In this document: positions 1 through 64,000 of the stretch, piece after piece
How positions within the stretch are numbered: position 1 is the stretch's first letter
How the letters are laid out: every line of letters starts with the position of its first letter
Assembly: GCA_965218795.1 (NCBI GenBank)
Contig: OZ244653.1
Coordinates: 1,248,001-1,312,000, forward strand
DNA length: 64,000 bases
Reading direction: 5' to 3'
Origin: a bacterium
Lineage (GTDB): Bacteria; UBA8248; JACPRG01; G963555815
The notes under the pieces: generated by a model
The model's database searches: none
What the model was told of the DNA's origin: nothing
Seen by the model: only the letters and a program-made list of their open reading frames with translations
Program-made: the position numbers and the translations under genes

Positions 1-1
1 A

Positions 2-115
2 GTGACGGCGTCTGGGGTTGTACCAGCCCTCGATGAATTCGAAGAGCGCCATGCGCGCCTCGGCCTGGGTCTGAAAGGCGCGCCGGTTGATGAGTTCGCA
101 CTCCACGGTGAGGTG
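2..115 (+). pseudogene. Possible IS-associated remnant, truncated at the window edge
   Basis: The peptide VVPALDEFEERHARLGLGLKGAPVDEFAL resembles, from memory, short ORFs carried on IS3-like elements; composition becomes AT-richer after ~115. No terminal repeat is visible. Confidence 0.25.
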
Positions 116-215
116 GTCCACATATTTGAATTTCTTCTTCTCGCAAGAGGCATTGATGTGACCACAGAGAATCGAGTACAAAGGAAGTAGGAATCTTTAG
201 TTTCTCGACAGGAAT

Positions 216-1193
216 TTGAATTTCATGAACTCGTCCGACCGCTGCCGAATCCATCCCTTCAACATCCTTCTGGCTCTTGTCTTGTTATTCATCGTCCTGC
301 GATTCGGTCTCCGCGGTTTCTACCCCCTGATGGATAGCCCCAAAGATCGTTTTGCCGAATCGGTGCGCACAACGCGATCATTGGTGGGGAAAGAGTCCCG
401 CCCGATACCGGCCATTGTGGATGATGTTCAGATGGTAGTCAAAAATCTGGATGTCAAAACCTTCAGGAAAATCCGGGTAGGAGACAAGGACACAACGGAT
501 TCTGAAATGGTCATCGAAATTCTCGAAATTCACACTGTGAAGCCCTTTGCCGGAACGGTGGAAGAGGGAGAATCCACCCGCACGGCAGAGCCTCCCACCG
601 CCACCCGAACCGTTCTTCTACGGTTGCGATTTCAAACTTTCCTCTTTTCGGTTCCCAAGATCAGCCCCCTGGAATTCCCCAAATTCAAGAGAGAGCCGCT
701 CATAATAGGTCGCTCTTACACTTTTTCGGGACCGAACTACAAAGTGTCCGGTCCCATTGTTCATGTTGATGACTTTATTTTTGGGGGATACCCTCCGGAA
801 CTTCTTTATCGCATGGAGTTGGCTGTGAAAACGCGGCCTGTGAGTAAGGAGATGATCCAACGGATCCATCCCGGTGACCAAGCCAAAGCCTCCAACGTAG
901 CGATACGGCTCGGCACCTATGCCGTCTTGAAGCAAATTCTACAAATCCTTCCATCGGAGTCCATAAAAAATACCTCCAGAAGCATGGAAACATATCAGTT
1001 GAAGTTGATTTTGGAATGTCTTTGTTTCCAGGAAAAAGACGTGTTTCGATTTGATATCGCTTCCTCCCCCCTGAAAGCTGGCCGGTCATTCATGTTTAAA
1101 ACTGAGAGCTACGAGCTTCCTGTCAAGATCAAAGGCATACGGATCATACAGGAATTGCCGCCTCAACAAGGCCGCAATTCCGGAACAAACTGA
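216..1193 (+). CDS. Membrane-anchored hypothetical protein, possibly DUF4330-like (two repeated beta-rich domains)
   Basis: N-terminal TM helix (FNILLALVLLFIVL); two internally similar halves (IRVGDKD/IHPGDQA; PLIIGRSYTF/PLKAGRSFMF); lower GC than the flanks. Confidence 0.5.
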   Translation: MNFMNSSDRCRIHPFNILLALVLLFIVLRFGLRGFYPLMDSPKDRFAESVRTTRSLVGKESRPIPAIVDDVQMVVKNLDVKTFRKIRVGDKDTTDSEMVIEILEIHTVKPFAGTVEEGESTRTAEPPTATRTVLLRLRFQTFLFSVPKISPLEFPKFKREPLIIGRSYTFSGPNYKVSGPIVHVDDFIFGGYPPELLYRMELAVKTRPVSKEMIQRIHPGDQAKASNVAIRLGTYAVLKQILQILPSESIKNTSRSMETYQLKLILECLCFQEKDVFRFDIASSPLKAGRSFMFKTESYELPVKIKGIRIIQELPPQQGRNSGTN

Positions 1194-1201
1194 AATGCGG
1201 A

Positions 1202-2368
1202 TCAACCCCGCCCAGATGATGGAACTTCCCGTTCCGTATCCATATGCCCCAATTGGCAGCCAATCACTTCGCGGTAGACGGCATCCATGGCTTTGCACAT
1301 CTTGGCGTCTGAAAAGTGTTCCTTTACTCTCTGATAACCCATTTCGCCCATCGCCCGACGCAATTTAGAATCAGAAAGCAAAACGCTCATTTTTTCCGCC
1401 AGCGGACCCGCTTGGCCGACTGGAACCACGAAACCCGTATGCCCATCCACGACAAGCTCCCGAACCCCTCCGGCGTCAGTGGCCACCACGGCCAATCGGC
1501 CGGCCATGGCCTCCATGATGGATCGCGGAAGGCCTTCCCAAACCGAAGAGAGAGCAAACAGGTCGGAGGCTGCCAAAACCAAAGGGATATCTTCCCGCGG
1601 GCCCAGCAAACGCACAAAACCCGACAAGGAGAGTTCCATGATTTCCCTCCGCACGCGTTCTTCCTCGGGTCCCCTCCCGACCAACACAAGCAAAAATTGG
1701 ATGCCTTTGCGTTTCAGCTCTCTACAGGCGCGCAGCAAGAGGGAATGATCCTTGACGGGTCTAAGGTTCCCGACACAGGCAATCACCGGCGGCGAGTCCA
1801 CTTCTAATCCAATCCTGCGTCTCGCCTCCTCGACTGAAGGGGCCGCGTCGAACGGCTCCGTGGAAAGACCCGTCCTCGCCAACCTCAATTTCTCAGGAGA
1901 AAAACCCTCGGCAATCAGATGATCAATGACGGCCTGGGAATTCGAAACGTAACAAGCGGCCATCGAAAAGGTGAGGCGATCGAGCCAAAGACGGGTTTTA
2001 CTGATGGACCGTCCATTGCTCAGCCCGCGTATGACACTGACGATGCCCGACTGTCCCGTCATCCGACCGGCCAGCCGACCCAGAACGTTGACGGTCACAC
2101 CGTACAGCGTGACCACATCGTACCGGCCATGGCGGAGGAGGCGCGCCAGCTTGCTTATCGTCAGGGGGGACCACTCTCGGCGAACATTCAGGTGGGAGAC
2201 GGGGATCCCGGCCTTGCGCCAACGCTCGCTCATCGGACCGGGCCCTCGGAGGACCCCGATTTCGCATTGAAAGGTCTCGGGATCCAGTCCCCGGATCATT
2301 GGAAGGACGGAGGTCTCCATCCCTCCCAGTTCGGCCAATGTCAAAAGATGAAGTACGCGAAAAGCCAT
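1202..2368 (-). CDS. Glycosyltransferase family 4 (GT-B)
   Basis: RVLHLL..LGGME N-terminus, VGNLRPVKDH, and EGLPRSIMEAMA (EX7E) motif. Confidence 0.93.
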   Translation of the reverse strand: MAFRVLHLLTLAELGGMETSVLPMIRGLDPETFQCEIGVLRGPGPMSERWRKAGIPVSHLNVRREWSPLTISKLARLLRHGRYDVVTLYGVTVNVLGRLAGRMTGQSGIVSVIRGLSNGRSISKTRLWLDRLTFSMAACYVSNSQAVIDHLIAEGFSPEKLRLARTGLSTEPFDAAPSVEEARRRIGLEVDSPPVIACVGNLRPVKDHSLLLRACRELKRKGIQFLLVLVGRGPEEERVRREIMELSLSGFVRLLGPREDIPLVLAASDLFALSSVWEGLPRSIMEAMAGRLAVVATDAGGVRELVVDGHTGFVVPVGQAGPLAEKMSVLLSDSKLRRAMGEMGYQRVKEHFSDAKMCKAMDAVYREVIGCQLGHMDTEREVPSSGRG

Positions 2369-2675
2369 ATTCTGTCATTCTGAATTCGGGGATTGAATCA
2401 ATTCGGGACTGACCCGAACAAGAGCGAAGGGATTTTCCGACAATGCCCCTTCCATGACAAGACAATATCGTGGTTGAATGCACCCCGTCGGTGCTGCACG
2501 ATGATTGGATAACGAATGTTTCTTGCGGACTGAACCTGCCCGGGGGGAGCGGAAAAATATCCGCACCCTTCCCAACGGACTGAAGTCTAAGAAAGAAACG
2601 CCAAGTTCTTCGATGGGAACGGAGTTGGCCATATCAATCAAGAATGAGCAACCCACGCATGAATTGAGGAAAGCC

Positions 2676-3413
2676 ATGAAAGGCAGCAGGATTTGGCGTC
2701 TGGGCATAGTGACGGCATTGGTGGCGGTCATTGCGGCCATCTTCATTTTCTTTCCGGTCAATGAATATCTGAAGTTATTTCTCCTTTGGGTCAGGGGGGC
2801 CGGTGTTTGGGGTCCGATCATCCTGGCGGCCGCTTACGTCCCGGCCTGCATCTTCTATGTTCCCGGATGGATTCTTACGATGGGATCCGGATTCGCCTTC
2901 GGCGTCATCGCCGGCAGCTTGACGGTGTCCATCGGTAGCGTGATCGGCGCATCGGCGGCCTTCCTGTTGGGACGCACACTGATGCGCGATTGGATTGAAT
3001 CCAAGGTCATTTCCCTTCCGAGATTCCGTGCCATCGACTGGGCGGTCGAACAGAATGGATTCAAGATCGTCCTTTTAACCCGGCTTTCCCCGATCTTCCC
3101 CTTCAACTTGCTCAATTATGCCTTTGGGATCACAAAGGTACGGTTTCGAGATTACTTCTTCGCCTCCTGGATAGGCATGTTACCGGGAACGGTCATGTAT
3201 GTGTACTTCGGTTCGGCCGCCAAGAGCCTCGCGGATCTGGCCTCCGGCAACATCGCCGGCGGGATGGGACGGCAAATCCTCTTTGCTGTCGGTCTGGCGG
3301 CCACCATCGTTCTCACAGTCCTCATCACCAGACTGGCGCGAAGGGCGATGAAAGAGGCCATCTCCGCAACGGTCGATGCCCCCGATGCCGTCGCGACGGA
3401 ATCAACGAATTGA
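2676..3413 (+). CDS. TVP38/TMEM64 (VTT/DedA-like) membrane protein
   Basis: ATG 2676 preceded by GAGGA; motifs RLSPIFPFNLLNYAFG and GMLPGTVMYVYFG. Confidence 0.92.
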   Translation: MKGSRIWRLGIVTALVAVIAAIFIFFPVNEYLKLFLLWVRGAGVWGPIILAAAYVPACIFYVPGWILTMGSGFAFGVIAGSLTVSIGSVIGASAAFLLGRTLMRDWIESKVISLPRFRAIDWAVEQNGFKIVLLTRLSPIFPFNLLNYAFGITKVRFRDYFFASWIGMLPGTVMYVYFGSAAKSLADLASGNIAGGMGRQILFAVGLAATIVLTVLITRLARRAMKEAISATVDAPDAVATESTN

Positions 3414-3483
3414 CTGCCACTCAGTGAGGATCCCACCGAATGGCACCCCTGGAAACTCGTGCGTCCATTCAAGAAAGCGACTC

Positions 3484-5001
3484 ATGGAATCACCGCTGGT
3501 TTTACCCGACGATGAATACAACCGAACGCTGCTGAACAATGTCCATCCCTCCGATTGGGTGAATCCGGAGCCTTCCGGGCGTTACAACCTGGTCGTCATC
3601 GGCGCGGGAACCGCCGGTCTTATCACGGCGGCGGGGGCTGCGGGGCTGGGGGCCAAGGTGGCCCTCATCGAAAAACACCTGATGGGGGGCGACTGTCTGA
3701 ACGTCGGTTGTGTTCCGTCGAAGGGAATCTTGCGTGCGGCACGGGCACGGGCCGATGTCCGGGAGGCGGAGGTCTATGGAATCCATGTGCCTGACGGAGC
3801 CCGGGTCGATTTTCAGGGTGTGATGGAGCGCATGCGAGAGATCCGGACGCGCATCAGTCTGGCTGACTCAGCGGCGCGATACCGGGATATGGGAGTGGAT
3901 GTCTTTATCGGCGAGGGTCATTTCTCCGGTCCGGACACGGTGGAAGCCGCCGGCCGTCGGCTTCGGTTCAAAAAGGCGGTCATCGCAACCGGAGCCCGTG
4001 CCATAGCGCCGCCAATCGCCGGCCTGGAAGAGACCGGCTATCTGACGAATGAAAATGTCTTCTGGCTCACCGAGCTTCCCCGCCGGATGGCGGTCATTGG
4101 CGCGGGGCCCATTGGATGCGAGCTGTCCCAGGCTTTCGCCCGATTTGGGACAGAGGTCTATCTCGTCGAGAAGATGGGACAAATCCTGAGACGGGAAGAC
4201 CGGGACGCGGCGGACCGCGTGAAGCGTGCGCTTGCCCGCGATGGGATCAATTTCATTGCGAACAGCAATCTTCAGGAAACTCGCCGAGAGGGCGAGGACA
4301 AGGTCCTGCAGTTCGAATGCGGAGGCGCCCTGCGGGAAATCCGAGTGGATGCGATCCTCGTGGGCGCCGGTCGTGCACCCAACGTCCAGGGCCTTCAGCT
4401 CGAGAAGGTGGGCGTGGACTACGACGAACGAAACGGTGTGAAGGTGAACGATCGGCTCCAGACGACCAACCCCCGGATTTACGCCGCCGGAGATATCAGT
4501 TTTCCCTACAAATTCACCCACATGGCCGACGCCATGGCGCGCATTGTCATTCAGAACGCATTATTTTGGGGGCGCGCGAAGACCAGTGCCTTGACCATTC
4601 CCTGGTGCACCTATACGGACCCTGAGATCGCGCATGTGGGCCTTTACGCCCACGAAGCGGAAGAACGTGGAATCCCCATCCAAACGATCACGGTGGAAAT
4701 GAACGATGTGGACCGGGCCCTGCTGGACGGCGAGGAAGACGGGTTTTTGAAAATTCACGTCAAGAGAGGAACCGACAAGATCGTGGGCGCGACGCTCGTT
4801 GCCCGTCACGCGGGCGAGATGGTCTCAGAAATGACGCTGGCCATTACTGCCGGAATCGGTCTCGGCCGGCTTTCAAAAACCATCCACCCCTACCCCACCC
4901 AGGCGGAAGTGTTCAAGAAGGCGGCCGACGCTTACAACAGGACGCGCTTGACCCCGCGGGTGAAATCCCTTTTCAGAAGATGGCTGTCGTGGACCCGGTG
5001 A
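3484..5001 (+). CDS. Pyridine nucleotide-disulfide oxidoreductase (mercuric reductase-like/E3-like)
   Basis: GAGTAG FAD motif, redox CLNVGC, GAGPIG NAD(P) motif, C-terminal HPYPTQAE; no C-terminal Cys-Cys. Confidence 0.88.
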   Translation: MESPLVLPDDEYNRTLLNNVHPSDWVNPEPSGRYNLVVIGAGTAGLITAAGAAGLGAKVALIEKHLMGGDCLNVGCVPSKGILRAARARADVREAEVYGIHVPDGARVDFQGVMERMREIRTRISLADSAARYRDMGVDVFIGEGHFSGPDTVEAAGRRLRFKKAVIATGARAIAPPIAGLEETGYLTNENVFWLTELPRRMAVIGAGPIGCELSQAFARFGTEVYLVEKMGQILRREDRDAADRVKRALARDGINFIANSNLQETRREGEDKVLQFECGGALREIRVDAILVGAGRAPNVQGLQLEKVGVDYDERNGVKVNDRLQTTNPRIYAAGDISFPYKFTHMADAMARIVIQNALFWGRAKTSALTIPWCTYTDPEIAHVGLYAHEAEERGIPIQTITVEMNDVDRALLDGEEDGFLKIHVKRGTDKIVGATLVARHAGEMVSEMTLAITAGIGLGRLSKTIHPYPTQAEVFKKAADAYNRTRLTPRVKSLFRRWLSWTR

Positions 5002-5068
5002 GCCGGATTTGTCAGGAAAGTATCGCAGAATCCGCTACCGGCGAGATTGAGGACGCCGAGCCGTTCGA

Positions 5069-5773
5069 TCAGCCCCCCAGATAGGCGCGCTTTACATCCT
5101 CGTTCTGGAGGAGTTCCTGCGAAGGTCCGGAGAGGGCCACCTGTCCGGTTTCCAAGACGTAGCAGACCTCTGATAACGTTAAGGCCAAGAAGGCGTTCTG
5201 CTCTACGAGGAGGACCGTCGTGCCCGCTGTGTGAATTTCTTGAATAATCTTCCCAATCTGCTCGACAAGGATGGGCGCCAGCCCCAAGGATGGCTCATCG
5301 AACATGACAATCTTGGGCTGCGACATCAACGCACGCCCGATGGCAAGCATCTGCTGTTCCCCGCCCGAAAGCGTCCCCGCCTTCTGCTTCTTCCGTTCCT
5401 CCAGACGGGGAAAGTATTCGTATACCCGTTGAATGTCTTGCTGGATGCCTTTGTTGTCTTTCCGGGAAAAGGCGCCGAGTTCCAGATGCTCCAAAACATC
5501 CATATGGGGCCAGATTTTTCGTTCCTCAGGGCATTGGGCAATCCCGAGTTTGACGATTCGACTCGAGCCCAAGTGATGGATGGGCTCCCCGTCCATCAGG
5601 ATCTCACCGCTTGTGGGATTCATAATTCCGGAAATCGTTCGGAGGGTGGTCGTTTTTCCCGCCCCATTGGCACCGATGATCCCCACGAGCGAAGCATCGG
5701 GGACGGTCAGACTGATGCCCTTGATGGCGTGAATACTTCCGTAATGGGCGTGCACCTCCTTGAGCTCAATCAC
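5069..5773 (-). CDS. livF: Branched-chain amino acid ABC transporter ATP-binding protein (LivF-like)
   Basis: Walker A GANGAGKTT, LSGGEQQM, DEPSLGLAP; GTG start overlaps the end of livG. Confidence 0.92.
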   Translation of the reverse strand: MIELKEVHAHYGSIHAIKGISLTVPDASLVGIIGANGAGKTTTLRTISGIMNPTSGEILMDGEPIHHLGSSRIVKLGIAQCPEERKIWPHMDVLEHLELGAFSRKDNKGIQQDIQRVYEYFPRLEERKKQKAGTLSGGEQQMLAIGRALMSQPKIVMFDEPSLGLAPILVEQIGKIIQEIHTAGTTVLLVEQNAFLALTLSEVCYVLETGQVALSGPSQELLQNEDVKRAYLGG

Positions 5774-6548
5774 GATGGAACCCTTCCCCGAGATAGGCCT
5801 TGATGACTTCGGGGTCGTTCTGGATGGCCTTCGGCTGACCCTCGGCAATCTTTTCGCCATGGTCAAGCACGACGATTCGATCGGAGATGTCCATCACTAC
5901 GCTCATGTTATGCTCGACAAGCAAGATCGTGATGCCCATGTCGCGGATCTTGCGAATCAGCGCCATAGCCGCCGCGGACTCTTCCGCGTTCATGCCTGAA
6001 GCGGGCTCATCGAGGAGAAGCAAGTCCGGTTTCGGGGCCAGACCTACGGCAATCTCCAGAATCCGCTGTTCGCCGTAAGGAAGATTGCGGGCTTCCATTT
6101 GGGCCTTTTCCTCAAGTCCCGTGAACTTCAGGAGACGGTCCGCTTCGCCCTCCAGGTCTTGGTCTTCTTTCTTTTTCCGCCCCGAATTCCAGAGAATGTC
6201 CCACCAACTGACGGCTGAGCTCTTGTGCAACCCCATCATCACGCCTTCTCTTACCGTCACCTTGGGGAAAACCATGGTCTTTTGGAAAGTCCGAATAATC
6301 CCCAATTCCGAGACTGCGTGGGTGGGCAGGCCCACCGTGGACCCGCCTCGATAGCGTATATCCCCCGTCGTGGGTTTGTAAAAGCCCGTCATCATATTGA
6401 AGATGGTGGTTTTTCCGGCTCCGTTCGGCCCGATGATGGACAGAATCTCACCCTCCGTTTGCTGGAAGCTGACGTTATTGACCGCCACCAGACCGCCAAA
6501 CCGGATGGTCAGCTCCTCGACTTCCAGGATGGTCTGATTCTCACTCAT
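5766..6548 (-). CDS. livG: Branched-chain amino acid ABC transporter ATP-binding protein (LivG-like)
   Basis: FGGLVAV, GPNGAGKTT, LPYGEQR, V..AYLG. Confidence 0.92.
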   Translation of the reverse strand: MSENQTILEVEELTIRFGGLVAVNNVSFQQTEGEILSIIGPNGAGKTTIFNMMTGFYKPTTGDIRYRGGSTVGLPTHAVSELGIIRTFQKTMVFPKVTVREGVMMGLHKSSAVSWWDILWNSGRKKKEDQDLEGEADRLLKFTGLEEKAQMEARNLPYGEQRILEIAVGLAPKPDLLLLDEPASGMNAEESAAAMALIRKIRDMGITILLVEHNMSVVMDISDRIVVLDHGEKIAEGQPKAIQNDPEVIKAYLGEGFHRD

Positions 6549-7591
6549 ACGGAATCAGCCTCCGCCGCAGAAGGGGTCCTCCGCCACTTACGCCACTTCC
6601 GACTGACCCAGGGAACAATCCCCTCGGGGATATAGAGAACGCCCAGCAGAAGAATCAACCCGAAAACCATGAGCTGAAGTTCGGCGGGAAGCATTTTGCT
6701 CATGACGAGATGTTCCGGAGCCCAAGAGGCCCCCCAGAAAGGATTCGGCAAGAAACGAAGGGCTTCGGGCAGCGTAGAAAATATGATGGCGCCCACAATG
6801 GGCCCCAGAATCGTCGCCCGTCCGCCGAGAAGAACCATCGTCAACAACTCGACGATGTGGATGAACTCAAACATGTCCGGGCTGATATACCGAATGTAGT
6901 GAGCATAAAGGCTCCCGGAGAGACCCGCGAAAAACGCGCCGCCCACAAAGGCGATCATCGAGTACCGAAAAGCGCTGACCCCCACCGATTCAGCCAGGTT
7001 CTCATTTTCACGGATGGCCACCAGTGCACGACCCACGCGCGAATTCGCCATCCGGTAGCACACATAGACCGTGACGGCGCAAAAGAAGAGAAGCAGGAAA
7101 TAGAAGTTCGTTTTAGAAAAGAAATCAATCGTCCCGATTCCGGGGATCGCAATCGTCGGCGACGGAACACCCGAGAGGCCGTTCTGCCCATCGGTCAAAT
7201 CCACCCAGTTGTAACAGACGAGTTGGACAAGCAGTTGAAAGGCGATGGTGATGATGACGAACCGGTGGCCCCGAACCTTGAGAATCAGGATTCCCAGCAG
7301 ATAGGCGGAGACCGCCGCCAGCAATCCACCGGCGATCAGCCCGAGCCAGAAAGACCATCCCAATTTGATCGTCAACAGGGCCGAGCAATACCCACCCAGC
7401 CCCCAAAATGCCAGATGACCCAGCGACAGGAGGCCCATGTACCCGGTCAGGAGATTCAGACCGGACGTGAGCATGACAAAGAAGCCGGAATAGATGACAA
7501 GATGGAGGACGTACTCATCCGGGGCGATCCAGGGGACCGCCAAGAGAAGCACTGTCCAGAAAACAATCGATATGATTCGGCCCGCGCTCAT
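6545..7591 (-). CDS. livM: Branched-chain amino acid ABC transporter permease (LivM-like)
   Basis: GLNLLTGYMGLLSLGH, GRALVAIRENE, many TM helices. Confidence 0.9.
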   Translation of the reverse strand: MSAGRIISIVFWTVLLLAVPWIAPDEYVLHLVIYSGFFVMLTSGLNLLTGYMGLLSLGHLAFWGLGGYCSALLTIKLGWSFWLGLIAGGLLAAVSAYLLGILILKVRGHRFVIITIAFQLLVQLVCYNWVDLTDGQNGLSGVPSPTIAIPGIGTIDFFSKTNFYFLLLFFCAVTVYVCYRMANSRVGRALVAIRENENLAESVGVSAFRYSMIAFVGGAFFAGLSGSLYAHYIRYISPDMFEFIHIVELLTMVLLGGRATILGPIVGAIIFSTLPEALRFLPNPFWGASWAPEHLVMSKMLPAELQLMVFGLILLLGVLYIPEGIVPWVSRKWRKWRRTPSAAEADSV

Positions 7592-8466
7592 TCTTCGCCG
7601 AAGATCCCCTGCGGTCTGAACAACAGGAAGATAATCACGAACAGAAATCCGAATGCGTCTTTATAGTCTGAAGCAATGAATCCGCCGCCGAGGGCCTCAG
7701 CCACGCCCAGACCCAAACCGGCAACAATGGCGCCGACGAACGTCCCCATCCCTCCGAGAATCACGACGATGAAGGCCTTCAAGGTTGCAAAACCCCCGGA
7801 AACCGGGTCCATGGGTTGGATGGTGGAGAGCATGATTCCCGCAATGGCAGCCATACCCGCTCCCATGGCGAAGGACCACGTATACACCCGATTGATCTCG
7901 ATTCCCACCAGGGCTGCCGACTCCTTATTTTGGAAGGTCGCACGGACGGACTTGCCGAGCTTGGTGTGATGAAGCAGGAGGTGAAATACGACAATACAGA
8001 GTCCGGTCACCACGAGAATGAACAGGCGTATGGGGGGCAGAATGAACGGTCCCCAAATAAACGGATCCAACCCAAAGGGGGTAGGCATCTGCCGGGGCCA
8101 GTGACCCCAGATCGCCTGAATGGAAAAGGCCAGAAAAACCGAGAGGCCGATGGTCGCCATAGTGGCGGTCAGCAAAGGCTCCTCCCGAAGCCTCTTGAAA
8201 ATCAATTTATCCAGTATTACGCCGAAAATGATGGTCGCGATGGTGCCTATGATCAAACCGACAAAGTAGTTGGCGATCACAGACTGGAAGATTGTGAAAA
8301 GCTTTGCCATGGTAAAAGCGAAATACGATCCCAGGACATAGAACTCGCCGTGAGCGAAGTTGGCAATATCCATCAGGCCGAAAATCATGGTTAGCCCGAT
8401 CGCAATCAGGGCATATCCGCAGCCGATGATCAGCCCTTGTACGGTAAGGCGAATAGCCAGTTCCAT
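7588..8466 (-). CDS. livH: Branched-chain amino acid ABC transporter permease (LivH-like)
   Basis: YALIAIGLTMIFG..NFAHGE, RPQGIFG. Confidence 0.92.
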   Translation of the reverse strand: MELAIRLTVQGLIIGCGYALIAIGLTMIFGLMDIANFAHGEFYVLGSYFAFTMAKLFTIFQSVIANYFVGLIIGTIATIIFGVILDKLIFKRLREEPLLTATMATIGLSVFLAFSIQAIWGHWPRQMPTPFGLDPFIWGPFILPPIRLFILVVTGLCIVVFHLLLHHTKLGKSVRATFQNKESAALVGIEINRVYTWSFAMGAGMAAIAGIMLSTIQPMDPVSGGFATLKAFIVVILGGMGTFVGAIVAGLGLGVAEALGGGFIASDYKDAFGFLFVIIFLLFRPQGIFGEE

Positions 8467-8507
8467 TCGCGCCCTCCCTCAAGCACTGGAAACAGGCAAA
8501 ATGATGC

Positions 8508-8541
8508 CCTGTCCGCCCCCTCTTTCCAAGGGGCGGACAGG
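8508..8541 (-). terminator. Strong intergenic hairpin between the substrate-binding gene and livH (mRNA stabiliser or partial terminator)
   Basis: CCTGTCCGCCCC...GGGGCGGACAGG, a 12-bp perfect stem. Confidence 0.6.
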
Positions 8542-8565
8542 AGCACGATAAGATAACCGAGCAGG

Positions 8566-9726
8566 TTACGGTTTGTTAATGCGGACCGCTCGAAGAATCT
8601 CCGGCTTGCCACTGACATTCTTTGTCATGTAGTAGTCAAAACCGTAAGCCTGATGGCTGAACGACGGATTATCGTTAGCAGTGAATTGGAAGTTTCCGAC
8701 CAAGCTGTCGTAATTGGTCTTCTCCAAGGCGTCGCGCAGTGCCGTGCGGTCTGCGCTGCCCGCCCGCTTCAGTGCCTGTGCGATGATGTTGACCACCGTA
8801 TGACCTGCCGCACTGTACTTGGTCGGGTCTTCTTTATGCCGGCCCTTGTACTTCTTCACGAAGGCGCGGTTCCTGGCGCTGTCTATCGTATGGACATACT
8901 CGACAAAGCCAACCACACCGTCGCCAGCTTGGCCCGCACCGCGGAAAAACGGCGCGGTCGTCCAAGCTCCCTCACCCATGATCCGCGCCTTGAGGCCGAC
9001 TTCCCTGGACTGCTTGGAGATGGCGATGCAGTGCGGGGTGTAGCAGGCGGTGATGATGGTGTCTGCCCCGGCGGAACGGGCTTTGGTGAGGTACGTCGAT
9101 AGGTCCTTGTCTTTCCGGTCAAAAATCAGGGTCTCCACCACTTTATTGCCGCTCTTCTTGAGTTGCGCGCCAAACTCACCGGCCACGCCGCGGCCCCAGT
9201 CATCGTTGATCACGACGAATGCCGCACGCTTGACACCCATCTTGACCAATTCGGGCGTGAGGGCCGAGGCGTACATCGCTGAGGTCCCTTGCGCACGGAA
9301 GAACCAGTCGGTGGATTCACGGGTCAACTTCGGCGAAGTGGAAACCCCCGTGATTTGCGGGACTCTGTACTGGGCCGTCACAGGCTTGATGGCGCCGGAA
9401 GAAGAGGAACAGTATCCGCCGAAAACGATCGGAACTTTGTCTCGGACGATGAGCTTTTCAGCCGCGTTCACTCCCTTGGGCGGAACGCACTGCCCATCCT
9501 CGGGCACCAACTCCAACTTTTTCCCCAGCACGCCGCCAGCGGCGTTGATCACCTCAACGGCCATCCGTGCGCCGTTGAGCAGGGTGTTCCCGCCAAAAGA
9601 CACCGGACCGGTCAACGGCTGCACCAAGCCAATCTTGATGGTTTCAGCTGTTGCAACTCCGCCCATGAGCGCCCCGCCCACTATCAGGGCGATGGCGAAT
9701 ACCATGATTCTCCTGAATACCTTCAT
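8566..9726 (-). CDS. ABC transporter substrate-binding protein (LivK/LivJ family)
   Basis: Signal peptide, IKIG..PLTG, AVE.INAAGGVLGKKLEL; ATG 9726 with GGAGG Shine-Dalgarno. Confidence 0.92.
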   Translation of the reverse strand: MKVFRRIMVFAIALIVGGALMGGVATAETIKIGLVQPLTGPVSFGGNTLLNGARMAVEVINAAGGVLGKKLELVPEDGQCVPPKGVNAAEKLIVRDKVPIVFGGYCSSSSGAIKPVTAQYRVPQITGVSTSPKLTRESTDWFFRAQGTSAMYASALTPELVKMGVKRAAFVVINDDWGRGVAGEFGAQLKKSGNKVVETLIFDRKDKDLSTYLTKARSAGADTIITACYTPHCIAISKQSREVGLKARIMGEGAWTTAPFFRGAGQAGDGVVGFVEYVHTIDSARNRAFVKKYKGRHKEDPTKYSAAGHTVVNIIAQALKRAGSADRTALRDALEKTNYDSLVGNFQFTANDNPSFSHQAYGFDYYMTKNVSGKPEILRAVRINKP

Positions 9727-9853
9727 TGACAGCCCTCCTTCTTGATGATTGACGTTCCGCGTAAGGTCTTGGCGGTCCAGGGGGAAACACAAAGCCCGCC
9801 TGTTACCGCCCACTTCCACCATTCATAAAAGTCGGCATTTCAGAATGTTGGAC

Positions 9854-9882
9854 ACTCTAACGGAAGGGCCGCAGCCTGTCAA
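9854..9882 (-). promoter_or_regulatory. Sigma70-like promoter for the liv operon
   Basis: TTGACA-17 nt-TAGAGT on the minus strand. Confidence 0.6.
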
Positions 9883-9938
9883 CCGAAACTCGCCGCTCTC
9901 GTTGAAGAATCGGCACCGGCGATGAAAGGAAGCAAAAC

Positions 9939-11984
9939 CTACGAGAACTGGATGATCAAGTTGCCCATGGGATCAACCCGGGCAAACTGCCCCGGCGGAA
10001 CGATCGTCGTCCCCCCCAATTCCGAGATGACCGCCGGGCCGTCCACCTGATCGCCTTGGAACAAATCGTCTCGATGAACGTAAGCCGTCTCCGTTTCCTC
10101 CCCGCCGATGTAAGCCGTTCGCAGTTCCGGAGCAAGAGGGCTTCCGGACTCCCGGACCGGAAGTTTCTGAAACGCCGGCTTCGCAGTCCGGCTTCGCACG
10201 ATGACGCGAAGATTGACGATCTCGATCTCCCGCTCGGGGTTCGCAAAAGTATAGAGTTCGGTGTACTGACGGACGAAATCATCGTTGATTGCGGCAAGGC
10301 CGCTCTCCGCGACGTTCCGGTCAGGAAGAACAACCTCCAAAGTGAAAGCCTGCCCCCGGTAACGGACATCCACGCTTCGCCGGATCTCCAATTCAGGGTT
10401 ACGGCTCTCCAACCCCAACAGGTTCAGGCTCTCGCTTTCCATCCGGTCGAGTGCTGAACTCATGCGATGAACGTCGGCGGAGAGCGTCGGCGTCAGAAAA
10501 GTTTGCGACCGCTCCTGAACCGGATCGGAAAGAAGCGTCCCCAAGGCGGACAGAAGCCCGGGGTGCCGGGGGACCAAGACGGTCGGAATTTTGAGCTCGT
10601 GCGCGATATCCGCCGCGTGCAGGGGGCCTGCCCCGCCGTACGCAACCAGCAGAATTTCCCGTGGGTCGATTCCCCGCTCCACCGACATGACCTGGATGGC
10701 CCGGGACATGGCGGCGTTTGCGATATCCACGATTCCCCGGGCCGCCTTGATGACATCGATCCCGAGAGGCTTCGCTACCTCCTGCTCGACGGCGCGCCGG
10801 GCGGCCTCCAGATCCAGGCGCATCCCTTCACCCATCGGGACCTCAACATCGATCCGCCCCAGGATGAGATTGGCATCCGTGACCGTGGGCCGTTTTCCCC
10901 CGCGCCCGTAACACGCCGGTCCGGGGTCGGCCCCCGCGCTCTCCGGCCCAACCCGCAACAGGCCGCCCGCATCGATCCAGGCCAGTGAGCCGCCCCCCGC
11001 TCCGATCGAGTGGACATCCACCATCGGAAGGCGCACCGGATAGCCGGCGATCCGTGTCTCCAGGACCTTCGCCGGAACCCCACCCAAGACCAGCCCGACG
11101 TCGCATGAAGTGCCGCCCATATCCATGGTGATGAGCGTGGGGCGTCCAATGGCCGTTCCGACCGCAGCGGCCGCGCTGACGCCCGCCGCCGGACCCGACA
11201 TTGCGCTCTGAATGGGCCGGTGACGGGCCGTTTCGAAGGTCATGAGTCCGCCCGCCGAATGCGTCATCATCAGTTGGGCGTCCGGCTGAAGAACGTCGCC
11301 GAGCCCCTCGGAGAATGACTTCAGATACCGGTCCATGACGGGTATGAGCGAGGCGTTGAGAACCGTCAGGCAGAGCCTTTCGTACTCACGATATTCAGAC
11401 AGCACATCGTGGGAGATGGAGACGTCCAACTCAGGGGCGATTTCCTTGATCCAGCCCCGGATCTCGGTTTCCGCATCAGGTGAGGCGTAAGCGTGCAACA
11501 AGACGACCCCAACGGACTTGACGCCTTCGGCAAGAAAATCGCCGACAATCGCGTCCACCTCCTTTGATTTCAGGGGCGAGAGCGTTTTGCCCGTATAGTC
11601 GCTCCGCTGGCTGACCTCGCGGCGGAGGTCCCTTGGAACCAGCGGGGCGGGTTTTTCCTGCAGGAGGTTGTACATCTCATGACGCCGTTCCCGGCCAATC
11701 TCCAGGAGGTCGCGGAACCCCCGATTGGTGATCAGGCCGGTCCGGGCGGTCTTGCCTTCCAGGATGGCATTGAGGGCGGTGGTCGTCCCCTGGGTCAGCG
11801 TGGTGACATTGCCCCCTTCCAGCCCATACTCCCGCAGAGCGCCGCGAAGACCTTCGAGAATCCCGGCGGCAAGATCATCAGGCCGGGTGAGAACTTTGTG
11901 GATGTAGAACGCGCCGGACTGCTCATCGAAGAGGATAATATCGGTAAACGTCCCGCCGACATCCACGCCAATCCGTACGCTCAA
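9939..11984 (-). CDS. Hydantoinase/oxoprolinase subunit A (HyuA-like)
   Basis: RIGVDVGGTFTD, SGPAAG, DMGGTS, GAGGGS, GPESAGADPGPACYG; TTG start overlaps the subunit B stop (TTGA). Confidence 0.92.
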   Translation of the reverse strand: MSVRIGVDVGGTFTDIILFDEQSGAFYIHKVLTRPDDLAAGILEGLRGALREYGLEGGNVTTLTQGTTTALNAILEGKTARTGLITNRGFRDLLEIGRERRHEMYNLLQEKPAPLVPRDLRREVSQRSDYTGKTLSPLKSKEVDAIVGDFLAEGVKSVGVVLLHAYASPDAETEIRGWIKEIAPELDVSISHDVLSEYREYERLCLTVLNASLIPVMDRYLKSFSEGLGDVLQPDAQLMMTHSAGGLMTFETARHRPIQSAMSGPAAGVSAAAAVGTAIGRPTLITMDMGGTSCDVGLVLGGVPAKVLETRIAGYPVRLPMVDVHSIGAGGGSLAWIDAGGLLRVGPESAGADPGPACYGRGGKRPTVTDANLILGRIDVEVPMGEGMRLDLEAARRAVEQEVAKPLGIDVIKAARGIVDIANAAMSRAIQVMSVERGIDPREILLVAYGGAGPLHAADIAHELKIPTVLVPRHPGLLSALGTLLSDPVQERSQTFLTPTLSADVHRMSSALDRMESESLNLLGLESRNPELEIRRSVDVRYRGQAFTLEVVLPDRNVAESGLAAINDDFVRQYTELYTFANPEREIEIVNLRVIVRSRTAKPAFQKLPVRESGSPLAPELRTAYIGGEETETAYVHRDDLFQGDQVDGPAVISELGGTTIVPPGQFARVDPMGNLIIQFS

Positions 11985-13660
11985 GGCGCGTCCCCTCCCC
12001 GATGTCCGGGAAATTTTCGAGAAGCACCTTCGGGTGTCAGGTATCCGGCCTTCAGATCTCTCTGGATGGCGGCGGGATCCCGGTTCTCCGGCGGCCCGTA
12101 CCCGCCGCCGGCCGTGGTTTCGATCACCATGGTTTCGTCCGCGCTGGCGTACGTCGTCGATTTCGAGCGCAGCTCCCGCTCGCCCCCATCCTTTTTGATA
12201 GCGTAACATCCATTGCGTCCCGGCTGTCCTTCGAAGATCCCCCACGGCGGCGTTCGAACCCGGTCGGCCAGGACGGTAATCGTCTGATCCGTCAGGAGGC
12301 GGTAGATTTTTCGCGCTCCGAGCCCGCCCATCCACTCTCCCGCCCCGCCGGAATCGGCCATGAGCTCGTAGCATTCCACACGCAGGGGGAACTCCGCCTC
12401 GACCACCTCGATGGGGTTGTTGGGGGTGTTGGAGATGTTGTTTCGAACGCCCTTGAGGCCGTCGTGGCCCTTGCGGCCGCCGCCGCCGCCGGAGTTCTGC
12501 TCGAGGATCACGAAAGGATGATTGCGAATGGAATCGAACCCGCCGAAGGTGACGCAATTGAAAGTCCCGCTGCCGGCCGCGCTCATCCGATTCGGCGCGA
12601 ACTGGGAAAAGCATCCGATCAGCGTGTCGACGATTCGCTGGGAGGTCTCGAGACTTCCGCCGCCGACCGCCGCGGGCGGCTGGGCGTTCACGATGGTCCC
12701 CGGCGGCGCCACGATTTCGACCGACCGAAAGACCCCGGAGTTGGTGGGGATGTTCGGGTCGATGAGGCACTTCAACGTGAAGTACGTGGCGGAATGCGTT
12801 ACGGAGAGAACGCCGTTGACCGGACCCTGCCGCTGGGTGGCGGTCCCCGTAAAGTCGACCTTCATATCCTCCCCGTCGATATCGACGCGAACCCGGATGG
12901 GGAGCGGGTCGTCGCTGTTGCCGTCGTCGTCCAGAGCGTCCTCGAACGAGTAGGTGCCGTCGGGAAGCTTGCCGATCTCCTGTCGGGTCCGGCGGTAGGA
13001 ATAATCGATGATGGCGGCCATCAGCTCTTTGAGCTCTTCCTTCCCGAACTTTTTGGCCAGCTCTTCGAACCGCTGTTCCCCCACGCGATTGGCCGCAAGC
13101 TGCGCCCTGAGATCGCCCCGGATGTCGTCCGGCACTCGAACATTGGAAAGGATGAGTTCCAGCAGATCCTCGCGGACGACCCCTTCTTCCACCATCTTCA
13201 TCGGCGGAAGCCGGAGACCTTCCTCGACGACACTCTTCGCGTCGCCCGCCAAGCTCCCCGGAGCGCGGCCTCCCACATCCGTCCAATGGGCGATCACCGC
13301 ACAATACGCCATGATCTCCCCGTCGATGAAGATGGGCATGATGGTCGTGATATCGGGCAGGTGAGAACCGCCGATGAACGGGTCATTATGAATCGTGATG
13401 TCCCCCGGGCGCAGGTTCTCGGCACCGACCCGGAGGATTGCGTTCCGCACGGCATGCACGAGGAGACCCAGGTGGGACGGTAAGTGGTCCGCCTGGGCCA
13501 CCATCTCCAAATCCGGTGTAAAGAAGGCGCAGGAGCGGTCGTCGCGCTCCTTGATGATGGTGGAGAAGGCCGCTCGCTTCATCTTCATCCCCATCTCTTC
13601 GGCGATTCCGATGATGCTCTGGCGAAACACCTCCATTCGGATCGGATCGACGGCCATCAC
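11981..13660 (-). CDS. Hydantoinase B/oxoprolinase subunit B (HyuB-like)
   Basis: NDPFIGGSHLPD, HWTDVGG..PGS, EEGLRLPP, GGGYGPP. Confidence 0.93.
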   Translation of the reverse strand: MMAVDPIRMEVFRQSIIGIAEEMGMKMKRAAFSTIIKERDDRSCAFFTPDLEMVAQADHLPSHLGLLVHAVRNAILRVGAENLRPGDITIHNDPFIGGSHLPDITTIMPIFIDGEIMAYCAVIAHWTDVGGRAPGSLAGDAKSVVEEGLRLPPMKMVEEGVVREDLLELILSNVRVPDDIRGDLRAQLAANRVGEQRFEELAKKFGKEELKELMAAIIDYSYRRTRQEIGKLPDGTYSFEDALDDDGNSDDPLPIRVRVDIDGEDMKVDFTGTATQRQGPVNGVLSVTHSATYFTLKCLIDPNIPTNSGVFRSVEIVAPPGTIVNAQPPAAVGGGSLETSQRIVDTLIGCFSQFAPNRMSAAGSGTFNCVTFGGFDSIRNHPFVILEQNSGGGGGRKGHDGLKGVRNNISNTPNNPIEVVEAEFPLRVECYELMADSGGAGEWMGGLGARKIYRLLTDQTITVLADRVRTPPWGIFEGQPGRNGCYAIKKDGGERELRSKSTTYASADETMVIETTAGGGYGPPENRDPAAIQRDLKAGYLTPEGASRKFPGHRGGDAP

Positions 13661-13708
13661 AACCTCCGGAAGGTCAGCCCCCCTGTCTCGACTGAGGCGC
13701 TGTGAGGT

Positions 13709-14701
13709 CTACGCATCCTTGTACTTTTCGACGATGTGCTTCTTGATGAGATCCAGCTGATCGATCTCATCGGTAATCGGGTTGAGGATAAGGTACTGTG
13801 TTCCCAGCTTGACGTATTCGTCCAGTCGTTCGTGAACATCGTCCAGGGTCCCGAACAGGTACGACTCCATCAAGTGATCCAGGCCCCGGTGCGTCCCCAT
13901 CATGACCTCGAAATGTTTCTTCTGAATTCCGTGACAATGGTCCCGGTCGGCATCATCCACGAGATGAAGAAACTGACTGGCCACGTATTTCATGGTGTCG
14001 GGGTCGCGTCCGTTTTCTTTCAAATACTCCTTCACGATCCGGTAATCATCGACAATGTCTTCCGCGCCGCTTCCGCTGGACCGGACAATCCATGCGTCCG
14101 CGCCCAGAATCCGTTTGAGAACGCCGGGTTGAATCACCGTCGACTCGGGCGCGCCCGGGGCATGACTGGCGGCCCCGCCGGCCACCCAGACTTCAGGCAT
14201 CTTCGGGGGCAACGGATCGAAATCGACATCCTCGAAACTGTAATACTTTCCCTGATACGAGCACCGCCCCTCGGTCAAAAGCTTGCGGGTGGCCTCGAGC
14301 ACCTCGTCCGTCCTGGGTCCGCGCTGGGAGAGCTTGACGCCCGCCACCTCGTATTCCTTGGGATCCCACCCGGCCCCGACGCCGTAGATGTACCGGCCGC
14401 CCGAGAGGAAATCGAGCGAGGCGACCTCCTTGGCCAGCAAGACCGGATGCCGATACGGCAACACCAGAATCGCGGTTCCGAGCTTGATGGTCTTGGTGCA
14501 ACCGGCTACAAAAGCCAGGGTGACCAGAGGGTCCAGCCAGGAAACCGCATAGATCATGGGGGTCTTCAAATAATGGTCGATCACCCAGCAACAATCGAAG
14601 CCCAATTCCTCACAGCGTTGAACGTAGTCACGGAGCTTGGCCGACCTCTCGTGGGTCAGGTTCGGCCAAACGATGGACGGAATTCTGATTCCGAATTGCA
14701 T
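13709..14701 (-). CDS. LLM-class flavin-dependent oxidoreductase
   Basis: MQFGI start, GFD..WVIDH, IKLGTAILVLPYRHPVLLAK, LDFLSGGR. Confidence 0.9.
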   Translation of the reverse strand: MQFGIRIPSIVWPNLTHERSAKLRDYVQRCEELGFDCCWVIDHYLKTPMIYAVSWLDPLVTLAFVAGCTKTIKLGTAILVLPYRHPVLLAKEVASLDFLSGGRYIYGVGAGWDPKEYEVAGVKLSQRGPRTDEVLEATRKLLTEGRCSYQGKYYSFEDVDFDPLPPKMPEVWVAGGAASHAPGAPESTVIQPGVLKRILGADAWIVRSSGSGAEDIVDDYRIVKEYLKENGRDPDTMKYVASQFLHLVDDADRDHCHGIQKKHFEVMMGTHRGLDHLMESYLFGTLDDVHERLDEYVKLGTQYLILNPITDEIDQLDLIKKHIVEKYKDA

Positions 14702-14819
14702 GTTCCATACTCCCCATCGTTGTGAACCAATTCGAAAAGGTGGACGGATTTCAAGATTGCTCAAACACGCGAGCAAAATGTGAAGGCCCGTCCGATTGAA
14801 ACCTCCGGTCCGAGGATGG

Positions 14820-15164
14820 TCAACCGGGGGGCCAGTGAAAGGTACGACCTCCCAGCAAATGAAGATGGAGATGGAAAACGGTCTGGCCGGCCGCCTCATT
14901 GCAGTTGAACAACACTCGGAACCCATCAGTCAGGGTCCGTTCCCTGGCAATCTCAACCGCTTTCAAATGAAGGTGGCCCACGAGGTCTGCCTCATCGGGC
15001 TCCAGATCCAGCAGGGTCGGGATGTGCTTCTTGGGAATGATCAGGACGTGTGTCGGGGCTTGGGGATTGATGTCCTCGATGGCAATGCAACGTTCGTCTT
15101 CATGGACGCGGGTTGACGGGATCGACCCTTCGATAATCTTACAGAACAGACAATCTTCCGCCAT
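14820..15164 (-). CDS. Histidine triad nucleotide-binding protein (HinT)
   Basis: DCLFCKI, GQTVFHLHLHLLGG..WPPG. Confidence 0.95.
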   Translation of the reverse strand: MAEDCLFCKIIEGSIPSTRVHEDERCIAIEDINPQAPTHVLIIPKKHIPTLLDLEPDEADLVGHLHLKAVEIARERTLTDGFRVLFNCNEAAGQTVFHLHLHLLGGRTFHWPPG

Positions 15165-15293
15165 GGGCTCATCCTTATTTCAGGAACCGCGTGAACCAGC
15201 AGAAAGAAATACGTCAGGGCAAGATAGCAGATGCGATTCGGCGGGGTAAAGCGGTGCTGGCTTGGCGGTTCTTCAACCGAAGGCGATTTCCCC

Positions 15294-15716
15294 TTAGAAG
15301 TTGAAATCCTCCGCGGCGTAATCTTCGAAGTTGGAAACCGGCGGATACTTCTTAATCTCGACGGTGTTCCCATCGGGATCATAAAAGTACGTCGCAAACC
15401 CGACCCCTTTGGCGCCTTCATTATTTTCCTGCATCATGACCCGGATATCATTCTCTTTCAGCCGGTCCAAGAGGGCGTCATAATCGGCCGACTCGATGCA
15501 GAAGGCCAAGTGATGGACGCCCGAGCGGGGGTGTCTTGGCTTTTCCTCATATTGATCGGGTCCGTGGAAGATCACGAGCAACCCATCGCCGATTCGAAAA
15601 ACGGCCTGTGTCTCCCTCCTGCTGACTTCCTCGAAACCCATGACGTTTCGATAAAACCGGACGGCTCGATCCAGGTCCGGGCTGGCCAGGCTGACGTGGT
15701 CGAAACTGACGGTCAT
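15294..15716 (-). CDS. VOC/glyoxalase family protein
   Basis: FDHVSL..DLDRAVRFY, HHLAF, YFYDPDGNTVEI. Confidence 0.88.
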   Translation of the reverse strand: MTVSFDHVSLASPDLDRAVRFYRNVMGFEEVSRRETQAVFRIGDGLLVIFHGPDQYEEKPRHPRSGVHHLAFCIESADYDALLDRLKENDIRVMMQENNEGAKGVGFATYFYDPDGNTVEIKKYPPVSNFEDYAAEDFNF

Positions 15717-15813
15717 CGGAATCCTCCCGATCATTTCCTGCGAATCCGCAACCCTTGGGACTTCACCTGACTCAAAACCCAAACGGGTTCAAAAACCTCA
15801 ACTCGGCACTCCA

Positions 15814-15829
15814 GGGGACGACCGTCCCC
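15814..15829 (-). promoter_or_regulatory. Candidate bacterial SECIS element for the C-terminal Sec of the Uxx-star protein
   Basis: GGGGAC-GGUC-GUCCCC hairpin starting 11 nt after the UGA at 15841-15843. Confidence 0.7.
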
Positions 15830-15831
15830 GC

Positions 15832-16059
15832 TCAGACGCCTCAGTAGCCCCCATCGTGTCCGATGGTCACTTCGCCCCCGTCGACGACTACGGGCACGTG
15901 GCGTTTCCCCCCCGAGAATTTCAACATCCGATCAAGGGCTTCCTGATGCTGCTGGACGTCGAAATATTGGACACCCCTGGAGGATTCTTCATAAGCCTCA
16001 CGGGCCGCTTGGGTGAATCCTCACCCGGCCTTTCCGAAAATCAGAACATCATCCGCCAT
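15832..16059 (-). CDS. Uxx-star family glutaredoxin-like selenoprotein (75 aa, two Sec residues)
   Basis: Manual translation: MADDVLIFGKAG-U-GFTQAAREAYEESSRGVQYFDVQQHQEALDRMLKFSGGKRHVPVVVDGGEVTIGHDGGY-U-GV*. UGA at 16021-16023 and 15841-15843; Grx-like VP and G motifs; purine-rich SD upstream. Absent from the ORF track. Confidence 0.85.
15993..16010 (-). promoter_or_regulatory. Candidate SECIS element for the N-terminal Sec of the Uxx-star protein
   Basis: AAGCGGCC-CGUGA-GGCUU short hairpin starting ~10 nt after the UGA at 16021-16023. Confidence 0.5.
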
Positions 16060-16161
16060 CGGCTCTTTCCCCCTATCGAATTTTCAAGGCAGCCAGGTTT
16101 CCTTGACCGACGCACCCGGCGGGTTTGGGCAGTCGGCCAGGCCGCTTCACCGAACCATCGA

Positions 16162-16304
16162 TCACATCTCAACGACCCCCTTCATCGCCCCTCCCTCTTG
16201 TGGCAGGCCCGCACCCGGCACAGGACTTCCCCCGGACGCGCCTCGGGCGTCTCGACATCCTGTAAGCGAATCTGATTTGGAGTCTCGCAAACGGCTGCCG
16301 GCAT
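16162..16304 (-). pseudogene. Internally deleted zinc-binding (MDR) dehydrogenase remnant
   Basis: MPAAVCETPNQIRLQDVETPEARPGEVLCRVRAC (MDR-like N-terminus) is followed out of frame by GAMKGVVEM* (MDR-like C-terminus). Confidence 0.55.
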
Positions 16305-16360
16305 ACGAAATTCACCTTTCTCGGCTTTCCCCGCCCGGCTGCGATTTGATACATTAAATC

Positions 16361-17531
16361 TAGTGTTTCGTCTCAAGAATAAGTAGGCAAAAGTCATGTT
16401 TGTGCATAGGTTTCCTGATCACCCCTTTTTCAAGGAGGAACCTATGCCACGGGGACGCCCGCTGAAAGCTTTGGAGTTGAGCGATGATGCTCGACAGCAA
16501 TTGGAGTCTATGGCCCATTCCCGCAGCCTACCCCATGGGCTGGTGCGCCGTGCCCAGATTGTCTTGTTGGCCGCCGATGGCAAGCCCAATCGTGCGGTTG
16601 GCGAGGCGCTTGGCGTGAATCGTGCCACCGTGGGAAAATGGCGCCAGCGGTATCTCGACCGCGGCCTGATCGGCCTGTATGACGAATTGCGGCCTGGAGC
16701 GCCGCGATCGATTGAGGATGAGCAAGTGGCCGAGGTCGTATACAAGACACTCAAAGAGCGTCCCAACGAGGCGACCCAGTGGACGGTGCGTTCCATGGCG
16801 CAGGCGACGGGTGTATCCAAAGATACGGTGCATCGCATCTGGCGTGCCTTCGGGTTGCAGCCCCATCGACAAGCGCACTTCAAACTCTCCACGGATCCCT
16901 TCTTCGTGGAGAAAGTACGCGACATCGTGGGGTTATACCTGAATCCGCCCGAGCATGCCATGGTGCTGTGCGTGGACGAGAAGAGCCAGGTCCAGGCTCT
17001 GGAACGCACGCAGCCGTTGCTGCCCTTGGGCTTGGGCTATGTGGAAGGGGTCACCCACGACTACAGGCGCCATGGCACAACGACTCTGTTTGCCGCGCTG
17101 GACATCCAGACCGGAGAAGTCATGGCGCAGTGTAAGCCCCGCCATCGTCATCAGGAATTTCTTCAGTTTCTACGCCACATCGAGGAGCAGGTGCCGCCGG
17201 ATTTGGACATTCATTTGGTGATCGACAACTACGCCACCCACAAGCACGCCAAAATCAAGCAATGGTTGGCAAGACACCCACGGTTTCAACTCCACTTCAC
17301 GCCGACGTATGCTTCCTGGCTCAACCAAGTGGAAATCTGGTTTCACATCATCACGCAACGTGCGATTCGACGGGGCTCCTTCAACAAAGTGAAAGAACTG
17401 ATCCGCCGGATTGACCGATTCACCGACCACTGGAACGAAAACGCCCAGCCGTTTGTGTGGACGGCCACGGCCGATTCCATCCTTGCAAAGATCAAACGCC
17501 TTTGTGAAAAAATTTCTGCGACAGTACACTA
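16361..17531 (+). mobile_element. IS630-family insertion sequence, apparently complete
   Basis: Imperfect terminal IRs TAGTGTTTCGTCTCAAGAAT / TAGTGTACTGTCGCAGAAAT (revcomp); CTAG at both ends (16360-63 and 17529-32), consistent with a TA duplication. Confidence 0.9.
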
Positions 17532-17532
17532 G
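16444..17532 (+). CDS. IS630 transposase
   Basis: AAGGAGG SD, HTH N-terminus, DDE motifs CVDEK / IDNYATHK / [14 protein letters not shown]. Confidence 0.96.
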
Positions 17533-17718
17533 CATACCGATAAATGGACCCACAAACCGGGGCGATACAGCCCACCGAAACTTGATTCACCTGCGGGTCT
17601 ACGCGCCCGGTCCCAACAGGCTTTGCAAGATGCGCCTTGCGGCAAATTGCGGAACTTCCGCGGGTTCGGTAAGATTTGTACACACGAACCCGCAGTCGAA
17701 CGCCAAGGAGGACGAACT

Positions 17719-18222
17719 TTGAAGGAACATTGCGCGGACTTAGTCATCCAGGGTCTGAAAGAAGCCGATATCAGCGTGGTCTGTGCCCTACCCGAGTCCC
17801 ACTTGAAACAGGTCTATGAGAAGGCCTCCCAGGACCCCGAGCTTCGATATATTCCCGTCACGAACGAAGGGGAAGGCGCTTCCATTGCGGCGGGCGTCTG
17901 GCTCACCGGGAATAAGGCGTGCATGATCATGGAGAATTCCGGCCTCCGCATGGCAACGGAGTCGCTAGCCCGCCTGGGACTCACCCACGGTATCCCCGTC
18001 GTCTTGCTCATGAGTTACCGGGGGGATATGGGCGAGCCCAACTGGTGGGGGATCCCTCACGGGATCACCATGGGACCCCTGCTGGACGCCCTTCGAATTC
18101 CCTACACCGTCGTCCGAAAGGAAGAGGAGATCGTGAAGGCCATCCAGAAGGCGCGGATCTCCGCCGACACATCCAAATACCACACCGCCGTGGTTTTCAG
18201 CGGGGAGGTGATCGAGAATTGA
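17719..18222 (+). CDS. ThDP-dependent decarboxylase alpha subunit (sulfopyruvate decarboxylase ComD-like)
   Basis: TTG start after AAGGAGG; PVTNEGEG..IAAG, MENSG, SYRG. Confidence 0.82.
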   Translation: MKEHCADLVIQGLKEADISVVCALPESHLKQVYEKASQDPELRYIPVTNEGEGASIAAGVWLTGNKACMIMENSGLRMATESLARLGLTHGIPVVLLMSYRGDMGEPNWWGIPHGITMGPLLDALRIPYTVVRKEEEIVKAIQKARISADTSKYHTAVVFSGEVIEN

Positions 18223-18824
18223 CGCGCTACCAGGCCTTACAGGTGATTGCCCAAAGGATGACGGATGAAGTCTGCATTGTGTCGCTGGGCGGGATCGTGG
18301 ATGAATGGCACAGCATTCGGCCCGAGCCACAAGGCAACAGCATGTACCTCATGTGTCTGGGTTGCCACATGCCCTTGGCCTTCGGCGTGGCGCTGGGTCT
18401 TCCCAACCGGAATGTGGTCTGTCTGGAGACCGACGGAAGCGCCCTCATGAACCTGGGGATTCTCGCCACCCTCGGCAACGAGACGCCTGAGAACCTCAAG
18501 ATCTTCTGCTTTGACAACGAAATCTATGAGTGCATCGGCGGGCCGCCTACCCATACCTCGGGGAAGGTCGACCTGGCCCGGATGGCCCGCGGCGCCGGCA
18601 TCGAAGAAGCCCGGCTCGTTCGGACGGAAGGCGAGCTCCGCGAGGCGGCCGACGAGGCCCTCTCCGACAAGAGGCTTCACTTTGTCGTGGCCAAGATTGA
18701 ACCGGGCGTGGAAGAAGGTCTCCCCCGGAAAAAATTTGACGGGATCGAAGACAAGTACTACTTCGTCCGGCACCTGGAGGATTCAGAAGGGATTACCATC
18801 ATCCCGCCGAGCCAGCACAACTGA
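18219..18824 (+). CDS. ThDP-dependent decarboxylase beta subunit (ComE-like)
   Basis: TTGA overlap with the alpha subunit; TDGSALMNLG...DNEIYECIGG ThDP-binding motif. Confidence 0.82.
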   Translation: MTRYQALQVIAQRMTDEVCIVSLGGIVDEWHSIRPEPQGNSMYLMCLGCHMPLAFGVALGLPNRNVVCLETDGSALMNLGILATLGNETPENLKIFCFDNEIYECIGGPPTHTSGKVDLARMARGAGIEEARLVRTEGELREAADEALSDKRLHFVVAKIEPGVEEGLPRKKFDGIEDKYYFVRHLEDSEGITIIPPSQHN

Positions 18825-18983
18825 GCCGCGGGATTCCGGCCGCGGAACACCCTGCGAGTTCACCCTGGCTCTCAGGTTGGCAAGACAATCTTGCAGGATC
18901 ATTTTGGAGTCATTTCTCCCGGTCATGGTAGGCGTTACCTGACTTCCGTATCACGATGACCCATCACATCGAGGAGAAGGACC

Positions 18984-19493
18984 ATGCCCAGAGCATCTTC
19001 AAACATCCTGGACTCGGGAGACACATTCCCAAGTCTGACCTTCAATTTGACGGATGGAGGGACGCTGAACGTTCCCGGGGACCAGGGGGACAACTGGAAG
19101 GTCGTCCTGTTGTTCCGCGGCTATTTCTGACCGTATTGCAAGGCGCAGTTGAGCGCCTTCGCCAGGGCTTCCGACAAGCTGACCGAGGAGGGGATCAGCG
19201 TCGTGGCCGCTTCGACCGACACGCTGGAGAATTCCCATAAAATGGCGAGCGAGTGGGAGCTGAATTTCCCCCTCGGGCATAGTCTCGACCCGGTGGACAC
19301 TTCCGGGGCATTGGGGGCCTTTCACGGAAAGCACCCCAGGGATCCGGAAACAGAGATTATTCACGGCACGGGCTATGTCCTCCGACCGGATAACACCGTC
19401 GCTGTGGGCGTCTACAGCACCGGGCCCATCGGCCGTCTGACATGGCAAGAGGTGCTGGCGTTAGTCCAGTTCTACAAGAAGATGAATCGATAA
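18984..19493 (+). CDS. AhpC/TSA (peroxiredoxin-like redoxin) selenoprotein with UxxC motif, 169 aa
   Basis: ATG 18984 after GAGGAGAAGG; MPRASSNILDSGDTFPSLTFNLTDGGTLNVP...WKVVLLFRGYF-U-PYCKAQL. The TGA at 19128-19130 is in frame with ORF 19149..19493. Confidence 0.9.
19140..19159 (+). promoter_or_regulatory. Candidate SECIS element of the redoxin gene
   Basis: AAGGCGC-AGUUGA-GCGCCUU 7-bp hairpin starting 9 nt after the UGA. Confidence 0.75.
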
Positions 19494-19508
19494 GGCCCGT
19501 TTCACCTG

Positions 19509-19554
19509 AAAAGGGCGCCGCATGGGGTCTCCTTCCCGCGGCGTCCTTTTTTTT
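19509..19554 (+). terminator. Rho-independent terminator
   Basis: AAAAGGGCGCCGC...GCGGCGTCCTTTTTTTT immediately after the redoxin stop. Confidence 0.7.
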
Positions 19555-19582
19555 GCGCAGGCGGACCCACGATCGGGGTCGC

Positions 19583-19811
19583 TCACTCCCGGGCGGGCAA
19601 CGGACAAAATCCGTTGGATTCCACCCTGAAACTCACGTTGAACTTGCTGCGGAAATTCTCCATCGCGACCGAGGCCGTCCATTGAACCATGGCGGGTTCG
19701 TCGAATTCCTCCTCGATCCGAGAGTAAAAATCATCCGTCACATCCTGAGTCCGTGCCAGCCATCCGCTCGGCGTATTCCAGCGCCAGCCTCTCTTTTCGG
19801 GAAAATTCCTC
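19583..19811 (-). pseudogene. Carboxymuconolactone decarboxylase/AhpD-like remnant (5'-truncated, frameshifted)
   Basis: EEFSRKERLALEYAERM, then a frameshift near 19750, then QDVTDDFYSRIEEEFDEPAMVQWTASVAMENFRSKFNVSFRVESNGFCPLPARE*. Confidence 0.65.
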
Positions 19812-20279
19812 TATACAGCGGCCCCACAGCAAGTGTTCGTGAGTCTTGAAGACATCTTCCAGTGATGCCCGCATGGGTTCTCAGAACAAGACCCCTCAGA
19901 TTCACGGATCATTCTGGATTGCTTCATCCAACACGCCCGACAGACTCAAAAGATTACATCCAATTCATCCCATCAGAAGAATAGTCGATAGGCTTGATGC
20001 TGCCTTATTGTCGGAAAAGAGCTTCCCAAAAAGGGGAATGCCGCAGCCAATCAAGGAGATTTTTACATCCGCGGGATTCCGGGCCTTAGGTAAACCGAAT
20101 TTCCACTCGAAATGTGAATTCATTGTGGAAAACCCTGGGGACAAACCTCCTCAACCGTCGATTTGCCGGGAATAACAACCGAAATGCCTAATTTCTAGTC
20201 ATTCCGAGTTTCCACAAAAATCGTTTTCTTGAGAAACAGGACGACTCCGACCGTACTAAAAGCCTGAAACAAGGGGCCT

Positions 20280-20831
20280 TCAGGAACCACCCGGTCGAAA
20301 GAACGTCACGGATGTGTCACCGAACCGTCGGGTTTCAATCCGCTCCAAATCGGTAACCTCCGGGGCTTCTGACTTGGAAAGATGCTCCAGTGCAGCCCAT
20401 CCGGAAGGTTTGACCAGCCTGGCCGCGGACTCGACCGCTTTCTCTCCCGCATCGTAGGCGTACGGCGGATCCAAATAGATAAAATCGAACCGGTCATCCC
20501 CTTCGGCGAGAATTTCCAGTGAGCGAAGCGCATCTCCCGACAGGACTTCCCAGCGACTCTGGTGGAAACCCGCTGCTTCGAGATTATTCGCCAGGACGTC
20601 GATCGCCTCACGATTCTCCTCAAGGAGGAGGACCGCTTTCGCTCCCCGACTGAGCGCTTCGGCGGCGATTGCCCCGCTGCCTGCGAAGACATCCAGACAA
20701 CGGGCGCCGGAGATCCAATCCCCGAGAATGTCGAAGACGGCCTCGCGCACTCTCTCAGGAGTCGGCCTGACCCGCCATCCCTTCGGCGCAACCAGCCGCC
20801 TTCCTTTCGCGGTGCCGGCGATGATTCGCAG
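20280..20831 (-). CDS. rsmD: 16S rRNA m2G966 methyltransferase RsmD
   Basis: LRIIAG..KGRRL, RPT..RVREAVF, FAGSG, EALSRGA, DPPY. Start uncertain (CTG 20831 or GTG 20876). Confidence 0.92.
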   Translation of the reverse strand: MRIIAGTAKGRRLVAPKGWRVRPTPERVREAVFDILGDWISGARCLDVFAGSGAIAAEALSRGAKAVLLLEENREAIDVLANNLEAAGFHQSRWEVLSGDALRSLEILAEGDDRFDFIYLDPPYAYDAGEKAVESAARLVKPSGWAALEHLSKSEAPEVTDLERIETRRFGDTSVTFFRPGGS

Positions 20832-20894
20832 GGTTCCGTCCTCGCTGGGGGCGCAGCGTGATTCAGTGAACCTCAATCCAGTGCTTATCGAGCG

Positions 20895-21815
20895 CTACCA
20901 GGTTCTCAGGGGCAGGTCGAAATCAGCAAGAGACTTGAAGCTTTGGGCCCGTTCCTCGACTTCCTCGGGGGACAGCGTCCGGAGCCGATCAAGGCTGAAG
21001 GCTTGAACGTTGAAAGAGGCCATAGTGCTGCCATAGATGATGGCGCGGCGGAAATTCTCGTGATTGATCTCACCGTGCGAGGCAAGATAACCCATGAACC
21101 CGCCGGCGAAGCTGTCCCCCGCTCCAGTCGGATCGCTCAGGTCATCGAGGGGTAAAGCGGGGGCCCAGAACTCCTCTTCCTCATCGAACAACAAAGCGCC
21201 ATACTCGCCGCGCTTGACCACGAGGGTCTTGGGCCCCTCCTGCAGAATCCTTCGGGCCGCCTTTACCAGATTCCCCTCTCCCGCCAACATGCGGACCTCT
21301 CCGTCGTTGATGATAAGGGCGTCGACACGTTTTAAGATCTCCCACAGGGCTTCCGGCTTCCCTTCGATCCAGAAGTTCATCGTGTCGCAAGCAACAAATT
21401 CTGGTTTCTCCACCTGATCCAGGACATTCATCTGTAGGTCCGGGTCGATATTCGCAAGGAATACGTATTTCGATGTCTGATAGCTCCCAGGCAGCTTCGG
21501 CCGAAAATCGGCAAACACATTGAGGTGCGTCTCCAGCGTGATGGCTTCATTCAAGTTTTCGGTATATTCCCCGACCCAATGGAAGGTCTTCCCTTTTGCG
21601 ACCTCCAGACCTTCCAGATCGATTCTGCGGCTGCGCAGAAATTCCAGATGCTCTTCCGGAAAATCTTCACCGACGACCCCGACCAGCCGGATGGGCGTGA
21701 ACATGGAGGCGGAAACCGAGAAATGCGTGGCAGAGCCTCCGAGGAGACGATCCTTCTCCCCAAATGGGGTCTTGACCGAGTCCAGGGCAACCGATCCGAC
21801 TACAAGCAAGCTCAT
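20895..21815 (-). CDS. PfkB family carbohydrate/nucleoside kinase
   Basis: VVGSVALD, GGSATHF, DPTGAGDSFAGG. Confidence 0.93.
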   Translation of the reverse strand: MSLLVVGSVALDSVKTPFGEKDRLLGGSATHFSVSASMFTPIRLVGVVGEDFPEEHLEFLRSRRIDLEGLEVAKGKTFHWVGEYTENLNEAITLETHLNVFADFRPKLPGSYQTSKYVFLANIDPDLQMNVLDQVEKPEFVACDTMNFWIEGKPEALWEILKRVDALIINDGEVRMLAGEGNLVKAARRILQEGPKTLVVKRGEYGALLFDEEEEFWAPALPLDDLSDPTGAGDSFAGGFMGYLASHGEINHENFRRAIIYGSTMASFNVQAFSLDRLRTLSPEEVEERAQSFKSLADFDLPLRTW

Positions 21816-21891
21816 TCGTCTTTTCTTTCACCTCCTCACCTACCGGTGCAGCGCCGCTCGCCCCGCGCGGTCCCATCCGGACCGTCCACGA

Positions 21892-22173
21892 TCAGAGCGC
21901 GTACGCCTCGATCTCCTTAGCCAGATTGATGTCCTTATCGGTCAGACCGCCCGAATCGTGCGTGCTCAGGCAAAGGCGAACCGTCTTGTACCGGATGTCA
22001 ATGTCCGGGTGGTGATCGTTCCGCTCGGCCAGAAGCCCAACCTTCATGGCAAACCCCATCGCCGGCGTAAACCACTCGAACGTAAAGGTCTTGATGATGG
22101 CTTCCCCCTCGCGCTCCCATCCGGTCAACCCTTTCAGGGCCTCACCGATCTGTTCTTCAGTCAATTTCGCCAT
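21892..22173 (-). CDS. phhB: 4a-hydroxytetrahydrobiopterin dehydratase
   Basis: AE..DHHPDI, LSTHDSGGLT..D. Confidence 0.92.
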   Translation of the reverse strand: MAKLTEEQIGEALKGLTGWEREGEAIIKTFTFEWFTPAMGFAMKVGLLAERNDHHPDIDIRYKTVRLCLSTHDSGGLTDKDINLAKEIEAYAL

Positions 22174-22213
22174 ACCCAACCTCCCTCTCTATCCCGATCC
22201 TTCTTCACCCTCG

Positions 22214-23494
22214 TCAGGCTTGGAAGTCCGCACGGGGCTCATCCAGGACCGAAAAATCGAATCCTTCGAGATTTTTGCATATCGTACGGTTGAATCGGGC
22301 GGCGACCACGCCGTCCACTACACGGTGATCGACCGTCAAGAAAAGTCCCATTCGGTCACGAACGCCAACCGACCCGTCGTCCAGAGGAACGGCGCACTTC
22401 CGGATGGCCCCGACGCCCAAGATGGCCGCTTCCGGCGGGTTGAGGATGGGGGTCGCAAAAAGGCTCCCCGCCGCGCCCGGGTTTGTGATCGTGAACGTAC
22501 TCCCGATGACACTCCCGGGTTCCAGGGTCCCCTGCCGAGCCTGATCGGCCATATCCTGAATCCGGAATGCAAGATCGGCGAAGACCAGTGCTTCTGCGCT
22601 CCGAATCACCGGAACGATGAGACCATCCGGCACCGCCACGGCCATCCCCAGATGAACGGTTTTGAACCGGTACATCACATCCCCGGCGAATCGGGCGTTC
22701 ACTGAGCCGAACTCGATTCCTTCGAGCGCCCGCAGGGCCGCCCAGGCAATAAAGTGGGTATACGTCAGGTGGATCCCATTCCTGGCGAAAAGGGTTTCTC
22801 CCAACGCCTCCCTTTTCCGAACGATCTCGGTGACATCGGCCTCGTCGAATGTCGTGAACTGGGGAACCTCGCGAACGCTTTCGGTGAGACGCTTGGCCAA
22901 GCGCTTCCTCAGGGGGCCGAGGGGCAGGACATCCGCCTCCTCCGCTGACGGAACCGCCGCCTTCTCCACAGCCTCGGTTTTTGCGTCCCCTTCGTTCCGG
23001 TCGGCCAGGTAGGCCAACAGGTCTCCCTCGGTGACCCTCCCGTTCTTGCCGGTCCCTTGGATGCCGATCAATTCTTCCGGGGGAAGTCCGTGCTCTCCGG
23101 CCAGCTTGCGAACGCGGGGCGACAGAAATCCGGCCCTTTTCGCCCTTTTCTTCGCGGCTATGGGTGCAGACCCGGTCTCGTCTCCCGATGCAGCTTCAAC
23201 CTGATCCACCGGACCGATATTTGATTCAGGTTCAGTTTCTTCGAGGATCTCGTCCTCGGTCTCGACCAGTGCGACAGCTTCTCCAACTGGAACCGCTTCC
23301 TCCGAAGAAACGAGGATCTTCGCCAAGCGCCCGCTGTAGGGGCTTTCCACTTCGAATTCAACCTTCTCGCTCTCCGCCAGGAGGATGGGCTCCCCCTTGC
23401 TCAATGAATCGCCCTCTTCCTTGAGCCACTGAACGACCGTCCCCTCATGAACGCTCGATCCCATTCTCGGCATAATGACTCTGGCCTGCTGCAT
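22214..23494 (-). CDS. 2-oxoacid dehydrogenase E2 (dihydrolipoamide acyltransferase)
   Basis: Lipoyl domain (ESEKVEFEV), E3-binding domain (SPRVRKLA..GTGKNGRVT), catalytic DHRVVDG. Confidence 0.92.
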   Translation of the reverse strand: MQQARVIMPRMGSSVHEGTVVQWLKEEGDSLSKGEPILLAESEKVEFEVESPYSGRLAKILVSSEEAVPVGEAVALVETEDEILEETEPESNIGPVDQVEAASGDETGSAPIAAKKRAKRAGFLSPRVRKLAGEHGLPPEELIGIQGTGKNGRVTEGDLLAYLADRNEGDAKTEAVEKAAVPSAEEADVLPLGPLRKRLAKRLTESVREVPQFTTFDEADVTEIVRKREALGETLFARNGIHLTYTHFIAWAALRALEGIEFGSVNARFAGDVMYRFKTVHLGMAVAVPDGLIVPVIRSAEALVFADLAFRIQDMADQARQGTLEPGSVIGSTFTITNPGAAGSLFATPILNPPEAAILGVGAIRKCAVPLDDGSVGVRDRMGLFLTVDHRVVDGVVAARFNRTICKNLEGFDFSVLDEPRADFQA

Positions 23495-23537
23495 TCTCTC
23501 TTTTCCCTTCCCGGCGTTGGGTTCTATTCAGGCGAAC

Positions 23538-24578
23538 TTAGAAACCAGCCACCTCCCGGATGGCTTCGCAAATTTTTTCCGCGTTCGGCAGGAAGTAATC
23601 CTCCAGGGGCGGACTGTAGGGAAGGGGGACATCTGCCGCCGCCACACGCCTGACCGGGGCGTCCAAATGCTCGAACGCCTCTTCGGCAAGGATCGCGGCC
23701 CACTCGGCTCCCACCCCGCCTGTTTTGAGATCTTCATGGGAGATGAGGACGCGCCCTGTCTTTTTCACGGAACGCAGGATCGCCTCGCGGTCGAACGGGA
23801 GAATGCTTCGCATGTCGATCACCTCGACCTCAAAGCCTTCTTCGGAAGCCATCTCTGCCGCGCGCAGGGAATCCAGAACCGTTGTCCCGTGCGTAATGAG
23901 CGTCAGATCCTCACCTTCCCGGACAATGCGGGCCTCTCCGATGGGAACCACGAAGTCTTCCCCGGGCATTTGAGTCCGTAGGGGTTCCGGGAATTGGTCC
24001 AGAGGAAGATTGTACAGTTTCTTGTACTCAAGATAGAGAACGGGGTTGTTGTCGCGGATTGCCGCTTTCAACAGGCCCTTCGCATCATAAGGACTTGCCG
24101 GTGCAACGATTTTCAGACCCGGCGTGTGATAGAACCAGGATTCGGGGTTGCAGGAATGGAAGGGTCCGGCGCTCTTCAACGCTCCCGCCGGCAATCGGAC
24201 CACCATCGGCACCTGTCCTCCCTGCCGGTAATAAACACCCGCCGCGTAATTCACCAGCATCTTGAACGAATCGGAAACAAAATCGGCGAACTGCACCTCA
24301 ACGACCGGACGCAGACCCAACTGCGCGGATCCCGCGGCCATCCCCATAAACCCGCTTTCCGATAGCGGCGCATCCACCACCCGGTTCAGACCAAACTGGT
24401 CCAGGAACCCCTTGGTGACCCCGAAGGCCCCGCCCCCAATCGCGATATCCTCCCCGATCATGTAGACGTCCGGATCACGTTCCATCTCTTCCCATAAGGC
24501 CGCGGTGACGGCCTCCCGATAGGACAACGAAGCCGATACTTTGGGCTGTCCTGAACCTGACCGAGCCTCGACGCTCAT
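23538..24578 (-). CDS. 2-oxoacid dehydrogenase E1 beta subunit
   Basis: GEDI...GGAFGVTKG, DAPLSESG, EVQFADF, GPFHS. Confidence 0.93.
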   Translation of the reverse strand: MSVEARSGSGQPKVSASLSYREAVTAALWEEMERDPDVYMIGEDIAIGGGAFGVTKGFLDQFGLNRVVDAPLSESGFMGMAAGSAQLGLRPVVEVQFADFVSDSFKMLVNYAAGVYYRQGGQVPMVVRLPAGALKSAGPFHSCNPESWFYHTPGLKIVAPASPYDAKGLLKAAIRDNNPVLYLEYKKLYNLPLDQFPEPLRTQMPGEDFVVPIGEARIVREGEDLTLITHGTTVLDSLRAAEMASEEGFEVEVIDMRSILPFDREAILRSVKKTGRVLISHEDLKTGGVGAEWAAILAEEAFEHLDAPVRRVAAADVPLPYSPPLEDYFLPNAEKICEAIREVAGF

Positions 24579-25747
24579 GGGGCGTAGACTCCATCCATCG
24601 CCTGCGGACCCTTCGGCATGGGGCTCCTCTTGGCCGCGGTGACGGCCTCGGCAATCCTGGCCCGATTTTGTTCATCTACTGATTTAAAATACGAATCATC
24701 CCCCAACCCCAGGGAGCGCAACCGCTCCCGGTACAAAAGAATTGGGTCACGCGACTCCCAGGCCGCGATTTCCTCCGGCGGGACATAATCCTTGTAAGGG
24801 TCGTAGATCGAATGGCCGCAGAGTCGAGGGTTGACCGACTCGATGAGGATTGGGCCCTCTCCCGCGCGGGCGCGATCCACTGCCTCGCGGCAGATCTCAT
24901 AAGTGCCGACCATATCGGTTGCGTCCATCAGGTATCCCGGAATCCCGTAACCGATGGCCCGCAACACCAGCGTTTTGCAGGCATATTGCATCCGGGTGGG
25001 TGTCTTGTACGCCCATAGGTTGTTTTCGACGATAACTACCAGGGGCAGCCGATGCACGGCCGCCAGATTCAGCCCCTGATGAAAATCACCGGTTGAAGTC
25101 GCCCCGTCACCGGATATTCCCAACACCGCTGTGCCGTCATCCCTGTACCTGGACGCCCATGCGGCTCCTACGGCAACCGGGATCATGGTTCCGATGTGAC
25201 TGATGAGCGGAATGATGTTCAGGTCTCGATTGCCGAAATGGATGTCCCGCCCTTTGGTGATCCCGTCGGCCTTCGCCATGAACTGGCACATGAGCTGGGC
25301 GAGATCCTGTCCTCTTGCGATATGCGACGAGACATTTCGATGCATCGGAACGAGGGTATCTTCGTCCTTCAGCACGAGGGCGGCGGCCACGGAGAGCGCC
25401 TCGTTTCCGCGGCCGAAGAACGCCGTTCCCGGCACAAATCCCTGCCGGAACAGCTCGTCCACTTGTTCTTCCACCCCGCGCCCCAGGGTCATCATTTCGT
25501 AAAAGCGCCGCAGATCCTTATCGCTGAGATCGAGAGCCTCCAGCTCGACCTTCGGCCTCCAGCAGATCTTGAGACCGTTGATGGTGAGATGGCGATCCTG
25601 CAAGTCGCGAAAGTAATCCAGCCCGTCAAGCTCTTCTTCCAGGACAGGTGTTTCCGACAAGGATTTGGGATGTTTCACGGACATGACGGGAATCTTCAGA
25701 TTTGGCAGAGGCTCATTGGATATCTTAAGTCCAAGTGGCGAAATCAC
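24575..25747 (-). CDS. 2-oxoacid dehydrogenase E1 alpha subunit
   Basis: GDGATSTG...ENN ThDP motif, R..GHS..D, RDPI; start uncertain. Confidence 0.92.
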   Translation of the reverse strand: MISPLGLKISNEPLPNLKIPVMSVKHPKSLSETPVLEEELDGLDYFRDLQDRHLTINGLKICWRPKVELEALDLSDKDLRRFYEMMTLGRGVEEQVDELFRQGFVPGTAFFGRGNEALSVAAALVLKDEDTLVPMHRNVSSHIARGQDLAQLMCQFMAKADGITKGRDIHFGNRDLNIIPLISHIGTMIPVAVGAAWASRYRDDGTAVLGISGDGATSTGDFHQGLNLAAVHRLPLVVIVENNLWAYKTPTRMQYACKTLVLRAIGYGIPGYLMDATDMVGTYEICREAVDRARAGEGPILIESVNPRLCGHSIYDPYKDYVPPEEIAAWESRDPILLYRERLRSLGLGDDSYFKSVDEQNRARIAEAVTAAKRSPMPKGPQAMDGVYAP

Positions 25748-25792
25748 GGTTCACCCCGGCTGGGGCCATTCCTTGAAAGGCCGTCAGGCTTC

Positions 25793-26197
25793 TCAATTCG
25801 CTCCGGCCCAGCCGTGCTCGGAAACATCGATCACGACACCATCCGGGGCGAGAAACTTTCTCTCGTAATAAACCGTCTCTTTTCCTGTTCCCTGGTAGAG
25901 ATCCGCAACCTCCCTCGATCCGTCATTTTCCAACTGTTCCATGGTCTTCTCGAGGTCGTCCACAATGAACCCGAAATGATCTATCCCGGTAAAGTTCAGG
26001 TCATCATCCGGAAGATTCGTCCAGGGCCCTTGCTTCTTGATCACAGCCAGGTTCATCACCCCGTCGGACAGATAGACGCCTTTGCCCAGTTCGTTATCAA
26101 TCATTCCGACTTCTTCCATATCGAAGTGCTTCTTATAAAATGCGGCGGTCGATTCCGGGTCGTGGGTCGCGATGGCAATGTGTCTCAGTTTGGCCAA
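25793..26197 (-). CDS. VOC/glyoxalase family protein
   Basis: LRHIAI...AFY, HFGFIVDDL, PDGVVIDV. Confidence 0.85.
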   Translation of the reverse strand: MAKLRHIAIATHDPESTAAFYKKHFDMEEVGMIDNELGKGVYLSDGVMNLAVIKKQGPWTNLPDDDLNFTGIDHFGFIVDDLEKTMEQLENDGSREVADLYQGTGKETVYYERKFLAPDGVVIDVSEHGWAGAN

Positions 26198-26261
26198 CGT
26201 TCTATCCTCCCGATGGATTCGAGCAGGCTCCCGGCCTGGGCCCGGCAGCCTCGATATTCAG

Positions 26262-27800
26262 TCAATCCCATTTTCTCTTTTTTGACCGCAGGGGCTTCCA
26301 GTTTGCCACCAGCTCCGTCATGAGCCGGACCCCCACACCCGAAGCGCCTCTTGGCGTATAGGGCAATTCTCGATCCCTCCACGAGGGACCCGCGATATCC
26401 AGATGCGCCCACGGGTAATCGTCGGCAAACCGGGCAAGAAAGGCCGCGGCCGTAATGGCCCCGCCCCATCGGCCGCCCGTGTTCTTGATGTCAGCGATGT
26501 CGCTCTTGATCTGGTCGCAATACTCCGGCCACAGGGGAAGCTCCCAGATCCGATCACCGCAGAGGTCGGCCGCCTGCCTGACCCGATCGAGCAGTTCCTC
26601 GGAATTCCCCATCAGCCCGGTGCACGATTCCCCTAGCGCAACGACACACGCCCCCGTCAAGGTTGCGGCGTCCAAGACCGCCTGGGGCCGATAGCGCTTG
26701 GCGTATGTCAAGGCGTCGCCAAGGATGAGCCGCCCTTCGGCGTCGGTGTTGTCGATCTCAATCGTAATGCCGGCCATGGACCCAACGACATCCCCCGGCC
26801 GGTTGGCCCGTCCGCTGATCATGTTCTCCGTGCAAGGGGCGAGCCCCACAACGCGCCGGGACAGATTCAGCTCCGCAATCGCCCGCATCGCCCCGAGGAC
26901 CGCCGCCGCCCCGGCCATATCCGTCTTCATGCTCCGCATGCTGGACGGCGGCTTGATGTCCAGACCCCCGGTGTCGAATGTGACGCCCTTCCCGATGAGG
27001 ACGATTGGAGCCGAACGGGGATTCCGGCCCTGGTGCTCGAGTACGATGAACTTCGGGGGGGCGGCGCCCGCCTGCGCCACGCTCAGAAAGGCCTTCATCC
27101 CCAACCGTTCGGCGTCCCGGACCTCGAGAATCCGGCAGGAGAGACCCGTTTTCCTCGCCATGGAGCGTGCTGCAGACGCCAGATATGCGGGAACCGCCAC
27201 GTTGGGCGGATGGGTGACCAGATCCCGGCCAAAGTTGGTGGCCTCCCCCAGTATCCGTCCACGATCGAGCCCCCCCCTCAAGGCGGCCGCAGCCTCCCTG
27301 TGTTCGGACACGATCCCGAGGGTTCGCAGTTCTCCTCCCCCGTTTCCGGAATCCTTCTTCCGGTACTCGTTCATCCGGTAAAGACCCATGACAGCGCCTT
27401 CCATCCACGCCTGGGCCTGAATCTCAGGGGACGCCTTCAGCGTGGAAAGGGGAAGACCGGCATGAATCGTCCCAGTTTTCAACTCCCGCGCGGTTCGGGC
27501 GGCCTCGGCGGACACGCCGCGCAGAATGTCCACTGTCAGGTCATTCGGTTTGCCCATCCCCATGAGAAGGATCCGCTTCGCCCGGAGTCCTCCTCTGGTC
27601 TCCAGAATAGGGAGGAGGCGGATCCGCCTGACCTGGGCCTCGAACTCCCCGCTGTCGAGCATTCTGCGAATGGCTCCTCCCAAAAGACGGTCGGCTTCCC
27701 GGGCGGCGCCCTGGAGAGGCGTCTTGCCTTCATAAACAGGGAGAACCGTCAACTCGGCTTCGGCCTCCAGCAAACTCTCGGAAATCACTTTGCCGCGCAT
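26262..27800 (-). CDS. pepA: Leucyl aminopeptidase (M17)
   Basis: GKGVTFDTGG, MKTDMAG, NTDAEGRL, ATLTGA, WAHLDIAG. Confidence 0.96.
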   Translation of the reverse strand: MRGKVISESLLEAEAELTVLPVYEGKTPLQGAAREADRLLGGAIRRMLDSGEFEAQVRRIRLLPILETRGGLRAKRILLMGMGKPNDLTVDILRGVSAEAARTARELKTGTIHAGLPLSTLKASPEIQAQAWMEGAVMGLYRMNEYRKKDSGNGGGELRTLGIVSEHREAAAALRGGLDRGRILGEATNFGRDLVTHPPNVAVPAYLASAARSMARKTGLSCRILEVRDAERLGMKAFLSVAQAGAAPPKFIVLEHQGRNPRSAPIVLIGKGVTFDTGGLDIKPPSSMRSMKTDMAGAAAVLGAMRAIAELNLSRRVVGLAPCTENMISGRANRPGDVVGSMAGITIEIDNTDAEGRLILGDALTYAKRYRPQAVLDAATLTGACVVALGESCTGLMGNSEELLDRVRQAADLCGDRIWELPLWPEYCDQIKSDIADIKNTGGRWGGAITAAAFLARFADDYPWAHLDIAGPSWRDRELPYTPRGASGVGVRLMTELVANWKPLRSKKRKWD

Positions 27801-27815
27801 CGACTCTTCGACTCC

Positions 27816-28379
27816 TCAGCCTTCCCCGCCCTGCCATCTACGGAACAGCTCGTTCGGAATACCCATGCAATCGAGGGTCTTGCCCACCATGTGATTGATC
27901 AGGTCATCCATCGTCTTGGGAAGGTGATAAAACCCAGGGCTGGCTGCCAGAATATGGACGCCCATCCTTGACAGGTTCAGCATATGCTCGAGATGGATGG
28001 GGCTGAGGGGAGTCTCCCGGGGGACCAGCACCAGGTTTCGTTTCTCCTTGAGAATCACATCCGCCGACCGGCCGATCAGGTTCGTGGATGCGCCGGTGGC
28101 AATCATGCTCAGGGTCTTCATCGAGCACGGAATAACCACCATGTGGGCCATGCCGGCGGAACCGCTGGCCGGAGTCGCCCCGATATCGTTGATGTCGTGA
28201 ACGACATCGGCGTAGGTCTGAAGATCCTTGTAGGTGATCCCGATCTCATGCTTGACCACCCGGATTCCGTCTTTGGAGCAGATCAGATGAACATCGATGT
28301 CGGTTGACTTGAGGAATTCCAAAAGGCGAACGGCGTAGATCGATCCGCTGGCACCGGAAATAGCCACAATCACTTTCAC
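27816..28379 (-). CDS. ubiX: Flavin prenyltransferase UbiX
   Basis: ISGASGSIYA, ASGS, PCSMKTL, RETPL, PGFYH.P. Confidence 0.94.
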   Translation of the reverse strand: MKVIVAISGASGSIYAVRLLEFLKSTDIDVHLICSKDGIRVVKHEIGITYKDLQTYADVVHDINDIGATPASGSAGMAHMVVIPCSMKTLSMIATGASTNLIGRSADVILKEKRNLVLVPRETPLSPIHLEHMLNLSRMGVHILAASPGFYHLPKTMDDLINHMVGKTLDCMGIPNELFRRWQGGEG

Positions 28380-28644
28380 GTATGGATTCTCCCGCCTGCT
28401 TGCGCTACCGCCAAAACATGCCGGTTCCCCCATGCCTGGGCACGGATGGTCCGGACTCCTGAATGAAAATGCTCAAGCGGGCATCAGTCTATCACAACCT
28501 CAGGTGGGCCATGGCGGTCTCCGTGGATAGACCCGGGAGGGATTGATTGGCCGTGCATTCCATTGACATTTCGAGCAGGCATTTGCGTTCCTTCCAGGCT
28601 GCCACTATGGTAGATAAGATGTAACATTGCAGACGACGCCCCCA

Positions 28645-30390
28645 ATGAATAAAGGAGTCAAGCGTATTCAGAAGATCACCGGTCAGGTCACAGGTCTTCG
28701 ACACCAGCAGATTCGAGCGCTGGAGCGCCTGTGCCGCCGCAAAATCCCCCCCCATCAACTGATCACCTGGGAAGCCGCGCGCCTACTCGCAGAGACATCC
28801 TCCGCCATCGGCTGCCAAATCGGCATGCTCATCGCGAGAAGCGGAGAGATCCACTCTGTCATCGTAGGGGATGCCCGGGGAATCTTCATCCCCGATCTTC
28901 GAAGGGAACGCGGCGGCGGGCAACGCCTTCGCGGACTCAGACTGGTTCATACCCACCTTCGCGGAGAGGAACTGAGCCAGGACGACCTGACCGATCTCGC
29001 CCTCCTCCGGCTCGACTTGATCGCCGTCATTACGCTCACAGAGCAACAGGACCCCATTCTCCCGCACGAGGTCCAGATCGCACACCTCCTGCCGGAAAAT
29101 CCGGAAGAAAACCGGTGGGAGATCCTCGATCCGGCCCCTCTGGACCGGCTCGATCTGGATTGTACCGCTTTCATTGAAGGACTGGAGCGGGAACTGACCC
29201 GGGCTCAGGGTGCCCGAGCCGATATCGATAGCCGGGAACGAGCCATCCTGGTTCACGTGGCCACCATGGATGAGACGGATCATCACCGCAACGGATTCCG
29301 GCCGGTGAGGCGCCACGCCGAGGCGTCATTGGAAGAACTGAAGGAGCTTGCCCGCAGTGACGGGCTTGTCGTCCTGGACTCCATCGTCCAGCGCAGACCA
29401 CGGGCCGATCACCGTACCGTCCTCGGAAGGGGAAAGCTGAAAGACCTCGTCATTCAGAGCCTGCAGATGGGCGCAGACCTCATCGTGTTCGATCGGGAAC
29501 TGACACCCGCCCAGCTGCGCTCCCTGACGGAATTCATGGACCTGAAGGTGATTGACCGAAATCAGCTGATCCTGGACATCTTCGCTCAGCGGGCGAAAAG
29601 CCGGGACGGCAAAATTCAGGTCGAGCTGGCGCAACTCCAGTACATGTTGCCCCGACTGGTCGCCCAAGACCGGGCCATGTCCCGGCTGGCTGGAGGAATT
29701 GGGACCCGCGGGCCGGGCGAGATGAAGCTGGAGATCGACCGGCGGCGTATCCGAGAGCGGATCTCGCGTTTGGAAAAGGAGCTTCGTCATCTGCTGCGGG
29801 GGCGGAGTCAGCGAAGAACGCTGCGCAAGAAGAATCAGTTGCCTATTCTTTCCATTGTCGGATACACGAATGTCGGAAAGTCCACGCTCCTGAACACCAT
29901 GACCCAGAGCGTCGTGGACGCGGAAGACCGACTCTTCGCAACGCTCGACCCGACAACCCGTCGGGTGCGGTTCCCTGAGGAAATGGAGGTCATCCTGACC
30001 GACACGGTCGGCTTTATCTACGATCTGCCCGAGGAGCTGATGGCCGCCTTTCGAGCGACCCTGGCCGAACTCGAGGACGCTGACGTGCTGATCCACCTCG
30101 TTGATATCTCCAATCCCCAGTTCGAAGAGCAGATGGATGCCGTCCACCGAATTCTCGGGCAATTGAAGCTGGATGAAATGCCCCGCCTTCTGGTCTTCAA
30201 CAAGATCGATCGGTCCGACCCTGTAACCGTGGAAAAACTCTGCCATCGGTACGAAGCCATTGGCATCTCAGCCATCAAACCCGAAACCCTGACTCCGCTC
30301 ATTGAGCAGGCCCAGCGGACCCTTCTGAAAAAGTTCGAAAAAGCAAAGGCCGGGGCGAACCCCGGCCTCGCAACACAACTTTCCCCTTGA
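28645..30390 (+). CDS. hflX: GTPase HflX (long N-terminal form)
   Basis: LILDIFAQRA, QVELAQL, GTRGPGE, GYTNVGKST, LFATLD, DTVGF, NKID. Start may be ATT 28666. Confidence 0.95.
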   Translation: MNKGVKRIQKITGQVTGLRHQQIRALERLCRRKIPPHQLITWEAARLLAETSSAIGCQIGMLIARSGEIHSVIVGDARGIFIPDLRRERGGGQRLRGLRLVHTHLRGEELSQDDLTDLALLRLDLIAVITLTEQQDPILPHEVQIAHLLPENPEENRWEILDPAPLDRLDLDCTAFIEGLERELTRAQGARADIDSRERAILVHVATMDETDHHRNGFRPVRRHAEASLEELKELARSDGLVVLDSIVQRRPRADHRTVLGRGKLKDLVIQSLQMGADLIVFDRELTPAQLRSLTEFMDLKVIDRNQLILDIFAQRAKSRDGKIQVELAQLQYMLPRLVAQDRAMSRLAGGIGTRGPGEMKLEIDRRRIRERISRLEKELRHLLRGRSQRRTLRKKNQLPILSIVGYTNVGKSTLLNTMTQSVVDAEDRLFATLDPTTRRVRFPEEMEVILTDTVGFIYDLPEELMAAFRATLAELEDADVLIHLVDISNPQFEEQMDAVHRILGQLKLDEMPRLLVFNKIDRSDPVTVEKLCHRYEAIGISAIKPETLTPLIEQAQRTLLKKFEKAKAGANPGLATQLSP

Positions 30391-30434
30391 TTCCATCACA
30401 AAGCCGGCGGTCTCCCGACCGGCTCTGAGCAGTC

Positions 30435-31112
30435 CTATTGAGCCGTCTGAGCGGCGACCTTTGTAATGCTCTCGAGATGAGCGATAACGTCATCCACCGG
30501 CATCACATCAGCGTATTTCGTGTCCATATCGACCAACGTCACCTGGTGGGAGAGCTGGGCCCGATCGGCCACGCATTCCTCGGGAACAATGACCCGATAA
30601 TTGAGGGAAAAAGCGTCTACGACGGTTGCCCGAACGCACCCGCTCGTCACCATACCCGTCACAATCAGCGTGTCCACATTGTGGTAGATGAGATACCCGT
30701 TCAACTCGGTCCCGAAAAAGCCGCTGGGCTTAGTCTTCCGAACGACGATCTCGTCGTCCAAGGGCGCCACTTCCTCAACAATCTCATGGGCCTTGGGGGA
30801 GCTCAGCAGCGGATCTTCATAGCGGGACTTCCATCGGCCTTTGAGGATCTCCTTATCCGCCACGATTCCGCCGGTGTAGAGGACGGGGATCTCAGCGTTG
30901 CGGGAAGCCTCCAACAGCCGCCCGATGGCCGCCGCGCATGGACGGCCGGTCTTTTCACAGGCAAGGGGATACTCATCCTCGACGAACGCCCGCGTCATAT
31001 CGACGACTACCAAGGCCGGACGCTCCCCCCATCCGATGGGATCGCCCGTATGACCCTTATCGAAATATCTCAGATCCTCTTCAGAGAACATGCTGGTATC
31101 GATAGTCATCAC
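30435..31112 (-). CDS. Isochorismatase-family cysteine hydrolase (amidohydrolase-like)
   Basis: PALVVVDM, K..PSGFFGT, TSGCVRATVVDA. Confidence 0.9.
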   Translation of the reverse strand: MMTIDTSMFSEEDLRYFDKGHTGDPIGWGERPALVVVDMTRAFVEDEYPLACEKTGRPCAAAIGRLLEASRNAEIPVLYTGGIVADKEILKGRWKSRYEDPLLSSPKAHEIVEEVAPLDDEIVVRKTKPSGFFGTELNGYLIYHNVDTLIVTGMVTSGCVRATVVDAFSLNYRVIVPEECVADRAQLSHQVTLVDMDTKYADVMPVDDVIAHLESITKVAAQTAQ

Positions 31113-31277
31113 GAAATTCTCCTTTCTCCTCCAAATCGACCTCGTGCCTGAACAGCAGGCCCGCTCGCCAAATGCCGTATCATCTCATTCACTTGGGCTC
31201 TTGATCTGCACAGAGTATACAGAAAATGAGACCTTTTGACGAATTGACTTCATCGCGTCATTCCCCTGCGGATTCGG

Positions 31278-32120
31278 ATGAGTACGCATCGAAATAAAGA
31301 ATTCGACGACTGGCTGCGATTGCTGTTGAAACAATTGGGTTATCGGTGGCCCGCTTACCGGAAGAAACGGAAAACCGTCCGGAAGCGAGTAGAAAAGCGG
31401 GCGCGAGCTTTGGGCGTTCCTTCCTGGAAGGAATATTCCGACGTCTTGGAAGAGCGTCCAGATGAGTGGAAGCGGCTGCATGAACTCCTTTCGATTACCG
31501 TCAGCCGATATTTCCGGGAGCCGCCTTTATTCGACTATCTCAGCACAGACGTGTTCCCTGCGCTCACAACGTTGGGCGACGACCCGGTCGCCGCCTGGTG
31601 CGCGGGGTGCGCTTCCGGGCAGGAGGCATACTCGCTGGCCATCCAATGGGAAAATGATCAGGAAAGAACGGCGCGGGATCCCGAGCTCCGAATTCTTGCG
31701 ACCGACATTGACCGCGCCTCGCTCGCAAGAGCGACAGCAGGATCGTTCATGCGGAGTGAGGTCGAACAGGTCCCTCCTTCATTTCTTCACCGATATTTCA
31801 TCGAAGAGCGCGATACCTTCCAAATCCGGCCGGGGATAGCCCGCCGCGTTCGTTTCGACCGCCTGGATCTGCTGACCGATCCCTATCCGGGATCCATCCA
31901 TTTGGTTTTTTGCAGGTGGGCGGCCTTCTTCTACTTCGGAGAGAAGCTCCAGGCATCGGTCCTTTCGAAAATTTCGGACTCGCTGGTCAGCGGCGGATAT
32001 CTCGTCATCGGCAAGCGGGAGGTTTTGCCGCCGGGCAGCATGAATTTTTTTCTGCAGGCGGAGGGACGAACGGACGTGTACATTCGAAAGAACCGGGCCG
32101 CCAATCCGCAGCAGATCTAG
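31278..32120 (+). CDS. CheR-family protein-glutamate methyltransferase
   Basis: TVSRYFRE, WCAGCASGQEAYSLA, ATDID, FCR, GGYLVIG. Confidence 0.88.
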   Translation: MSTHRNKEFDDWLRLLLKQLGYRWPAYRKKRKTVRKRVEKRARALGVPSWKEYSDVLEERPDEWKRLHELLSITVSRYFREPPLFDYLSTDVFPALTTLGDDPVAAWCAGCASGQEAYSLAIQWENDQERTARDPELRILATDIDRASLARATAGSFMRSEVEQVPPSFLHRYFIEERDTFQIRPGIARRVRFDRLDLLTDPYPGSIHLVFCRWAAFFYFGEKLQASVLSKISDSLVSGGYLVIGKREVLPPGSMNFFLQAEGRTDVYIRKNRAANPQQI

Positions 32121-32204
32121 CAGATCTAACGGAAGAAGTATCTTCTGTTTGCAATCATCAGGTTCGATGAGGAAAGATCGAGCCATCCGCGCGAGGGGAT
32201 TGAA

Positions 32205-32837
32205 TTGGGCGAGACCCTGTGGGCTTTCTTGGTGAGTGTGGGCTTCATCTCGATGACGGGCGTAATGGCGCCCGGGCCCGTTACGGCCTCCGCCATCGCG
32301 CTCAGCCGCACCCGGCGATGGGCGGGCGTCGGGGTTGGAGCCGGACATTGTCTCGTGGAAGTCCCCATCCTGGCTGTCTTGGTATGGGGGTCGGGATCCG
32401 TGATGCAGGAACCCGTCTTTCAACGGGTTCTCGGAATCAGCGGAGGACTCGTGATGACCTGGATGGGGATCTCGATGATTCGGGAAAGGTCCAAATGGGC
32501 CTCCGATCAGGAAAGCGCCTACGAAAGGGCGGGTATCACCGGTGGACCCTTGCGCGCCGGGATTCTGACGAGCCTGGGCAACCCTTACATCTTTCTCTGG
32601 TGGGCGACCGTCGGAGCGGGCCTGGTGGCCGCAGGCGAGCGCTTTGGCGCCGCGGGGCTTGCGGGGATGGTAGCCGTCCACTGGGTCTGCGACCTCGGTT
32701 GGGGCGGCGCCCTCGGGGTGTCCTCGCACGGCGTTTTAGGGAGACTCCCGCCCAGGGGCAGGTCTGCGGTTTTTGGAGTTTGCGGCTTGGCGCTCGTGGG
32801 ATTCGGCGCCCGGTTCTTCCTGACGGGTGTTCTCTAG
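32205..32837 (+). CDS. LysE family translocator
   Basis: MAPGP, GH..VE, NPY..LWW.TVG. Confidence 0.85.
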   Translation: MGETLWAFLVSVGFISMTGVMAPGPVTASAIALSRTRRWAGVGVGAGHCLVEVPILAVLVWGSGSVMQEPVFQRVLGISGGLVMTWMGISMIRERSKWASDQESAYERAGITGGPLRAGILTSLGNPYIFLWWATVGAGLVAAGERFGAAGLAGMVAVHWVCDLGWGGALGVSSHGVLGRLPPRGRSAVFGVCGLALVGFGARFFLTGVL

Positions 32838-33879
32838 CCGGCAGGCTCCTCTCTGGTCGTGACGATTCGCCCCAGCGTGAGGTTCTCTTTCCACAGGCAA
32901 CCCAGGCCGATAAGCACGATCGGCCCGAACGCGACGATGTGGACGACGACGGCGAAACTGAGGGCCGCCCCCTCAGAGACGCCATAAAACATGGCGGCCA
33001 TCACCGTGACGGCGTGAAATGTCCCAACGAACCCGGGGGATGACGGGATCATCACGCCGATGGCCTGCATGACGATGATCAACAGGACGGCATGCCAGGG
33101 CAGGTACTGGCCGAACGCCAAGAGCGTAAAGTAGTTCGTCCCGAGCCCAATCGTCCAGAGGAGGATCGTCCACCAAAGGATCATCATCAGATGGGCCGGC
33201 ACAATGGGGACGTAAATACCTTGAATGAATCCGTCGAGTGTGTCTTCGGCTTTCTTGGCGAACCGCGGCGAAAACCGCACCAGCAGCCAATCGACAAAAC
33301 GAAGGGTCTTCTCACGAGCAACGCGCAGGAACACCAGGAACAGAATGATTCCGGCGTAGAAAAAAAAGAGAAAAAGCCGGCCCACCGCAGACCGCTTCTC
33401 ATCGAAACCCCGCCCAGGGCCGTTGCCCCGGGGGAAGAACTCCCGGGGTCTCCGCCTTCGGGAAAGGGGACCACCCACAGTGCGATCACGAGGTACATGA
33501 GCAGCCAGAGTCCGTCCAATAGACGTTCGACGATAATGGAAGCGAACACCGCGCTTTTGCTTTTCCCTGAACGGTGCCCCAGGCACCAGGCTCGGACGAA
33601 CTCTCCAATCCGTGCCGGCAAGAGTCCGTTGGCCATAAAACCGATGAAGGTGGCGGAGAGCCGCGCGTCGAAAGAAGTTTGCAGGTCCTCTCTGAGGAGA
33701 TACCGCCACCGCCAGGCCCGAATGAAAATCAACGAAACAGCGCAGAAAACCCCCGGCATGATCCATCCGTAATGGGCTGTCCTGAACGCATCGGCGACCT
33801 CGCCGAAATTGACCTGATAGACGAGGAAGGCCACGGCGGCCGCGCTGATCAGGATGCCTATCCAGAAATTAAGCTTCAC
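32834..33879 (-). pseudogene. Lysylphosphatidylglycerol synthase TM-domain/flippase-like protein, frameshifted at a T8 tract
   Basis: The N-terminal half (RAWRWR, IGFMAN.LLPARIGE, ERLLD) lies in ORF 33187..33927 and the C-terminal half (IPSSPGFVGTFH) in ORF 32834..33766; the frame switches at A8 33360-33367 (+ strand). Confidence 0.8.
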
Positions 33880-34810
33880 CGGGTTCTTCCTTGAAGTATG
33901 CCTTCGCCGTTTCCACATCCCGGCCAATCTGCTCGATGAGACACTCTATGGAAGGGAACGGCATTTCCGGACGAATTCGACGGATGAATCGGACTTCAAT
34001 GGTCTCGCCATAAAGGTCGCCGTCAAATTCCAACAAGTGAGCTTCAATGCTCAGGGTGTCTCCGCCGAAGGTTGGGTTCACCCCTACGTTGACGACAGCC
34101 TCATGCGCCTCACCCCCCAAAACGATGCTTGCCACATACACCCCCTTGGCCGGGATGATTTGATTGCCGGGGTGTACATTTGCGGTGGGAAACCCCAGGC
34201 CCGCCCCACGATGCGCTCCATGAATCACTTCACCCCTGACGCTATAACCCCTTCCGAGAAAACGGGCCGCCGTCTCGACGTCCCCCTCTCTGACCAGGGA
34301 ACGAATTCGTGTGCTGCTGACGACATCGACGCCGCCCATTTCAAAGGCTCCGATGATGTGGGCATGAGAGCCGGCCCGGGCGGCCTCTTCCTTCAGAAAG
34401 TTCGCGTTTCCCGCTTTTCCCCGTCCGAAGGAGAAATTGAATCCGACTACGATTTCACGAGCTCCAATGATCTCCAGCAAAACTCTCTGGACGAAGTCCT
34501 CCGCTTCAATCCTCGAAAAATCCCGGTCGAAAGGAACGGTTACGAGAAGATCGATCCCCGCCTGTCGTATGAGGTCCTGCTTGGTCGGCTGATCTGCAAG
34601 ATACTGCAGCTTCCTGTCTGGAGTGAAAAACTGGGCCGGATGCGGCCAGAAGGTCATAGCCACAGCCGTTCCCTGATTTCGCCGGGCGATGGCAACGGTT
34701 TCGCTGAGAATCCGACGGTGCGCGATATGAACGCCGTCAAAGTTCCCGATGGTCAGAACGGGATAGGCCAGATCTGCGGGAAATCCATCCAGTCCTTGAA
34801 TGATTCTCAT
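33869..34810 (-). CDS. ribF: Bifunctional riboflavin kinase/FAD synthetase
   Basis: IGNFDGVH, SSTRIR, GFPTAN, GVNPTF, EAHL. Confidence 0.96.
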   Translation of the reverse strand: MRIIQGLDGFPADLAYPVLTIGNFDGVHIAHRRILSETVAIARRNQGTAVAMTFWPHPAQFFTPDRKLQYLADQPTKQDLIRQAGIDLLVTVPFDRDFSRIEAEDFVQRVLLEIIGAREIVVGFNFSFGRGKAGNANFLKEEAARAGSHAHIIGAFEMGGVDVVSSTRIRSLVREGDVETAARFLGRGYSVRGEVIHGAHRGAGLGFPTANVHPGNQIIPAKGVYVASIVLGGEAHEAVVNVGVNPTFGGDTLSIEAHLLEFDGDLYGETIEVRFIRRIRPEMPFPSIECLIEQIGRDVETAKAYFKEEPGEA

Positions 34811-34858
34811 GTACATATAAAGGATAGGGAAATTTGGTTGGAGGCTGGACGAGTCACA

Positions 34859-34886
34859 TTGACATGGAGAATCACTACTCTAAAAT
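34859..34886 (+). promoter_or_regulatory. Sigma70-like promoter for tolC-ruvX-mltG
   Basis: TTGACA-16 nt-TAAAAT. Confidence 0.6.
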
Positions 34887-35035
34887 ACTTTCCAGATATA
34901 GCACTCGGGTGGACTCCCTTCAACCATTTCGATGGATTCTGGGTAGAGACAAAGGGACACACCGCAGGCTCGGCAAAGATGGCTGTACCGTCCACAGCGT
35001 TTGACAGCGTGTCGCTCATTCCTTAGAGGCTCCCG

Positions 35036-36808
35036 ATGATAGGCGGACTCAGTGTACAACCGAATCATCGCACCAAGCGTCCCGAGATCCAAGATTCGAG
35101 AGGGTTCCATCCCGGCCGGGCAACACGGTTCTCCCCGATTTCGATTCTTCCGAGACGGATGCGGGCCTTATCTCCGCTTGCCGGAGGGCTCCTTGTTGTT
35201 TCCGGTTTGTTGACCCCCGCCAATAGCTTTGGACAACTCCGCGCCGCAGATGAGGTGAAAGGCGCCCCAAGGATGCCGGCCCGTCTCACGGCGCAGGCGA
35301 CTCCCGCGCCCAAGGTGGATCACGGGGAGACGAAGGCCCCCAAATCCACAACGTCAATGCCGGCCTCGGGGCCCCCTCAAGCGCTTCTCTCCCTGTCCCT
35401 CAATGACAGCATTCAAATGGGGCTGGCGAAAAACTTTCAGATACGTATGGATCAGCTCAACCCGCGCATCCGGGCTCAGGACGTTACCCGGGAAGATGCC
35501 GAGTTCGATACCGTGGGGTTCGTCAACGGCAGTCTCGAGGAGGCCTTTGAGCCTTCCAATTCTGCTTTGGGGATGGTTCGACGGACCGAAACCGACACGC
35601 AAACCTTCAATGTTGGAATCCGTAGACGCTACAAGACGGGTACGAGCTATGAGATCAGAACCGGACTGGACAAATCCAAGAACAACGCCGAATTCATCCG
35701 GCTTAATCCGGCCGTTGAGCCTACGTTCTCTCTTTCACTCACACAGAACCTGCTCAAGAACTTCGGCCGTCATGTCAACTCCACCGCCATTCGGGTCGCG
35801 CAGAACGATCAAGCAATTTCCGCCAGCCAGTTTCGGGACAGCGTAATCAATGTGGTCACGGATGTCGAGAATTTCTATTGGGAGCTCGTTTTCGCCATTG
35901 AGGAGCTCGAGGTCAAGAAAAGATCATTGGCCCTTGCGCAGGATCTACTCCGCCGTAACAAGATCCAGGTCGAGGTGGGGACACTTGCGCCCCTTGAGAT
36001 TGTTCAGGCCCAGGCCAGCGTCGCCAGCCGGGAGGCTGAAGTCATCACCGCCGATCGTCAGGTCCGGGATAACGATGATCGGCTCAAGCGTGCCTTGAAC
36101 CTTCCCTGGAATACGCGAATCCGTCCGACCCAGCAATATCACAAGGGCCTGCCGAAGGTGGTCCGGCGTGTGCCCGACGTCCAGAAAAGTTTCGCAATCG
36201 CCCTCAAGAACCGGCCCGATTACCAGCAATCAAAGATTGATCTGGAGAACCGGAACATTCAAACCCAATTTGCCAAGAACCAACTTCTTCCTACCCTCGA
36301 CCTGACGGGAAGCATTGCGCTGAACGGCCTGGGCCACGATTTTGCGGAAGCCGTGGACGACTTTGGCCGGGGGGAATTCTATCAATGGGCGGTCGGGTTT
36401 ACCTTCGAGTTTCCCTTCAGCAATCGCTCCGCGAGAAGCACGCTGACCCAAAGGAAGCTGGAAACGGCGCGAGCCCTGCTGAGTCTCAAAAACCTTGAAC
36501 AGCAGATCTTTCTTGAAGTGCGGAAGGCCGTACGCGCCATATCGACCGCGCAAAAGCAGGCGGACTCCACCCGGGCGGCCCGGTTCCTGGCTGAAAGGCA
36601 GCTCGACGCGGAGGAGAAAAAGTTTGCGGTCGGACTCTCCACCAACTTTCAGGTTTTGACGTTCCAGGACGACCTGTCCACCGCCCGAAGCGCCGAGACG
36701 CGGGCGACCATCGATCAGATTGAGTCCCTGGTCAATTTCCGCAAGGTCACGGGCCAAACCCTGTTGGCCAACCAGATCCAGTTGGAAGGGTCCGCCCGTC
36801 CGCGCTGA
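35036..36808 (+). CDS. TolC-family outer membrane efflux protein
   Basis: LSLNDSI..GL..N, LTQNLLKNFG, YWEL, LPTLDL, AE..KF.VGLST; start uncertain. Confidence 0.88.
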   Translation: MIGGLSVQPNHRTKRPEIQDSRGFHPGRATRFSPISILPRRMRALSPLAGGLLVVSGLLTPANSFGQLRAADEVKGAPRMPARLTAQATPAPKVDHGETKAPKSTTSMPASGPPQALLSLSLNDSIQMGLAKNFQIRMDQLNPRIRAQDVTREDAEFDTVGFVNGSLEEAFEPSNSALGMVRRTETDTQTFNVGIRRRYKTGTSYEIRTGLDKSKNNAEFIRLNPAVEPTFSLSLTQNLLKNFGRHVNSTAIRVAQNDQAISASQFRDSVINVVTDVENFYWELVFAIEELEVKKRSLALAQDLLRRNKIQVEVGTLAPLEIVQAQASVASREAEVITADRQVRDNDDRLKRALNLPWNTRIRPTQQYHKGLPKVVRRVPDVQKSFAIALKNRPDYQQSKIDLENRNIQTQFAKNQLLPTLDLTGSIALNGLGHDFAEAVDDFGRGEFYQWAVGFTFEFPFSNRSARSTLTQRKLETARALLSLKNLEQQIFLEVRKAVRAISTAQKQADSTRAARFLAERQLDAEEKKFAVGLSTNFQVLTFQDDLSTARSAETRATIDQIESLVNFRKVTGQTLLANQIQLEGSARPR

Positions 36809-36833
36809 TGCCCGCCCTCACGAGATTCAGCCG

Positions 36834-37274
36834 TTGACCGATTTGATTGGACGTATATTGGCGGTGGATCTGGGCGCCCGGCGCATAGGTCTCGCTCTCA
36901 GCGACCCCCTCGGGCTGACCGCCCAACCCCTTCCCACCCTCCAAGCCGAAAGCCGGGAGACCGATGTCAGGGAGGTGAGTCGCATCACGGCCGATCACGA
37001 GGTTCAATCCGTCATCGTGGGCCTGCCCCTCCGGATGGACGGACGCGCCGGCCCTGAGGCCCGCCGGGCCGAGCGATTCGCCGAGGAATTACGGATGGCC
37101 ACGGGCTTGGCGGTCCGGACCTGGGACGAACGCCTGACCACTGTCATATCCGAGCGGAGCCTGATTGAATCGGGACGAAGCCGGAAGAAACGGCAGGCGG
37201 TCATCGACTCAGTTGCATCAATACTCATCCTTCAAAATTATCTGGATTATCTGAAGAACAAAAAACCCGCTTAG
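36834..37274 (+). CDS. ruvX: RuvX/YqgF resolvase-like protein
   Basis: RILAVDLG.RRIGLALSD, VGLP, WDERLTT, IDSVAS.ILQ. Confidence 0.93.
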   Translation: MTDLIGRILAVDLGARRIGLALSDPLGLTAQPLPTLQAESRETDVREVSRITADHEVQSVIVGLPLRMDGRAGPEARRAERFAEELRMATGLAVRTWDERLTTVISERSLIESGRSRKKRQAVIDSVASILILQNYLDYLKNKKPA

Positions 37275-37281
37275 GCTCCTC

Positions 37282-38319
37282 ATGAGTCGATCTTTGAAAT
37301 CCATCATGTGGGGAACGGCCATCCTTGTGGCTCTTGCAGGATTCGGGGCCACTTGGCTCAATGTTCGGTTCCATCTCCCGCGCGACACCCATTCCCGTCC
37401 CAAGATCGTCGAGTTCCCAAAAGGCGCCAGCCTCCGCGAGATCGCCTCGAAACTCGAGACCGAGGGGCTGATTCGCAGCCGGTATGTGTTCACCCTGCTG
37501 AGCTGGGTGAGAGATCGCTCACGGGGGTTGAAGGCGGGGGAATATCGATTGAGCCCGGCCATGAGCCCGGAGGCCATTTTGGAGGTTCTGGCGCGCGGCG
37601 AGGTAGTCCAACACGCTTTGACCATTCCCGAGGGCTACAGTGTCCGGGAAATCGCCGCAGCCATTGAGCGCGCCGGATTCGGCCCGGCCCGGCAGGTCGA
37701 GGCAGTCGCATCCGACCCGGCCTTTCTGAAGCGCTTCCAGATCCCAGTACACAGCGCAGAAGGGTATTTGTTCCCGGAAACCTATCACTTCACGAAACGG
37801 ACTGTTCCTCCGAAGATCCTGTCACGAATGGTCCTGACCTTCAGGGAGCGATTCAAGCCGGAGATGGTCGCGCTGGCCAAGAAAAGAAGCCTTTCGGTTC
37901 ATCAGGTCGTGACCCTCGCCTCCATTATTGAACGCGAAACGGCAGTTCCGGCTGAGAGACCGCTCATCGCTGCCGTATATCTGAACCGTCTGAAACGAAG
38001 GATGCGTCTTCAGGCGGACCCCACGGTTCTATACGCTTTGAATCGGACGTCAGGCGCACTGACCCGTCAGGATCTTCATGTGGACTCGCCCTATAACACG
38101 TACCGGACTCGGGGCCTCCCTCCGGGGCCCATTGCCAGTCCGGGTCTTGAATCCCTGGACGCCGTTCTCCATCCGGCTCCGGTGGGTTATCTCTACTTCG
38201 TGGCACGGGGAGATGGAAGCCATATCTTCAGCCGGACGCTCAAAGAGCACCTGAAAGCCGTCTCCCAGTATCGGAAATCCCAAACCGGGAACGAGACCCG
38301 CACCCGGCCGGCCAATTAG
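37282..38319 (+). CDS. mltG: Endolytic transglycosylase MltG
   Basis: TIPEG, EGYLFPETY, LASIIERE, LQADPT, SPYNTY, GLPPGPI. Confidence 0.96.
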   Translation: MSRSLKSIMWGTAILVALAGFGATWLNVRFHLPRDTHSRPKIVEFPKGASLREIASKLETEGLIRSRYVFTLLSWVRDRSRGLKAGEYRLSPAMSPEAILEVLARGEVVQHALTIPEGYSVREIAAAIERAGFGPARQVEAVASDPAFLKRFQIPVHSAEGYLFPETYHFTKRTVPPKILSRMVLTFRERFKPEMVALAKKRSLSVHQVVTLASIIERETAVPAERPLIAAVYLNRLKRRMRLQADPTVLYALNRTSGALTRQDLHVDSPYNTYRTRGLPPGPIASPGLESLDAVLHPAPVGYLYFVARGDGSHIFSRTLKEHLKAVSQYRKSQTGNETRTRPAN

Positions 38320-38338
38320 CTTTGGATTCAATATTTCC

Positions 38339-38367
38339 TTGGCCCGGACCGAGTGTGTGTATATACT
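38339..38367 (+). promoter_or_regulatory. Sigma70-like promoter upstream of the DUF502-RomR-valS operon
   Basis: TTGGCC-17 nt-TATACT. Confidence 0.5.
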
Positions 38368-38534
38368 TGAATATCGGAAGTTTCAGGCGGGGCCGAAGAG
38401 CCACACGAGTGGAAATCCGAGGCAATATCTTTCCATTCACCCTGTTACGAAATAGATACGATCATCAAGAATCGGCCTTCAGCAGATTCATCGAATGACT
38501 CATTCCACACCGTTTCATCTTTCGGAGCCTGAAA

Positions 38535-39278
38535 ATGCCCAAAGGCATCCGGCACCACATCCGAACGGTCGTCATCGCGGGTCTGCTGGTCATCATCCCG
38601 ATCTGGATCACCTTCATGCTTCTCCAGTTCCTGGCGGTGCGCCTGGACGGTGTCTTGGGCTCCTATGTTCCCGAGTTCTTCAAATTTTTCGGCTACCAAG
38701 TCCAGGAGATTCCCGGTTTGGGAATCATCATCATGATCGTGGCGATCTACTTTATCGGCTTGTTGGCCCGCAACCTGTTCGGCAGGCAGATTGTCAGCAT
38801 GACCGAGCGGGTGCTGGGAAAAGTGCCCATCGTCCGGACCGTTTACCTGGCCTCCAAGCAGCTGTTGGAAACGGTGGCCCTTCAGCAGGGCGACGGCTTC
38901 AAGCGAGTCGTTTTGATCGAGTATCCCCGGCGAGGGGTCTACTGTCTTGCCTTCGTCACCTCCGAAGCGGGGGGAGAGGTTCAGGCCCATTCCGGTGATG
39001 AAATCCTGAATGTCTTCGTACCGACCACGCCCAATCCAACTTCCGGCTACCTGGTTTTTTTGTCGAAGAAAGAGATGATCCCACTCGAAATGAGCATCGA
39101 AGAAGGGATCAAGTATGTGGTTTCCGGCGGATTTGTCGTTCCGCCTTATGCAGCGACCGAATCGCTGCCCCGAAGCGTTCCGCGAAACGGAGAGAGCGCA
39201 GCCCCAGAGCTTCCGTCCGCTCCCACGAAGGAAGAAACGAGGGCCGTCGATGGCGAAGAGGCTTCTGCTCGTCAATGA
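38535..39278 (+). CDS. DUF502 domain membrane protein
   Basis: GLLVIIPIWIT, VPIVRTVY, EYPRRG, FVPTTPNPTSG. Confidence 0.92.
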   Translation: MPKGIRHHIRTVVIAGLLVIIPIWITFMLLQFLAVRLDGVLGSYVPEFFKFFGYQVQEIPGLGIIIMIVAIYFIGLLARNLFGRQIVSMTERVLGKVPIVRTVYLASKQLLETVALQQGDGFKRVVLIEYPRRGVYCLAFVTSEAGGEVQAHSGDEILNVFVPTTPNPTSGYLVFLSKKEMIPLEMSIEEGIKYVVSGGFVVPPYAATESLPRSVPRNGESAAPELPSAPTKEETRAVDGEEASARQ

Positions 39279-40212
39279 CAGCGTCGCCATTCGGGAAGTT
39301 GTCGAGTTGACGTTTGAAAACTCGGAAATCAATACCCGGACCGTCGCTGCTTTGGAAGAGGCCCTTGAGGCCATGCGTCAGGAATCCGCGGATATCATCG
39401 TAGCGGACGCGGACAAGGCCGAACTGGGAGCATGGGACTTGTGCCGGGAGGTCAAGCAGGACCCCGCGTTGTCATCCATACCCGTCATCCTGTTGACCGG
39501 AGACGAGGATGAATCCTCGCGGCCTACAGACATCACGCCGGACCTGATTCTTCCGAAGCCTTTTGGCTCGGACGATCTGGAACGCGCCGTGGCGTCCCTC
39601 GTCGGAATGGAGTCCGAAGAAGAACCGGTCTCGGATGAAGAGGAGGCCGAGTTCATCATGGAAAACGAAACGAACGGTACGCCGGACATCGGGGTGGAGG
39701 ATGAGAAACCCCTGGATCCGGCGGACCTCGACATGATGCTCGAACCCCTCGAAGAGGGAGGAGTCGTATTTGGCTCCGATGAAGACGAGTTGGGAATGAC
39801 CCCATCTGAGGAACCCACGTCTTCACCTGTCGAAGCGGCGCCTCCGGCGGATCCCGTAGATTTCCCGGAGGAGGATTTTTCGCTTGAAGCCGAAGCCCTT
39901 TCGCCCCCGCCCGCGGAGGAAAATGTCACCCCTCCGGGGGAGGCTGCATCCGCAGCGACCCCACCGGATATCCCTGCGGAAGACCTTCGGTCCGCTATCG
40001 AGTCCGCCGTTCGGCAGGCGGTATCGGAGTCGCTCCAGAGCCTGGAGCCGGACGCGTTGGAGAATCTCATCGCGTCCGGTGTCAGGGAGGCCATCCAGGA
40101 AGCCGCATCGAATTTGACTGGGATGGTGGAGCGCGTCGCTCGGGAGATCGTTCCCGACCTCGCCGAAATCTGGATCCAACGAGAAATTCAGCGACTCAAA
40201 GAAAAGGATTAA
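39250..40212 (+). CDS. Receiver-domain protein with acidic/Pro-rich linker and helical C-terminus (RomR-like)
   Basis: REC domain (VNDS, IIVAD, IPVILLT, KPF), E/D/P-rich disordered middle, C-terminal VERVAREIVPDLAE..IQREIQRL; directly upstream of valS. Confidence 0.75.
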   Translation: MAKRLLLVNDSVAIREVVELTFENSEINTRTVAALEEALEAMRQESADIIVADADKAELGAWDLCREVKQDPALSSIPVILLTGDEDESSRPTDITPDLILPKPFGSDDLERAVASLVGMESEEEPVSDEEEAEFIMENETNGTPDIGVEDEKPLDPADLDMMLEPLEEGGVVFGSDEDELGMTPSEEPTSSPVEAAPPADPVDFPEEDFSLEAEALSPPPAEENVTPPGEAASAATPPDIPAEDLRSAIESAVRQAVSESLQSLEPDALENLIASGVREAIQEAASNLTGMVERVAREIVPDLAEIWIQREIQRLKEKD

Positions 40213-40217
40213 TCCTC

Positions 40218-43055
40218 ATGCTTGACAAGCAGTATGAGCCGCATGCCACAGAAGCGCGTTGGCTCGCCCAATGGCTGAACAGGGGGGCCTTCCACGGAGA
40301 GGACGTTTCCGATCGAGAACCTTTTTCCATCGTGATTCCTCCGCCGAACGTCACCGGCTCCCTCCATATGGGACATGCGCTCAACAATACCCTCCAAGAC
40401 ATACTGACCCGATGGAAGCGGATGGAAGGGTGCAACAGCGCCTGGATCCCGGGAACGGACCACGCTGGGATTGCAACCCAGAATGTCGTGGAACGGTCCC
40501 TGGCGGAAGAGGGATTGGACCGTCGCCGGATTGGCCGCGATGCCTTCATTGAACGTGTCTGGCAGTGGCGCCGGGAATATGGAGACCGCATCCTTCACCA
40601 ACTCCAGCGTATGGGGTGTTCCTGTGACTGGGAGCGGGAACGATTCACCATGGATGAGGGCCTCTCCCGCGCCGTTGTCGAAGCCTTCGTCGCCCTCTAC
40701 GAAGAAGGCTTGATATATAGAGGGGAACGTCTGGTGAATTGGTGCCCGCGCTGCGGCACCGCCCTCTCAGATGTGGAAGTCGAATATGAGGAAGTCGAGG
40801 GGAGGATATGGCATGTCCGATATCCCTCAGCGGACCGGCCCTCCGAGGGTCTGCTCATTGCCACCACCCGGCCGGAGACCATGCTGGGGGATACGGCTGT
40901 GGCCGTTCACCCCGAGGACGAGCGCTACCGGGATTGGGTTGGGCGAGAACTCATCGTCCCCGGCGTGGGACGAACCATCCCGGTGATTGCGGACAGTTAT
41001 GTCTCCAGAGAATTTGGAACGGGGGCGCTCAAGGTCACCCCGGCTCACGACCCGAATGATTTTGAAATAGGCGAGCGGCACCAACTCCCGCGGGTCAAGG
41101 CCCTCACGGCCGACGGACGAATCAGCGAGGACCTGCTGACGGAATCCGGCAGAGATCCGGGCCAAGACCGAGTCGCCGGACTCATCGGGCTCTCGGTCAG
41201 CGAAGCGCGGACGCGCATGGTCCAGATCCTCGATGACTCATCAGCCCTGGGAAAAGAGGAACCTCATCTGCACTCCGTGGGTCATTGCTATCGGTGCCGG
41301 ACCATCGTTGAACCCTTCCTCACGCCTCAATGGTTCGTTCGAACGCAACCCCTCGCAGAGCCGGCCATCCGGGCCGTCGAAGAGGGTCTGATCCGTATCA
41401 TCCCTGAAAGCTGGTCGAAGACGTACTTCGAATGGATGCGGAACATCCGGGATTGGTGCATCTCCCGCCAAATCTGGTGGGGCCACCAGATTCCCGCCTG
41501 GTACTGCCTCCCTTGCAACGAGGGGAATTATGTTACCGCGGGAGGGCAATCCAGCGAAAATCCATCAGACCGCAACGGGAAACAGGAATATGTCTTCCTT
41601 CCGGATGCGGTTCCGATCGTCTCCCGGGACAAACCGCGGAGTTGCCCAACATGCGGCGAAACGGACCTCGTCCGGGACCAGGACGTCCTGGACACCTGGT
41701 TCAGCTCAGGTCTTTGGCCCTTTTCCACTCTCGGCTGGCCTGACGCAACGCCAAGCCTGAAGACCTTCTATCCAACCAGTGTGCTGGTTACGGCTTTTGA
41801 CATCCTCTTTTTCTGGGTGGCCCGGATGATCATGATGGGTTTGAAATTCATGGGAAACGTTCCCTTTCGGGACGTTTACATCCACGCCCTCGTCCGGGAT
41901 GAGCAAGGCCGCAAAATGAGCAAGTCCCTGAAAAACATCATTGATCCGCTCGATATCATCGACCGGTACGGAACCGATGCCTTTCGATTCACGCTCGCCG
42001 CCCTTGCGGCCCAGGGACGTGAGATTCGTTTTCAGCAGGGCCGGATCGAGGGATACCGTAATTTCTGCAATAAGTTGTGGAATGCCGCCCGGTACTGCCT
42101 CAGCCAATTGACAGCCGACCCTGAAGCCGGAAGCGAGGGATCAAGAAAAGCCTCACGGGCGGCAGTTCTTGAAAACGCCCCCTACGTCAAACCGGCTGAT
42201 CGGTGGATACTCAGCTCGTTGACCCATACGACCGCTGCGGTTCGAGAGGCCCTTTCTCGATACCAATTCAACGAAGCCGCCCATGTTGCATATCAATTCG
42301 TCTGGCACAAATTCTGTGACTGGTATTTGGAAGAGACGAAGCCCAGGCTGGCTTCAGGGTCGCAGGAAGAGCAGCGATTCGTCCGGGCCCTTCTCATGGA
42401 GGTTCTGGATTCCGTTGTTCGGCTTCTCCACCCGGTGATGCCTTTCATCACGGAGGAGATATGGTCCAACATCCCGCATGGCTCCGACGACCCGGAACTC
42501 CTGACCCTCGCCCGTTTCCCCCAATGCGACGGGCGCTTCCTCGACGACAGAACCGAAGAGGAAATGGATCTCCTCACGGAGGCCATCGCGGGAATTCGGA
42601 ATATTTTTGGCGAGATGAATATCCGCCTGAGTAAGCCCTACCCCATGATGGTCCGGTTCCAGGACGATTTCGCGGTCCTCGGGAAAAAAATCCTTGAACA
42701 GGAACGACAATTCTTTCTTTCCGCAACCCGAGCCTCCGATTTGAGGACGGTCGAGGATGGGGACGAACGTCCGCCCATGTCGGCGGCGTCCGTTACGAGG
42801 CTGGGAGAGTTCATCGTCGACCTCGAAGGTCTTCTGGACATCGACGCAGAGCGGAAAAGGCTCTCCAAACAACTCAAGACGGCTGAGAAAGACATCGAAA
42901 AACTGCAAAAAAACCTTTCGAACCCTGAATTCAGGGAACGAGCGCCCGCGGATGTCGTGGCAGAAAATGAGGCCCGCCTGGCCGAGCTCGCCGACCGGAC
43001 GGAGCGGCTGGAAGCCCATATGACCCGCCTGAATCAGATGGCTCATCGGGAATAG
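40218..43055 (+). CDS. valS: Valine--tRNA ligase
   Basis: PPPNVTGSLHMGH, DWCISRQIWWGH, KMSKS, C-terminal coiled coil. Confidence 0.98.
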   Translation: MLDKQYEPHATEARWLAQWLNRGAFHGEDVSDREPFSIVIPPPNVTGSLHMGHALNNTLQDILTRWKRMEGCNSAWIPGTDHAGIATQNVVERSLAEEGLDRRRIGRDAFIERVWQWRREYGDRILHQLQRMGCSCDWERERFTMDEGLSRAVVEAFVALYEEGLIYRGERLVNWCPRCGTALSDVEVEYEEVEGRIWHVRYPSADRPSEGLLIATTRPETMLGDTAVAVHPEDERYRDWVGRELIVPGVGRTIPVIADSYVSREFGTGALKVTPAHDPNDFEIGERHQLPRVKALTADGRISEDLLTESGRDPGQDRVAGLIGLSVSEARTRMVQILDDSSALGKEEPHLHSVGHCYRCRTIVEPFLTPQWFVRTQPLAEPAIRAVEEGLIRIIPESWSKTYFEWMRNIRDWCISRQIWWGHQIPAWYCLPCNEGNYVTAGGQSSENPSDRNGKQEYVFLPDAVPIVSRDKPRSCPTCGETDLVRDQDVLDTWFSSGLWPFSTLGWPDATPSLKTFYPTSVLVTAFDILFFWVARMIMMGLKFMGNVPFRDVYIHALVRDEQGRKMSKSLKNIIDPLDIIDRYGTDAFRFTLAALAAQGREIRFQQGRIEGYRNFCNKLWNAARYCLSQLTADPEAGSEGSRKASRAAVLENAPYVKPADRWILSSLTHTTAAVREALSRYQFNEAAHVAYQFVWHKFCDWYLEETKPRLASGSQEEQRFVRALLMEVLDSVVRLLHPVMPFITEEIWSNIPHGSDDPELLTLARFPQCDGRFLDDRTEEEMDLLTEAIAGIRNIFGEMNIRLSKPYPMMVRFQDDFAVLGKKILEQERQFFLSATRASDLRTVEDGDERPPMSAASVTRLGEFIVDLEGLLDIDAERKRLSKQLKTAEKDIEKLQKNLSNPEFRERAPADVVAENEARLAELADRTERLEAHMTRLNQMAHRE

Positions 43056-43439
43056 CCCCGGCTCCACGCCGAAATCTCATGACTTCTTCTCCCGGACGGG
43101 GTTCTACGCAAGAATTCAGATGCATGAAAGTTTTACTTGAGAAATTTCGTGCAATAATCAATAAATCATATTAGCTTTTATATCAAAAACTATTGTAATT
43201 ATGGAAGTTAAATTATCAAGAACATTGAACTTGGAAGAGTTTTCCTTCGCCAGCCTGCCGGGTGGCCGGTTTTTCTTCATGTCTGCTTCTCATCGGAACG
43301 CCATGACGCGCCCCACCTGCTTTTGCAATCAAGGGCATGGCGCGGGCGTCAATGAGGTGGTTCCCGATATCGCGGCTCTCTCCCCTCGAACGCTTCCCTC
43401 CCGCGAAAGAACCCTTCCGGCCGGGATGGAATCTCCCCC

Positions 43440-44222
43440 ATGAGCGGACTCGCCCAACAGATCCGAGACCACCGCTCCATCGGGAAGGATACCCTCCTGT
43501 TCTGCTATGAGTCCGTGGACTCAACGAACGACGAACTCTTTCGGATTTCGAGCTTCCGGGACCTTCCGAACGGGACCGCCGTCCTCGCCGAATCGCAATC
43601 CCGGGGGAAAGGCCGCGCCGGACGGGTCTGGCATTCCCCGCCGGGGCTGGGAATTTACCTCTCCGTCCTGTTCCGTTTGGAGAATCAACCTGCCCCCCTT
43701 CCTCAATTGACCCTTGCGGCAGGTGTATCGGTTTGCAAGACTCTACAGCGAACCACCGGACGGGCCCCCGAACTCAAATGGCCGAATGACGTCCGATACG
43801 GCGGATTGAAGGTCGGGGGTATCCTGACGGAAGCCCAAGCGCATAGCGGAAGCATCCATAACGTGGTCGTCGGGATTGGGGTGAACGTTTCACAGGAGCC
43901 GGAAGATTTCCCAGACGGCATCCGTCCGACTTCGACATCCATCTCTCTGGCGACCGGGCGGACTCCGGACCGTCCCGCTTTGACTGCGGGCCTTCTGGAT
44001 GATTTGGAAACCACCGTGGAACGCTGGCGCGCTGAAGGCTTTTCGTCATTGGCGGATACCTGGAAACGAAACTCTTCAACGATCGGCCGAAGAGTCCGCG
44101 TCTTGATAGAGAACCGGCCGATTGAAGGCATAGCCGCAGCCCTGACGGATGAGGGGGCGCTCATGATTGAAGCGAAGGAAGGCGAGTGGGTCGTGGATAC
44201 GGGGGAGGTCATCGAGCTTTGA
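43440..44222 (+). CDS. birA: Biotin--[acetyl-CoA-carboxylase] ligase (no HTH domain)
   Basis: DSTND, Q..GKGRAGRVWHSP, KWPND, KVGGIL.E, GIGVN. Confidence 0.93.
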   Translation: MSGLAQQIRDHRSIGKDTLLFCYESVDSTNDELFRISSFRDLPNGTAVLAESQSRGKGRAGRVWHSPPGLGIYLSVLFRLENQPAPLPQLTLAAGVSVCKTLQRTTGRAPELKWPNDVRYGGLKVGGILTEAQAHSGSIHNVVVGIGVNVSQEPEDFPDGIRPTSTSISLATGRTPDRPALTAGLLDDLETTVERWRAEGFSSLADTWKRNSSTIGRRVRVLIENRPIEGIAAALTDEGALMIEAKEGEWVVDTGEVIEL

Positions 44223-45010
44223 AGGACAGCCTGCTGCTCGTTATCGACGTCGGCAACACGCACACCGTCGCGGGCTTGTTTCAGGGGTCCGAATTGCTCG
44301 TCCACTGGCGGGTGACCACGCTTCCGGAGCGGACTTCCGATGAGTTTGGAGTATTGCTTCGGGATTTGTTCGGCGAGCGGGGGAATCTGATGCAGCGAGT
44401 GGGCGCCGTCGCCGTCTCCTGTGTCGTTCCGCCTTTCCTGCCGGTCCTGGAAGAAGTTTCCCTCCGCTTTTTCGGCACCCGGCCGCTGGTGGTCGGACCG
44501 GGCGTGAGGACGGGCCTTTCAATCCAGGCCGACAACCCGAGAGAAGTCGGAGCAGACAGGATCGTGAACGCCGTGGCGGGAATAGAGAGATACGGGACTC
44601 CGTTGATCATTGTAGATTTCGGAACTGCCACCACCTTCGATGCCATATCCCGGGAAGGCCATTATGCGGGCGGTGCAATCGCCCCGGGAATTTTCATCTC
44701 TTTGGAGGCTCTTTTTTCGCACGCCGCCAAGCTTCCTCATGTGGAGCTCGTTCGTCCTGAGCGCGCCATCGGGCGAAACACGGTCGCCAGCATGCAATCC
44801 GGAATTCTGTTCGGATACGTTGGTCTCGTCAAAGAGATGGTGACGCGAATACGGAACGAACTGGAGGGTTCACCCCGGGTTATCGCCACGGGCGGAGGGG
44901 CTGAACTGATCGCAAAAGAGACGGAATTAATCGATAAAGTCGATCCGCTGCTTACGATTGAAGGATTGCGGCTGATCCATGAGCGTAACAGGAATCCCGC
45001 TGGACAATGA
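44219..45010 (+). CDS. coaX: Type III pantothenate kinase
   Basis: IDVGNT, EVGADR, VDFGTATT, GGAIAPG, ATGG. Confidence 0.95.
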   Translation: MKDSLLLVIDVGNTHTVAGLFQGSELLVHWRVTTLPERTSDEFGVLLRDLFGERGNLMQRVGAVAVSCVVPPFLPVLEEVSLRFFGTRPLVVGPGVRTGLSIQADNPREVGADRIVNAVAGIERYGTPLIIVDFGTATTFDAISREGHYAGGAIAPGIFISLEALFSHAAKLPHVELVRPERAIGRNTVASMQSGILFGYVGLVKEMVTRIRNELEGSPRVIATGGGAELIAKETELIDKVDPLLTIEGLRLIHERNRNPAGQ

Positions 45011-45133
45011 ATTCACCCCATCCTGAAATGTAAACGAATGGGTGAATGCAGGGGGGGATTATTGCGGCTTCCGAGTCTGCGGGCCGGGGAAAGTGACGGG
45101 TCTTGTCCACATCGGTATTGTCGCCGGTTAAAT

Positions 45134-45888
45134 ATGAACGAATCTAAAAAGGCACGCGAAAAGATCTGGTTGAAGAAACTTCAAGTCAAGGCGGGCCTGG
45201 AATTCGAAGTTATTGAAGAACGGGAGTCGCCAGACTTCTTGATCCAACTTCAAAGCCACATCGTCGGCGTAGAGGTAGCCACCCTTCAACTCGACCAAAA
45301 CAGGAGGGGGCCGTTAAAAGGGTCCGTTCTTCAGGAAAAGTATGTTTTTCAACAACAGATCGTCCATCAAGCACGGAAACTCTACTTTTGTGGAAGAAAC
45401 AGACCGATCAATGCAAACATTTTCTTCATGCCCTCTGGCCGAGAGTCTCTGCAATCGGTCGGTCGCCGCGAATTGGCTCAATCCATAGTCGAAACCCTCC
45501 GCCGAATCAAATTGGAGCCTTGGGAACAACGCCTACTCGACCAGGACTCGGCTCCGGCAGTGCCGTCTCCGGTGGAGTTCATCTATGTCCGTGGTCTACC
45601 AGAAGACATCAGACCCCATGATTGGCAGGTTGTTGCTCCTGGCTGGTCCAGGAGCTTCAGCCTTGTGACGTTAAACCACTCCTGGACAAAAAGAACAGTC
45701 TAATCGGCGATTACCGGAAGACCGTGGCTGAGAACTGGCTTCTGATTGTTGCTGATGGCCGTTGGCCGCACGGGATGTTTCGTACCCCAGAGGGGAATCA
45801 CACAAAACTACCTGCCAGCGAGTTCGATCGAACATTTCTGCTCCGCGAACCTGATCGCTTTTTCGTTGAGTGGCCCGGTGGCGATTAG
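45134..45888 (+). pseudogene. Hypothetical PD-(D/E)XK-like protein split by a -1 frameshift
   Basis: ESPDF..GVEV motif; frame 1 codon TGG (45644-46) and frame 2 codon GTC (45646-48) share one G; the fused product is ~251 aa ending KKN..YR..ENWLLIV..FDRTFLL. Confidence 0.55.
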
Positions 45889-45904
45889 GCTTCAGTTGTA
45901 AATC

Positions 45905-46024
45905 GAGGGCGCGACCGGGAAGCGGTCGAGCTACGGGCCGCTCGCGAGCCTGCTCAACGCCGTCGGCGCAACGCTCAAGCCGAAAGTGTTCTGCGTGGGC
46001 GAGCTCGCCGATCAGGGCGCGTGA
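45905..46024 (+). pseudogene. Fragment resembling the N-terminus of a large type IIG/ISP-like N6-MTase fusion
   Basis: Translates to EGATGKRSSYGPLASLLNAVGATLKPKVFCVGELADQGA*; a GC-rich patch in a lower-GC islet; similarity recalled, not searched. Confidence 0.4.
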
Positions 46025-46035
46025 TAGGGACCAAT

Positions 46036-46851
46036 ATGAACGGCACAGATGACGAATACTTGCAGATCATGCTTGATGCGATCCGAGTCTGTGTGCACTA
46101 CAAGCCGCAATTCGGTCAAGGAGCGAAGGGCGGCGGTTTGACGCTGGAGCAGTTCCGGGACCTCTATCAGGGAGACGCCTTCTATAGCTGGTTCGGGTTG
46201 GATAACCCGATGATGTACGCGGCACACAAGGCGGCCGGAGGCATTACGAGTGTGTACCGGCAGTTCGGAATTGGGTGCGAAAAGTTGTTTCGCAGGGTAG
46301 TGAAAGATTCACTCGAATTGTCAGAAGAAGATGTGACTTGGTCGTATCAGGTCATATTGCCGAGTGGACGAAAGCGAACGCTGTATCTCGACGGGCGGGT
46401 GCCGCTTGAGAAGATCAGTGACAAAGACAAACGTGATCGTTTCCATGGGTGGATGAGCGATTCCGCAAAGATGCTGGATGTTGACCAGAAGGTATTCGAG
46501 AGCTTGACGGGCACGATTTTTGAGAGCCGGCAGGGTTACAAGAGCAAGGACTCGAAGCGGCAGAATGCCGATATCTCCAACGCTGCCACTGCATACACGA
46601 AAGGGTATTCCCCGTGCGCAGTGATCTTGTCGGGACAGATCGACAGTGATGTGCTTTTGCGTTACCGCGCCGAGAAATGGTCGGTTGTGACCGGGATTGT
46701 CGGCGCAATGGATCCGCTGATATCGACGTATGACTTCATACGGAATGTCGTTGGATATGACTTGGCGGCGTTCTTTGAGCGGAATAGCTCTACGCTTCGC
46801 GAGGAGATCGAGACCATTCTGATAACCCTTTTAGCCCCGGAGGCGATATGA
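46036..46851 (+). CDS. Putative type II restriction endonuclease
   Basis: LDG...FESRQGYKSKDSKRQ (PD-(D/E)XK-like); ATGA-coupled to a DNA methyltransferase. Confidence 0.65.
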   Translation: MNGTDDEYLQIMLDAIRVCVHYKPQFGQGAKGGGLTLEQFRDLYQGDAFYSWFGLDNPMMYAAHKAAGGITSVYRQFGIGCEKLFRRVVKDSLELSEEDVTWSYQVILPSGRKRTLYLDGRVPLEKISDKDKRDRFHGWMSDSAKMLDVDQKVFESLTGTIFESRQGYKSKDSKRQNADISNAATAYTKGYSPCAVILSGQIDSDVLLRYRAEKWSVVTGIVGAMDPLISTYDFIRNVVGYDLAAFFERNSSTLREEIETILITLLAPEAI

Positions 46852-48095
46852 GTGCAGTTGCCAGAGAAAAACTCCTCCAAAGAGCGGACTATACGCATAA
46901 ATTCAATGCAAAAACGGGGCGGCATGGCTGGCTACGGCTGACACCGGCGTACTCGGTGAAGATTGTTGAAGAGCTTATGGACCAGTACAAAGAACCGCTG
47001 CGCGTGCTGGACCCGTTTTGTGGAACGGCGACGACAGCGCTGAGTGCGGCGTATCACGGGCACGAAGGCGTGACGATGGATATCAACCCGTTCCTGGTCT
47101 GGATCGGCCAAGCGAAGACGACACAATACTGTGGTGCCTCAATAGCTTCAACACGTGAGGCATGTGCACGGGTGGTTGAGTCGGTGGAGCGGGAAACGGT
47201 TGAGCCAGTGAAAGCGCCGTCCATCCATAACATTGAAAGGTGGTGGTCGCCGGAAGCGCTAGAGTTTCTATGCATGCTGAGGGCCGGTATCGAAGCAGAG
47301 AGTGAGGACAATTCGCCGGAAAGGGCGCTTATGCTGATAGCGTTCTGTAGAACGCTGATCAAACTTTCGAACGCGGCTTTCAATCACCAATCCATGTCTT
47401 TTAAAGATGACGGGCAATTGCAGATCCCGATCGATATCAACATGAGGCACGTGTTTAGCGAAGACGTGCGGTTCGTGGTGGAGGGTGCGAGGGATAATCC
47501 GGAAGGAGTAGGACATGTGATTTTCGGTGATTCCAGGAAGCTGCCGGAGGCGGTAGACGGCCCCTTCGATCTGGTGATTACGTCTCCGCCATATGCAAAC
47601 CGGATGTCGTACATCCGTGAGCTGCGGCCGTATATGTATTGGCTCGGATTTCTGGATAACAGTCGGGACGCTGGCGAGCTGGACTGGACGGCAATCGGTG
47701 GAACATGGGGCGTAGCAACCAGCAGACTGATGGATAGGGAACGTCCAGCGGAGCCATTTAAGCACCCGCTGCTTGATGAGGCATTGGGCGGGATAGCGCA
47801 TTACGACAACAAGAGTGGGAAGATATTGGCGAATTATGTGGCAAGGTATTTCGATGACATGTGGGAGCACTTTAATTCTCTGGTTCCCGTGCTGAGCGAG
47901 GGCAGCGAGGTGCATTACATCGTGGGGAATTCCATGTTCTACGGCGTGCTCCTGTCGGTCGAGAAACTATACGCGGCGATGCTTGAGAGCTTGGGATTTG
48001 AAGGGATCGAGGGCCGCGCGATACGTAAGCGGAATTCAAAGAAAGAGTTGTTTGAGTTCGATGTTTCGGCGCGATGGACCGAGCGGAATCGGTGA
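46848..48095 (+). CDS. DNA methyltransferase, likely N4-methylcytosine, alpha-class motif order
   Basis: Motif I VLDPFCGTATT precedes motif IV VITSPPY. Confidence 0.88.
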   Translation: MSAVAREKLLQRADYTHKFNAKTGRHGWLRLTPAYSVKIVEELMDQYKEPLRVLDPFCGTATTALSAAYHGHEGVTMDINPFLVWIGQAKTTQYCGASIASTREACARVVESVERETVEPVKAPSIHNIERWWSPEALEFLCMLRAGIEAESEDNSPERALMLIAFCRTLIKLSNAAFNHQSMSFKDDGQLQIPIDINMRHVFSEDVRFVVEGARDNPEGVGHVIFGDSRKLPEAVDGPFDLVITSPPYANRMSYIRELRPYMYWLGFLDNSRDAGELDWTAIGGTWGVATSRLMDRERPAEPFKHPLLDEALGGIAHYDNKSGKILANYVARYFDDMWEHFNSLVPVLSEGSEVHYIVGNSMFYGVLLSVEKLYAAMLESLGFEGIEGRAIRKRNSKKELFEFDVSARWTERNR

Positions 48096-48311
48096 AGACG
48101 ACTTACGGATGCAATAGGCTTGCTGTATTGAGACGGTGGTATTCACCTGACAGTCTGACCGTCGGCGCGCGACCGCGAGAGTCGGGCGCGCCGGTGGTGG
48201 CGGCGATGTCCGAGCAACCATCCGCCCAGGGACAGGTTCTCGCCAGACATGACGGATCCGTCCGCTTTCAGGCCGAAGGCAATCCGCGGAAATGATTTGA
48301 TATCTTCCGTA

Positions 48312-48713
48312 TCATTCCCGTTCATTCTGAAATGCATTGGGGATATGGTGGATGGCCGCGCGCCCGGAAGGGCCAAAAATGATTCCCAGGACGTCGAATC
48401 GGCAATCCACATCCTCTCCCAGCCCGGCCATATAAGCGCTTGCGAGCTCCAGCAGCTTCCGCTGTTTCCTTACGTCTACGGACAACTCGGGAGCCGCGAA
48501 ACTTCCGGACGACCGTGTCTTGACCTCGACGAAAACCAGGATGCCGCCTTTACGCGCGACCAGATCCAGCTCCCCATGCTTCGTTCGAACGTTCCGCTCG
48601 ACGATTGCGTAGCCCTTTCTCCTCAGGTAGCGAACGGCCTCGTTCTCGCCTCGCTCTCCAAGGACATGTCGTGGATTGCGGGCCGGCTCAACGGCCCTTC
48701 TCCAGAAAATCAT
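48312..48713 (-). CDS. yraN: YraN family protein
   Basis: G..GE..A..YL...GY..VERN, GELDLVA, FVEVKTR, RFDV. Confidence 0.93.
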   Translation of the reverse strand: MIFWRRAVEPARNPRHVLGERGENEAVRYLRRKGYAIVERNVRTKHGELDLVARKGGILVFVEVKTRSSGSFAAPELSVDVRKQRKLLELASAYMAGLGEDVDCRFDVLGIIFGPSGRAAIHHIPNAFQNERE

Positions 48714-49390
48714 CAGCCGACCGACTCTTTCGGGATATCGGGCGCTGAGGCGTCCCGTGGATTCTCAAGCAACAATCGCACGTCACGGACAGGACGAAAG
48801 CTTTTGCGGTGGATGGGGGTGGGTCCGAAACGGGACAGGGCCGCGAGGTGCGCCTTCGTCCCGTACCCTTTATGCCGGGCGAAGCCATACTCCGGATACA
48901 GTGAATCGTAGGCCTCCATCTGCCTGTCGCGAGACACTTTGGCGAGGATGGAAGCCGCGGCGATGGATACGCTCGTTCCGTCGCCCCGGACAATGGACTC
49001 TTGGGCGATGGCCGTCTCGGCCTGCAACGGAATAGGCTGGGAGCCGTCCACAAGAACGCAATGGGGGGAAGGAGTCAACAGAAGAACGGAACGCATCATA
49101 GCGCGAAGGGAGGCCTGGAGAATGTTGAATCGGTCGATGGCTTCCGGGTCTTCGCCTGCGACGCTCCAAGCAACAGACTTCTCAACGATGGCCTGGTACA
49201 AGGCCTCCCGCGCATCGGCCGTGAGCTTCTTGGAATCATCCAGACCGGGGATCGAGCAATCGGGAGGCAGAATCACCGAAGCCGCGACCACGGGTCCGGC
49301 GATCGGCCCCCGTCCGGCTTCGTCCACGCCGGCGACAAGAGCGTGGCCGGCGCGCCACATTTCACGCTCCCATCTCCAGCCGACGCCCAC
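48713..49390 (-). CDS. rnhB: Ribonuclease HII
   Basis: GVDEAGRGP, DDSKKL, IAAASILAKV.RD, HKGYGT, HRKSF. Confidence 0.97.
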   Translation of the reverse strand: MGVGWRWEREMWRAGHALVAGVDEAGRGPIAGPVVAASVILPPDCSIPGLDDSKKLTADAREALYQAIVEKSVAWSVAGEDPEAIDRFNILQASLRAMMRSVLLLTPSPHCVLVDGSQPIPLQAETAIAQESIVRGDGTSVSIAAASILAKVSRDRQMEAYDSLYPEYGFARHKGYGTKAHLAALSRFGPTPIHRKSFRPVRDVRLLLENPRDASAPDIPKESVG

Positions 49391-49392
49391 TG

Positions 49393-49740
49393 TCAGCGTG
49401 CCGAGCGTTCTGCGATTCGGGACGCCTTTCCCTTGAGATTTCGGAGGTAATAAAGTTTGGCGCGACGGACCTTGCCCAAACGAATGACTTCAATCTTTTC
49501 AATCTGGGGCGTGTGAATGGGAAAAATGCGCTCGACGCCGACCCCATACGAAGTTTTTCGGACCGTGAAGGTCTCGCGGGTTCCCCCTCCCTTGCGGGCG
49601 ATAACGACGCCCTCGAAGATCTGAACCCGCTCCTTGTCCCCCTCAACGATTCGCGAGTGCACCCGGACCGTGTCTCCCGGGCGGAAGGAGGGAAGATCCA
49701 TCCGCATTTGCGACTTTTCCAGCTGATCAATCACGTTCAT
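49393..49740 (-). CDS. rplS: 50S ribosomal protein L19
   Basis: [29 protein letters not shown]. Confidence 0.98.
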
Positions 49741-50518
49741 GACGAGCCACCCTCTCCGTCAAGGAGTCCCCGCCGAATTCGACGTCGGGACTCTCCCTTC
49801 GCCATTCCGACAGCCAGATCTTCTTCTCTTCGTCCAGCGATTCCTCTTGAATCAGGTCCGGCCTTCGCAAATAGGTTCGGTAGAGCGCCTGCCGTTCCCT
49901 CCACCTCCTGATTTCCCGATGGTCCCCCGACAAGAGAACCGACGGGATCCGGCACCCCTTGAACGTGTCGGGCCGCGTGTATTGCGGGAAATCCAGCAGT
50001 CCGCTCGAGAAGGAATCTTCCTCCGCTGAATCCGAACAGCCCAAAACACCCGGAATCATTCGGGCGACCGCATCGATCATCACCATTGCGGGAAGTTCGC
50101 CGCCGGTCAACACATAATCCCCGATGGATATCTCCTCATCAACGTATAGCTCCCGGACCCTTTCGTCCACCCCTTCGTACCGGCCGCACAGCATCACAAG
50201 CCGCTCTTCTTGCGCGAATGACCGAGCGCGACGCTGGGTGAACGGTACGCCCTGCGGCGTCAGGAAGATGACCGGGGCGGGAGACCCGTCGTCCCGGACC
50301 GCTTCGATGGCCCGGCCCAAGGGTTCCGGCTTCATGACCATTCCCCCGCCGCCGCCATACGGATAATCATCCGTGGAACGGTGCGCATCGTCCGCGTACT
50401 CCCTGAGATCATGCAGGCGGACGTTCAGCAACCCGTTCTGAACGGCCCTTCCGAGGACTCCGGCCGAGAGCGGGGCCACGAACATATCCGGCAGGATGGT
50501 GATCACATCAAAGATCAT
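49727..50518 (-). CDS. trmD: tRNA (guanine-N1)-methyltransferase TrmD
   Basis: [35 protein letters not shown]. Confidence 0.98.
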
Positions 50519-51053
50519 CTTCGCGGGTTCCGGTTTCCTCGAGACCTTCGGGAACCTCGACAGTCATCCGGCCCTCGTCCAGGGCTACGTCCTTCACCAC
50601 CTCACGAGTCATGGGCAGGAGGATTTCTCCGTTCCCGTTACGTACGACGAGGACATCGTTCTCCCCGCCGGGTCCGGAGGAGAAAACCTCCGTCAGTCGC
50701 CCCAGCGATTTTCCCTTCTCGTCCACTACGCCGAGCCCGACCAGTTCTTCCCAGAGGTACTCTCCCTCCTCCAGAGGAGGAAGGTCATCGCGGTCAATCC
50801 GAATGTCGGCCGGGATGAGAGACCGCGCGAGATCCCGATCCGTGATCCCTTCGAGAGTCAGCAGGATTCGGTCTTGGTGTGGGCGCAACGCCTCGATACG
50901 GGCTCGCCGAGAATCGCCTTCCGGCCCTTGCAACGATATTTCACGGCCGGCGGAAACTGCTTCTCCGGTCTCCAGCCACAACTCAACGGAAATTTCCCCC
51001 CGGATGCCATGGGCTTTGACGAGCCGACCGACGGCCACCGTTTTCAAGGGCAT
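50508..51053 (-). CDS. rimM: Ribosome maturation factor RimM
   Basis: VG.LVKAHGIRGE, EGEYLWEELVG, NDVL, PEGL. Confidence 0.94.
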   Translation of the reverse strand: MPLKTVAVGRLVKAHGIRGEISVELWLETGEAVSAGREISLQGPEGDSRRARIEALRPHQDRILLTLEGITDRDLARSLIPADIRIDRDDLPPLEEGEYLWEELVGLGVVDEKGKSLGRLTEVFSSGPGGENDVLVVRNGNGEILLPMTREVVKDVALDEGRMTVEVPEGLEETGTREDDL

Positions 51054-51058
51054 CGCCG

Positions 51059-51289
51059 CTATTCCAGGATTTCGAGAACTATGCGCCGGCCACGCTGAGC
51101 CGACACGACCGACATCAGGGTACGCATGGCCCTCGCTGTACGGCCCTCTTTGCCGATCACCTTTCCCAAATCATCTTCGGCCACCCTCAGCTCAATCGCG
51201 AGGTCTTCCCCCCGGTCGACTTCCTCCACGCGAACCTGATCGGGCTCGTCCACCAACTGCTTCGCGATATACTCGATGAGATCTCTCAC
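51059..51289 (-). CDS. khpA: KH domain RNA-binding protein (KhpA)
   Basis: DLGKVIGKEGRTARAMR; located between rpsP and rimM. Confidence 0.92.
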   Translation of the reverse strand: MRDLIEYIAKQLVDEPDQVRVEEVDRGEDLAIELRVAEDDLGKVIGKEGRTARAMRTLMSVVSAQRGRRIVLEILE

Positions 51290-51346
51290 CGTCAAATCCG
51301 TCGTTATCGAGGGGCGATCGGGAGACGCTTCCACCCGCAAGAGCGC

Positions 51347-51598
51347 TCAAGCCTCGGTCTGATACACTCCTGTCTTCCGAAACAGTGTCTTGACGGTTTC
51401 GGAAGGCAGGGCGCCGCTGGACAGCCAATACCGCGCCCGCTCCTGATCGATGGATACCGCGACCGGGTCATCCCCCGGGTCATATGTGCCGATGCTTTCG
51501 ATGATTCTTCCGTCCCGCGGCGAGCGGGAATCGGCTACGACGACCCGGTAAAAAGGCCGTTTTTTGGCGCCTAATCGTGTAAGTCGAATCCGAACCAA
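51347..51598 (-). CDS. rpsP: 30S ribosomal protein S16
   Basis: [29 protein letters not shown]. Confidence 0.98.
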
Positions 51599-51677
51599 TC
51601 ACTTGCCTCCTTCATTACTCTGGAACCTGTGGAACCAAGAACCTCATACAGACCGGGACGTCTTCCAGTCGCATGCC

Positions 51678-53036
51678 TCACCCCCGGGGGGGGAGGCCCG
51701 GAATTCCAGGCATCCCCATCATCAAGGCCCGCTTTCTCTTCTTGCCCCCTGCTGCCCGCGTGAGCTGCTGCATCATTTTCCTCATCTGTGAGAACTGCTT
51801 GAGCAGCTGGTTGACATCCTGAACGGTCGTGCCGCTGCCGGCAGCGATCCTCTTGCGGCGGCTTCCGTTGATGATGGAATGTTCCTGCCGCTCGCCGGGA
51901 GTCATCGAGTTGATGATGGCTTCGATTCTCACCAGGCTGTCCTCCTGGCCCTCGAATCCTTTCACCTTGCCCATGCCGGGAATCATCCCAATGAGTTCAT
52001 CCATCGGGCCCATCTTCTTCAATTGGCGAAGCTGGTCCCTGAAGTCCTCCAATGAAAAGGTCGCAGTCCGAGCCTTCTCCGCCAAGGCTGCGGCTTCTTC
52101 GACCGATACGGTCGTCTGCGCCCGCTCAATCAATGAGAGCACATCCCCCATCCCCAGAACGCGTGACGCCATGCGCTCAGGATGAAAGGCCTCCAGGGCG
52201 TCCAGGCGCTCACCCACGCCCACCAGCTTGATGGGGACCCCAACCTCCGCCCGGATCGAAAGGGCCGCTCCGCCACGCGCATCTCCGTCCAGCTTGGTCA
52301 GGACGACCCCGGTCAATTCAATGGCCTCGTGAAAGGATTTCGCGAGGTCCACCGCCTGCTGCCCGGTCATGGCGTCCGCAACCAGGAGACGCTCATCGGG
52401 GCGAATCTTCGCAGATACCCGATCCAACTCCTTCATCAACTCCTCATCCGCTTGGAGACGCCCCGCCGAATCCGCGATGGCCACTTGGGCGTCCGCCAAT
52501 CGAGCCGCCTTCATCCCCTGCTCCGCGGCGGCCACCGGATCCGATACCCCCTTGGGGTCGAAAACAGGTACATCCAGCGAGCGGCCGAGCGCATGAAGCT
52601 GCTCCACCGCAGCGGGGCGCATCAAATCGCAGGGAATCAGATACGGGCTCTTGCCTTCTTCTTTGAAGCGGCGTGCCAGTTTACCGGCCGTCGTCGTTTT
52701 GCCGGAACCGTGCAGCCCCGCCAGCAGGATGACCAGGGGAGGCTCCGTCACGGTGACCAAGGGGACCGCTTCCTCCCCCATGAGCGCGATCAATTCCTCG
52801 TGGACGATCTTGATGACCTGCTGGCCCGGCGTCAGGCTCTTCATCACGTCGGCCCCGACCGCCCGTTCCTTGACCGCCGAAACAAAGCTCTTGACCACCT
52901 TGAAATTGACATCCGCCTCAAGCATCGCCAACCGCACCTCCCGAAGGGCATCGGCGACATCGGATTCGCTGAGCCGCCCTCGCCCGCGAAGCTTCCTGAA
53001 AACCTCGTCAAGGCGATGGCTCAAGTTTTCGAACAT
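51678..53036 (-). CDS. ffh: Signal recognition particle protein
   Basis: LEADVN, GSGKTT, DSAGR, TKLDGDARGG, IINSMT, RIA.GSG. Confidence 0.98.
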   Translation of the reverse strand: MFENLSHRLDEVFRKLRGRGRLSESDVADALREVRLAMLEADVNFKVVKSFVSAVKERAVGADVMKSLTPGQQVIKIVHEELIALMGEEAVPLVTVTEPPLVILLAGLHGSGKTTTAGKLARRFKEEGKSPYLIPCDLMRPAAVEQLHALGRSLDVPVFDPKGVSDPVAAAEQGMKAARLADAQVAIADSAGRLQADEELMKELDRVSAKIRPDERLLVADAMTGQQAVDLAKSFHEAIELTGVVLTKLDGDARGGAALSIRAEVGVPIKLVGVGERLDALEAFHPERMASRVLGMGDVLSLIERAQTTVSVEEAAALAEKARTATFSLEDFRDQLRQLKKMGPMDELIGMIPGMGKVKGFEGQEDSLVRIEAIINSMTPGERQEHSIINGSRRKRIAAGSGTTVQDVNQLLKQFSQMRKMMQQLTRAAGGKKRKRALMMGMPGIPGLPPRG

Positions 53037-53087
53037 TTGCAGCTTCCTGCGAAGGTAACGTGAAAATGCCTCGTTAATGAAAGATTA

Positions 53088-53116
53088 ACGATAGACCCGG
53101 TCCATAGCTCCGTCAA
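53088..53116 (-). promoter_or_regulatory. Sigma70-like promoter for ffh
   Basis: TTGACG-17 nt-TATCGT on the minus strand. Confidence 0.55.
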
Positions 53117-53164
53117 CGGGAACTCCGCTTTTGCGGGCGATTGATCAATTCGCCTCTGATTTTG

Positions 53165-53875
53165 CTAGGAATTCTCTCCACGGATCCCGGCGATGGCCTT
53201 CCGGTAGTCCTGGGCGCCGAACACGGCGGTTCCCGCAACCAACATCCTTGCTCCGGCGCGAATAACCTCTCCCGCCGTTTGCGCATCCACCCCGCCGTCC
53301 ACCTCCAGGATCGGGGGATTCGACAACCCGTCCAGCCGCTCTCTGACCCGGCGGATCTTAGGCAAAACGCTCTCGATGAACCTCTGCCCCCCGAAACCCG
53401 GATTGACCGTCATCAGGAGTACCAGATCCGCGGCCTCGAGCACTTCGAAGACGGCCTCAGGCGGCGTCGCAGGGTTGAGGGCCACACCAGATAAAATCCG
53501 CTTGCCTTCCGGCGTGGTCATGCCCTGGATCGACTGAAGCGTCCGGTGAAGGTGGGGACAGGTCTCGGCATGGACCGTTAAAACTCCAGCTCCGGCCCGG
53601 GCGAAAGCTTCCAGGTGCCGTTCCGGTTCGACAATCATCAGGTGAACATCCAGCAAGACATCTTCGCTCTCGTCAGCCCTCGCCCTTCGGGCGGCTTCCA
53701 CCGCCAGCGGTCCCATCGTGATGTTCGGAACAAACCGCCCGTCCATCACATCCAGGTGCAGCCAGTCGGCGCCGCCAGCCATGACGTCTCGGACCTCATC
53801 TCCCAATCGGGCGAAATCGCACGCCAACAGGGAAGGAGCGATCCGGACAGGCTCGTTTCCCTGCATCTGATTCAC
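53165..53875 (-). CDS. rpe: Ribulose-phosphate 3-epimerase
   Basis: IAPSLL, HLDVMDG.FVPN, DVHLMI, MTVNPGFGGQ, EVDGG. Confidence 0.97.
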   Translation of the reverse strand: MNQMQGNEPVRIAPSLLACDFARLGDEVRDVMAGGADWLHLDVMDGRFVPNITMGPLAVEAARRARADESEDVLLDVHLMIVEPERHLEAFARAGAGVLTVHAETCPHLHRTLQSIQGMTTPEGKRILSGVALNPATPPEAVFEVLEAADLVLLMTVNPGFGGQRFIESVLPKIRRVRERLDGLSNPPILEVDGGVDAQTAGEVIRAGARMLVAGTAVFGAQDYRKAIAGIRGENS

Positions 53876-54828
53876 TGCAAAACCCTTTCTTCGGTCAATT
53901 TGCCGTCGAGATAAACCCGCGCGACCGTTTCCCCTTTCAGCCGGACCAAGAGTCCCACTTCCTGGCCGCCCTTTTTTCTTCCGTTGAAGATTTCGCGGGA
54001 TTCCCGGTCATGCACCAGCACCACGCGGACCATGATCTCCTTGGCATCTTCTGGCAGCTTATAGCGGAAGTATGCATACGTTCCCGTTGGTTTCGCTTCG
54101 GCTTCAGCCCCTTTCGCCACGAAAAGCCTCACGCTGTCACCGCTCGGGATTCGGTATCCGGCCTTGGGTTCCGTACGCAGGACGATACCCACCAGAACCC
54201 CCGGGTATTCGGTCTGAACCACCTTTCCGACTCTGAGGGAGGAGTTCCGGATCACGCGCAAGGCGGCGTTCAAATCCTCACCCACCAGATCGGGCATCAC
54301 GTATGCGGTCCGCGGCTTCCCTTTGCTGACCAACAGATTCACACCTTTCCCGCGCTCCACCCGTATCGAAGGAGAAGGAACCTGAGCGATGATAGAATTC
54401 TCCTGATGAAATTTCGACTCGACCCAGGATACCCTGCCCACCTTAAAGCCCAGGGCCTTGAGGATGTTGACCGATCGGGTCCAGGTTTCCCCTCGAAGCT
54501 CCGGAACCCTGGCCTCCCGGGGGCCTTTGCTGAGGATCACGGCGATCCTCCTCCGTCGCTTCACCCGGTGCCCGGCGGGCGGGTCCTGACGGGTCACGCT
54601 GTGCTTGGGAACGACCGGATCGAATTCCTGGCTCCGAATTTCCATCGCCAGATCCGATTGCCCCATGATTTCGAGGGCTTCGACAATGTGCTTTCCCATA
54701 ACGGAGGGAACCGGCAATTCTCCCCCGCCCAGGACGACTTTCATGGCGACATACCCGCTGACTGCGCTGGCCGCCACGATCAGGAGCAAAAATAAAAAGA
54801 ATTTTGTAATCTTCCAGAAGGATTTCAA
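53872..54828 (-). CDS. PASTA domain-containing membrane protein
   Basis: N-terminal TM plus three PASTA repeats (VPSVMG, VPELRG, MPDLVG; SKGP). Confidence 0.88.
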   Translation of the reverse strand: MKSFWKITKFFLFLLLIVAASAVSGYVAMKVVLGGGELPVPSVMGKHIVEALEIMGQSDLAMEIRSQEFDPVVPKHSVTRQDPPAGHRVKRRRRIAVILSKGPREARVPELRGETWTRSVNILKALGFKVGRVSWVESKFHQENSIIAQVPSPSIRVERGKGVNLLVSKGKPRTAYVMPDLVGEDLNAALRVIRNSSLRVGKVVQTEYPGVLVGIVLRTEPKAGYRIPSGDSVRLFVAKGAEAEAKPTGTYAYFRYKLPEDAKEIMVRVVLVHDRESREIFNGRKKGGQEVGLLVRLKGETVARVYLDGKLTEERVLQ

Positions 54829-54831
54829 TGG

Positions 54832-56250
54832 TCATACCGATTCATCTGATGGTTTGCGTCTCCAGCGGGCCGCAAAAAAACCGTCCGAGGCGGTATCGCC
54901 CGCGCGCACCTGATAGCATCCGCCCTCAACGATAAACCGGCGGGGACCATCCGGCCCCTCGGGCATTGTTGCGGAAAGGTCCTCCCGCTGAAAGCGTCCC
55001 CCTTCAGAGGACTTCTCAAAGGCGTGGACCACCTGGAAGGTCTCTTCGTCCTCATTCGAGCAGACACAATAGAGCATACTCCCTCCAGGCCGAACGGCGC
55101 GCGACGCCTTTCCAAGAATCCGAATCTCCACCGCGTTCATCCGAAGGATATCCGTCTCCTCCTTGTTCCACTTTGCTTCCGGATGACGACGAAGGACGCC
55201 AAGGCCGGAGCAGGGCGCATCGACCAGAACCGCATCGAATACGGAATCCCTGACAACGTCCGAGGCTGCATCCGCCCTGACGGCATATACCGACTTCAAC
55301 CTCATCCGCCGAGCGTTTTCAGCGACTTTCGCCAGACGGCGCGCATGGGTGTCCGTGGCCAGGATGAATCCCGAATCGTCCATCCGTTCGGCTACGTGAA
55401 CCGTCTTTCCACCCGGGCCCGCGCATACGTCCCACACCCAATCGCCGGGTCGGACATCCATCAGTTGCGCCATCCACGAAGCCGCTTGATCCTGAACCGA
55501 AAACCAGCCTTCCCGGAATCCCGGCAATCGTGTGATGGGCGGTCCACCTTGAACGATCAGCGAGCCAGGCCAAAGGTTTCCCCGCGTCACCCCGGCCCCG
55601 GCCTCCTGCAAGGCGTCTTCCACGATTTCCACCGTCGCGAGGCGACGGTTGACCCTGAGAGCCAAGGGGGAGCGCTCATTGTTGGCCCGGCAAACGCGAA
55701 CCGCGGCTTCCAGACCCCATCGTTCAGTCCACCTCCGGACCATCCAGGCCGGATGGGATTCACCCTCCGCCAGACTATCCGTATCCTCATAGGCGAAAAT
55801 ACCGCCTTGACTGTCCGCAGCCGCGGTACGAGCAACGACGCGCAGGACCGCGTTCACCAATTTGACAAATCCCCCGAAACCATTCCGCCGCGTCTGCTCA
55901 ACGGCCTCGTTCACCGCCGCCCAGTCCGGAACACGGTCCATGAAGAGAATCTGGTAGGCGCCCAGCCTGAGGACATTCCGGACAGGGCGGGGCAGGTCCT
56001 TGGGGTCGCCGGACAGACACGTGGCCAATGCCGTGTCGATCCGGCCGCGCCAGCGGACCGCGCCATACACCAACTCCCGGACAAAGGCGCGGTCCTCCGC
56101 TCCATGCCCGGACCGTCCCTGAACTTCTCTCAGGCGTTCGTCCAGGCGAACCCCTTTCTCCTCCGCTTCCTGAATCAAAGTCAAGGCGAGGTCGCGGGGC
56201 GTCGGCCTGCCGGCCCTCCCCATCCGCTTATGCGCGGCCGCTTTTGCCAT
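54832..56250 (-). CDS. rsmB: 16S rRNA m5C967 methyltransferase RsmB
   Basis: NusB-like N-terminus, VQDQA, DVCAGPGGK, DAPCSGLG.LRRHPE, DGFFAA. Confidence 0.95.
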   Translation of the reverse strand: MAKAAAHKRMGRAGRPTPRDLALTLIQEAEEKGVRLDERLREVQGRSGHGAEDRAFVRELVYGAVRWRGRIDTALATCLSGDPKDLPRPVRNVLRLGAYQILFMDRVPDWAAVNEAVEQTRRNGFGGFVKLVNAVLRVVARTAAADSQGGIFAYEDTDSLAEGESHPAWMVRRWTERWGLEAAVRVCRANNERSPLALRVNRRLATVEIVEDALQEAGAGVTRGNLWPGSLIVQGGPPITRLPGFREGWFSVQDQAASWMAQLMDVRPGDWVWDVCAGPGGKTVHVAERMDDSGFILATDTHARRLAKVAENARRMRLKSVYAVRADAASDVVRDSVFDAVLVDAPCSGLGVLRRHPEAKWNKEETDILRMNAVEIRILGKASRAVRPGGSMLYCVCSNEDEETFQVVHAFEKSSEGGRFQREDLSATMPEGPDGPRRFIVEGGCYQVRAGDTASDGFFAARWRRKPSDESV

Positions 56251-56255
56251 TCCTC

Positions 56256-57248
56256 TTATCCCAGGACGGATCCTGCCGGAAGCCGGTACCCCTGCCAGAA
56301 GGACCTGGCGTCCATCCTGCGCTTCCCCTCGGGTTGCACTTCGGTCAGCAGAACCCAACCGTCCGATGCTTTGATTCGAATCCCGTCTTCGCCGGCCGGG
56401 GTTTTTCCCAATTCGGCGACGGTCCCCGGAGGCGAGTCAAAAGAACTCTCGGCCTGCCGGCGCGAACCGGCATCCGGCCTTGCCATCCAAACGCGGAGCC
56501 ATGGACCGCCGGAGCCCGCCTTCACGCCGGAAGAATCCCCGCCTGAACCCCATCGGGTTTGAGCCACCGGCCACGGACGCAGGCCTCTGACCCGCCGACA
56601 GATATCTGCAGCAGGCATAGCCCAGTCAATCACAGCATCCTCTTTCTTCAATCGCGGGGCGTAGGTCGCCTCCTCTTCCACCTGCGGAACGGGAAGAATG
56701 GTGCCGGCCTCCAGGCCCTCAATCGTGTCGATACAAACCTCGGCAGAGAGAGAAGACAGTTTCTCATACAGGGTTTCGCCGGTTTCATCCCCGCCGATCG
56801 GACAGCGGCGGCGCAAAAGCATATCCCCGGCATCCAGCTTTTCCACCACGTTCATCGACGTCACGCCCGTTTCCGTTTCCCCCCGAATCATGGCCCAGTT
56901 GATGGGAGCCGCCCCCCGGTATTTCGGGAGCAAGGAGGCATGCAGGTTGATACAGCCCCGGCGCGGCCAATCCAGGATGTCGCACTTGAGAATGTGACCG
57001 TAGGCAATGACGACGATCAGGTCGGGCGCCAGATCCGGCCAGAGCTCCCGGCGGGGCTTCTCAGGCTGGTAAACGGCGAGGGAGGCTTCCAGGGCCCGTC
57101 GTTTCACGGCGGGAGGTTGAAGCTTCTTCCCCCGGCCGGAGGGAGCATCGGGTTGGGTGACGACACCTATCAGTTCATGGGTGGAGGCCAGCAAGGCATC
57201 CAGCGTGGGCACGGCGAACTCGGGAGTCCCCATCAAGAGGATTTTCAT
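56256..57248 (-). CDS. fmt: Methionyl-tRNA formyltransferase
   Basis: MGTPEFA, TQPD, NLHASLLPKYRGAAPI, LDAGD. Confidence 0.97.
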   Translation of the reverse strand: MKILLMGTPEFAVPTLDALLASTHELIGVVTQPDAPSGRGKKLQPPAVKRRALEASLAVYQPEKPRRELWPDLAPDLIVVIAYGHILKCDILDWPRRGCINLHASLLPKYRGAAPINWAMIRGETETGVTSMNVVEKLDAGDMLLRRRCPIGGDETGETLYEKLSSLSAEVCIDTIEGLEAGTILPVPQVEEEATYAPRLKKEDAVIDWAMPAADICRRVRGLRPWPVAQTRWGSGGDSSGVKAGSGGPWLRVWMARPDAGSRRQAESSFDSPPGTVAELGKTPAGEDGIRIKASDGWVLLTEVQPEGKRRMDARSFWQGYRLPAGSVLG

Positions 57249-57280
57249 GAGGCTCCACCCCGGAACTTCGGTGACAGCCG

Positions 57281-57790
57281 CTACGCCTCGACACGCTGGC
57301 GTTTGCGGAGCTTTCGCTTGACCAAGTCCCGCTTGACGGGCCCCAGGGAATCGATGATCAGAACCCCGTTCAAATGGTCTATCTCGTGCTGAAGGATATA
57401 AGAAAGATAGCCCTCCACCTCAATCGTTTGCATCCGCCCGTTCAGCCTTTGGGCCTTCACGACAATCTGCTTCGCACGCTGAACCTTCACCTCGACCTCG
57501 GGAAGACTCAGGCACCCTTCTTCGTGTTGGACGCTCCCCTTGGAAGAGATGATCTCCGGATTCATGAGTTCCAGGGCGAGATCGGGATTCTCGCCGGCAG
57601 ACGGGTCCGCAACGATCACTCTCTGGCTGACCCCTACTTGAGGGGCCGCCAACCCGACACCCGGGGCCGCGTGCATGGTTTCGATCATGTCCCCGATCAG
57701 CGTCTTCAAGCTTTCATCAATTCGGTCGACGGGCTCCGCAATTTTTCTGAGAACAGGATCAGGAAAGATCAGGATCTTTCGAAGTGTCAT
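57281..57790 (-). CDS. def: Peptide deformylase
   Basis: GVGLAAPQ, EGCLS, QHEIDHL. Confidence 0.97.
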   Translation of the reverse strand: MTLRKILIFPDPVLRKIAEPVDRIDESLKTLIGDMIETMHAAPGVGLAAPQVGVSQRVIVADPSAGENPDLALELMNPEIISSKGSVQHEEGCLSLPEVEVKVQRAKQIVVKAQRLNGRMQTIEVEGYLSYILQHEIDHLNGVLIIDSLGPVKRDLVKRKLRKRQRVEA

Positions 57791-57906
57791 ACGCTCCAAT
57801 CGTCCGAAGGAAGGCGTCCGCTCATCCGGATAAATTCAGCAAATTCAATGCAGTCTGAATATAGTCCAGACTTTGGACGGAATCAACCAAACCCGGGGAG
57901 GCTCGG

Positions 57907-60285
57907 TTAGTAGAGGTCAATGGGGTCGACATCAACACTGAATCTCACGCCTGCCGGCGGCCGGAGCTCACTGTTTTCCGTCCGGCAGATCTCCTGGACC
58001 AGCCGGCTCAGCCAACGCGCCGAGGAATCCTTGAGAGCCACCTGCCATCGATAACGGCCCTGCAGCTTGCCGAAAACACCCGGGGCGGGACCAAGAATTT
58101 CCGGGTAGGAAGGCTTGCGGCTTGACCCGTCCAAGTGTCCCGTACGTTTGCCCAGTTCCATCGCCAGTCGGGCTGCGAACCGCTCCGCCGACTCGGCTTC
58201 CTGCGCCTCAATCCGGAATCGAACCATCCTGGCATACGGAGGATATCCCAACTCGCGTCGGAACTGGAGTTCGTCGCGGACGAATCCATCATAGTCCTGA
58301 GCGGCCGCATGCCGGACAGCGTAATGGTCGGGGCGGAATGTCTGAATGATCACATCTCCCGGCGTCCCCCCCCTCCCCGCCCGACCGGCCACCTGAGTGA
58401 GTAGTTGGAAGGTTCGCTCCCCCGCTCGAAAATCGGGCATATTCAGCGTAGCATCCGCCTGAATGACACCGACGAGGGTGATTCCGGGATAGTCATGTCC
58501 CTTGGCCACCATCTGCGTCCCCACCAGGATATCGATTTCGCCTTTGGCAAGGCTGCGCAGGATCCGGCCATGGGCCCCGCGGCTCCGGGTCGTGTCCCGG
58601 TCCATCCGGGCAATCCGGCCCATGGGAAATCTTTCTTTCAGCAAATCCTCCACCCGCTGCGTCCCGATTCCCCGCGTGTCCAGGTTCATCCCCGAACAAT
58701 CGGGGCAAATCTCGGGCGATCGGCTCCGGTGGCCGCAATAGTGACACCGGAGATTCCGATCCGCGAGATGATAGGTCAGCGTTACGCTGCAATGCGGGCA
58801 ATCAGCCGTCCAGCCGCAGTCCCGGCATTGTATGCACGAGGCGAATCCGCGCCGGTTGAGAAAAATCAGGGCCTGTTCTCCCCTATCCAGGCAGGTCTGA
58901 ATCGAGCTCAGCATCGGCCGAGAGAGGATCCACCCGTCCCCGCCCCGTTCGCTTCCCGCACCGTTCTCATCGTGCCGGTCAGCGGGCGAGTCACCCCTGC
59001 TCTCCCGCTGGCGCAGGTCCACCACATTGACGTTCGCCAGGGGCCGCTCCTCTACGCGCTTCGGTAGATGGAGAAGGCCGTATTTTCCGGATTGGGCGTT
59101 ATGAAAACTCTCCAGCGAGGGGGTCGCCGACCCCAGAACCACACATGCCCCGGCTTGGCGGGCCCGTACCAGAGCGACATCTCGGGCGCTGTATCTGGGG
59201 GTCTCCTCCTGTTTGTATGAGGACTCATGCTCTTCGTCCACGACAATGATACCGAGCTTCCTGACAGGAGCGAACACGGCGGACCGGGCGCCGATGACGA
59301 TGGATGCATTCCCATCCGCGGTTCGGCGCCATTCCCGAATCCGATCGGACATCGTTAAACCGCTGTGGAGCTCCGCCACCCTGTGTCCGAACCGCGTGCG
59401 GAAGCGCTGCAGAATCTGAGGCGTCAGGGCGATCTCAGGAACAAGGACAATCGCGTCCCGACCTGATTCCAGAGCGCGGTCGATGGCCCGAAGATAGACC
59501 TCGGTTTTCCCGCTCCCCGTGACGCCCTTCAAGAGAAAGGCCTGAAACTTTTTCTGTTCCAGGCCGACGACGATCGCCTTCAGCGCCTTCTTCTGTTCGC
59601 CGGACAAAGACAAATCCGACATGGAGCCGAAGCGCGACCCCGAGGCGGGGGAAGAGGTCGCAGGGTGAAACGCGCCCACTTCCACGACCCGAATCCAGCC
59701 GCGGGCGGTCAAAGCCTTCAAGGGTCCGGCACGAAGATGAATGGGGATCTCCTCCCACCGGACGCCCTCCACCTCCGGCCCGAAGAGCGTTCGCTCTCCC
59801 GTCGCCATCTGAATCATCTCCAACAACTCTTTCTGCCTGGGCGACCGGGCGAGGACCCGCACGACCTCCCTGCTCGAAGGAACCGCGTCCAGCGTACAGA
59901 CCCGCACCCCGGCGGAACCCCTGGCTCGACGGAGACCGCCTCCGCCGGGCAGCGCCGCCCGGAGAACCTCTCCCCACCCCGCGCAATAGTAACCCGACAT
60001 CCATTGGGTCAATCGAAGAACCTCCCGCGATAGCGTCAATCCGTCATCGAGCACCGAGAGGATCTCCAGAATTCTCTTTTCATCCGTGAAACCTTGGGAA
60101 GCGCCCACAGCGAACCCCGTAATCACCCGACCCCCAAAGGGAACTCGAACCCTCTCGCCGATTTGAGGGCGGCAGGAACCGCGCAAGGACTCGGGGACAC
60201 GGTAGGTAAACGTCTGACTCAAAGGGACCGGTACAGCGACCTCGATGAATTCCGATACGGATTTTGAAGAGGACTGACTCATCAT
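57907..60285 (-). CDS. priA: Primosomal protein N' (PriA helicase)
   Basis: GVTGSGKTEVY, DEEHE, four CxxC pairs, GTQMVAKG, QVAGRAGR. Confidence 0.97.
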   Translation of the reverse strand: MMSQSSSKSVSEFIEVAVPVPLSQTFTYRVPESLRGSCRPQIGERVRVPFGGRVITGFAVGASQGFTDEKRILEILSVLDDGLTLSREVLRLTQWMSGYYCAGWGEVLRAALPGGGGLRRARGSAGVRVCTLDAVPSSREVVRVLARSPRQKELLEMIQMATGERTLFGPEVEGVRWEEIPIHLRAGPLKALTARGWIRVVEVGAFHPATSSPASGSRFGSMSDLSLSGEQKKALKAIVVGLEQKKFQAFLLKGVTGSGKTEVYLRAIDRALESGRDAIVLVPEIALTPQILQRFRTRFGHRVAELHSGLTMSDRIREWRRTADGNASIVIGARSAVFAPVRKLGIIVVDEEHESSYKQEETPRYSARDVALVRARQAGACVVLGSATPSLESFHNAQSGKYGLLHLPKRVEERPLANVNVVDLRQRESRGDSPADRHDENGAGSERGGDGWILSRPMLSSIQTCLDRGEQALIFLNRRGFASCIQCRDCGWTADCPHCSVTLTYHLADRNLRCHYCGHRSRSPEICPDCSGMNLDTRGIGTQRVEDLLKERFPMGRIARMDRDTTRSRGAHGRILRSLAKGEIDILVGTQMVAKGHDYPGITLVGVIQADATLNMPDFRAGERTFQLLTQVAGRAGRGGTPGDVIIQTFRPDHYAVRHAAAQDYDGFVRDELQFRRELGYPPYARMVRFRIEAQEAESAERFAARLAMELGKRTGHLDGSSRKPSYPEILGPAPGVFGKLQGRYRWQVALKDSSARWLSRLVQEICRTENSELRPPAGVRFSVDVDPIDLY

Positions 60286-60548
60286 GGGCAAATCAGGTGG
60301 ACGGCCCCGGACCTATGGACGTTGGTGATCTACGCCCATCGAATGAAGAGATTCCATCGCTACCAATGCAGCGGCTTTCATCTTATCGAGTGAACCAGAA
60401 CCGGACAATCCAGGCGAAATATTCTCTTTGGCGCAGAAATTCATCACCCGATGGCTCGGATTACGCTAAAATCTGAGAATCCTTGGTCACAGAACAAATG
60501 CCCGGATCGCATGTGTCGGCAGAAAACCGAACCTGGATGGAGGAAATG

Positions 60549-61301
60549 ATGACACTCAACGGAAAGACTGCAATCCTTTCGGGCGCCGGCGCCGGCATTG
60601 GTGCGGCAACGGCCCGCCGTTTCTCTCAGGAAGGGGCTAACCTGGCGCTGATCGACCTCGACGAAGAGGCGCTGGCCAACACCGAACGGGATTGCCGGAA
60701 AGGCGAAGGCGGCCTCCTGACAGTTTGTGATGACGCATCCAATCCAGATGCGATGGACGACCTGATTGCTCAAACCACAGCGAGTTTCGGGCGAATCGAT
60801 ATCCTGGTCAATAACGCGGTCTACCGGGTTCACAAACCGTTCCTGGAAATTACGCACGAGGAATTCCAGAGGACGCTTGAGGTCAATGTCACTTCCTACT
60901 ACTTTCTCACGCAAAAAGTGGTCCCTCACATGATCGAAGCGGGCGGGGGCAGCATCATTAATTTATCTTCGACTTTCGGATTCGTCGGGTCGCCCGGACT
61001 GTCGCCCTATTGCATCTCGAAAGGGGCGGTGGTGAATATGACCCGGACGCTCGCCCTCGAATTGGCGGAGAAAAACATCCGCGTCAACGCCGTCGCTCCC
61101 GGCCCCATCGAGACGGAAGGCATGCGCGGTCTCATTGAAAAGGACCCCAAGGTACTTGAAATGCGCCTCGCGGATGTTCCGTTTCACCGTCTGGGAAAAC
61201 CCGAGGAGATAGCCCGGGTCTGTCTGTTCCTGGCTGGCGACGCATCCAGTTATGTCAGCGGCCACAACCTCGTAGCGGATGGCGGCTTCCTGACTCATTG
61301 A
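60549..61301 (+). CDS. Short-chain dehydrogenase/reductase
   Basis: SGAGAGIG, NNA, YCISK (YxxxK), NAVAPG, DGG. Confidence 0.93.
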   Translation: MTLNGKTAILSGAGAGIGAATARRFSQEGANLALIDLDEEALANTERDCRKGEGGLLTVCDDASNPDAMDDLIAQTTASFGRIDILVNNAVYRVHKPFLEITHEEFQRTLEVNVTSYYFLTQKVVPHMIEAGGGSIINLSSTFGFVGSPGLSPYCISKGAVVNMTRTLALELAEKNIRVNAVAPGPIETEGMRGLIEKDPKVLEMRLADVPFHRLGKPEEIARVCLFLAGDASSYVSGHNLVADGGFLTH

Positions 61302-61386
61302 TGATTCTTCGATTCCTGTTGACGAATTTCAAAAGGTCACGATACGCTTTTACCATTCAGAAATCTTCATCGAGCCTGAAATGAAT

Positions 61387-61430
61387 GCGCCATTGCAGCG
61401 GAAGGGAGGCGGTGGCGCGGTTTTTCTTTT
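61387..61430 (+). terminator. Terminator-like hairpin with U-tract
   Basis: GCGCCATTGC...GCGGTGGCGC followed by GGTTTTTCTTTT. Confidence 0.5.
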
Positions 61431-61450
61431 GATTCGGACGGAGAAAAACG

Positions 61451-63037
61451 ATGGCAACTTTTGACGGCGTGATTGTAGGGGCGGGCCACAACAGCCTGAC
61501 GGCGGGGGCCTATCTTTCGAAAGCCGGTCTGCGGATTGCCGTGATCGAGAGAAACCCGGAAATCGGCGGCGGATGCACAACGGAGGAGGTGACGGCTCCC
61601 GGGTTTCGCCATAACCTCCACTCCAACTTCTACATCGGTATCGAGGACGCACCCATCCATCAGGATCTGGAATTACACCGTTATGGGTTCGAGCACATCC
61701 TTCCGGCCGTCCAGAACGCCGCCCTCTTCCGAGACGGAACGTGTGTGCTCATTCACAGAGACCTGGAGAAAACCTGCAAGTCCTTTGCCCGCTTTTCCCA
61801 GAAGGACGCGGAAACCTTCCGTGAATTGTATGATCGGTACGGAGTCCGCATGCGTCGTGTCATCAATTCCCTGCTCTACTCGCTTCCCCTCCCACCGGAT
61901 GAGCTGCGCGAACGCATCGGCGGCGAAGACGGCGCCGAGTTTCTGTCGTACGCGGGACTTTCCATGGGAGAGGCGGTGGATCAACACTTTGAAGACGAAC
62001 GCATCCGGGTTCTCTTCAAGCTCTACCTGCACGCCATCACCGTCGAGGACCTTCCGGGAACCGGAGTCTTCCTTCCCCTGGTGATTTCAAACAGCACGCG
62101 CATCTCTCTTCCCATCGGCGGCTCCCTGAACTTTGCACTGGCTCTGGGGCGTGTCATTGAAGAAGGCGGCGGGAGCCTCATACGCGGGAAAACCGCGCGC
62201 AGGATTATCGTGAAGGACGGAGAAGCCCGCGGCGTGGAAACGGACGACGGAGAGGTGTTCGAAGCCTCACGGTTCGTGGCCAGCGGAATCGATGCGCCGC
62301 AAACAATCCGTCTGGCCGGCGAAGAGAACTTTCCGGCCGATGTCGTAGAGGCCATGAGAAAGTGGAAGTGGGGGTCCCACACACTGGGCACGCTCCACTT
62401 GGCCCTCGACGAGCCTCCACAGTATTCGGCGGGAAAATTCGACCCGGACGTCAATCAGGCCTACAACATCTTCCTGGGTGCGGACACCAGCGAAGACATC
62501 CACAAAAGCATGTCGGAGCTGGAAGAAGGCGCTTTTCCGACGGTCATCAACGGCAACGGCGCCTGCAACACCCTTTTTGATCCCACCTACGCGCCGGACG
62601 GCAAACACGTTGCCTTCTGGTGGCCCTTTGTCCCTTACGAATTCAAAGAAGGCGGAGCAGAGGCCTGGGATGACCGGCGTTCCGAATTCACGGGAAGGAT
62701 CCTGGAGGCCTGGCAGGAGTACGCTCCCAATCTGACCGACGACAATGTCAAGGGGAGTTACCTGTTTACGCCTTTGGACGTCGAGCGCCGCAACATGAAT
62801 ATGGTGCGGGGGAGCGTTCGGGTGGGCGCTTATCATCCCGATCAACTCGGCTACAATCGCCCCCACCCGAAACTGTCGCACTTCCGGACCCCTGTTCAGA
62901 GACTTTTCGTCTGCGGGTCCAGCAACCACGGCGGGGGGGTGAACGGCGGGCCGGGTTACAATGCGGCCAACGTGATTGCGGGAGACTTGGGCATCGACCA
63001 GTGGTGGACCCCCCTGGGTGCGCCGTCCTGGCCGTGA
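61451..63037 (+). CDS. Phytoene desaturase-like NAD(P)/FAD-dependent oxidoreductase
   Basis: VGAGHNSL, GGGCTTEE..PGF.H, TPLD.ER, RTPV..LF.CG, PGYNAA. Confidence 0.88.
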   Translation: MATFDGVIVGAGHNSLTAGAYLSKAGLRIAVIERNPEIGGGCTTEEVTAPGFRHNLHSNFYIGIEDAPIHQDLELHRYGFEHILPAVQNAALFRDGTCVLIHRDLEKTCKSFARFSQKDAETFRELYDRYGVRMRRVINSLLYSLPLPPDELRERIGGEDGAEFLSYAGLSMGEAVDQHFEDERIRVLFKLYLHAITVEDLPGTGVFLPLVISNSTRISLPIGGSLNFALALGRVIEEGGGSLIRGKTARRIIVKDGEARGVETDDGEVFEASRFVASGIDAPQTIRLAGEENFPADVVEAMRKWKWGSHTLGTLHLALDEPPQYSAGKFDPDVNQAYNIFLGADTSEDIHKSMSELEEGAFPTVINGNGACNTLFDPTYAPDGKHVAFWWPFVPYEFKEGGAEAWDDRRSEFTGRILEAWQEYAPNLTDDNVKGSYLFTPLDVERRNMNMVRGSVRVGAYHPDQLGYNRPHPKLSHFRTPVQRLFVCGSSNHGGGVNGGPGYNAANVIAGDLGIDQWWTPLGAPSWP

Positions 63038-63142
63038 TCCGCGAAATCCTGCCCAATTTGCAATCCAGCCGGGAATGAAGGACCGGCCGATGGCTTTACG
63101 CCATCCGCGAGAGCCCGGCCGGCCCGAGGAGAGACGACGAGC

Positions 63143-64000
63143 ATGACCGCAGGTGAAATCATTTGGCAACCCTCCGAAGATTTCCTTCAGAACAGCAACG
63201 TCAGCCGTCTGATGCGCCGGGTCGGAATCGATGATCCAAAAGAGTTGATACGCCGGTCGACTTCGGACACCGAATGGTTCTGGGAAACCATCATGGATGA
63301 CATGGAGATTGAATGGCACCGGAAATACGACCGCGTCATGGATATGTCCGAAGGGTTACCATGGACGAAGTGGTTCATCGGCGGCGAGCTCAACATCGTC
63401 CAAAATTGTCTGGACCGGCATGCGTCGGGTGATCGAAGAGACCGGACGGCCTTCATCTGGGAGGGGGATGACGGGGACGTTCGAAGTTTCACGTATGGGG
63501 AGGTTTCGTTCGAAGTCTCCCGGTTGGCCAACGCCATGAACGCGCAGGGGCTGGGCCCGGGGGATTCGGCGGGGATTTATATGCCGATGGTCCCGGAGAC
63601 CGTTTTTGCCATGTTCGCCTGTTTCAAGATCGGGGTTGCGGCCATTCCAATTTTTTCCGCCTTCGGTTCAGGCGCCCTGGCCGCAAGGCTTCGAGACGCC
63701 GGCACCCGCCTGCTGTTCACGGCCGATTATGGGATTCGGCGCGGGAAGATCGCCCCTATCAAGCCCCGGGCGGAGGAAGCGGTGGATGAAGTCGACTCGG
63801 TAAAACGGGTCGTCATCTTGAGCCGGGAGGGCAAGCCGGTCAGTCTACGAGACGACAGGGAGGTCTCTTGGGAGCACTTCGTATCCGGACAGTCGGTGGA
63901 ATGCCAGACGATTCCCCTCCCGGCGGAATCGACCTCCCTCATCCTTCATACTTCCGGCACCACCGGAAAACCCAAAGGGACCGTTCATACGCACGCCGGA
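63143..64000 (+). CDS. Acyl-CoA synthetase/acetate--CoA ligase family (runs off the window end)
   Basis: MTAGEIIWQPS.., WF.GGELN..NCLDRH, IYMPMVPE, IFSAFG, HTSGTTGKPKG AMP-binding motif. Confidence 0.9.
   Translation, partial: MTAGEIIWQPSEDFLQNSNVSRLMRRVGIDDPKELIRRSTSDTEWFWETIMDDMEIEWHRKYDRVMDMSEGLPWTKWFIGGELNIVQNCLDRHASGDRRDRTAFIWEGDDGDVRSFTYGEVSFEVSRLANAMNAQGLGPGDSAGIYMPMVPETVFAMFACFKIGVAAIPIFSAFGSGALAARLRDAGTRLLFTADYGIRRGKIAPIKPRAEEAVDEVDSVKRVVILSREGKPVSLRDDREVSWEHFVSGQSVECQTIPLPAESTSLILHTSGTTGKPKGTVHTHAG

Follow-up and report, generated by a model that had tools for sequence, protein, structure and literature searches.

Results

A minus-strand frame with three TGA codons

The window, by which we mean the whole 64,000-nucleotide stretch of bacterial DNA analysed here, carries on its minus strand a short frame holding three TGA codons, and the question it raises is whether this frame is a gene and, if so, how each of the three UGA codons is read. 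Standard ORF calling gave no gene at 15835-16059. When the minus strand was translated with TGA read as U, the frame was MADDVLIFGKAG-TGA-GFTQAAREAYEESSRGVQYFDVQQHQEALDRMLKFSGGKRHVPVVVDGGEVTIGHDGGY-TGA-GV-TGA, which is exactly the peptide with two internal UGA codons and a UGA stop that an earlier, sequence-only reading of this DNA had claimed; from end to end the protein runs MADDVLIFGKAG-U-GFT...GGY-U-GV and is followed by the UGA stop. We assign a probability of about 85% to the reading favoured by the comparisons described below, namely that this is a gene for a 75-residue selenoprotein with a glutaredoxin fold, that the protein is a member of the family NF041114, and that the three codons are decoded as Sec13, Sec73 and a stop at codon 76. 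The features of the putative gene are as follows.

15835-16059, minus strand: predicted glutaredoxin-fold CDS of 75 codons with Sec13 and Sec73 (sequence, translation with TGA=U, NF041114 and Pfam scores, AF2, Foldseek)
16063-16073, minus strand: Shine-Dalgarno-like purine-rich stretch GGGGGAAAGAG, 3 nt 5' of the ATG (read from the sequence)
16059-16057, minus strand: start ATG (read from the sequence)
16021-16023, minus strand: UGA codon 13, predicted Sec at the glutaredoxin active-site position, U-G-F-T (Cys or TGA in relatives)
15841-15843, minus strand: UGA codon 73, predicted Sec three residues from the C-terminus (TGA in relatives, Cys in some)
15832-15834, minus strand: UGA codon 76, predicted true stop, after GGC GTC (TGA, TAG or TAA in relatives; the NF041114 profile ends at residue 75)

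The ATG is the earliest start codon after an in-frame TGA that lies nine codons upstream. Two antisense ORFs, 15856-16275 (+) and 16013-16357 (+), gave no match in a Pfam scan. Public contigs from four runs in three studies (X1, X4, X5 and X6) span the interval 15700-16200. Over this interval the X1, X4 and X5 contigs are identical to the window, although the window may itself derive from X1 and X4, and X6 differs at two letters, of which one was located, 15936 G>A, which would result in L42F. In view of this agreement the TGA codons are unlikely to be assembly errors. No RNA run was listed as covering 15300-16400.

Family membership and predicted fold

When C was put in place of U, the protein scored 99 bits with the NCBIfam equivalog profile NF041114, 'UXX-star selenoprotein family 1', whose curated cut-off is 72, and the match covered profile positions 1-70 of 70; the 'Uxx-star' family that the sequence-only reading had named exists as this profile. 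The parent model, NF041212 (Uxx-star family glutaredoxin-like (seleno)proteins), gave 83.2 bits against a cut-off of 66. The Sec or Cys followed by x-x-T that marks the active site of NF041114 proteins is present as U13-G-F-T, and the 'UXX-star' ending of Sec, exactly two residues and a stop is present as U73-G-V-stop. Given that the family is already curated in NCBIfam and appears in a 2026 review, the gene is not new in kind.

That the protein is glutaredoxin-like, as had been claimed, was borne out by the score of Pfam Glutaredoxin (PF00462, 36.1 bits) and by structure prediction. The AF2 model, built from a 32-sequence alignment (mean pLDDT 86.2, pTM 0.71), has the topology b1 (4-9), a1 (14-25), b2 (29-34), a2 (39-49), b3 (57-60) and b4 (63-66), and places the tail confidently, with beta-bridges at 68, 71 and 73-74. 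The top Foldseek matches of the model were all glutaredoxins (3ic4, TMq 0.74; 3zij, 0.77; 7c10, 0.76), and in the alignment with solved glutaredoxins position 13 is Cys. Among solved chains 7c10 is the nearest in sequence (E 6.7e-11), and since that alignment stops at profile position 65 of 71, the Sec-bearing tail is without a solved counterpart. The chain 7c10 is cGrx1 (Clostridium/Alkaliphilus oremlandii), which resembles the window protein in its glutaredoxin fold and in having Sec or Cys at the first active-site position, but differs from it in having a CPHC-type dithiol motif (in the solved chain) and a C-terminal helix, and in lacking a Sec-containing tail. Classification as a classical dithiol glutaredoxin (CPYC) was rejected: residue 16, at +3, is Thr and not Cys, the C-terminal helix after the GG motif is missing, the AF2 model being without a helix past b4, and TIGR02181 gave only 25.6 bits against a cut-off of 90. 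NrdH-redoxin was rejected as well (TIGR02194, 16.2 bits; cut-off 85.75).

Relatives and the residues at the three TGA positions

The family cut-off was passed in two of the 51 species genomes of the phylum, this genome and G006, and no such gene scored above it in the same-genus genome G003 (93% complete); a scan of one genome per species found a single distant relative. The gene of G006 (locus L026) has the same 76-codon layout, with U13, U73, A-V and then TGA. A metagenome scan yielded 80 loci, which together with the window's own locus and L026 made 82 loci examined, and the gene was located by pattern search in 76 of these (it was missed in L069, L073, L084, L091, L092 and L093). The NF041114 cut-off was passed by all 12 loci that were scanned and by the public proteins P0005, P0017 and P0052, whichever residue was at position 13. 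A profile-free search of 1.84 billion representative proteins returned 130 matches at E <= 0.001.

The arrangement of a TGA, two codons and a stop was repeated in 72 of the 76 loci. The exceptions were three loci cut by the contig end and one, L051, in which an A-run is one base shorter than in its relative L097, so that the stop is out of frame. Each of the 74 loci that extend as far as position 73 has TGA there, whereas position 13 toggled between Cys (55 loci) and TGA (21 loci), a ratio that is biased because one of the two metagenome search patterns demanded Cys13. Homologues with Cys at both positions 13 and 73, for which the earlier reading had proposed a search, do occur among the 130 matches, where P0017, P0052 and P0074 end in C-x-x. 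Judged from the score above a curated selenoprotein cut-off and from a three-codon layout that recurs in so many loci, the frame is more than a chance one.

The third position of this layout behaved differently from the other two. The stop was TGA in 34 of the 72 loci, TAG in 27 and TAA in 11; with TAG or TAA in 38 of them, the comparison argues that the third UGA, UGA76, is a genuine stop at the orthologous position. TGA is also the commonest stop in the window, where it ends 36 of the 55 ORFs of at least 250 aa.

The window protein shares with other NF041114 members the glutaredoxin fold, the [U/C]xxT motif, a size of roughly 70-75 residues and a Sec as the third residue from the end. It differs from them in its neighbours, in having Gly-Phe after residue 13 (U-G-F-T, a motif that reads [UC]P[YF]T in 75 of the 76 loci), and in a tail that reads GGY-U-GV rather than GGT-U-GV, the commonest form among relatives; its identity to every relative found is at most 60%. 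In a relative from an NC10 genome, L048:4013-4255 (+), the active site is CPYC, there is an insertion before the tail, and the tail, GGT-U-SVK-stop, has three residues after Sec and not two.

The public predictions record these proteins in several ways. P0006, P0007, P0009-P0011, P0013, P0018, P0021, P0027, P0028 and P0045 have W at both Sec positions, from which it is evident that their contigs were called with a TGA=Trp code, and some of them also put W at the TGA stop. Other public relatives, e.g. P0002-P0004, end at the C-terminal TGA (...GGT).

Selenocysteine machinery of the genome

The genome, a single contig of 5.17 Mb, was searched for the machinery of selenocysteine insertion, as the sequence-only reading had advised, and selA, selB, selD and tRNA-Sec were all found, each above its family cut-off. 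The selB (386.7 bits) and selA (565.8 bits) genes lie side by side. The match to tRNA-Sec scored 72.1 bits, and ARAGORN called its anticodon as tca. The selD gene is as follows.

G000:C1:5147448-5148413, minus strand: selD, locus L010 (319.1 bits, one in-frame TGA)

In view of this in-frame TGA, the selenophosphate synthetase is probably also a selenoprotein. A second match to the tRNA-Sec model, L017 at G000:C1:3484108-3484199 (+), scored 48.9 bits against a gathering score of 47; it lies amid several other tRNA-like matches and is probably an ordinary long-arm tRNA.

A second candidate selenoprotein gene was noticed about 3 kb away, at 18984-19493 (+). It would encode a 169-residue AhpC/TSA peroxiredoxin-like protein, and its codon 49 is a TGA within a U-P-Y-C motif. 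With the TGA translated, the frame gave 54.2 bits with Pfam AhpC-TSA, and the part after the TGA alone gave 21.7 bits; a 7-bp hairpin, AAGGCGC...GCGCCUU, was seen by eye 10 nt past the TGA.

A hairpin behind the stop codon, mostly 10-12 nt from UGA73

The sequence-only reading had also claimed a hairpin at a distance of 11 nt from the second UGA and of 2 nt from the third, and its coordinates agree with those distances.

15814-15829, minus strand: SECIS-like hairpin 2, GGGGAC-GGUC-GUCCCC, in the 3' UTR, 11 nt after UGA73 and 2 nt after the stop (sequence and tail comparison)

We examined whether the relatives carry a similar element by searching 60 distinct 60-nt tails for a perfect hairpin of at least 5 bp that starts 8-17 nt after the UGA. 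Such a hairpin was present in 55 of the 60; in 200 rounds with the bases behind the stop shuffled, 18.4 tails on average and never more than 28 had one. It started 10 nt after UGA73 in 13 tails, 11 nt after it in 20 and 12 nt after it in 14 (together 47 of 55). The loops are short and G/U-rich (GGUC in 14, GGC in 10, GUC in 4), and the 55 hairpins have 35 different 5' stem strings. The hairpin of L026, CGGGGC-GGUC-GUCCCG, has the same spacing as that of the window gene and a compensatory change: the two stems differ by a swap of G-C to C-G and a change of A-U to G-U, and the GGUC loop is kept. None of the 55 hairpins is followed by a U-tract, and we conclude that they are not transcription terminators. 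The proposal that spacing from a hairpin determines whether a UGA of this gene means Sec (the first two) or stop (the third) is consistent with these results, the hairpin lying mostly 11 nt after the C-terminal Sec codon and the stop being TAG or TAA in more than half of the loci.

Several standard approaches gave negative results. RNAalifold predicted no pairs on a MAFFT alignment of the 55 tails; the hairpins shift register, so that a sequence aligner cannot align them, and the register-free search described above was used for this reason. Single-sequence folding of short SECIS windows did not differ significantly from that of shuffled sequences (z = -0.99, 0.03 and -0.19), and an Rfam scan of 15600-16300 at E up to 10 detected no SECIS family, only a chance match to a snoRNA. 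In a subset of 11 tails with the same geometry 98.7% of the cells were paired, a value that follows from choosing these tails for having a hairpin, and seven of seven pairs were changed on both sides.

The SECIS of E. coli fdhF has a GGUC loop and a bulged U in a hairpin about 11 nt after the UGA. The elements proposed here are like it in that the hairpin lies at or near the UGA, the U of which is separated from the apical G-U by about 22-24 nt, and in the GGUC loop of hairpin 2; unlike it, hairpin 2 has a simple 6-bp stem that lacks the bulged U, and there is no Rfam model for comparison. In four Sec13 loci (L106, L107, L112 and L126) a 543-residue GAF-PAS-LuxR ORF starts at the selenoprotein stop codon, which means that the 3' SECIS hairpin would sit within the coding sequence of the next gene.

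A separate hairpin after UGA13

The first UGA has a structure of its own, which was absent from the earlier reading. It is a three-tiered hairpin with a minimum free energy (MFE) of -15.0 kcal/mol when 48 nt are folded from UGA13.

15980-16022, minus strand: SECIS-like hairpin 1, 43 nt, three tiers (MFE fold and Sec13/Cys13 comparison)
16022-16015 with 15987-15980, minus strand: lower stem of hairpin 1, followed by a 2-bp middle stem (MFE fold)
16006-16003 with 15997-15994, minus strand: apex stem of hairpin 1, GGCC with GGCU (MFE fold)
16002-15998, minus strand: loop of hairpin 1, CGUGA (MFE fold)

The relatives allowed this element to be compared between 15 distinct Sec13 sequences and 46 distinct Cys13 sequences. 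In the 4-bp apex helix 93.3% of the cells were paired in the Sec13 set, compared with 40.8% in the Cys13 set. Covariation in the apex was 0.51 among the Sec13 sequences (shuffle mean 0.21; 0 of 500 shuffles as high) and 0.137 among the Cys13 sequences (shuffle mean 0.092; 14 of 500 as high). The Arg20 codon, which lies in the loop, was CGU in 13 of 15 Sec13 sequences but in only 9 of 46 Cys13 sequences, and the apex helix appeared in the MFE fold of 9 of 15 and 0 of 46, respectively. Judged by these comparisons the apex hairpin after UGA13 is specific to Sec13 forms, the contrast being partly confounded by the amino acids encoded at the 3' half of the stem (E-A versus D-D or D-H) and by relatedness within the sets. 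The apex stem has only 4 bp, one of which is a G-U pair in the window gene. For each Sec codon a SECIS-like hairpin at a suitable distance was recognised by hairpin spacing and by the Sec13/Cys13 comparison.

Genomic surroundings

The genes around the putative selenoprotein gene include the following.

16396-17532, plus strand: IS630-type transposase (DDE_3 and HTH domains), directly upstream and divergent
Probably 15294-15716, minus strand: VOC/glyoxalase-family gene, downstream, with weak Fos-like similarity (59 bits against a cut-off of 180)
14820-15164, minus strand: HIT-family gene, downstream
13709-14926, minus strand: F420-type LLM oxidoreductase (TIGR03619, 170.7 bits against a cut-off of 166.9)
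Downstream, minus strand: hydantoinase B and A genes, on the same strand as the selenoprotein gene

Given that the gene is absent from the same-genus genome G003 and that a transposase adjoins it, the locus may have been rearranged or acquired. Neither a sigma-70-like promoter nor a terminator was called next to the selenoprotein gene. Farther along, TPP-enzyme N- and C-terminal domains are encoded by overlapping ORFs in different frames, 17623-18222 (+) and 17919-18824 (+), which could be a split or frameshifted gene for a TPP-dependent enzyme or could encode two subunits.

Among the relatives, thyX (flavin-dependent thymidylate synthase) adjoins the gene in 34 loci (L052-L128), downstream on the same strand in 21 and divergent in 13. 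As Cys13 forms account for 33 of these 34 loci and the ThyX proteins share 61.5-100% identity, the association looks like the synteny of one clade; thyX was not found beside the window gene, and we rejected it as a conserved neighbour. The neighbours of Sec13 loci were varied (a PAS/GAF/LuxR regulator, Asp/Glu racemase, SDR, CoaBC, Macro domain, glutamate dehydrogenase). Since the neighbours vary so widely, the context gives no clue to function.

Discussion

Decoding of the three UGA codons

The comparisons described above suggest the following scheme as the most likely one. UGA13 would be read as Sec by means of the hairpin of about 43 nt that starts at the UGA and has CGUGA as its apical loop, and UGA73 would be read as Sec by means of the 6-bp, GGUC-loop hairpin that begins 11 nt downstream and lies wholly in the 3' UTR, so that a separate SelB-binding hairpin would stand at the usual distance from each Sec codon. 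UGA76, which is only 2 nt from hairpin 2, would be beyond the reach of SelB and would be left to release factor 2 for termination.

One could envisage that Sec is inserted at the third UGA too, at least in part, which would make the protein 19 residues longer and end it at the next UGA. The frame past UGA76 is indeed open for 19 more codons, and nearly half of the relatives (34 of 72) have TGA as their stop. However, the remaining 38 have TAG or TAA at the orthologous position, the peptides encoded downstream of the stop are not conserved, hairpin 2 lies 2 nt away where it lies 10-12 nt from a Sec codon, and TGA is simply the commonest stop of the window; we regard a third Sec as highly improbable. 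Hardly more credence is due to the view that the locus is a decayed glutaredoxin pseudogene and its in-frame TGA codons plain stops, a view to which the failure of standard ORF calling to find a gene lends some support. Against decay, which we consider very unlikely, stand the match of the TGA codons to precisely those two sites that hold Cys or TGA in relatives, the recurrence of the layout (72 of the 76 loci), the structured RNA behind each Sec codon, an otherwise intact frame with a score over a curated cut-off, and the full Sec machinery of the genome. As for an alternative genetic code in which TGA means Trp or Gly and none of the three codons is Sec, it could be invoked from the W that some public predictions show at both positions (e.g. 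P0006 and P0009). The simplest explanation of these W readings is that they are gene-caller artefacts on short contigs; TGA closes the majority of the long ORFs in the window, the relatives have Cys at both positions and not Trp or Gly, and the chance that such a code operates here is negligible.

Function of the two predicted Sec residues

If the three codons are decoded as Sec13, Sec73 and stop, residue 13 would occupy the nucleophilic position of the glutaredoxin active site, with a Thr at +3 where a resolving Cys is usually found. The Gly-rich eight-residue tail (GGY-U-GV) is predicted to begin where strand beta-4 comes back to the active site, and because b4 runs back toward the active site and the tail starts beside it, Sec73 could reach Sec13. 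Sec73 would then be the partner of Sec13, forming a diselenide (a selenenylsulfide in the Cys13 relatives) in a cycle of thiol/selenol-disulfide exchange. We consider the odds of this redox-pair mechanism, which the sequence-only reading had suggested and whose pairing step is drawn from fold topology, to be about even. A more specific version is that a long-range intramolecular diselenide between two Sec residues 60 positions apart is the redox centre of a minimal 75-residue enzyme, and that the tail residue, which is always Sec in the loci (TGA throughout, against the toggling of Cys and Sec at position 13), is the nucleophile that faces the substrate; this version we consider less likely than not.

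A different function with the same decoding is that both Sec residues are ligands of a soft metal or metalloid (e.g. Hg, As, Cu or an Fe-S-type cluster) in a chaperone or sensor. The replacement of Pro by Gly after the active-site residue permits cluster binding in some glutaredoxins, and the window protein has such a Gly where 75 of the 76 loci have Pro (UGFT versus [UC]P[YF]T). The only remark on function that we found for the family, in the passages on it in the 2026 review (PMC13188914), suggests metal binding or unknown substrates. On the other hand, no metal-resistance or transporter genes adjoin the window gene, and none occur in the 14 commonest neighbour clusters or among the 15 scanned Sec13-locus neighbours. 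We regard a role as metal ligands as unlikely, though less so than any of the departures from Sec-Sec-stop decoding considered above.

Relation to known systems

The passages of the review PMC13188914 that deal with this family list it as 'Distant Grx-like protein 1', with the motif UxxT, two Sec residues and the status 'predicted'; they cite Zhang and Gladyshev 2008 for the family and Haft and Tolstoy 2025 (mSystems) for sister UXX-star families. A 'Grx-like' UxxC family is mentioned in Zhang and Gladyshev 2008 (PMC2398784), and the passages that mention it do not name the UXX-star family. A search of the full-text literature for 'UXX-star' matched only the 2026 review.

The closest analogy for the tail is mammalian thioredoxin reductase (Gly-Cys-Sec-Gly), in which Sec likewise lies in a Gly-rich tail no more than three residues from the C-terminus; the proposed action of Sec73 would resemble that of its mobile Sec tail. 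Unlike the window protein, it is a eukaryotic flavoenzyme and its Cys and Sec are adjacent, whereas the proposed partner of Sec73 is 60 residues away in a protein of 75. The relevant passages of PMC11431864 describe thioredoxin reductase made in E. coli with a SECIS behind the stop codon in untranslated RNA, an arrangement that was engineered there and appears to be natural here, and report that a minimal 17-nt SECIS behind the stop supports Sec insertion at the penultimate codon. In the passages of both PMC13188914 and PMC11431864 that describe it, the bacterial SECIS lies within the coding region.

Implications

Ordinary gene callers would miss or shorten this gene, which bears on the annotation of the family. 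Within a gene of 228 nt a single codon would mean Sec, Sec and stop, the last two UGA codons being 9 nt apart, and the distance to a single hairpin apparently decides between Sec and stop. Hairpin 2 would be a natural bacterial SECIS that lies wholly behind a stop codon, and short natural 3' SECIS elements of this kind could help in the expression of proteins with a C-terminal Sec. If the long-range diselenide is real, selenium supply would set the product: a stop at UGA73 would leave the Cys13 relatives with a tail-less protein, and a stop at UGA13 would leave the organism of the window with no protein at all.
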